Shown here: piece after piece, positions 1 through 33,101 of the stretch
Position numbering within the stretch: position 1 is the first letter of the stretch
Layout of the letters: each line of letters begins with the position of its first letter
From: a virus
Taxonomy: Duplodnaviria > Caudoviricetes
Strand: one strand, 5' to 3'
Virus record (IMG/VR): IMGVR_UViG_3300025889_000505
Location: 1-33,101 of that record
DNA: 33,101 nucleotides
Notes under the pieces: model-generated
What the model was told of the DNA's origin: nothing
The model's input: only the letters and a program-made list of their open reading frames with translations
The model's database searches: none
Program-made: the position numbers and the translations under genes

Positions 1-22
1 CTCCAAACTCTACTTCTGCCAT
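1..22 (-). CDS. 5' end of a gene running off the window (MAEVEFG...), continuation of the secreted-protein operon
   Basis: ATG at 22-20, two bases after the stop of the 25..477 gene, with a GAGGAG Shine-Dalgarno just upstream. Confidence 0.6.
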
Positions 23-24
23 GT

Positions 25-477
25 TTACTCCTCGTCATCGGCAAACTGCAAACTTCGCAGTTGCGCGACCTCTGCCTGTAGTCTTTGTATCTCTAGTCTT
101 CTTCGCTCAAGTTCGAGTTTATAGAGAGTGTTACAGTTCAGACGTTCTTTGGGTTTATCAAGCGGAATGGTTAGTTTCGCATAAACCCCAACATCTTTGA
201 CCAACCCATCAGGATTATATCCTGGTGGATTCTCATAAGCACCTCCGTAGAGACTGCTATAAGGTCCGTTCTGGTTTAGAATGCCGATAACACCAAACTC
301 AACGGTGGTAGCACCGCCGATAGCATTCGCACATTCTAGTTGCCCAGCACGTACTCTGTCTTGCGCGTATGAACCTGGTGTGTTGGGTAATGCCAAGTTC
401 AAAGAACTCGACTCACCAAATGCACGTTCACACGCAACCACTAATAACACTAATACTAATATTCTCATAAGTTTCAT
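25..477 (-). CDS. secreted hypothetical protein with Cys-bracketed beta-rich segment and C-terminal coiled coil
   Basis: ATG 477 overlaps the upstream stop (ATGA); signal peptide MKLMRILVLVLLVVACERAFG; alternating strands TVEFGVIG and VGVYAKLTIPL between two Cys; heptad-like tail LELERRRLEIQRLQAEVAQL. Confidence 0.8.
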   Translation of the reverse strand: MKLMRILVLVLLVVACERAFGESSSLNLALPNTPGSYAQDRVRAGQLECANAIGGATTVEFGVIGILNQNGPYSSLYGGAYENPPGYNPDGLVKDVGVYAKLTIPLDKPKERLNCNTLYKLELERRRLEIQRLQAEVAQLRSLQFADDEE

Positions 478-851
478 TTCACTTTCGAGCAAATCCTCGA
501 AGCCATTATTGACCGTGTAGATCCGTCTTGGAGTGTCAGAGACTTAGTGCAAATATAAGTCACATCCTTTCTCTTACTCTCCTGAATATAGACATCAAAT
601 CTCTTTGTATCAAGATACTCTACATTAATTACTTTCCCGCCTGAGACGATAAACGGAACCTTGTTCCATTCACTGTCATAGACGCCCACTCTATAATACC
701 GAATATCATCTCTTTTATTGAACAATCGCATACTCGCTTTCAACACACCCATTTGATGAGTTGTTTCCAACTTCGGATATGTTGGAGTAAATTCGTGGGC
801 AAGTGAGACTTGCCCACAGATCATTGTCAATATTAGAATGATGTATTTCAT
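474..851 (-). CDS. secreted protein resembling the N-terminal Ig domain of fimbrial/pilus chaperones
   Basis: Start reassigned to ATG 851 (AAGGA RBS); signal peptide MKYIILILTMICGQVSLA; mature HEFTPTYPKL...MRLFNKRDDIRYYRVGVYD pattern resembles a PapD-like N-domain; C-terminal Cys pair. Confidence 0.6.
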   Translation of the reverse strand: MKYIILILTMICGQVSLAHEFTPTYPKLETTHQMGVLKASMRLFNKRDDIRYYRVGVYDSEWNKVPFIVSGGKVINVEYLDTKRFDVYIQESKRKDVTYICTKSLTLQDGSTRSIMASRICSKVK

Positions 852-862
852 ATGATTTTCCT

Positions 863-1366
863 TTAGATTGCGATACACTCGGCAGTTACTACTGCTTGGT
901 ATTGACCTCCCGGAAATGCCTTGTTGTATCCATAGTCTGCCTCTGACTCTACTCTGAACCACGTAGAACCAGCGATAGACAAGTCTACCTCAGTGACGTT
1001 ATCATATTCAACTTTATTGTTATCATAGGCAGACATCCCAGCGTCTGATACTTGATCAACTGATGTAGAACCAGTCCAAGTAACAGTATCGCTCAGGTTC
1101 GGGGATTCGGAAAAGGAAGTAGGATGGGTAATTCTTGCCATATAATAATCAGCTTGAATTACATCATACCGTACAACCGGATGCACACCACCATCAGCAC
1201 TTGCCGTAGACAAGGTTTCGGGTGATGCGTTCCCGTAAACTCCCGCAGTGTCTTGCGTTACGATGCACTTAGATTCCACAGTACCACTAATAGGAATCTC
1301 TTCCGCAAACGCACTAGCACAAAAGGTCACCAATACCGCCAATAATGTAAAAGTTTTATTAAGCAT
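863..1366 (-). CDS. secreted pilin-like (chaperone-usher/Csu-type Ig fold) protein
   Basis: AGGGAG RBS; signal peptide ending AFA; N-terminal IPISGTVESKC and C-terminal PGGQYQAVVTAEC resemble fimbrial subunit first and last strands; 167 aa, acidic, beta-rich. Confidence 0.6.
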   Translation of the reverse strand: MLNKTFTLLAVLVTFCASAFAEEIPISGTVESKCIVTQDTAGVYGNASPETLSTASADGGVHPVVRYDVIQADYYMARITHPTSFSESPNLSDTVTWTGSTSVDQVSDAGMSAYDNNKVEYDNVTEVDLSIAGSTWFRVESEADYGYNKAFPGGQYQAVVTAECIAI

Positions 1367-1390
1367 TGCTGCTCTCCCTTTTTGGTTTGT

Positions 1391-2281
1391 TTACTTTTCA
1401 TACTGTAGTCGGACCATCTCTGCGTGTCGAAGTTCCGACGCGAAAGACTGTCTCAATCCTCTCGTGTTAGATGGCAACTTGCCGCCAGGAGGCATAACCC
1501 CATCTGGCAAATTACCACCTCTCAGTTGAGTCTGGTAAGAAGCAGGTAGTGACATCATCGTTGCTAATTGATCATGAATTAATTGCTGAGTAGCAGACAA
1601 TTCATTGTCGATGATAACACCAAGAAGTTGTTCCAACCTTTCATCAACTTCTTCTGCCGCTTCTTTTAATTTTGCTCTTTGTTTTTCTTTTTCTTCATCC
1701 TCTTGTGCTTTCATATTTGCTTTACGATCAAGTTCATCCTGCACGTAATCGTCATCAAGAGGATCTTTTGCCGCAACCTCTAAGATTTCTAATGCGAACG
1801 GGTCAACATAACCTGGGCAATTTGGATTTGACTGAGGGTCGAAACAAGGATCGTACTTGTATGTGTAGAACACCTCTGCGTCTGTAACAGATCCGGTTCC
1901 TTCGACTTCAATCGATCCTGGACCCCAATAAGAAATATCAATGAAATCTATTGGCACTGCTTTATTGATTGAGTTGCCTGGAATGCCTGACCAGTCGTCT
2001 GATGCTCTGAAAATATAACCCGGACCACGTGCGTTCTCGTTCTGCACGTGCACGATCATATCGTCAGCGGGATCTTTGACAGTGGTATAACGATACACCA
2101 CGTTACTAACCTGCAATCCTGCTTGTTGTGGAAGAACGTTGGTCATTACCCAACGCAATCCAAAAGCAGCAGCATTGTTAGTCGTGCCGTATTGTGTACT
2201 GGTATCGAAATGCTCGCTAGAGAAGCAATAAGACGAGTAAACCAGAAACAGCAGCACCGCCAAGCAGCGTCTTAGTACCAT
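1391..2281 (-). CDS. secreted hypothetical protein (beta-sandwich N-domain, DPC...CPGY motif, acidic coiled coil)
   Basis: 296 aa ORF; signal peptide MVLRRCLAVLLFLVYSSYCFS; YDPCFDPQSNPNCPGY; charged helical region. Confidence 0.8.
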   Translation of the reverse strand: MVLRRCLAVLLFLVYSSYCFSSEHFDTSTQYGTTNNAAAFGLRWVMTNVLPQQAGLQVSNVVYRYTTVKDPADDMIVHVQNENARGPGYIFRASDDWSGIPGNSINKAVPIDFIDISYWGPGSIEVEGTGSVTDAEVFYTYKYDPCFDPQSNPNCPGYVDPFALEILEVAAKDPLDDDYVQDELDRKANMKAQEDEEKEKQRAKLKEAAEEVDERLEQLLGVIIDNELSATQQLIHDQLATMMSLPASYQTQLRGGNLPDGVMPPGGKLPSNTRGLRQSFASELRHAEMVRLQYEK

Positions 2282-2777
2282 CTTTCATCCCTTCCTTTTC
2301 TTTAACTCCGGGTTGTGCTTCTTCATTGGTAATCCATGCTGCTTTTGCCTGATCGCCGATAAGTCCATCATATGGACACGGTGTTCCTGCCATCATCATC
2401 GCATCAAAGACTCGTTTGTCTTGACACATTGTAGAAACTGCCGCAACCTTCATACCCATATCGTATAAAGTCTTGGACAGTTTGAGCCGTTCACAGTTCT
2501 CGTCGGTAACCTGAGTTCCCGTTGAGATGCCTAGAATTTGTGTTTGAATTGCACCCGCAACCCCAAACGTACATAAGTCTGAATTCGACGTATTGATCGT
2601 TGGAGTAATAGCAGACGCGGGTGGCGACTTTAAAGTCGTTGTCGTTGTGCTTGTTGTATTCACGTTGCTGTCTGTGATAGACTCAGTTCGAATCAAATTC
2701 TCATCAAGAGGTTGAGATTCTTGTCCAAAAGTCACACTCGCACAGAAAGCCATAACAAAGAATAGTAAATATCTCAT
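2217..2777 (-). CDS. secreted, C-terminally anchored hypothetical protein with four Cys
   Basis: AGGA RBS 8 nt before ATG 2777; signal peptide; Thr/Ser linker; PPASA...C(x25)C...C...CP; hydrophobic C-terminus LLGGAAVSGLLVLLLL. Confidence 0.8.
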   Translation of the reverse strand: MRYLLFFVMAFCASVTFGQESQPLDENLIRTESITDSNVNTTSTTTTTLKSPPASAITPTINTSNSDLCTFGVAGAIQTQILGISTGTQVTDENCERLKLSKTLYDMGMKVAAVSTMCQDKRVFDAMMMAGTPCPYDGLIGDQAKAAWITNEEAQPGVKEKEGMKDGTKTLLGGAAVSGLLVLLLL

Positions 2778-2807
2778 TACTAACATCCTAAGTTATAATG
2801 TCAGATA

Positions 2808-2815
2808 TATTTATA
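2808..2815 (-). promoter_or_regulatory. T4-type late promoter TATAAATA
   Basis: Exact consensus in the intergenic gap upstream of the secreted operon. Confidence 0.8.
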
Positions 2816-2819
2816 TGAT

Positions 2820-4382
2820 TTAGTCTTCAACCCAAGACATTGATACGTCAGATCGTTGAATTTGGTTAGAACTACGAACTAAGATACTTACATCGCTATT
2901 GGGGGGAATAGCAAACCGTAATTCTTCGAGATTGATAGAAGCAGTACCACCACCATCAACACCAAAAATATACGCTACTCTTTCTGGTAAGGTAACAACA
3001 CTTTCAGTTTTAGATTCTGCAACAGAAGACCATTCAGAAATAGAATTAAAAGTTCTACCCGTAATAGGTGCATCTATTACTAAAGCAACTTGAACACCAG
3101 CAGTGGAGTTAAAAGATGCTGTCACATTTTTAACCAACAATTCTCTGGTATTAATCTTATCTCTGTGAATAAGTTTGTTATGAGCAGTGAGTAAATGATG
3201 CCAGTCGGATTGCGTTAAAGTGGAAGAAGTAGTAAAGAAGGATGAATTAGTAGGTTTGGTTGTTTCGATAAGTCCTTCGATAGCACCCATCATCGATGCA
3301 CCAGAAACTGTAACGTTAGTTCCTGTTCCACCTAAACTGTATGCAACGTATCCAATCTTAAATGATGGGTTGTCAATGTGAACGTCAGTATTTTCATTTG
3401 CATAGTGTTCGTGATGAAACACTATCATTTTTCCATCATCAGATTCTACGGCATATTGAATTGTACCAACACCTAACCAACGAAAGTTGATTTGATACAC
3501 ATTAAGTTTGGTAGGATCAATGATCATACCAGAAGGACCAGTACCATCTAATTTATCGTGAATGAAATCAGATTGATAGGTCCAATTCTCTGTTTGCGCT
3601 ACACCTGTTTGTGAGACTACATCAGCAAAAGTAGAAGTACCAGCACCATTACGAACTACAGTAAATGCTCCTAACTTTGGTCCCAATGAAGAAGATAAAA
3701 GGTAAATATCAGCATCGTATTGATCAACAACCCAAGAAGGAAATGCTGCTTCTATACCAGCAGCAAGTGAGGAAGCATTGGCACTAACATTAGTGCCAGT
3801 CATCACAATTGTTTCTGTGGTTCCGTCTAGGGTCACGTCAACGTTTTCGGTTCCACCAGCAGCACCAGTCACCGTAATCTTATGAATGTGTGCTTTACCA
3901 CCATTGGCTCGCATCACTCCAAAATTTTCGCCGTTATATCCAATCTGCAGTGCTTGTTCTTGAATAAAGAAACCAGCACGTTGAGTATACAGAGCAACGG
4001 GACCAGTGAACATAGCAGTAAATCTTGCCTGTGCACCTTGTCCGGGACGATAACGAACTGCTCGTTTGCTACGAATAACACCATAACCCCCAAGAGAGGT
4101 TCCGGACCCTACTTGCATTAAGGTTCCTGTGGTGGTTGCAGTTCCTACTGGATCTCCATTTAGAAAAGCACCAGTATAAGTTTCGAACTGAAGAGGATCT
4201 AGTCCATACAACCCATCCAATTGCAGAACGGGTGTAACAGGTACAGAAATGGGTTCACCAAAGGCAGAAACAGCAGTAGCAGATGCTTCTACGCTACCAG
4301 TAGCATCTGCCAACATAACGACTTCATAGAGTTTATCGTTATTAGACAACAATCTATTTTGCGGTTTATTAAAAATTGCCAT
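2820..4382 (-). CDS. putative virion structural protein (beta-rich, Gly/Thr-rich)
   Basis: 520 aa ORF with its own late promoter; SAFGEP and RYRPGQG motifs; composition typical of structural proteins. Confidence 0.6.
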   Translation of the reverse strand: MAIFNKPQNRLLSNNDKLYEVVMLADATGSVEASATAVSAFGEPISVPVTPVLQLDGLYGLDPLQFETYTGAFLNGDPVGTATTTGTLMQVGSGTSLGGYGVIRSKRAVRYRPGQGAQARFTAMFTGPVALYTQRAGFFIQEQALQIGYNGENFGVMRANGGKAHIHKITVTGAAGGTENVDVTLDGTTETIVMTGTNVSANASSLAAGIEAAFPSWVVDQYDADIYLLSSSLGPKLGAFTVVRNGAGTSTFADVVSQTGVAQTENWTYQSDFIHDKLDGTGPSGMIIDPTKLNVYQINFRWLGVGTIQYAVESDDGKMIVFHHEHYANENTDVHIDNPSFKIGYVAYSLGGTGTNVTVSGASMMGAIEGLIETTKPTNSSFFTTSSTLTQSDWHHLLTAHNKLIHRDKINTRELLVKNVTASFNSTAGVQVALVIDAPITGRTFNSISEWSSVAESKTESVVTLPERVAYIFGVDGGGTASINLEELRFAIPPNSDVSILVRSSNQIQRSDVSMSWVED

Positions 4383-4408
4383 TAGTAAATCCAGTCAGAA
4401 TACTAATC

Positions 4409-4416
4409 TATTTATA
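4409..4416 (-). promoter_or_regulatory. T4-type late promoter TATAAATA
   Basis: Exact consensus 26 nt upstream of ATG 4382. Confidence 0.8.
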
Positions 4417-5451
4417 CTAAACTAGATGTGGCATGTCTTTTATAAAAACTGTTTTCTTTTTTTCAGGCGGTTTATATTTTTTATTTTTCGTTACCCAATC
4501 ATGCTCTATAATAGCCAACATAGTTTTCCAATCAGTTGTTCCATAAACTCTTCCGTTTGGATTTAACATATTGTACCATCCTAAACTTCTAAAAGCAGGA
4601 AGATCAGAAAACGGACCGTCGGGATTACCCCACTGCCAAACTTCGTCTCCAAAATATGATGACAAACAACCATTACCTCCATTTAGAGTAACAATGTACT
4701 TTGCTTTTGCTAACATGTGCATTTGAACTACATTATATGGCAGTCCAGTTTCTTCTTGAAAGTCATAGAGCGTTTTACACTTATGCTTATTTGCCATTAT
4801 TTGATAATCATTATAGTTGTTATCTATTGGTGGATGTCGATCATCAGTGTAGTCAGAAGCATTTCCTTTGTTGTGTCTAATATACCAAATATCATACATG
4901 TCCTTAAATTTTTTACAGAACAAATCCATAAATTCATAACTGAAAAAATTGATAGGTTTTGGTGGATAAAATTCCAAATTATATTTGTTGTTCAATATAA
5001 TTACAGGTTTTTCACCCGCGACAATTGGATTATTTCTTGAGTAAATCTCTTTGTATGGTGGAATCATCCACTCAGGTCCGAACTGGATGTAAGGATTAAT
5101 CTCTTTTAGGAAAACATTCAAATCTAGTGGGGGATTTTTAGTTCTTCCCTGATTGATTCCAAAATATCTGTTAAAAATCGGGTCGCCTTCGTATGTAAAA
5201 AAATGTTCGTCTTTTAACCAAGGAAAAAATGGTTTTGCTGATGGATGAGAAATCACATCATGTTCTATACCATGCAGATGGTAGTAATATGATTTTCCAG
5301 AATATTGTGTCCAAACAAAAGACCATTCACAAACAGCATTTATTTGTTTTTCAGAAGTCATTCGTTTTCTGACTTCGTCTATTCTCGGATCGTCAAACCA
5401 CCAAATAGGATCGTCAGTCTTCTCGAGGTTGCTCTTCCATTTTTCCGCCAT
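4417..5451 (-). CDS. putative GT-B-type glycosyltransferase, paralog 2
   Basis: KPVIILNNKYN...WYIRH...QMHMLAKAKYIVTLNGGNGCLSSYFG resembles GT-B C-terminal domains; paralogous to 5414..6505; downstream of rmlB. Confidence 0.55.
   Translation of the reverse strand: MAEKWKSNLEKTDDPIWWFDDPRIDEVRKRMTSEKQINAVCEWSFVWTQYSGKSYYYHLHGIEHDVISHPSAKPFFPWLKDEHFFTYEGDPIFNRYFGINQGRTKNPPLDLNVFLKEINPYIQFGPEWMIPPYKEIYSRNNPIVAGEKPVIILNNKYNLEFYPPKPINFFSYEFMDLFCKKFKDMYDIWYIRHNKGNASDYTDDRHPPIDNNYNDYQIMANKHKCKTLYDFQEETGLPYNVVQMHMLAKAKYIVTLNGGNGCLSSYFGDEVWQWGNPDGPFSDLPAFRSLGWYNMLNPNGRVYGTTDWKTMLAIIEHDWVTKNKKYKPPEKKKTVFIKDMPHLV
4688..4755. repeat. 68-bp direct repeat, copy 1 (67/68 identical to 5772..5839)
   Basis: gtaacaatgtactttgcttttgctaacatgt(g/a)catttgaactacattatatggcagtccagtttcttc occurs in both paralogs. 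Confidence 0.9.
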
Positions 5452-6505
5452 TTAAATAAACTCCTCTTTTTCTAAAACCAGACTTAAATCCAAATCTTTT
5501 TTTAAATCCTATTCCGCGATATCTAGGTGAAGTTTCATTTAACACAAACGGTTTTTCTTTCTGTATCCAATTATGCTTTAATATTATCAACAAGTGTTCT
5601 AGATTACTAGTAGAATACACTGCATTGTTTTTATTGAATAGGTTTATCCAACTTCCATTTTGATGAATTTGTGCACCAGCGTACCCGCTCAAGTCTCTAT
5701 CCCCTCCTCTATGATATTGCCAAACTTCTTCTCCGAAAAAAGAAGAAAGAACTGCATTTCCAGCATTTACTGTAACAATGTACTTTGCTTTTGCTAACAT
5801 GTACATTTGAACTACATTATATGGCAGTCCAGTTTCTTCGATAAGATCATATATGGTAGTGAAGTTAAATTTTTTTGCGATTCGATAGTCGGCATAATCC
5901 TTGGCAGCAACATCATCATGATATCCTGTTCCACCATTATATCTTATGTACCATATTTCATATTTTTCAGTAAAATTCTTACCGAATTGATCTAGGAACC
6001 AGGGTGGAAAATAATTGTGCGGGTTATGTTTCCATTCGACTTGGTATTTATTATTCAATACAATGATAGGTTTTTTTGTTTCCCTTAATGGATTGTTTTT
6101 AGAGTAGAATTCGCGATAAGGAGGAATTGCCCAACAAGGTCCCCACTCTTTATATGGATTACAATCTCCTAGTATGTTTGGTAGCAATAAAGGAACATCT
6201 TGTCCAGAACATCCGTGACGATGTCCTGAGTGAAATTTATATTCAATAGGATATGTGTAAAATTGATCTGGGGTTAACCATGGAAAAAATGCTTGAGAGT
6301 GTGGATGACAAAATACTGCATGATCTACGCCCAGCAAATGATAAGAATAAGATCTTCCAGCATACTGAGTAAAGATATGCGTATATTCACTCAATGCTCG
6401 AATCTTTAATTTTTTAGGAATAGCATCAAATAATTCGTCAGCAACAACTGTTTCTGGTCTTACTTGTAAATGATCTGGTAACGGTGCATTATGAATTAAA
6501 GCCAT
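5414..6505 (-). CDS. putative GT-B-type glycosyltransferase, paralog 1
   Basis: KPIIVLNNKYQ...WYIRY...QMYMLAKAKYIVTVNAGNAVLSSFFG; overlaps the rmlB stop. Confidence 0.55.
   Translation of the reverse strand: MALIHNAPLPDHLQVRPETVVADELFDAIPKKLKIRALSEYTHIFTQYAGRSYSYHLLGVDHAVFCHPHSQAFFPWLTPDQFYTYPIEYKFHSGHRHGCSGQDVPLLLPNILGDCNPYKEWGPCWAIPPYREFYSKNNPLRETKKPIIVLNNKYQVEWKHNPHNYFPPWFLDQFGKNFTEKYEIWYIRYNGGTGYHDDVAAKDYADYRIAKKFNFTTIYDLIEETGLPYNVVQMYMLAKAKYIVTVNAGNAVLSSFFGEEVWQYHRGGDRDLSGYAGAQIHQNGSWINLFNKNNAVYSTSNLEHLLIILKHNWIQKEKPFVLNETSPRYRGIGFKKRFGFKSGFRKRGVYLNGGKMEEQPRED
5772..5839. repeat. 68-bp direct repeat, copy 2
   Basis: One mismatch to 4688..4755. Confidence 0.9.
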
Positions 6506-7503
6506 CTATCGTTTTCCAACGTCCAACTAACAACTTGTGCAATTCGTTCGCTGAGTTTTATAGAGGGTTTCCAACCCAATTCTTCTAGAAGTCCTCCATC
6601 CAATGCATATCTTAAATCATGTCCAGGGCGACTCGAATGAAAATCTGTCATTTCATAATCTAGAGGTTTATTAATAGAACGAGCAATCATTTTTGCCAAC
6701 TCTAAATTATCAATTTCTTCAGTTCCAACCAAATTAAATTTAGGGCACATTCCTTCAACCGTGTAGTCTGTTAGGTTTAGAATAAACAACAAACCTTCAG
6801 CAACATCTTTAGCATGAATATACATTCTTGAACCAGGAATTGTTCTTGTTCTGTCTGAATGTATTATTACTTTTTGGTTGTCTCTAACTTTCCTAATTGT
6901 TCCAGGAATAAATTTTTCTGGATGTTGCCTTTCGCCAAAAACGTTCATCGTATGAGTCACTTTTATTGGCATCTTATAAGTGTTTTCATAAGCAACGCAA
7001 AACTCTTCTCCTGCTGCTTTGCTTGCGCTATATGGATTTGTTGAGTTGTAGCGATCGTATTCTTTGTAAGCAACTCCGGGTGGAGCAACACCAAATATTT
7101 CATCTGTGCTGAAATACACAAAATCTGAGAGGTTAGTACAATATCTTCTTGCGTATTCTAAGACATTTACTGTAGCAACTACATTATCCATTACGAACTC
7201 CATTGGATAACTTATGCTTCTGTCTACGTGACTCGCAGCTGCGATATGTATTACTTTGTCGATTGGACCAATGTCGGAAACTAGTTGACTGTTAATTTCA
7301 GATTTTAAATCATGAAATATTATCCTTAATCGACTTGATACCATTTTAGCATCATGCTCTTTTAGCATGTCATGTAATCTATTCAGATTACCTGAAATAT
7401 CAAGGCGATCAAGGCAAACAATATTCCAATCTGTTTCGCGTAAAAAATGGTCTATAACATGATGAGCAATAAATCCTGCCCCACCAGTAATCAAAACGTT
7501 CAT
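6496..7503 (-). CDS. rfbB: dTDP-glucose 4,6-dehydratase (extended SDR)
   Basis: ITGGAGFI NAD motif, HIAAASHVDRSI, STDE, PYSASK (YxxxK), RPGHDLRY. Confidence 0.9.
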   Translation of the reverse strand: MNVLITGGAGFIAHHVIDHFLRETDWNIVCLDRLDISGNLNRLHDMLKEHDAKMVSSRLRIIFHDLKSEINSQLVSDIGPIDKVIHIAAASHVDRSISYPMEFVMDNVVATVNVLEYARRYCTNLSDFVYFSTDEIFGVAPPGVAYKEYDRYNSTNPYSASKAAGEEFCVAYENTYKMPIKVTHTMNVFGERQHPEKFIPGTIRKVRDNQKVIIHSDRTRTIPGSRMYIHAKDVAEGLLFILNLTDYTVEGMCPKFNLVGTEEIDNLELAKMIARSINKPLDYEMTDFHSSRPGHDLRYALDGGLLEELGWKPSIKLSERIAQVVSWTLENDRWL

Positions 7504-7550
7504 ATTTTAAATTCTCACTGTTTCTCCAGCATTATATAGGAAGAAAAATA

Positions 7551-7886
7551 TTAGTCCTTTTTTCTACCATTTACAGCATCAGCAGCAAAGAATGCTGAGA
7601 CTAACACTGCAATAGAAGCAAAGTATGTTGGTGCGATATCGGCAATCAGATTTGCTGCCGTATCTAATCCAAGTAGAGATGTGAAAGCAATTCCTACTGG
7701 ATATACTAAAAGACCAAAAAGAGAGAACCATGCCATCTTACGAATGGCATCGCGTTGTGCGTCTTGATCTTCGAGTGCTTTTCTTTTAAATTCCAAATGC
7801 ATATCCCATTCTTCTTGCGAGATATGCCCATCACCATTTGCGTCGATCTGTTTTGCTACTTCGGCGTCAATAGTGTGTTCGGACAT
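7551..7886 (-). CDS. EF-hand-like membrane protein with two TM helices (possibly holin-like)
   Basis: DANGDGHISQEE EF-loop; two hydrophobic segments; basic C-terminus. Confidence 0.65.
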   Translation of the reverse strand: MSEHTIDAEVAKQIDANGDGHISQEEWDMHLEFKRKALEDQDAQRDAIRKMAWFSLFGLLVYPVGIAFTSLLGLDTAANLIADIAPTYFASIAVLVSAFFAADAVNGRKKD

Positions 7887-7889
7887 TTT

Positions 7890-8129
7890 TTACTCCTCTT
7901 CTTCTACATGCTCCTCTTCTACTTGATTTCCATAATAATGATTGACTTCTTCTTCATGAAGTTCGCGTTCAGCAGATGGAGCTTCGGTTAATGTTTGTGG
8001 AACAGGGGCAGGTTGTGCTGCTACCACGGGAGCAGGTTCTTCATCAAGTTTGACGAATTGACCTTTTTGTTTATCATACCACGCTTGTTTCCTTTCAGAC
8101 CAAACGATCCAAGGTTTTTTAGATACCAT
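7890..8129 (-). CDS. hypothetical protein
   Basis: GGAGG RBS; abuts neighbours; basic N-terminus and acidic C-terminus. Confidence 0.7.
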   Translation of the reverse strand: MVSKKPWIVWSERKQAWYDKQKGQFVKLDEEPAPVVAAQPAPVPQTLTEAPSAERELHEEEVNHYYGNQVEEEHVEEEE

Positions 8130-8849
8130 TTAACCCTCCTTTCCTGTAGTGTGCGTAACAGCGCCTTTAACAGGATTTACTATTGACTTATCACCATTGC
8201 CCAATTTGTCGGCAGGACCACGAGCAGGTGAAGGTTTTCCAGCACGACCAGCTTTAGTCGCATCAACGTGACTTTGTGCTTCACGATCGTCTTTATCTTT
8301 GCTTACAGTAGCAAGCATATCTCTTGCAGATTTGGATGCCATTTCTTTATCGGTAATTCCTTCATGATCTGATTTACCGTGACCAGATTTTTTTGGCAAT
8401 CCAAGTTTTTCTGAAATAGCAGAAAGTTCTTCAACGGGAACATTAAATTGAACTTCAGAATCAAACAGCACATCTACTGTACCATCTTCATTTTCTGAAA
8501 GAATTTCCCCGTAACCATACTTGTCATGAACCACTGCTTCTTTGGGTACGCAATTTGGAACCATTCTATCACCTTTCTTTTTCATACCTACTTGCTTATG
8601 AGAATCCCAGCACGCTTCGTCTTTTTCGCATTCGCACTTGTCTTTGCCGCACTTGTCGCAGCAACTTTCTTTTTTCATTGCTTTGCTGATTGCCTTACGA
8701 CGATTGTGCAGGTAGTCGTCAGACTTATCAACGTCTCCGTCGTTATCAATATCAGCATCTGCTTTTCCGACAGGATCAAGTTTTTTATGTTTTTTCTCAA
8801 CAACTTCCTGCCAAGCTGCTGCGATTTTATCTATGATTTTACGATCCAT
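8130..8849 (-). CDS. modular hypothetical protein, probably head-internal (DxDxDG loop, CW...VPNC module, SH3-like module)
   Basis: DIDNDGDVD; CWDSHKQVGMKKKGDRMVPNCV; VVHDKYGYGEI...VDVLF; AGGAG RBS. Confidence 0.7.
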   Translation of the reverse strand: MDRKIIDKIAAAWQEVVEKKHKKLDPVGKADADIDNDGDVDKSDDYLHNRRKAISKAMKKESCCDKCGKDKCECEKDEACWDSHKQVGMKKKGDRMVPNCVPKEAVVHDKYGYGEILSENEDGTVDVLFDSEVQFNVPVEELSAISEKLGLPKKSGHGKSDHEGITDKEMASKSARDMLATVSKDKDDREAQSHVDATKAGRAGKPSPARGPADKLGNGDKSIVNPVKGAVTHTTGKEG

Positions 8850-8858
8850 GTCGTACTC

Positions 8859-9143
8859 CTATAATACTTTAGCAATTTCAATTCCAAGTGCAGTTAAACC
8901 ACCTGCGACTATGAACCAAACTGCCTTTTCTATGGTCTTCAACGTCGAATTCGCCGCTGCTTGACCTGTTTCTACGCAATCGAGTCTTGCTGAGATTCGA
9001 TTGAGTCTCTCATGAGATTCGGAACGCCTAGTCTCCAAATCTGCAATTTTTTCTTCTACACGAGCAAGAGCAACAATTGCTTCACTCATGCGATCTAACT
9101 TCTCCTCAATTCGTTCGAGGCGTGACACTTGCGACTCTGCCAT
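8859..9143 (-). CDS. coiled-coil protein with C-terminal TM helix (XhlA/holin-like architecture)
   Basis: RLERIEEKLDRMSEAIVALARVEEK heptads, then AVWFIVAGGLTALGI. Confidence 0.65.
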   Translation of the reverse strand: MAESQVSRLERIEEKLDRMSEAIVALARVEEKIADLETRRSESHERLNRISARLDCVETGQAAANSTLKTIEKAVWFIVAGGLTALGIEIAKVL

Positions 9144-9145
9144 TT

Positions 9146-9412
9146 CTACCAAGCCTTACAAGACCAATAACGTGCCTTGTCCTTTGGTCCCGGATTATCA
9201 CAATTGTGTCTAGCTCTAAAACTCTTACGACGACCTGGAATGTGCTTCTTAATTGTCATATTCTTGTCGCCAAAATTTACCTTTTGTGCTTTTCCATCGC
9301 CATCTGGATCGACATAGACTTTTGACTTCTTAACATCGCCTTTCGTTGGCTTGTTAAGCGTCACTTTCTTGCCTTGATAGGTGGCTTCTGTAAAAGACTT
9401 AAATGATTTCAT
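9146..9412 (-). CDS. small basic protein (DUF6321-like) with capsid-targeting-like N-terminus
   Basis: MKSFKSFTE; VNFGD...RRKSFRARHNC...KARYWSCKAW. Confidence 0.75.
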   Translation of the reverse strand: MKSFKSFTEATYQGKKVTLNKPTKGDVKKSKVYVDPDGDGKAQKVNFGDKNMTIKKHIPGRRKSFRARHNCDNPGPKDKARYWSCKAW

Positions 9413-9765
9413 TTATCTTTCTTATCGGCGGCAGTTTTCTTCATAGCAGAACGAGCAAGATTCTTAGCGATATTCTTAACCTTAACAGTGTTGCCGTATT
9501 TGTCTTTGCGGTCACCGTCCTTTACTTTACGCCAAGGAGTTTCTTTTCTCCACGAAGCTTCATTCGTTTCTAAGTGGACGTTTGTATGACCCATTGAACG
9601 ATAATGAGAAAGAGCTGAGAATGCTTTATCTTTATGCACCTTAATGCTTCTTTTTTCGCCACCACGTGTGGTATAATTAAGAACCTGATGATCCTTACCA
9701 GTCTTAATTGGGGTTCCTCTTGCTACTGAACCTGCTCTTGATCTTACCTCAGAAAATGTTTTCAT
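9409..9765 (-). CDS. basic hypothetical protein with capsid-targeting-like N-terminus
   Basis: MKTFSEVR; ATGA overlaps on both sides. Confidence 0.7.
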   Translation of the reverse strand: MKTFSEVRSRAGSVARGTPIKTGKDHQVLNYTTRGGEKRSIKVHKDKAFSALSHYRSMGHTNVHLETNEASWRKETPWRKVKDGDRKDKYGNTVKVKNIAKNLARSAMKKTAADKKDK

Positions 9766-11201
9766 TGTTTCGTTACCTTTCTATAAACTGACGTATGTTT
9801 AGAAATTGCTTCATGACCACCAGAACGAACAGAACGCATCAAGTCTGCCTTCTGACCTTTGTCTTTTAATTTACTATGGTAGTCAACAACGTGTTGTAAA
9901 TCTTTGTGATTGCTGTAAACTTTAGTTTTACCACCAATCTTTAAAGAAACTTTTCTTCCACCTAAACTAGGATGCATGGCGTCAGCTGCTTTTGCTAATG
10001 TGTTATGAACAGTTGAGTGGTGATCGTTGCTCTTAATTTCGAAATCTAAAGGTTTTGCTGCTTTTTGATCCCAATCACCGTCTTTTTTAGCAGTCCCTTT
10101 TGCTGGTCCACGACGAGCACCACGTTTTGCTAAATTTGCTGCCTTACGTTTTGCAAGATCAGATTTAAAATCTTCAAATGTTTTTAAAACATTAGTGTCA
10201 CGAGGCGTAAAATCAGTGTCCTCTTTTGCGAGGCGAGAATTTGCTCGAGCGATACCTTTAGATCGATTATCTGCTGCGCGTTGATGAACCTTCGCCATCT
10301 TATCAGTCCAGTCTGACTTGTTATCGCCTGTCCTGGTCGCGTAGTCATGAGCGATACGCTTTTGTCTTGGTTGATCGTCAGATGCTTTGTCGCGATATCT
10401 CTTAACAGTGTCCGGCGAAAGTTCTTTGATGTTGTCTTCTTTGTGTAACATAGAACTACCGCCGATAGCATTAGCATGATGAATCTTTGCCATCTTGGAG
10501 TGATAGTCGCCTTTAGTCTTAACTCTATATTGATGATAGTCTCTTGCCTTGGCATGATCCAACTTAGACATATCTCTCATGTCTTTACCTTTTCCTGGAC
10601 CATTTTTATCTGCCATCGTTGCTTCGACTGTATGACCTTTATCGTTAGTTTTGTGGACAGTATATTTGCCGCCAACTTTATCAACTTTATTGCCTCGGGC
10701 AGCATGCTTATCGGCGCTCATTTTATTGTCGAAATGTTTTTCGCGACCATGCTTTTCGTGTCCAGGATTGTTGTATTTAACCGCGAATCCTTCGTTTGCT
10801 TTTTTCATCAAATCTTTAAGTTTTGAGAGTTTATCAAGGTCGGGTTTACTGATCGCTGCTTTCTTCTTTTTGTTAGCGATAGCATCCATAGACTTGCCGT
10901 AAGCGTCAGTAGATTCTTTCTTTGCTGGCAATCCTTTGTGCTTAGTAGCGGCAAAGTCTTTAACGTCTTTCTTGCTCATAGATGCTGCTGCCTTCTTAAT
11001 CTCTGGAGAAGCGTTGGGCATTTCGCCTTTCTGTTTTGCGCGAACCATGCCAAAAAACTTTTGTTGTGCTTTAGAAACTGCTTTCTCTTGCTGAACTATA
11101 GCATCGTCTGTTCGCTTTTTCCGAAACTTAATTTTTCCTGTTTCGGGATCGCGATACTTGACTAATTTAAAGTCAGATGATTTTACTTGTTCGTTTTCCA
11201 T
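9762..11201 (-). CDS. basic multi-module putative internal head protein containing a DUF3008-like module
   Basis: KAVSKAQQKFFGMV...SMSKKDVKDFAATKHKGLP; K/H-rich modules separated by Glu sites; late promoter upstream. Confidence 0.7.
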   Translation of the reverse strand: MENEQVKSSDFKLVKYRDPETGKIKFRKKRTDDAIVQQEKAVSKAQQKFFGMVRAKQKGEMPNASPEIKKAAASMSKKDVKDFAATKHKGLPAKKESTDAYGKSMDAIANKKKKAAISKPDLDKLSKLKDLMKKANEGFAVKYNNPGHEKHGREKHFDNKMSADKHAARGNKVDKVGGKYTVHKTNDKGHTVEATMADKNGPGKGKDMRDMSKLDHAKARDYHQYRVKTKGDYHSKMAKIHHANAIGGSSMLHKEDNIKELSPDTVKRYRDKASDDQPRQKRIAHDYATRTGDNKSDWTDKMAKVHQRAADNRSKGIARANSRLAKEDTDFTPRDTNVLKTFEDFKSDLAKRKAANLAKRGARRGPAKGTAKKDGDWDQKAAKPLDFEIKSNDHHSTVHNTLAKAADAMHPSLGGRKVSLKIGGKTKVYSNHKDLQHVVDYHSKLKDKGQKADLMRSVRSGGHEAISKHTSVYRKVTKQ

Positions 11202-11206
11202 AAACT

Positions 11207-12424
11207 TTATTTATAGTTTTTCTTATGTTTACTATAACCCTTTTTCACTTCTTTCTTTTTATTAGGTTCAACTTTTGCTTTGTTAAATTTTTGTGAGAAT
11301 TTAGCAACAGGATTCTTTGTTTCTCTTCTGGTAACAAAATCAAACTTGGAATCTTTTTTATTAGGGTCAGTATTTCTGTTTCTTGCTCTGGCGCGAGAAA
11401 TTCTTGCTCGATCTAACATTCGATCGTGCTTAACTTTATCTTGTTCTTTTTCGCGATCAATTTTATTTTTGGCAATTTTAACTGGATCAATGGCGTCAAC
11501 TAAATCCAATTCTTCTTCCTGTTGTCCAGGAGTTATCTTTTTTGCTTTCTTGGTGGATTCAGGAGTTCCCCATTCAGGTTGATCTTTGTACCATCGATCA
11601 GTTTTTTCATATACAATGCCATCTAACCATTGCCTACTAACTCTGCCTTCATCTAAAGCAACAATAACGTAATTTGCTCCAAGTCGATAGATATAACCTG
11701 ATTTGCCATTTTCTTTAATTATTACTCGATCGCCTGGTTCAAACAATTCACCATTTATATACTTTTCTCTGGTTTCACTAAGAAGACCCAAATCGATGTG
11801 CTGTTTAAAATCTTTAGACTCTTTCATACCCATACCAACACGAATATCATTAAACAGTTTTCTCGTGTCTACTGTAGACATTTTGGAAGGAACGCCTTGT
11901 TGAAATGATGTGAAATCATTTGAAGCAGCGTTCGCGCGCTGTTTGCTCGCCGACATGCCCTCAACTCCTTCTGAGTCTGGGTCCCTATCACCAGCAGAAG
12001 CAACGTTTATCCGTTCGAAGTTATAAAATCCGTGCTTACCTTTGACTCCGTTGTACTTGTTTAACAGAGTCTCGAATTCTACGATACGATCTTGACCAAC
12101 AACCATTGTGACTTTTTTATATCCTTGGTTGTATAGGTTGGTTGCTGCGTCAAAAACGTTCTTAATTTTTTTATTGAGTAAAATGTTTCTTGCATGATTT
12201 GGAAACATTTTCCTAGAGTGCTTGATCTTGTTCGGATAACTGAGAGGGTTCTTTTTGGCATCAACTGATTGCGAAAGAAAAATCTTGTATGGATTTCTAC
12301 CTGCCTTTCGACTTAGAACGTCAAGCAGTTTTTGGTGTCCAACGGTTGGAGGATTCATTCTTCCGAAAGTGAAAAATATCTCGCGTTCCTCTTCTACGAG
12401 ATACTGTTTAAATGACGGTATCAT
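11207..12424 (-). CDS. HIGH-superfamily nucleotidyltransferase (cytidylyltransferase/NMNAT-like) of T4-like phages
   Basis: FTFGRMNPPTVGH, KNPL, MVVGQDR, AGDRDPD, MSASK; KOW/SH3-like and basic C-terminal extensions. Confidence 0.8.
   Translation of the reverse strand: MIPSFKQYLVEEEREIFFTFGRMNPPTVGHQKLLDVLSRKAGRNPYKIFLSQSVDAKKNPLSYPNKIKHSRKMFPNHARNILLNKKIKNVFDAATNLYNQGYKKVTMVVGQDRIVEFETLLNKYNGVKGKHGFYNFERINVASAGDRDPDSEGVEGMSASKQRANAASNDFTSFQQGVPSKMSTVDTRKLFNDIRVGMGMKESKDFKQHIDLGLLSETREKYINGELFEPGDRVIIKENGKSGYIYRLGANYVIVALDEGRVSRQWLDGIVYEKTDRWYKDQPEWGTPESTKKAKKITPGQQEEELDLVDAIDPVKIAKNKIDREKEQDKVKHDRMLDRARISRARARNRNTDPNKKDSKFDFVTRRETKNPVAKFSQKFNKAKVEPNKKKEVKKGYSKHKKNYK
11208..11215 (-). promoter_or_regulatory. 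T4-type late promoter TATAAATA, 6 nt before ATG 11201
   Basis: Exact consensus overlapping the upstream stop codon. Confidence 0.75.
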
Positions 12425-12853
12425 TTATTTCTCGCTTTTATTTGCTCCAGATCTACGATCCTTTTCTCTTTTACGAATAGTCGGCAGAAGTTTTCTTGCC
12501 AGTTTTTCTATTCTCCCTTTCATTTTATCTAGTCGCTTTTCAATCTCTTGTCTACGAGCGAACGGTAACTCTGCTTTTGATTTACCTTTAGAAAATTTCT
12601 TAAAGAGTGCAGCTCTTGCTGCTTTTTTGGATCTGCGAGATAATCTTTCTGGGTCTGCTGCTCTCTTTTTTGCTTTTCTTTGACCCATTGCAATCTTCGC
12701 CTTCATTTTTTTCATGAGGCGAGCGCGAGCTCTTCTTTGCTGGAAGTTTAATGCTTCAGTCTTACGATCTTTGGCATTGTTACTAATGTGATCGTCACCG
12801 TCGGCGGTGTAATCTACAGTTAGAAAATCTTTAAACTTTAATGGCTTTGCCAT
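12425..12853 (-). CDS. highly basic helical hypothetical protein
   Basis: 142 aa, K/R-rich; LKFKDFL N-terminal motif; packed between neighbours. Confidence 0.75.
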   Translation of the reverse strand: MAKPLKFKDFLTVDYTADGDDHISNNAKDRKTEALNFQQRRARARLMKKMKAKIAMGQRKAKKRAADPERLSRRSKKAARAALFKKFSKGKSKAELPFARRQEIEKRLDKMKGRIEKLARKLLPTIRKREKDRRSGANKSEK

Positions 12854-12854
12854 C

Positions 12855-14078
12855 TTATTTCCTCGTCGGTTTATCCCATCCCTTCAAAATATCAGGCGAA
12901 AAGTTGTTGTATGAAAATTCCATTCTATCAACAATCTTTACCGCATCACCACCTAGTCGGTCAACGGCAACGAATCCTTCAGCACCCGTTACCTTAAATC
13001 CTTTGCGAGTTTTTACAAAGGTATCTACATTCCCAAGTTTATTCAATTTATTTATAAGTTTTAACTTTGCTGTTACAATTAATTTTTGTAACTCAAACAT
13101 CTGTATTAAGTTGACTTTGTTTTTGAGCGAGAAGAAGTTGAGGAGTTCGTCTCGCTTTTGTCTTTGCGAGGTCTTCCCCGCTTGGGTTTTTCGCTGGGCG
13201 ATTTCTTTCCCGTACTTGCTTTTGATCCATCGGATGAGTTTTTCCGTGTGCGCGACGGTGTTTCCGATGATTTCTCCTTTACGGACGAATGTGTTGTTGT
13301 AGGTTTCGATGTGCTGGGCGAGGGTTTGGTTTCCTTCAAGTTCTCGGAGGGTACTTCCTGAGATTTGGTTGAAGATCCTACCAATTTCTGCCAAAGTTTC
13401 ATTAACATCTTCTGTCTCCCTTTTAGTCATGGTTGCGCTGGTTAAATTACGCAGCATTGCGTCTTGAGACCAAACATTAGAAGACTTCTTCAATGCCTTC
13501 ACGTTCACACCATAAGATGCTTTCATAGTCTCGAATGTTCTACCAGTATATGTAGTATGCCACACAATACCGATTTTTGCCCTGCGTATAACTGCCGACT
13601 GTTCGTAAGGTACAGCATACACAATAGTGTTTGGGTGAAAAGTCACATACTTTTGACCATCAATTGTTTCGGTGGATAAGTCTCCGCGCCCAAACAGAAA
13701 GTCGCCCTGAATTACCCCTTTGATATCTAAAGCAGGTAAATATTTCAGAGCGTCTTTCAGTTTGGCAGAAAGATCGCCTGACGTATCAGCGTCGATCTCT
13801 GCATTGGTCTTATAGACCTTTGGGTTCTTGTTAAAGATACCCTTCTTAGCAACAAAGAACTGCCCGTCCCTGGGATCAATACCAGCGAAGATTGCGGGAG
13901 CACCGTCCCACTTCACTGATACACTTCCCTCTTTCTTGCCTCCTAACATATCGCGAAGATCACGCAGAGCAAAAATTGCTTGACGTGTGCCTTTAACACC
14001 GCCATATAGCACTTTGTCCTCGATATGAGTCATGTGCGTATTTTTTTGCTCTGTTAATGTGTCTGCAAATGATAGCAT
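12855..14078 (-). CDS. DUF6267-like protein, ATP-dependent ligase/nucleotidyltransferase fold
   Basis: KNTHMTHIED; VKWDGAP (KxDG motif I), QGDF, EGFV, KIVDR. Confidence 0.75.
   Translation of the reverse strand: MLSFADTLTEQKNTHMTHIEDKVLYGGVKGTRQAIFALRDLRDMLGGKKEGSVSVKWDGAPAIFAGIDPRDGQFFVAKKGIFNKNPKVYKTNAEIDADTSGDLSAKLKDALKYLPALDIKGVIQGDFLFGRGDLSTETIDGQKYVTFHPNTIVYAVPYEQSAVIRRAKIGIVWHTTYTGRTFETMKASYGVNVKALKKSSNVWSQDAMLRNLTSATMTKRETEDVNETLAEIGRIFNQISGSTLRELEGNQTLAQHIETYNNTFVRKGEIIGNTVAHTEKLIRWIKSKYGKEIAQRKTQAGKTSQRQKRDELLNFFSLKNKVNLIQMFELQKLIVTAKLKLINKLNKLGNVDTFVKTRKGFKVTGAEGFVAVDRLGGDAVKIVDRMEFSYNNFSPDILKGWDKPTRK
13106..13408 (-). CDS. overprinted (+1 frame) Ser/Lys/Thr-rich protein with AT-hook
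   Basis: AGGGAG SD 7 nt before ATG 13408; KPKRGRPRK; host-frame codons almost lack third-position T across this interval. Confidence 0.7.
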   Translation of the reverse strand: MLMKLWQKLVGSSTKSQEVPSENLKETKPSPSTSKPTTTHSSVKEKSSETPSRTRKNSSDGSKASTGKKSPSEKPKRGRPRKDKSETNSSTSSRSKTKST

Positions 14079-14081
14079 TTC

Positions 14082-14957
14082 TTAATACATCCAAGCATCT
14101 ACTTGGTACAATTGATCTATTTCAGATTGTGTAATTTTATTATTACTAGAATCAAATATAAATCTGAGAGCACCTATGCTTCCAACGAAACTTGAATTTT
14201 GGAAGGCTTTACCTATGTAATCAAGTTTAAAAAAGGATGAATTCGTCCAAGGACCTAATATTGCTGAACTTCGTTTTACTTTATCGATATAGGTACTATA
14301 TTCATTATCAATAGAATCATATGCCCAGACTACATGGTGCCAGTTCCCATCAGATACTCCTACACTACCTGAACTGTTAGTCCATCCTATTTGTGAACCG
14401 CGATAAGCAACCCACTGAGGAATTCCAGTATCAAAACCCACTCCAACGTATGTGTCTACCAACTTGTCACCAGTGAATCCCATCCCAAATTGTGGAACCG
14501 CTGCATTAGCACTATTGCTAGTTGTTTTAATCCATACACTTAGTGCAAACGTATCATTAGGATCTCCATCAAAATTTGTAGTAGGGAAACCAGCACTTGC
14601 AAAAAGGTCATCTTTATTAGCATATCCCAAAGTATTCACTTCGATCAAAGACGTTCCATCAACAACCCAAGCAATCGGTTGATTTGAATTTGAACTATTT
14701 TCAATGGTTACACTAGTTAGTGCATAATTATGCGAATCAGTAGTACTATTGATTTGTGTAGTGCTACCATTATTAGCGATTGGATCTAAGTACATGATTT
14801 GTTTATTTAACAGATTAGCATCTAAAGGATTATTTGGATCTCCACCCGCAATATACACGACGCCACCGCCACCACCAGCAGAAGCAATGGAAGAAACGAA
14901 CTGTCCCAGATTGGACGCAGTTCGATTAGTAAATGATGGTGTAAGACCTAGTTTCAC
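14082..14957 (-). CDS. LamG/concanavalin-A-like jelly-roll protein, putative head fibre
   Basis: GTG start directly after the upstream TAA; FALSVWIKT, SDGNWHHVVW, YIDK, FVGSIGALR, ITQSEIDQLY. Confidence 0.75.
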   Translation of the reverse strand: MKLGLTPSFTNRTASNLGQFVSSIASAGGGGGVVYIAGGDPNNPLDANLLNKQIMYLDPIANNGSTTQINSTTDSHNYALTSVTIENSSNSNQPIAWVVDGTSLIEVNTLGYANKDDLFASAGFPTTNFDGDPNDTFALSVWIKTTSNSANAAVPQFGMGFTGDKLVDTYVGVGFDTGIPQWVAYRGSQIGWTNSSGSVGVSDGNWHHVVWAYDSIDNEYSTYIDKVKRSSAILGPWTNSSFFKLDYIGKAFQNSSFVGSIGALRFIFDSSNNKITQSEIDQLYQVDAWMY

Positions 14958-15221
14958 TTACACTAAACCAACCAAATTAGTAGCACTGGTACCAGTAGCA
15001 AGAACTCTTGCGGCACGAATGGGAAGAACAGAACCTACCTTTAGACCAACAAAGGTTACTGATGTTCCGTCAACCATATTGACTGCAAGATCACCGTCAC
15101 CACCGATGTAAATACTACGAGTAGCAGTAGTTAAATCTGTCGAGTCATTTGGAGTGATTGAAAACGCACCTTGTGCTGGAGAATCAAGGTGCGAATAAAA
15201 TGATTTGAATTTATCTGCCAT
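14958..15221 (-). CDS. head spike base protein (RcGTA Rcc01079-like)
   Basis: LDSPAQGAFSITPNDSTDL...RSIYIGGDGDLAV...GSVLPIRAARVLATGTSAT; AAGGA RBS. Confidence 0.75.
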   Translation of the reverse strand: MADKFKSFYSHLDSPAQGAFSITPNDSTDLTTATRSIYIGGDGDLAVNMVDGTSVTFVGLKVGSVLPIRAARVLATGTSATNLVGLV

Positions 15222-15248
15222 TTGCAAAATCCTTTATGTTTGAACCAC

Positions 15249-15256
15249 TATTTATA
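15249..15256 (-). promoter_or_regulatory. T4-type late promoter TATAAATA
   Basis: Exact consensus upstream of the spike base gene. Confidence 0.8.
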
Positions 15257-16421
15257 ATAATTGCTTGCCTGTCGCTGCTTTGCTTTTGTAATCGCACATG
15301 ATATGAGAAGGATACAAACCAGATTGTTTGTTACGTATGTTTACAGCAAAGTCAAAGTACTGATTACTGAATCTAATATCGACACGTTTGCCTCGACCAT
15401 TTACACCGCCATAGTCCACGACAATCGGAGAGTTTATTGTCGCCATGGTAGGGTTCTTTGAAGGATCCATATACCAAGAATATATTTTAGGACCGTCCAT
15501 ACCATGAATCATCCAGTACCCTGAACCCATAGCAGTTTGCAGAAAGGTTTTGAGTTCGGTTCTACTCACCGCGTTTGATACATCAACTCCAGTAGGATGT
15601 TTTTTACCGCGACCATATGAATTAAAAACGTCACAGAAGGTCAACTCGTCAAGTCCAAATGCGTTAAGGATTGCCTTTCCTTTTGGAAATTGAATATTGT
15701 TTTTACGAATTTCACTTTCTGTGAAAATGTCTTTAGCAACACCTGAATTCACGAACGTGAGAGTGCTACTGAATTTTAGGGAAAGAAAACTTTTAGATCC
15801 GTCTTTGTGAGATAGTGTGATATCAGTAAGTTGAGGACCGTGTTCTTTATGATTTCGAGGACTTATATAAACCGTGGTGCCTGCAACTGCGATTGGTCTT
15901 GACTTGTTTGCGCCACCTTCGTGTTCATAACCAACAACGGGAGAACCGTTTTTTTCTGAGCACATCGCAATAATTTTTTCAGTTTGAGAAGCATACTTTC
16001 CTTTGCATTTTTTACCAGAAATGCATTCATCCAACCTCTCGGCAAGATCAGATTCAAAGACTAATCCTTTATTGACTCGCACTCCACCAGCAGGTTGTCC
16101 ACCAAACTCTTCGCTTTTTTCTAGTTTGGTGATCGGAACTTCTGTTATGGTTTTTTTACCAGCAAAACTGCCGCCGAGTAAAAGTTTTTGGTCGGCACGT
16201 TTAGCAACCTTTAATCCTAAAATTTGACCAGCAGTTTTTTCAGCGTTTTTTGTAGACGTTACCTTATCATTTCCAATAACAAGGTATTTGGCATGAAAGA
16301 GTCCATCATCTGTCATGAAGTTGTTTGACTTATCATTTAGCTGAAATGTTTTTTCAACCAGCAGAACTGATCTGTACTCCTTATTTAATTTAAACAGTTC
16401 TGATAAGTTAAGATTTGCCAT
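15252..16421 (-). CDS. putative PD-(D/E)XK-like endonuclease
   Basis: NKGLVFE helix, TDITL...FLSLK (SxK variant of motif III). Confidence 0.5.
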   Translation of the reverse strand: MANLNLSELFKLNKEYRSVLLVEKTFQLNDKSNNFMTDDGLFHAKYLVIGNDKVTSTKNAEKTAGQILGLKVAKRADQKLLLGGSFAGKKTITEVPITKLEKSEEFGGQPAGGVRVNKGLVFESDLAERLDECISGKKCKGKYASQTEKIIAMCSEKNGSPVVGYEHEGGANKSRPIAVAGTTVYISPRNHKEHGPQLTDITLSHKDGSKSFLSLKFSSTLTFVNSGVAKDIFTESEIRKNNIQFPKGKAILNAFGLDELTFCDVFNSYGRGKKHPTGVDVSNAVSRTELKTFLQTAMGSGYWMIHGMDGPKIYSWYMDPSKNPTMATINSPIVVDYGGVNGRGKRVDIRFSNQYFDFAVNIRNKQSGLYPSHIMCDYKSKAATGKQLL

Positions 16422-16425
16422 ATGA

Positions 16426-16632
16426 CTATTTATATTTGGGATAGTCTTTCGGATCTTCTTCTCTTAGAGATTCTATTCTGTCGACGATTTGTTTCTTCTT
16501 CGCATCGTCATAGTAACTCCAGTTTTCAATTTCTACTGACATACGTTTACAACCAATGCAATACGCATTCCAAGTAGGATCTAATATACAAACTCCAATG
16601 CAGGGTGACGGAACCTTACCACTCAACAGCAA
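16426..16632 (-). CDS. DUF1289 family Cys-rich protein
   Basis: SPCIGVC...CIGCKR..EI.NW; start codon uncertain. Confidence 0.8.
   Translation of the reverse strand: MLLSGKVPSPCIGVCILDPTWNAYCIGCKRMSVEIENWSYYDDAKKKQIVDRIESLREEDPKDYPKYK
16427..16434 (-). promoter_or_regulatory. T4-type late promoter TATAAATA, 5 nt before ATG 16421
   Basis: Exact consensus. Confidence 0.75.
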
Positions 16633-16753
16633 CTTTCCATGCTAACCAATGCAAAGAAATACAAGAAAACGTTGGGTCCAAAATCAATACAACTGACGGA
16701 AGCAACGCTAATTCTCTGTAAGGATGCCATGTATTTTCGTAGTCGAATCGCAT
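16616..16753 (-). CDS. small hypothetical protein (45 aa, below the ORF-track cutoff)
   Basis: MRFDYENTWHPYRELALLPSVVLILDPTFSCISLHWLAWKVAVEW; starts right after the upstream stop with AAGGA RBS; fills the gap. Confidence 0.6.
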   Translation of the reverse strand: MRFDYENTWHPYRELALLPSVVLILDPTFSCISLHWLAWKVAVEW

Positions 16754-17059
16754 TTAAAATTTTCCTTCGATTTTTTGCATCTGATAAGGATGCGAGTTAG
16801 ATTTTACTGCCCCCAGATATGATATTATTTCATCATCACACCTGACCACAGCGGTTGGGAACCCATCGCAGTTCCTGTGTAATTTCACTGAGTATTTATT
16901 ACTGAACGATGACTCCTGCGCCCACACATTTGCTAGAAACAAAATATCTTCCCAAATAAAAAGCAATCCACCCGGAGGAAAGTATTCAGTTTCTTCATAG
17001 ATTTTAGAACCATCAGATTCAGTGTGAAGATCAATGAGTTTTAGGTTTGGTTGAGACAT
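16754..17059 (-). CDS. hypothetical protein
   Basis: TAATG coupling, AAGGA RBS. Confidence 0.65.
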   Translation of the reverse strand: MSQPNLKLIDLHTESDGSKIYEETEYFPPGGLLFIWEDILFLANVWAQESSFSNKYSVKLHRNCDGFPTAVVRCDDEIISYLGAVKSNSHPYQMQKIEGKF

Positions 17060-17256
17060 TATTCAAAATCCTTTCTGACGTCGGACACATAGCAATTAGT
17101 AGCAGTTTTCGTGCCCGACGCCAGATAGGTAACTCTATTTCCGTCATTAATTTTACCTTCTAAACATTTGCCGCATTTAGACCCAATTTTTTCAAGAAGA
17201 AAATGGTTTTCGTCTAACATTTTTTGAGTGATGGCGTTGCAAATGCAGAGGTACAT
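17059..17256 (-). CDS. bfd: bacterioferritin-associated ferredoxin-like [2Fe-2S] protein
   Basis: MYLCICNAIT...GSKCGKC. Confidence 0.75.
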   Translation of the reverse strand: MYLCICNAITQKMLDENHFLLEKIGSKCGKCLEGKINDGNRVTYLASGTKTATNCYVSDVRKDFE

Positions 17257-17556
17257 TTAGTGAACCGTTTCCTCACCGAACGCAATTAAGTCAGTCACAG
17301 AACGTCCAGTGCTAGCATCGATAGCACCATTAGAATACCAAGCATAAAACTTGCTAGGACCCCAGTCATCAGCAGCGCCAGAGTCAAAGTATTCTGAGTA
17401 GATCACCGTAGCAATGCGATCAATCACTGCATCCCGACTTGGTCCGCCCATAAACCAGTCATCTTTAAGAGCGTAGTCAGCAATGCTGCCGAGATCACGA
17501 TTGTTGAGTTCCGACAGTTCGTCGGTAAAAATTTCGAATATATCGTATTCGTCCAT
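17257..17556 (-). CDS. acidic hypothetical protein (early)
   Basis: AAGGAG RBS before ATG 17556; directly below a promoter. Confidence 0.7.
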   Translation of the reverse strand: MDEYDIFEIFTDELSELNNRDLGSIADYALKDDWFMGGPSRDAVIDRIATVIYSEYFDSGAADDWGPSKFYAWYSNGAIDASTGRSVTDLIAFGEETVH

Positions 17557-17582
17557 ATTGTTTCTCCTTAACTTATGCATAT

Positions 17583-17631
17583 ATTATACCCTACAAACGC
17601 CAAAAAAGAAACTTATGGTAAGTTATTGATT
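17583..17631 (-). promoter_or_regulatory. sigma70-type early promoter with upstream IHF-consensus site
   Basis: AATCAATAACTTA...GTTTCTTTT...GGTATAAT. Confidence 0.75.
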
Positions 17632-17633
17632 TT

Positions 17634-17662
17634 AAAAATAAAAAGGGGGACTTGCGTCCCCC
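17634..17662 (-). terminator. rho-independent terminator
   Basis: GGGGGAC-GCAA-GTCCCCC followed by TTTTTATTTTT. Confidence 0.9.
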
Positions 17663-17669
17663 GAGTTAT

Positions 17670-17921
17670 TTACACTGCGGAAGCAGCGAGTGCCTTGTAA
17701 CCAGCAGCGATTACAGACTTTGAGGGAGTACCAAGACGGTAGAAACCTTTGGTTTCACCTTTGGCATTCGTTCGCTCGTTCAGATATACAGGATACCCTG
17801 AGAAACGAATGTCTTGGATCACTGCATAGGGATTTTTTGCACCAAACTGTGCAGTGATTTGCTTTGCGGTCAGTTGACGACCATCCATGAGTGCGTTAAG
17901 AACGCGAGTAGCTTGTGACAT
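17670..17921 (-). CDS. winged helix-turn-helix DNA-binding protein
   Basis: RVLNALMDGRQLTAKQI...IQDIRFSGYPV...FYRLG; GGAGG RBS. Confidence 0.75.
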   Translation of the reverse strand: MSQATRVLNALMDGRQLTAKQITAQFGAKNPYAVIQDIRFSGYPVYLNERTNAKGETKGFYRLGTPSKSVIAAGYKALAASAV

Positions 17922-17943
17922 TACTGTCCTCCATTATTTAAAT

Positions 17944-18384
17944 TTACCAGTACAAATCAACCAGAAAGTCTTGTAGGTCAAACGCTTCCGCTTCCCATGG
18001 CATTCGGAGATAATAATCCTCAGTCATGTTGGGTTTTAGCGTAGCACTGAGCAGTTTATTGTTCAGTTCGCCTCGCAAGTTCTGTTTAACGTGTACCAAT
18101 TCATGTGCCAACGTAGTGGCAATTTCCTTTGCCGAGTAGGCAAAGTTCTCTTCACCGTCGATATATCGGCGGGAAAGACTCACTTGGATCATACGTGTAC
18201 CATCAATACTGCCATAGTCAACGCAAGTTCCAGCATCATTATCCTCTAAATTCTTAACCATGTCAATACCCACAAGGACATTACGTTTTAGATCGCGAGG
18301 AAAAAAGTGATTAATAACATCGCACGCAAACTGTTCCATCCTTGCTTGTTGCGCGCAACGTCCGTTCATTTGTATTACAATCAT
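17944..18384 (-). CDS. zincin-like metallopeptidase domain protein
   Basis: TLAHELVHVKQ (HExxH) and PWEAEA. Confidence 0.75.
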   Translation of the reverse strand: MIVIQMNGRCAQQARMEQFACDVINHFFPRDLKRNVLVGIDMVKNLEDNDAGTCVDYGSIDGTRMIQVSLSRRYIDGEENFAYSAKEIATTLAHELVHVKQNLRGELNNKLLSATLKPNMTEDYYLRMPWEAEAFDLQDFLVDLYW

Positions 18385-18391
18385 GAGATAA

Positions 18392-18441
18392 ATTCTAACC
18401 TATTTTTTAGGTGAAAGCAACTAATATTTAAGTTCTTGAAA
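18392..18441 (-). promoter_or_regulatory. sigma70-type promoter with degenerate IHF-like site
   Basis: TTTCAAGAACTTA...TTGCTT-17-TAGAAT. Confidence 0.6.
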
Positions 18442-18808
18442 CATAACGAATTTTATCTCTCGGTTCAGGGTAGATCCACTCACAATTCACATAACCTTGT
18501 ATCAAACGTTTCGCCTGACGAACCGCAATGACCGCTGTAGGATCTTTGTTTTCGCCAAAGGATAGTAGTCGGTCAACTTCAATGAGCGCCTCCTGACGTC
18601 CCACAACGTCTATGCAACCATGTTTGCCGTCAATGTAATACTCAACTTGGAAGTTCTTGAGTGTCTCGTTCTCTTGCTCCTCCTCAAGGTGGCGAGCAAT
18701 GATATCATTACAGACGGCAAGAGGTATCTTAGATACACGCTTGGTCAAGGTCTCGTCAATAATCACCCGCCGAAACTTCGGCGGGATCTGCTTGTGACTC
18801 TTAAACAT
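18428..18808 (-). CDS. hypothetical protein
   Basis: TAATG coupling to the DUF932 gene, GGAGG RBS. Confidence 0.7.
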   Translation of the reverse strand: MFKSHKQIPPKFRRVIIDETLTKRVSKIPLAVCNDIIARHLEEEQENETLKNFQVEYYIDGKHGCIDVVGRQEALIEVDRLLSFGENKDPTAVIAVRQAKRLIQGYVNCEWIYPEPRDKIRYVSRT

Positions 18809-19752
18809 TACGCTGCCTCCGCATATTCAATTGCTTTGTTTACGGCAATCAGTTTACGACCTGAGTTGTAACCGAACCAGGAGGACTGCAGACGAGTCTC
18901 AGGAGTTCTGCCTAGTTTGTGGTCAGTCAGGTAGGTAACAGCGTTCACAGCGTTCCACCAGGAACCCATGGCGAAGTTAGCACCAGGTTGGGTCTCAAGT
19001 ACATCGTATGCTTGCTTAGCATTGGTGCTAAGATCTTCATAGACTTTAACTTTACGACCTTTAGAACCAGCGTGAGGAAACACGGTGTTAAAGAACTGTA
19101 TGACGTCACCAGTCTTCGCTTTCTTCTTAGAAAGGAACTGAGCAAACTCTTTGTACTGCTCAAACTTCTGGTGAGCGATACCAAGTTGCTCTTTGACCAT
19201 CTCAGGATTAAACTCACGACGGTGGTTAAGAGTCACTTCGTTCTTAGAGGAAGAACTCAGAGACATCTGGAGCGTATTGTTACAGACAACACGGATAGGT
19301 GTCATACGAACGTTCAACGACTTACCATACATGTGAGGATTGGTAAACAACATAAAGTTATCGACCTGATCGCCAGGAAGCACGTCAAAGGATTCCTTAA
19401 TCTTAGCAAGAACCCAGACAACTTTACCACCCTGCAACGAACCAGCGGTATGCATTTCCATATCACCTGCTGCGCAGTATTCGTTGAAGAAGTTAAATGC
19501 TTCCTCATTCTGAACTGGTTCCCAGTCAGTGCCCACGATGTCAAGGACTTTGTTGTCACCGTCTCGAAGCAGTGCCATTTTATTAGGCACACTGATACCA
19601 TCAAGAACATACATTCTTTGTTTGCTGACTGTCCAGTCAACGCCAGATTTTTGCATCATCTGGACAGGACTGAGGTCATTAGACACTCGCTCACCCAAAC
19701 CATGCCAAGGCACTTCTCCGGCATACGCCATTGTTTCAACTAGATGCGACAT
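18808..19752 (-). CDS. DUF932 family protein (phage/plasmid TIGR03299-like)
   Basis: MSHLVETMAYAGEVPWHGLG, TAGSLQGGKVVW, TPIRVVCNNT, WWNAVNAVT. Confidence 0.9.
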   Translation of the reverse strand: MSHLVETMAYAGEVPWHGLGERVSNDLSPVQMMQKSGVDWTVSKQRMYVLDGISVPNKMALLRDGDNKVLDIVGTDWEPVQNEEAFNFFNEYCAAGDMEMHTAGSLQGGKVVWVLAKIKESFDVLPGDQVDNFMLFTNPHMYGKSLNVRMTPIRVVCNNTLQMSLSSSSKNEVTLNHRREFNPEMVKEQLGIAHQKFEQYKEFAQFLSKKKAKTGDVIQFFNTVFPHAGSKGRKVKVYEDLSTNAKQAYDVLETQPGANFAMGSWWNAVNAVTYLTDHKLGRTPETRLQSSWFGYNSGRKLIAVNKAIEYAEAA

Positions 19753-19907
19753 TCCGCATTCTCCTTTATGATGTTATTTAAAATTTTTGCAACAAACACT
19801 TTAGAACAATTGTAGTCAAAGGCAACTTCATCAATGATATCAGTGTAGAAATAACCTTCCTCCCACATATTCAAAACTGCTAGGTAGACCGTACCCATCT
19901 TAGACAT
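19740..19907 (-). CDS. small hypothetical protein (MSKMG...)
   Basis: Start reassigned to ATG 19907 with GAGGT RBS; overlaps both neighbours. Confidence 0.6.
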   Translation of the reverse strand: MSKMGTVYLAVLNMWEEGYFYTDIIDEVAFDYNCSKVFVAKILNNIIKENAECRI

Positions 19908-20166
19908 AAGAACATACCTCGTCCCAAAGATCAGCAACTTCTTTGGCGCTATTAAAACCACCTTCTTGAGCAGCGTCATCACACCCAGCGAGTGCTTCGA
20001 TGAAGAGCGAAGAAGACATGATTTTCCAAGCAGGTCCGCCACTTCGTTCCTGAATTAAGTCAGCAAGAAAGTGAGCAGAGTTGCTAAGACCGATGCACTT
20101 GTCACCAGCATAGAGGCGAATAGCACCGCGATCGATAGAAACGAAGTCAACAGGTTGTTTAGTCAT
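19900..20166 (-). CDS. hypothetical protein (early)
   Basis: Start reassigned to ATG 20166 (AAGGA RBS) below a promoter. Confidence 0.65.
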   Translation of the reverse strand: MTKQPVDFVSIDRGAIRLYAGDKCIGLSNSAHFLADLIQERSGGPAWKIMSSSLFIEALAGCDDAAQEGGFNSAKEVADLWDEVCSYV

Positions 20167-20193
20167 GGGGTTTTCCTTTCTTTCCATAGGTAT

Positions 20194-20242
20194 ATTATAC
20201 CCTAAGAAACCATGAAACAAAACCATAGTTAAGTTATTGATT
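20194..20242 (-). promoter_or_regulatory. sigma70-type early promoter with IHF-consensus site
   Basis: AATCAATAACTTA...GTTTTGTTT...GGTATAAT. Confidence 0.75.
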
Positions 20243-20464
20243 TGAAAGGAGATTTTTAATTTCTTTGGGAGAGAGTTCTTTGAACTTACGACGAGAGGGA
20301 GACCACTGTCGGTATGGTTTGCTGAACCTAGTCTCGATGCCTTTTTGAGGACCATAGGTGGGTACAACTCCTATGAGCGTCTTTCCGTCAGTAATGTACA
20401 CATGGTTGGGGGTGCCTGGTGCTTTATTCCAGACTGTTATCTCTTGTTTATAACGAACTGTCAT
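20234..20464 (-). CDS. hypothetical phage protein
   Basis: QEITVW...PNHVY...WSPSRRKF; GGAG RBS. Confidence 0.7.
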   Translation of the reverse strand: MTVRYKQEITVWNKAPGTPNHVYITDGKTLIGVVPTYGPQKGIETRFSKPYRQWSPSRRKFKELSPKEIKNLLSNQ

Positions 20465-20467
20465 GTA

Positions 20468-21355
20468 TCACTCCATCATAGTTGCAAAAGCTTTGCGCCA
20501 AATTTCTTCATGCCGATCGTCGTCAATAAAAGCATTGCATTTATTGCAGGGAGTAAGGGATCGGTCACCTCTCCCCAAAGCAAATCTATATTCTTTAAAT
20601 TTTGGTTCGGTAAGTAAATGTTCTTCAATGGAAACCTCTCGAATGTTTTTGAATGATATCAAATCAGTCCAATCGTTGCAACACAAACGATACTCGCCAT
20701 CGACATCAATGTAAACATCTGTCCAAGGTTTTCTACAAGTTTTACCATGAGCATCAGAAACAGATTTCATCGGTATGATATTGTCAGGAATTGCTCCTGA
20801 TCTGTTCACATATTTAACAATGGATTGATGTCCAACATCATTAGTTCTTATCTCCACACCAACTTCATTTTTTCCAGTAGTTCCTCTGTCTTGCACACGG
20901 ACAGTTTTATATTTTTTAAGATCATCTTTTATTTTTAGATATTCTACATAACTTCTATCAGAATAGCAATTAAAGTCAACTAATTGAAACTTATCGAAAT
21001 GTTTTGGTATCCAATCTGAATACTTGTACCCATTCGTCACAATAAGGTCTGCAGCTTTTTCTTGACCATAATGGTTTAAGTTATGTTCAAACATTCTTGT
21101 AATAAAATTATCAAAGTCGTTGTGTAGTGTTGGTTCTCCTCTACCAATGATAAAAATTTGAAGTATGATATCATATTTCTTATAGAAATTTAATCTTGAT
21201 TCTAAAATAAGATCAAGGGTTTCCATTGACATATGAATATTTTGATTAGGATATCCGTGTGCTCTCGGACAAAAACTACACCTTAAATTACAAAGTTCAG
21301 TTATGTTTAACTCTATCCTTGGTGTTTGAATAGAATCAGGATAAGGAAATTTCAT
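20468..21355 (-). CDS. radical SAM protein with SPASM/twitch domain
   Basis: CNLRCSFC; GRGEPTLH; TNG; CRKPW...LCCND...CNKC. Confidence 0.9.
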   Translation of the reverse strand: MKFPYPDSIQTPRIELNITELCNLRCSFCPRAHGYPNQNIHMSMETLDLILESRLNFYKKYDIILQIFIIGRGEPTLHNDFDNFITRMFEHNLNHYGQEKAADLIVTNGYKYSDWIPKHFDKFQLVDFNCYSDRSYVEYLKIKDDLKKYKTVRVQDRGTTGKNEVGVEIRTNDVGHQSIVKYVNRSGAIPDNIIPMKSVSDAHGKTCRKPWTDVYIDVDGEYRLCCNDWTDLISFKNIREVSIEEHLLTEPKFKEYRFALGRGDRSLTPCNKCNAFIDDDRHEEIWRKAFATMME

Positions 21356-22566
21356 TATTGAATGGCGTATCTACTCAATTCATTATCGTACAAACCGTTC
21401 TCTAAGAAATCAACCAATAGAGTAATCTCGGTTTCAGTCAACCCGAGAGGAGTAAACCTGTAGTCAAGATATTCTGTAGGGATATCTGCTTGTGGCACTG
21501 CAGCGTTCTTATACTCAACAACCTGACGAACAGATGCAAAGGAAGCTCCATGTCCAAATATATTTGTGTCTTTTAAATTGTACAATGTCGGAATCTTAAA
21601 CTTGTAGTTATCAAGATCCTGTTTAGTAAACCCACCTCTTCCTTTTCGAACGTCTTCAGAAACTTCTCCGACAATGAAGTTCATAGCATCAAGATCAGCA
21701 AACCCTACCGCCATAAACACTTCCTCTGCTGGAGCATATTGCCTAGAACTAAGAGCAGGACCAGTATGACAACCACTGCACCCAGCGTTACCGAAGAACA
21801 ACTGTGCACCTTTAAGTTGATTGTCAGTCATAGCAGTTTTATCGCCGCGTAACCATTTCTGAAACGGTGCACGATTGGTTAGAACTGTGCGTTCGTATGC
21901 TCCCATCGCTTGAGCAGCAGAAGGCACATCCTCTATCCCAGTCAAACGATGAACACCTATCGCTGCTGCTGCTTGAGTTTCAACGCCACTCCACTGTCTT
22001 GAGTTGTTTTGTTTTGGCGTTCCTTCTGTCATTAAAATTGCTGGGTCAATTCCAGCATTAATAATACCATCGGGAGAGTTACCGAACTGTCCATTCCAAA
22101 GCATCACTTCTTGGTATGCCACATTAACAATGGTCGGCGAGGCAATAGGTTGAACGTCAACGCGGACGTCTTCGTCTGAACTCACAAGTGTTCTGTCTGC
22201 TCCTTCGCCTACTCCTCCTTCTCCTATACCCTGAGCGATACCTGATTTAAAACCAGACGGCGCATTGTGACAAGAAGCGCAAGAGAACGTGCCGTTTAGT
22301 TCAGGTATTTTTCCTATGCCTACTGACTTGTCGTGAAATATAATTTTTCCTTGCTCAACTTTTTCTTTGGTAATCGGATTGAGTGGGTCCTGGGGGATAG
22401 AGTCATAGTCATCGCTCTCTGGTAAAATGAAAGCATCAACGTCACCTATAATTGACAATAAAATATCTGACTCTGTCGGAACAGCAACAGGTTCCGGTGT
22501 TGTAGAATTTCCCCCAGACCCACCACATCCGTAAAGAAAAAGAAAAAGAACAATAATTTTTTTCAT
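21355..22566 (-). CDS. di-heme cytochrome c peroxidase/MauG family lipoprotein
   Basis: Lipobox LYGC; NPITKEKVEQG; CASCH and CSGCH heme motifs; SPTIVNVAY..LWNG; FKIPTLYNL; FGHGA. Confidence 0.9.
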   Translation of the reverse strand: MKKIIVLFLFLYGCGGSGGNSTTPEPVAVPTESDILLSIIGDVDAFILPESDDYDSIPQDPLNPITKEKVEQGKIIFHDKSVGIGKIPELNGTFSCASCHNAPSGFKSGIAQGIGEGGVGEGADRTLVSSDEDVRVDVQPIASPTIVNVAYQEVMLWNGQFGNSPDGIINAGIDPAILMTEGTPKQNNSRQWSGVETQAAAAIGVHRLTGIEDVPSAAQAMGAYERTVLTNRAPFQKWLRGDKTAMTDNQLKGAQLFFGNAGCSGCHTGPALSSRQYAPAEEVFMAVGFADLDAMNFIVGEVSEDVRKGRGGFTKQDLDNYKFKIPTLYNLKDTNIFGHGASFASVRQVVEYKNAAVPQADIPTEYLDYRFTPLGLTETEITLLVDFLENGLYDNELSRYAIQ

Positions 22567-22886
22567 GAGATCATTTGTGAAATTTCAGTTGCGTACTTCT
22601 TGTTGGTTACAGGAACTGCGTTGGACTTGTGAAGCGTGGCAATTCCAATGACGAAGTCTCCGGTGTATCTTGGAGACTCTTTGCTATCTCCTCTCGCCTT
22701 TGCTGGAGCAGCCACGCACGATGCGTAGCGTTTTGCCTCAGCCGCACGTTCTGCAGAGATTGACGATTGCGGTTTGTATTCCTGGAACTTTGGCGGAACA
22801 TACTTGACACAGGGTTCTCCTTTTACTTTGCGGGACTTACGTTTGCGACCATTAAGATCGTACCGTGAATTAGTATATATAATCAC
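22563..22886 (-). CDS. conserved-type T4-like phage hypothetical protein
   Basis: YTGDFVIGIATLHKSNAVPV motif. Confidence 0.7.
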   Translation of the reverse strand: MIIYTNSRYDLNGRKRKSRKVKGEPCVKYVPPKFQEYKPQSSISAERAAEAKRYASCVAAPAKARGDSKESPRYTGDFVIGIATLHKSNAVPVTNKKYATEISQMIS

Positions 22887-23155
22887 AACTTCTCCATCGG
22901 AATCATGTACTTGACATTGTACGCTTTTTCGTACACTTCGTCAAGGTCCAAGAGGCAAGCGAGAGCATACTCCATACCTTCAGCATACCAATCCATGCAG
23001 TTTGCCATTTCCTCGTTATGATCATTCTCATACTTACGGATATCCGTCATAGTCTTGGCAATTTTTTTGTCAAGCATTCGACGCAACTCACGAGACAAAG
23101 CAGATCGAGTCGGCGTTACAGGAATGTCCTGCATTTTTAAGTTTGATGCTACCAT
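22883..23155 (-). CDS. hypothetical protein
   Basis: Coupled ORF, GGAGG RBS. Confidence 0.65.
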   Translation of the reverse strand: MVASNLKMQDIPVTPTRSALSRELRRMLDKKIAKTMTDIRKYENDHNEEMANCMDWYAEGMEYALACLLDLDEVYEKAYNVKYMIPMEKL

Positions 23156-23346
23156 TACACTTCCTCCAAATAAATTCCAACTTTACCAAAAGAACCAGTT
23201 CTTAGGTCTTCAACTGCAATCTTGTACTTCTCACCGATGTCAGTCTCGATGTAAGCATGACCCCACTGAACTGCCCAGATCACACCGTGAACGGTAGGAT
23301 GTAGAGCACCGAAGAACGCTTCAACATGACGACCGACTAAGTTCAT
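23155..23346 (-). CDS. hypothetical protein (small SH3/Sm-like beta protein)
   Basis: TAATG coupling, GGAG RBS. Confidence 0.65.
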   Translation of the reverse strand: MNLVGRHVEAFFGALHPTVHGVIWAVQWGHAYIETDIGEKYKIAVEDLRTGSFGKVGIYLEEV

Positions 23347-23732
23347 TATGCTATCTCCAACTGATCACAAAGTTCATCTTCGTCATAAAACTTAGCGACG
23401 AAATCCTCGATGCTGCCACGCCAGATGTTATTGTAAGCAGCATCACCAGTTTCCCAGTTGCGCTTAATATGATAGGCAGTCAATGTCAGACCTCGAGGTG
23501 CTATTTCTACCATGTAGTGGTAATCAGTATCACCGTGCGATTCGCAACCCGGAGTAAACTCAGCGACTGAATTAGCGCGAAAGAATCTCGCGGCGAGAGA
23601 ACCTCGTTTCCCTGCTCTAAGCAATTTACGAAAGTAAGTCGCCGCGCCTTCGGGATAACCGTCGAAGTGGATGTAGAAAGTTTGATTGCCGCGAAGTTCA
23701 TCGCGAAATTCGTAAGTTGCTCTAGTTCCCAT
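23346..23732 (-). CDS. hypothetical phage protein (MGTR...YxHxDGYP type)
   Basis: MGTRATY...FYIHFDGYPEG; AAGGAG RBS. Confidence 0.75.
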   Translation of the reverse strand: MGTRATYEFRDELRGNQTFYIHFDGYPEGAATYFRKLLRAGKRGSLAARFFRANSVAEFTPGCESHGDTDYHYMVEIAPRGLTLTAYHIKRNWETGDAAYNNIWRGSIEDFVAKFYDEDELCDQLEIA

Positions 23733-23759
23733 ATTTGTATCTCCTTAATTGATAAGACT

Positions 23760-23808
23760 ATTATACTACGGATGATATCAAAACAAAACCTATCGCAAGT
23801 TATTGATC
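23760..23808 (-). promoter_or_regulatory. sigma70-type early promoter with IHF-like site
   Basis: GATCAATAACTTG...GTTTTGTTTT...AGTATAAT. Confidence 0.75.
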
Positions 23809-23988
23809 TTCAACGGGTTTTTTACCACCTCCGGAGGGTTTAAGTTTAAATAGCGGTAGGGGGAACGCGTCTAAACGACCTTCAGCTTTTAAAAGATTGT
23901 AGTCGTCAGGGTGGAGCGGTATATACTTCGCGTCCGTGTAATTGTCTAAAAAGCGTTGAATACGCTGTTCTAAGGGTACTTTAATCAT
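23800..23988 (-). CDS. small hypothetical protein
   Basis: Probable start ATG 23988 (MIKVPLEQ) below a promoter. Confidence 0.55.
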   Translation of the reverse strand: MIKVPLEQRIQRFLDNYTDAKYIPLHPDDYNLLKAEGRLDAFPLPLFKLKPSGGGKKPVEDQ

Positions 23989-24024
23989 TTTTAGTTTTTT
24001 CCTTTTCCTTAACAAAGAGTCACT

Positions 24025-24072
24025 ATTATACTCGATTCGATCAGAAAGAAAACTACATTTAAGTCTTTGTTT
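24025..24072 (-). promoter_or_regulatory. sigma70-type early promoter with degenerate IHF-like site
   Basis: AAACAAAGACTTA...GTTTTCTTT...AGTATAAT. Confidence 0.65.
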
Positions 24073-24546
24073 TTAAAGAGGTTTTCCAAACCAACTGATG
24101 AGAACTTTCCTTGTTCCTGAAAAGACTTTAGTTACACCATGTTGCACCTGGAAATCATAAACCAAAGACCTGGGTGGTTCTAGATCAACTACGAGAGGCA
24201 TCTGTTCGTCGTAGAAAAGACTATGTCCTCCAACCAGGTTGTTAGATTCCAAGTGCGTAACAATCGTCAACTCAGATTTAGATTCATCATCGATGTGAAC
24301 TCTCGCCCAAGATCCAGGATAATATGTCAGAATGTAATGCGAGTGAACATGTCTCTTAGCATATTCTTCTAGTTTAATAAGTCCGGAAATTTTTTTCCGG
24401 TACTCGCTATTGACATGAGAGTAGTCAACGTTGTACAAATTATAATACTTTGTTTTGAATTCAGTTTTTAAACTGTTCTCAAGTTTTATAATTTCCTCAA
24501 CATCTTTTTGATTTAGAATCTCTTCTGTTTTAAAATTAGTCAGCAT
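24073..24546 (-). CDS. 2OG-Fe(II) oxygenase (prolyl-hydroxylase-like)
   Basis: HID (HxD), QHGVTKVFSGTRKVLISWF. Confidence 0.8.
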   Translation of the reverse strand: MLTNFKTEEILNQKDVEEIIKLENSLKTEFKTKYYNLYNVDYSHVNSEYRKKISGLIKLEEYAKRHVHSHYILTYYPGSWARVHIDDESKSELTIVTHLESNNLVGGHSLFYDEQMPLVVDLEPPRSLVYDFQVQHGVTKVFSGTRKVLISWFGKPL

Positions 24547-24952
24547 TTAAATCAGTTAAAGGATTTCCGATGTGACGTTCAGTTGCATGATGTTCCATTC
24601 TGTGCCCTTGAGTACGTCGAACAATGTCATCCGCATTAAATTCTGCCCAATACATTTCAAATGCAACACCATCATCTATGCCCACAAACTGATGCCATTT
24701 ACCTGGTTCGACTTTAAAGTAATCGCCTGGTCGAAGAATAGTTTGGTCGCAAAGATGTGGACGTTCGGAACTTGGTTCGCCTGTCCAAGTTTTAATCATT
24801 AGCGTGCCAGACTCTACGAAGAATCCATTCCACTTAGTCTTGTGGTAGTGCTCACTACAACAGTGGTTTGCTTTAAACTCGATTCGATGGAACTCGAATG
24901 AGGGGGTATGCTCAATGAGTTCTGTTTGACCCCATACTTTACCTGCTTTCAT
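24536..24952 (-). CDS. cupin domain protein
   Basis: KVWG, SEHYHKTKWNGFFVESG, LRPGD..VEPGKWHQF. Confidence 0.85.
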   Translation of the reverse strand: MKAGKVWGQTELIEHTPSFEFHRIEFKANHCCSEHYHKTKWNGFFVESGTLMIKTWTGEPSSERPHLCDQTILRPGDYFKVEPGKWHQFVGIDDGVAFEMYWAEFNADDIVRRTQGHRMEHHATERHIGNPLTDLNAD

Positions 24953-24953
24953 T

Positions 24954-25658
24954 TTATGCCTCGTTTATTATTAACTGTTTTTGCAACATTCCTAATGCTT
25001 GTGGACCCATGAAATCAACTAACTTTTCATTAGCACCAAAAGTTCTTAAGTAATTACATTGCTGATCACCATGTTTGCCTTCTAGATTATAGTTTCCTGC
25101 AATAGAAATTCTAACTTGATTAGAAGTATTAATTTTTGTTAGATGGTTAATCCATCCTGGAAAAAATATCAATAGTCCTGTCTTTGGTGTAATTTCAATC
25201 ATAAAATCTCTGAACGGAGAATGACTAAGTTGAAAAGTTAATGGTCCTCCGTTCTTGGGGTAAGAAACATAATAACACCAACTAAGAACGGCACCTGAAT
25301 GAGGTTCTCCTCCAGCATGAGAATGAACCATCGTACTAACACCAGGTCTGCATATGTGCCCCCAATGACCTCCTTTAGGATGAGAACCCGCAGGACCTTC
25401 TTTTGTATCTAGTTGTTCTTTTAAACCAGGAGCAAAAGAATTTGCGACAATGTCTAGGATATGGAATAACTTTCTAACTTGTTCTGTTACAGGAAGAATC
25501 GTATCTTCATAACTGGTACTGTTAGGGTTGTTGTTTAGTCTGTTATTTTCATACTTTAAAACATCTTTCGCAAGAACTTTGTTGTCTATAGCTCCAGACA
25601 AATCGTAGGTTGTTGCTTTTAATGACAACAATGTATGTTCGACTGGTTCCAGTTTCAT
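24954..25658 (-). CDS. putative 2OG-Fe(II) oxygenase (TIGR02466-like)
   Basis: HSH, SWCYYV, GLLIFFPGWINH, RISIAGN. Confidence 0.8.
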   Translation of the reverse strand: MKLEPVEHTLLSLKATTYDLSGAIDNKVLAKDVLKYENNRLNNNPNSTSYEDTILPVTEQVRKLFHILDIVANSFAPGLKEQLDTKEGPAGSHPKGGHWGHICRPGVSTMVHSHAGGEPHSGAVLSWCYYVSYPKNGGPLTFQLSHSPFRDFMIEITPKTGLLIFFPGWINHLTKINTSNQVRISIAGNYNLEGKHGDQQCNYLRTFGANEKLVDFMGPQALGMLQKQLIINEA

Positions 25659-26194
25659 ATACGTTGTATCATAGTCATTCTATTAGGATCGTTATAGAAA
25701 TCACAATCAATTTTTTTATCCCAAATATTAATCATATATGAAGTTCTTCTCAAAACTTTTCCCACATCCGATTTATGTACTACTCTAGGATGCCACAAAT
25801 AACATCTATTTTCTACTGGATCGAGTTCTATTATTTCACCTTTAGAATTTTTTGTAAGAAGTTTTGCACCTTCAATTATATCAGAATTGATATACAGAAC
25901 AATGCTACAGTAAGGTAAGTGAACATTATTGTGTTCAAAATATTGAATGTGGTCAAAATCATAATGCCACTCAGTACCAAAATGATGTCCAATAACATCA
26001 TAGTACCATACTTCTATTCCTACTGCTTCCTGAAAATCATAATACTCAGCAGCAAAATTTACCATCTCCTTTGCCCAAGGGTTTGGTATCTTATCAATAT
26101 CAAACCACCCTGCTTTTAGTTCTTCAGCATGAGTTGTTTCTTTTGCCAAAGAAAGAATATCTTGACTTAAAAAGTTATCTTTGTAGCGAATCAT
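25655..26194 (-). CDS. putative 2OG-Fe(II) oxygenase
   Basis: WHYD, SIVLY, PVENR, VVH, RRTSYMINIW. Confidence 0.7.
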   Translation of the reverse strand: MIRYKDNFLSQDILSLAKETTHAEELKAGWFDIDKIPNPWAKEMVNFAAEYYDFQEAVGIEVWYYDVIGHHFGTEWHYDFDHIQYFEHNNVHLPYCSIVLYINSDIIEGAKLLTKNSKGEIIELDPVENRCYLWHPRVVHKSDVGKVLRRTSYMINIWDKKIDCDFYNDPNRMTMIQRI

Positions 26195-26234
26195 TTTTGT
26201 ATATATAAATCAACTTAACGATGAGAAGGGTTGT

Positions 26235-26426
26235 ATGTCAACCGAATCCATTATTAGAAAATATTATGATCCAAAAGAAGGCGAAGTGTTTTATTTGTAT
26301 AGAACATTTAGTGGTAATATAATTGCCATGAAATCTAAAGTACAAATGAAAGAGTATATTGGTTCTTATGTTTGGCCATCAAAACAAATGGCAGCAGAAA
26401 CAGAACCAGTTATACAACATCAATAG
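26235..26426 (+). CDS. small hypothetical protein, the only plausible plus-strand gene
   Basis: Fills a gap between minus-strand genes; GAGAAGGG upstream; TATAAATC at 26204-26211. Confidence 0.5.
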   Translation: MSTESIIRKYYDPKEGEVFYLYRTFSGNIIAMKSKVQMKEYIGSYVWPSKQMAAETEPVIQHQ

Positions 26427-26676
26427 GATAACCTTCGTACCATTTGATTAAAGTGTTAACTCGAAACGAGCGCCATGCTTGTTTGTCCATTGCCCATACA
26501 ACTAAGTGTTCGTTGTCTTCTCTTTGTTCTAGGATTTCTGGAACATTGTGATCAGAGAGTTCTCGGTTCAACGTGCAAGGCATAACTCGCACCTCACCAG
26601 TGTCAATCTTGGTGAACTCTACAGTAACAACACCTTCTAGTGCTGCTTTAGTAAACCCTTTAATGCTAGTATGCAT
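26410..26676 (-). CDS. WYL-like SH3 beta-barrel protein (DUF2693-like)
   Basis: VVTVEFTKIDTGEVRVMPCTL...VWAMDKQAWRSFR. Confidence 0.8.
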   Translation of the reverse strand: MHTSIKGFTKAALEGVVTVEFTKIDTGEVRVMPCTLNRELSDHNVPEILEQREDNEHLVVWAMDKQAWRSFRVNTLIKWYEGYPIDVV

Positions 26677-26677
26677 T

Positions 26678-26884
26678 TTATTCTTCCTTCAATTGAAGAT
26701 ATACTTCTTCTAAAATATCTGTTAATCGTTTGTCGTTTTCTTCGCAATGCGTTACAAGAGAGAGCACAGCATCATAGAGATTGCCATACTCTCCCTTGGT
26801 TTTTTGTTTACGCACTAGAATTTGGATGCGAGAGAACATAACATCTGCACATCCTCTCGCTTCTCCGTTCCACTTGTCGTTCAC
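26678..26884 (-). CDS. hypothetical protein
   Basis: GTGA overlap with the peroxiredoxin stop. Confidence 0.6.
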   Translation of the reverse strand: MNDKWNGEARGCADVMFSRIQILVRKQKTKGEYGNLYDAVLSLVTHCEENDKRLTDILEEVYLQLKEE

Positions 26885-27441
26885 GCAGCATCTTCTCGTT
26901 TAGTATTTGCTAAACAATATCCCAAAACATTTTCGGGAGAAGAAATTTCATAAGGATCTTGATCAAGATTATCCTTCATCCCTGGTTCAGGAAATACTGA
27001 TTCTACGACACCATCATCGACAACAAGAGCATAGCGCCATGAACGAACACCAAACCCAACGTTGTCTTTCTTGACCAATGCTCCGACTGCTTCTGTAAAA
27101 GTTCCTGATCCATCTGGGATTACCTCCACGTTCTCTAGGTTTTGTGCTTTTGCCCATGCGTTCATAACAAACGAATCATTAACAGACATACAGTAGATAG
27201 CATCAATGCCTGTGTTTACAAACTGTTCATACTTACGTTCAAATCCTGGAAGTTGGTACGTTGAACAAGTAGGAGTGAAAGCTCCTGGTAAACTAAACAA
27301 GATAACTCGCTTACCTGCAAAATAATCTGCAGTTGTTTTCTCTTCCCACTTGTATGGGTTTGGTGATTTGCCTTCCAACTCCGGATCGCGGACTCTAACA
27401 TGGAATGTTACGTCGGGAAGTTTTTGCCCTTTTCTAATCAT
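26881..27441 (-). CDS. peroxiredoxin (Prx5-like)
   Basis: LFSLPGAFTPTCS, SVNDSFVMNAW, IPDGSG, GFGVRSWRYA. Confidence 0.95.
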   Translation of the reverse strand: MIRKGQKLPDVTFHVRVRDPELEGKSPNPYKWEEKTTADYFAGKRVILFSLPGAFTPTCSTYQLPGFERKYEQFVNTGIDAIYCMSVNDSFVMNAWAKAQNLENVEVIPDGSGTFTEAVGALVKKDNVGFGVRSWRYALVVDDGVVESVFPEPGMKDNLDQDPYEISSPENVLGYCLANTKREDAA

Positions 27442-27653
27442 ATTGTTCTCCTATTAACAAATTCTGCAACAAAATATTTTCTTATAACAGCGGTAACAAA
27501 AAATGCAGCAGTTAGAAACGGTGCTGCTTCTAATGCTGACATATTTAATTCATATGCTATTGATAAGAATACAAAGTTTAAACATAAATTGATAGGTGTT
27601 GCTGCTAATGTATCTAACAAAGAAAATTTAAATGATTGCCTATTAAATTTCAT
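27438..27653 (-). CDS. small two-TM membrane protein
   Basis: Two hydrophobic helices, IRKYFV C-terminus. Confidence 0.65.
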   Translation of the reverse strand: MKFNRQSFKFSLLDTLAATPINLCLNFVFLSIAYELNMSALEAAPFLTAAFFVTAVIRKYFVAEFVNRRTI

Positions 27654-28485
27654 AGTTCGTTAACAGTAACTCCTTTCTATTGGACTCATCTTTACGGTAC
27701 ATTTTACCTGAATGCATTGTATATGTCAAGTCCCATTCTTTTTGATGCCAAACATCAAAGAGTCCTCTAATCTCAGGACTAGAGTTATAAGTAATCATCA
27801 CATTTCCTTTGCAATTAAATGCATCTTCAGCAAATTGCTCGTGATTAAATCCGAGGTGATGACTACCTTTCTTGCCATATAATCCTGACTTAATATCATA
27901 AGGAGGATCAGCAAAAACAAATTCGTCTTCTCTACAATCTACTAAGACTGTTTTGTAATCTAGATTAGTGATCAACCAATTTTTAATCAAATCAGAATAT
28001 TGCGGAAGTCTCTCGATATTACTTCTGGAAAAGTTAGATTGACTGGCAGCTGCAGAAAACCCTGAAGACTCCCCAAGACCAGAAAAACTGCACTTATTAC
28101 AAATGAAGAAACGAACAGCAGTCCCAAAAGGATCAAGAGGTTTACCGAGTGCTTCTCTACTTTCAAGAAAAAGTTCTCGATGCGATTGAGTAACATCTTC
28201 ATATGTTTCTGCCTTTAGTTTGTAATTTAAGACAGCATTATATAGTGCTTCTCCGTTTTTCTGAAGTTGTGACCAGAAGCAAAAGAGATTTTTGTAGATA
28301 TCGTTAACCCAAATCTGAGTATCCGGATATCGTTTAGTGAACTCAATTGCTACTGATCCGCCACCTAAGAATGGTTCACGATATGCTGATATATTATCAG
28401 GCAGATGATCAAAAATAAATTTTGTTGCTCTAGATTTTCCACCTGGATATCTTAGTGGAGTCTTTAGAGATTTTAAACTACCCAT
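27643..28485 (-). CDS. dam: DNA adenine methyltransferase (D12/Dam class)
   Basis: LRYPGGKS, EPFLGGGS, ND, DPPY, ELLLTNY; start could alternatively be 28518. Confidence 0.9.
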   Translation of the reverse strand: MGSLKSLKTPLRYPGGKSRATKFIFDHLPDNISAYREPFLGGGSVAIEFTKRYPDTQIWVNDIYKNLFCFWSQLQKNGEALYNAVLNYKLKAETYEDVTQSHRELFLESREALGKPLDPFGTAVRFFICNKCSFSGLGESSGFSAAASQSNFSRSNIERLPQYSDLIKNWLITNLDYKTVLVDCREDEFVFADPPYDIKSGLYGKKGSHHLGFNHEQFAEDAFNCKGNVMITYNSSPEIRGLFDVWHQKEWDLTYTMHSGKMYRKDESNRKELLLTNYEI

Positions 28486-28873
28486 TTGCTTCGCCGATAT
28501 ATTTTTTTCTGTTTGCATCCCATTCTTCTGGAGTTACATTATCAATTGAAGTCCAACCGCTTGGTTCCCAATTGTGATGTCCAGGAGCAACAGGATATGT
28601 CTCAACATTTTCTTGATCGTGGATATGTAATTGAATCAATGCATAATGCAAGATCTTCATCACATCCTTACGCCACTCATCAGGATTGCCTTTGCGCCCA
28701 TATCTCTTTGCGTATTTGATGACGTTTCCAAGGCAAAACCCAGTACCATGACCACTATCAATAATGATATCAGTCGCTTGGTACTTATCCGTTGCATAAT
28801 GTTGGTCGTATGTTTGATCGACATATCGCTTAAACTCCTCTATGAGTTTGTCTTCATTAAATTTATAGTTCAT
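28478..28873 (-). CDS. DUF3310 family protein (T7 gp1.7 nucleotide-kinase-like)
   Basis: HY...DII...GFCLGNVIKYAKRYGRKG...DVMKILHY. Confidence 0.85.
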   Translation of the reverse strand: MNYKFNEDKLIEEFKRYVDQTYDQHYATDKYQATDIIIDSGHGTGFCLGNVIKYAKRYGRKGNPDEWRKDVMKILHYALIQLHIHDQENVETYPVAPGHHNWEPSGWTSIDNVTPEEWDANRKKYIGEANG

Positions 28874-29036
28874 TAATCTTCAATCCTTCAGGCGTTAGAG
28901 TTATTATACCTAAACTCGTTTCCAATTTATACCCCCAAAAATCATAGATCTTAACTTCCGGCATATTTTCAATGATGAAGTCCCTGACTTGCGTCAGGGA
29001 ACTCCAGTTTTTTTTATCTAGCAATTGATCTTTCAA
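28863..29036 (-). CDS. small hypothetical protein (57 aa, below the ORF-track cutoff)
   Basis: TTG start overlapping the upstream TGA, AAGGA RBS; MKDQLLDKKNWSSLTQVRDFIIENMPEVKIYDFWGYKLETSLGIITLTPEGLKINEL. Confidence 0.6.
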   Translation of the reverse strand: MKDQLLDKKNWSSLTQVRDFIIENMPEVKIYDFWGYKLETSLGIITLTPEGLKINEL

Positions 29037-30388
29037 GATGCCAACTTTCCTTGTGCTTGTAGCATGAACTTGTACTCTGCAAGAGTCATCGTTCCCATGT
29101 CTCTATTGTGACATGCTCGAACCATAGCACCTTCGTTAAAGGAGGTTTCGCCTCCCTTCGACCAAGGAGTATCATGAGCATAAACTGCGTCAGAGTACAA
29201 GAGAGGCAGACCATCAATAGCACATACGCCACCACTCACATACAGTTTTTCTTCACGCTGATTAGCAGTCAAAGATCTCTGAGGATGGAGTCGAATGATT
29301 CCAAGTTCTGCATCCCCAATGACCTCGCGGAAGAGCATAGCAACATGTTTCTGAGCAGCAGAGTTAGACCAGTTCTTGATATTTTTTCGTACAAAAGGTT
29401 TAACGAACTCACGAACCTTTTCAAAGGTGGTTGTTTCTTCTTCGTAGGTAGTATCATTTGTACCAGTCAACATGCTGTAAGCATGCATAAACCGACCGAA
29501 GAACTCATTTTCGTTTACGATTTTGAACGAACCTTGTTCAAGAACGTCGAAATAGAAAACCATATACGCTGAGAAGATGTCAGCATTAAACTTTCTTCCT
29601 CTGAACTTTCGGAGTGCTACGCAGGAGTCAAGAAATTTCCTAGTTCGTATGAGTGCTTTTGCAGTAATTTCCGGATCACCGTCAATTAAGTTTTCAATTT
29701 CTGTTTGACCTGCATCAACATTGCCTTTAGCAATAGATCTGATTATTGCTATCGCAACCCACTCATACCACTTCGCGCGAGGGTTGGGTAAATTACCATC
29801 AAAATGTTGACAATAAACTTCGCCAAACTTGTTGACTCCAAGTTCCCACAAGGGATGAACTTCATTTTTATACTCTTTAACATGAGATGCAATTGAGCGT
29901 ACAGTCTTAGCAGCAGAAGATTCTTCGTTTGCCATAACCATTTCCATGAAGTTGGTAGGTGTCGTGGTATTAATTGCTCGAAACACATGCGCTGCCTGAG
30001 TAGAAGAGCAAGTATAATAGGCGACAGGAATTTTAATTGAATTGAGATCAAGATCTTCAAACATTGCAAATGTTTTGCCGTTTACAGGAAACCTGCCTTC
30101 GTAGAAAGCACGAAGAGCGCGACAACGATGACCGCCATCAATCACAAGATAGTCGCATTCATAAATTGCTTTAGCAATAGGGTTGTTTCTAATGTCGCGA
30201 ATTAAAATCATACCTAATCCATGACCCTTGGTGAAGGAGTCAATGATCTTGATTGATTTTTTATAACCTGCCGAAGTAGGTCCTCTCTGAGCAATTGGAT
30301 CAGGATTCAACTTGCCAGTAATAAGAAGTTGGATCAACTCCATTGCGGTCAGTTGATCATATTCAATTTTTATAGGGGTTTGTTCCAT
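29033..30388 (-). CDS. DUF262 (ParB-like) plus C-terminal HNH protein, GmrSD-like
   Basis: AQRG, VIDGGHR, FRAIN; C-terminal CAID...AHDTPWSKGGET...CHN. Confidence 0.8.
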   Translation of the reverse strand: MEQTPIKIEYDQLTAMELIQLLITGKLNPDPIAQRGPTSAGYKKSIKIIDSFTKGHGLGMILIRDIRNNPIAKAIYECDYLVIDGGHRCRALRAFYEGRFPVNGKTFAMFEDLDLNSIKIPVAYYTCSSTQAAHVFRAINTTTPTNFMEMVMANEESSAAKTVRSIASHVKEYKNEVHPLWELGVNKFGEVYCQHFDGNLPNPRAKWYEWVAIAIIRSIAKGNVDAGQTEIENLIDGDPEITAKALIRTRKFLDSCVALRKFRGRKFNADIFSAYMVFYFDVLEQGSFKIVNENEFFGRFMHAYSMLTGTNDTTYEEETTTFEKVREFVKPFVRKNIKNWSNSAAQKHVAMLFREVIGDAELGIIRLHPQRSLTANQREEKLYVSGGVCAIDGLPLLYSDAVYAHDTPWSKGGETSFNEGAMVRACHNRDMGTMTLAEYKFMLQAQGKLAS

Positions 30389-30442
30389 TCGTTTTTCTCC
30401 GTGGATGTTTAATTTAAGTTGTCCGGATTAGGGACAAGGCAT

Positions 30443-30490
30443 ATTATACTGATTTCTTATACAAAAGAAACCAAAGGTAAGTTATTGATT
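30443..30490 (-). promoter_or_regulatory. sigma70-type early promoter with IHF-consensus site
   Basis: AATCAATAACTTA...GTTTCTTTT...AGTATAAT. Confidence 0.75.
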
Positions 30491-31297
30491 TTAAACAAGA
30501 AAATCAGCAAGGGATGATTCGACTTTTTGATATCTGCCTCCTGAGGTATCCCTAAGTCTCAGTTCAGCATTTCCAGTGGACTTTCGTATGTACATCGTAC
30601 AAAGGTCCGGAAACATTTTTGCGATCTTGTCGATAGATTCATAAACATATTCTTTAGTGCGAACAGTTTGTAACCCACCTTCTTCTTTGTAGTAGTTGCT
30701 TTTAACAGTGTAGTTGTCCAGTCTGCACAAAACACCGTTCTTTACATATTGACGCAGACTGTACTCATAGTCCTCGCCATGATTGGTCACGCGAGCAAGG
30801 TAATCATCATGCTCAACAATAACACCAAACATAGAAGCAATAACATAACAAAGTTTAGTGTAGACTCGATCCTTCATAAAATATGCATTTGATGCTGCAT
30901 ATATTCCAAACGTTTTAGCACCAACTTCTACGCATTTATTGAAACCTTGCTCAATAATTTCAGAATACAAATCATCAATCGGTACGAGAGTTTTCTCGTC
31001 TTTTCTTCGTTGCACTTCTTCGATGTCATCATCAAACATCATAAGGTAAGTGCCTTCAGGATATGACTTTTCAATATGGTTACGTTGCGCACCAATAGTT
31101 GGTACGCCAATGCTTATGTTGCGTCCATATTTATGATCGCCAAGTGCTTTATCGTACGACTCAAACTCTTCTTCATTAGCGACCCAGATAGTAACTCTTT
31201 CAGGAGGAATGTTATGTTGTTCAAAAACTTTTAAAGTTTTGTTTTGAATTGTTACTGGTCTCTTATAACTTGGTACTGCTATTTGATAATCTATCAT
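30491..31297 (-). CDS. TET-associated glycosyltransferase (TAGT/GREB1-like GT-A)
   Basis: IAVPSYKR, QRNHI, MFDDDI, GEDYEYSL, EGGL; coupled to the TET gene. Confidence 0.85.
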   Translation of the reverse strand: MIDYQIAVPSYKRPVTIQNKTLKVFEQHNIPPERVTIWVANEEEFESYDKALGDHKYGRNISIGVPTIGAQRNHIEKSYPEGTYLMMFDDDIEEVQRRKDEKTLVPIDDLYSEIIEQGFNKCVEVGAKTFGIYAASNAYFMKDRVYTKLCYVIASMFGVIVEHDDYLARVTNHGEDYEYSLRQYVKNGVLCRLDNYTVKSNYYKEEGGLQTVRTKEYVYESIDKIAKMFPDLCTMYIRKSTGNAELRLRDTSGGRYQKVESSLADFLV

Positions 31298-32607
31298 AGA
31301 AATCCTGCTAAACTTCCTGCTTCAACTTGCGGGTGGTATTGCTGTAGCATATCTTCGCCACCGTTATCTCGAAGATAATCATACCACTCATCGCTTGACC
31401 ACATACCTGCAGTCACACCATTAAATTTTGGATCGTTACGTTCTTTTCGTCTGGACTCAACAAAATTATATCTGTGACTTTCATATTCCCAACTGCCTAA
31501 TTCTAGCATTTTTTCTCGGAAATAGCAAACGAGAGAGATACGTTCCATGTCTTCAAGTTTTTGACCAGCAGGTGGTTTAATTTCAGTGTTGCCATGAATA
31601 CCTTCATGATTATTAATCAGAAGCAGGTCACCAGGTCTAACGTCAATTGCTACTCTGTATTCAGGTAGCACCAGATATCCTCCTTCCCATTCTTTTTCGT
31701 TAGCAACTACAGTTAGATTAGAGAACCCTTCAGATAGGTCACCAGCGTCCCTGTGAGCGGCAGTGCGGAAATTTTTATTCACGGTAATGGTAGTGAAAGG
31801 GGTTGATGTACCAGCAACTCGAAACCTTTCGTCCAGCAGATTTGCTTTGTTGTTTTGAGCAGAAAATCTGTTGGGCAGAAGTTCATTAAATTCACAAGAA
31901 AGTTTCTGCATAAAGGGAAAGCATTTAGAAAAGACTTCTGGATATTTTGCAGTGTAAGATGTTGCTCTACCATAAGGAATTCTTGGATAACGATCATAGA
32001 AACCAGCAATCCCAGAGTTTACCTGATTGGCATAGGATGTATCAGAAACATAAGTTTTCTTCACCAAAGCAGCATCTTTTCTTGCTTCTTCAAGAGAGGT
32101 TGACTTCCATTCTTCTAACTTCTTCTGAAAGAAATCTTCATAAGTGTATCCGGCAGATGATATTTTTTCGCGCAACCATACCATACCTCTAGCACCAGAA
32201 TCTTTATTGTTTTTATGAAATAATTCTATCTCGTCTAGTCCGCTGACACCTGTAACGCTGTTGGAAGAACCTTTAATAAAGTAATCCATAATGTCAAACT
32301 GATAGTCTGTCACCCAGTCACGATTGTTTAACTTACCTTCTTTTGGTCCAGCAGCGAGTCCGCGATTTTGAGTTGGTTGTGCTGCACCAACCAATCCTTC
32401 ATACGCACCAGACTGCTCGCTTGCAGTAAAAACATTCTTGCGAAATTTAAAAATGCAATTAGACTCATCAGCATTACCGCCAAGGGATTTGTTTACAAAA
32501 AACAAATCGGTGTCTTCATTTATAATTTGGTCGTAATGATTTTCGTCAAGAAACTTTCCTAGCAAATGTTCGCAAGTTATTTTTGACTCTCTAATTATTA
32601 CATTCAT
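31294..32607 (-). CDS. TET/JBP family 2OG-Fe(II) dioxygenase
   Basis: FTTITVNKNFRTAAHRDAGD (HxD), GGYLVLPEY, HGNT, RISLVCYFREKM. Confidence 0.85.
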   Translation of the reverse strand: MNVIIRESKITCEHLLGKFLDENHYDQIINEDTDLFFVNKSLGGNADESNCIFKFRKNVFTASEQSGAYEGLVGAAQPTQNRGLAAGPKEGKLNNRDWVTDYQFDIMDYFIKGSSNSVTGVSGLDEIELFHKNNKDSGARGMVWLREKISSAGYTYEDFFQKKLEEWKSTSLEEARKDAALVKKTYVSDTSYANQVNSGIAGFYDRYPRIPYGRATSYTAKYPEVFSKCFPFMQKLSCEFNELLPNRFSAQNNKANLLDERFRVAGTSTPFTTITVNKNFRTAAHRDAGDLSEGFSNLTVVANEKEWEGGYLVLPEYRVAIDVRPGDLLLINNHEGIHGNTEIKPPAGQKLEDMERISLVCYFREKMLELGSWEYESHRYNFVESRRKERNDPKFNGVTAGMWSSDEWYDYLRDNGGEDMLQQYHPQVEAGSLAGFL

Positions 32608-33013
32608 ATACTCTACGTCTCAAATCGCTGGTTGAAAATCTATGGTCTCTTTTGTTAAAATATATCTCAATTCCTCGGGAAGCGCAAGTAGATCGACCAG
32701 TAAAATCAGTGTCTTTATATTCTGCTCCAATAATTCGAACATCAATGTTTACCATGTTAAGCACATCAATGAGGTCGTCTTCTGTTTGATATGGAATTAT
32801 TTCATCAACATACTTAACTCCTGACAGTTGTGTGTATCTTTCAACAAGAGTTTGTACTGGTGAATTTTTTCCTGGGCGATCAATAGATGGGTCAACCTGA
32901 AGTCCGCAAATTAAATAATCACATTGTTCCTTTGCTTCGCGCAACATTGTAATGTGTCCCGCATGAAGTAGATCAAATGTGCTCGCTGTGAATCCTACAA
33001 TTTTCTTATTCAT
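32591..33013 (-). CDS. tagD: glycerol-3-phosphate cytidylyltransferase-like protein
   Basis: STFDLLHAGH (HxGH), ICGLQVD, KYVDEIIPY, RDHRFSTSDLR. Confidence 0.85.
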   Translation of the reverse strand: MNKKIVGFTASTFDLLHAGHITMLREAKEQCDYLICGLQVDPSIDRPGKNSPVQTLVERYTQLSGVKYVDEIIPYQTEDDLIDVLNMVNIDVRIIGAEYKDTDFTGRSTCASRGIEIYFNKRDHRFSTSDLRRRVYECNN

Positions 33014-33101
33014 AAAAACAATATACTCTTAAGTCTACAGAAGAACGATCTGCACGTCCAGGTTCTGGATGTTCAAATGCTGTGTGGAACGCTCGATAAT
33101 T
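33006..33101 (-). CDS. C-terminus of a CmcJ/NvfI-like 2OG-Fe(II) dioxygenase (truncated by the window edge)
   Basis: NYRAFHTAFEHPEPGRADRSSVDLRVYCFYE matches the HTAF..P....RxSx(D/E)xR family ending. Confidence 0.55.
   Translation of the reverse strand, partial: NYRAFHTAFEHPEPGRADRSSVDLRVYCFYE

Follow-up and report, generated by a model that had tools for sequence, protein, structure and literature searches.

A probable second gene overprinted in the +1 frame of the DUF6267 gene of aquatic T4-like phages

Among phages, the nested members of the lambda Rz/Rz1 and phiX174 D/E pairs lie in the +1 frame of the gene that surrounds them and have a start of their own. According to the annotation of the T4 record, 30.3' is a small gene wholly nested within 30.3 on the same strand, in another frame and with internal translation. 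A review of overprinting (Pavesi 2021; PMC8227390) describes viral proteins that arose de novo in this way as biased towards disorder, and products of the +1 frame as enriched in hydrophobic residues. A literature search that covered the main text of papers outside subscription found none on the T4 30.3 overlap or on the overlap in DUF6267 described here, and a search on DUF6267 found no paper naming it.

The window (the whole stretch of DNA analysed, 33,101 nucleotides) is a fragment of a T4-like phage. Of the named records, that of phage C48C1, which is listed under Kyanoviridae, is the closest, with 68% identity in the host protein, by which we mean the product of the gene that surrounds the nested frame. 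The features are as follows, with positions given in the window.

12855..14078, minus strand: host gene DUF6267 (PF19782, phrog_455), 407 codons, the ancestral frame
13106-13408, minus strand: candidate nested gene, 100 codons, offset +1 in DUF6267, host codons 224-324
13416-13421, minus strand: Shine-Dalgarno-like (SD) AGGGAG of the nested gene, 7 nt upstream of its ATG
13373..13408, minus strand: predicted N-terminal amphipathic helix of the nested product, approximately residues 1-12
13109..13372, minus strand: predicted disordered Ser/Thr/Lys/Pro tail, coinciding with the zone of the host gene that is poor in third-position T
13163..13189, minus strand: AT-hook-like basic patch KPKRGRPRK, residues 74-82, lineage-restricted
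13049-13056, minus strand: T4-type late-promoter motif TATAAATA, inside DUF6267, 50 nt beyond the nested stop
15249-15256, minus strand: second upstream late-promoter motif, TATAAATA-type
16427..16434, minus strand: upstream late-promoter motif, TATAAATA-type

The nested frame resembles 30.3' in that it would be a small same-strand gene of a T4-like phage, wholly nested in another frame and translated internally, but it sits in a different host gene, and the 75-aa product of 30.3' has no similarity to it by eye and no Ser/Thr/Pro tail. It shares +1 nesting and an own start with Rz1 and phiX174 E, and a hydrophobic clade of relatives (see below) resembles E in character; unlike these, the product has no Cys, and so no lipobox Cys, has no transmembrane stretch (maximum 19-residue hydropathy -0.16), and lysis genes are not adjacent. 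Restricted distribution, disorder bias and an older ancestral frame are shared with the de novo proteins of Pavesi 2021 (PMC8227390), a review that centres on small eukaryotic viruses, whereas most forms here, in contrast to the +1 products described there, are under selection for hydrophilic character. A single RGRP core flanked by basic residues, together with Lys/Pro/Ser/Thr-rich disorder, recalls HMGA (PF02178) and histone H1-like tails, but the single hook scores below the Pfam cut-off and is missing in most relatives, and no homology to AT-hook proteins was found. The T4 internal proteins IPI-IPIII are comparable in being small and basic, in an operon of proteins with N-termini like a capsid-targeting sequence (CTS), and with hydrophobic residues at positions 4 and 7; unlike them, the nested product has no Glu cleavage site and a low CTS profile score.

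The model of the DUF6267 protein has a ligase-like N-terminal domain followed by a helical domain at approximately residues 219-348, and it is this all-helical region that the nested overlap covers. A KxDG-type motif, KWDG, is invariant. The alignment of residues 57-211 with the RNA editing ligase REL1 was middling to weak (Z 6.8), and that with Trl1 had Z 5.5; these scores are tied with those of unrelated helical bundles, and a Foldseek search with the model gave no significant match. The host protein is less conserved across the overlap in every group of relatives, including those in which the +1 frame is closed.

The motif TATAAATA, which we take to be the T4 late-promoter consensus, is kept inside DUF6267 in 115 of 123 clusters of relatives (defined below); the copy at 13049-13056 would drive the 142-aa and nucleotidyltransferase genes that lie downstream, and forms a third information layer in the host gene. 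The motifs at 16427 and 15249 are the likely source of an mRNA carrying both frames. The N-termini encoded at 12425-12853, 11207-12424 and 12855-14078 (all minus strand) resemble the T4 capsid-targeting sequence (F-x-x-Y/F-L/I-x-E), and these products are probably head cargo. Elsewhere in the window, a gene for a TET-associated glycosyltransferase (PF20691) adjoins one for a Tet/JBP oxygenase (PF12851) at 30491-32607 (minus strand), likely a DNA base-modification pair; an adenine methylase gene is found at 27643-28518; and at 20468-22566 (minus strand) a radical SAM/SPASM gene adjoins a di-haem cytochrome c peroxidase-like (MauG family) gene, which is unusual for a phage.

Over host codons 234-323 of this phage only three of 90 codons end in T (AGT, CTT and CGT), 21 of the 22 NTN codons are NTC, and TTA, ATA, TTT, ATT and GTA reappear in the host frame at and after the nested stop. 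These features had been described, the NTC bias without the count, in an earlier reading of the sequence alone. That reading also reported the 100-codon ORF, an AGGGAG that ends 7 nt short of its ATG, and KPKRGRPRK as residues 74-82, and all of these details were recovered here. That sequence-only reading also took the bias to strip both stops and hydrophobic residues from the +1 frame. A T in the third position of a host codon (T3) falls in the middle of the overlapping +1 codon, which then encodes a hydrophobic residue, so the avoidance of T3 does keep hydrophobic residues out of the +1 product; it is avoidance of NTA and NTG that keeps out the stops instead. When DUF6267 was recoded synonymously with its amino acids fixed, 22 T3 codons were expected over the tested stretch as against three observed (z -5.5), and a stop-free +1 frame had a probability of 0.0045. 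The lowest T3 count of any 50-codon stretch was 0, in the nested zone, and the next-lowest in the other long minus-strand ORFs of the window were 5, in an out-of-frame ORF, and 6. Third positions of the overlap favour C and A. An ATG-led +1 ORF of 123 codons is also present at 10184-10555 (minus strand) inside a 479-aa gene, where the host frame shows no T3 depletion.

Conservation of the frame was determined in two sets of relatives. The first comprised 80 loci found with the host protein, five found with the nested product and four named phages, which fell into 62 clusters when grouped at 90% nucleotide identity. In 25 of these, against 0.64 expected, the +1 frame was open across host codons 227-308 (82 codons); the 25 include this phage and two clusters retrieved with its nested product. 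The +2 frame was open in one. The larger set of 240 host-selected loci gave 123 clusters, this phage included; here 89 clusters had an open +1 frame of at least 55 codons, against 5.6 expected with host amino acids fixed in the null, in a sample that favours overlap-bearing relatives as part of the searches used the overlap region as query. The frame was closed in the remaining 34 clusters, and as it can be lost in this way it is dispensable; it is also closed in C48C1, the one cultured phage of the clade among the relatives analysed. The other four frames were open in 1, 15, 19 and 0 of the 123 clusters; a bias aimed at the +2 or an antisense frame was rejected on these counts, and two of the three T-ending codons in this gene create +2 stops. 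In outgroups with 36-52% host identity, the +1 frame was open in none of 73 clusters (four partial loci of 160 were skipped), and we therefore consider the host frame to be the older and the nested frame to be confined to one clade.

The start signal follows the frame. An SD with ATG was present in 65 of 88 open relatives and in none of 34 closed ones, whereas of 795 other out-of-frame ATGs in the same genes, 46 had this SD motif ahead of them. Among 26 phylogenetically independent pairs of open and closed relatives, 15 differed, always with the signal on the open side (15:0), and 11 had no motif on either side. The SD shifts with the start. In some lineages, including that of this phage, the start is at host codon 223-224, and in most it is at 226; the ORF of this phage has a further in-frame ATG as its codon 3, which corresponds to the usual start among relatives. 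A frameshift fusion of the host and nested frames was rejected in favour of independent initiation, because this phage and many relatives have +1 stops a short distance upstream, and because the SD covaries with openness. A single JGI protein joins the N-terminal part of the host to the nested tail, and this chimera is probably a one-base indel or assembly error. A dedicated promoter motif directly upstream of the nested ORF was found in only one of the 123 clusters. Reads from a single RNA run (0.07 share) fell in scattered short pieces with almost none over the ORF, and support neither side.

The extent of the codon bias also differs by lineage. In hydrophilic forms, the ratio of T to C at the third positions of host codons 314-323 was 43:18 where the peptide had already ended and 3:61 where it continues, and in the 55-aa forms it was 42:157 ahead of the stop and 81:31 beyond it (pooled counts, which include kin). 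In closed relatives T3 is at background, 0.60-0.76. As the T-poor zone extends only as far as the +1 stop of the lineage concerned, selection acts on the peptide; constraint on the RNA would not track each lineage's stop and is for this reason disfavoured. Because relatives keep, shorten or lose the frame together with its start signal, the nested frame is very probably a real gene, and from these comparisons we put the probability that it is real at about 0.93. It very probably arose de novo, by overprinting over the helical domain of the host, and very probably represents a previously unannotated de novo family. The proposal in the sequence-only reading of a selected second gene missed by gene callers is strongly supported by the open frame, by the tie of SD and ATG to openness and by a bias that ends at lineage stops. 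Close homologues retain the synonymous constraint, even if the frame is gone from 34 of the 123 clusters, and of the properties that reading expected from an alignment of homologues, the open frame, the SD and the codon constraint were borne out, and conservation of RGRP was not.

Within the product, selection is seen at individual residues. Position 5 is Arg, Gln or His in 61 of 69 open relatives and in 10 of 34 closed ones; the corresponding counts are 57/69 and 18/34 for Leu7, and 53/69 and 16/34 for Leu11. More generally, open relatives more often than closed ones have polar residues at 5-6 and hydrophobic residues at 4, 7, 10 and 11, with an aromatic residue at position 4 and Leu at 7 in nested heads, although part of this pattern follows from the host residues. 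The hydrophobic moment of the head was above the null in 71 of 83 relatives; that of this phage is 0.73, with a z of 0.6 when taken from Met3, and its head is shorter than the family's. AlphaFold predicted one helix at residues 2-15 of the nested product and coil for the rest, with low confidence. A predicted amphipathic N-terminal helix is conserved in most lineages. For the tail, 22 hydrophilic sequences were compared with a null already barred from T3. Pro was above this null, and Gln/Asn/His below it, in all 22, and Lys was preferred to Arg. Net charge exceeded the null in 20 of the 22 across codons 281-307, whereas across codons 241-280 it did so in only nine. The Lys richness of the tail is due in part to the A-rich codons of the host.

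An AT-hook, which the sequence-only reading had taken as the function in the manner of HMGA, is not supported for the family. RGRP occurs in four of 49 full-length nested products, with PGRP in one more; three of these five belong to the sub-lineage of this phage, at host G-K-T, and the other two to another lineage at a site five codons earlier. At a conserved host R-K-T site where GRP can be reached by silent changes, it is used by none of 15 hydrophilic forms, 12 of which read AKP, and overall GRP is used at four of 32 reachable sites. The Pfam AT_hook model (PF02178) gave 14.2 bits against a cut-off of 17.4, and matches below the cut-off were also found in control genomes. Most relatives carry Lys/Ala/Pro-rich repeats in place of the AT-hook. 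The AT-hook is one form that a basic patch can take, and it is not the conserved feature of the family. It may possibly be functional in the sub-lineage of this phage, where the motif is kept. DNA condensation, tethering and competition with H-NS, as suggested in the sequence-only reading, are hypothetical roles.

The nested products end 55, 67, 83, 87 or 96-99 codons past codon 226, and their tails diverge widely, with lengths from 55 to approximately 100 aa and the head kept. The shortest, which stop 55 codons after codon 226, are found in 18 clusters and have no basic patch. Fourteen clusters encode a hydrophobic product, 13 of them in one clade of 22 rows (support 0.98) on a FastTree phylogeny from which the overlap was excluded and two short rows dropped. 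This clade mostly keeps a strong SD and the open frame, with T3 at background or higher and no bias towards C. At thirteen loci, host codons 226-310 encode, from the same SD and start, hydrophobic products of 55-83 aa that are membrane-peptide-like and mostly of one clade. On the same tree the long hydrophilic forms branch deepest, with weak basal support, and losses are scattered.

No free-standing homologue of the nested product was found by phmmer or by a profile search of a 5.8-billion set, and a set of 1.84 billion proteins gave only two hits, both derived from this overlap. No homologue was present elsewhere in ten phage records, and Pfam and PHROG searches with 19 nested products gave nothing consistent. 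A composition filter applied to the window and five large contigs recovered no analogue, and missed one known nested form without an SD motif. Three unnamed viral clusters in the ESM Atlas matched the nested product at 0.80, and serve as a lead only.

Could such a pattern arise with no second gene, through a U-poor, C/A-rich stretch constrained as RNA or DNA, through host amino-acid make-up or by chance? The preference for C and A at third positions, the part of the head that follows host residues and the Met found at the codon-226 position in nine of 34 closed relatives could all be read in this way. We regard this as highly improbable, as the nulls hold host amino acids fixed, closed relatives have background T3, the bias stops with each lineage's +1 frame, the SD covaries with openness, and the hydrophobic clade keeps its frame without any C bias. 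It is also improbable, if less so, that translation is itself the function, with ribosomes from the internal SD tuning DUF6267 synthesis or mRNA stability and a peptide that need only be non-toxic. That the same SD and ATG yield hydrophilic or hydrophobic products according to clade would be explained by this, but the residue-level selection in head and tail would not, and the stop varies in position, uncoupled from any downstream start.

For the product itself, we tentatively favour a membrane-binding helix joined to a basic nucleic-acid-binding tail, acting as a late accessory tether, and would put this at somewhat below even odds. Late expression from the upstream TATAAATA promoters would give an mRNA with both frames, on which ribosomes would initiate internally at the nested SD; the short amphipathic helix may then bind the inner membrane and the basic patch on the disordered tail may grip nucleic acid non-specifically, so that the product could, at a guess, be a dispensable late protein that tethers phage DNA to the membrane or spaces the two apart. 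No one mechanism of head plus basic tail fits all forms, given the 55-codon forms in 18 clusters and the hydrophobic ones in 14. The helix might instead work alone, through membrane or protein binding, with a tail that is just soluble and harmless and a basic patch and AT-hook that are incidental. The constant head on tails of varied length and sequence, the lack of a basic patch in the 55-aa forms and the low use of GRP where it is reachable agree with this, but keeping 70-90 codons under constraint would cost more than stopping early, the values for Pro, Lys and charge lie above those of a null that is already hydrophilic, and the long forms are the deepest in the tree (with weak basal support); we consider it unlikely. 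Equally unlikely, in our view, is a basic internal head protein with an uncleaved CTS as its N-terminus and a tail that neutralises or condenses packaged DNA. Its neighbours do have CTS-like leaders: a profile trained on the host DUF6267 and nucleotidyltransferase families gives 10.2 (top 1.6%) for the 142-aa gene, which was not in the training set, and eight of 22 hydrophilic nested heads lie above the 95th background percentile. According to one article (PMC9026906), residues 4 and 7 are the main determinants of T4 capsid targeting, for which cleavage at 10 is not required, and the aromatic residue at 4 and Leu7 of nested heads compare with these. Hydrophobic residues at these two positions are a pattern that any amphipathic helix gives, however, and the head of this phage scores -9.1, a value that 23% of background N-termini equal or better. 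Furthermore, Glu is found at 9-12 in none of the 22 hydrophilic heads, the residues at 10-11 are hydrophobic, and in several relatives the helix reaches approximately 20 residues, a length typical of membrane helices.

A fuller history can be drawn for the membrane-to-DNA tether, although taken as a whole it is rather unlikely. The gene would have been born at the root of a large T4-like clade, with an AT-hook evolving twice, at two host sites; elsewhere it would have been shortened or lost, or the same frame would have switched its product from hydrophilic and disordered to a hydrophobic membrane peptide, with the host enzyme uninterrupted throughout. If this is true, the life history of a new gene can be read in more than 100 natural alleles.

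With the nested frame, a common group of aquatic T4-like phages gains a gene family that had not been annotated, and the case indicates that conserved genes of large phages can conceal selected second frames, for which the wobble-position signature offers a simple screen. Birth, truncation, loss and the switch from hydrophilic to hydrophobic product are all sampled, and the host frame supplies an indel-poor alignment, which would make this a clean system for the study of how de novo proteins gain disorder and function.
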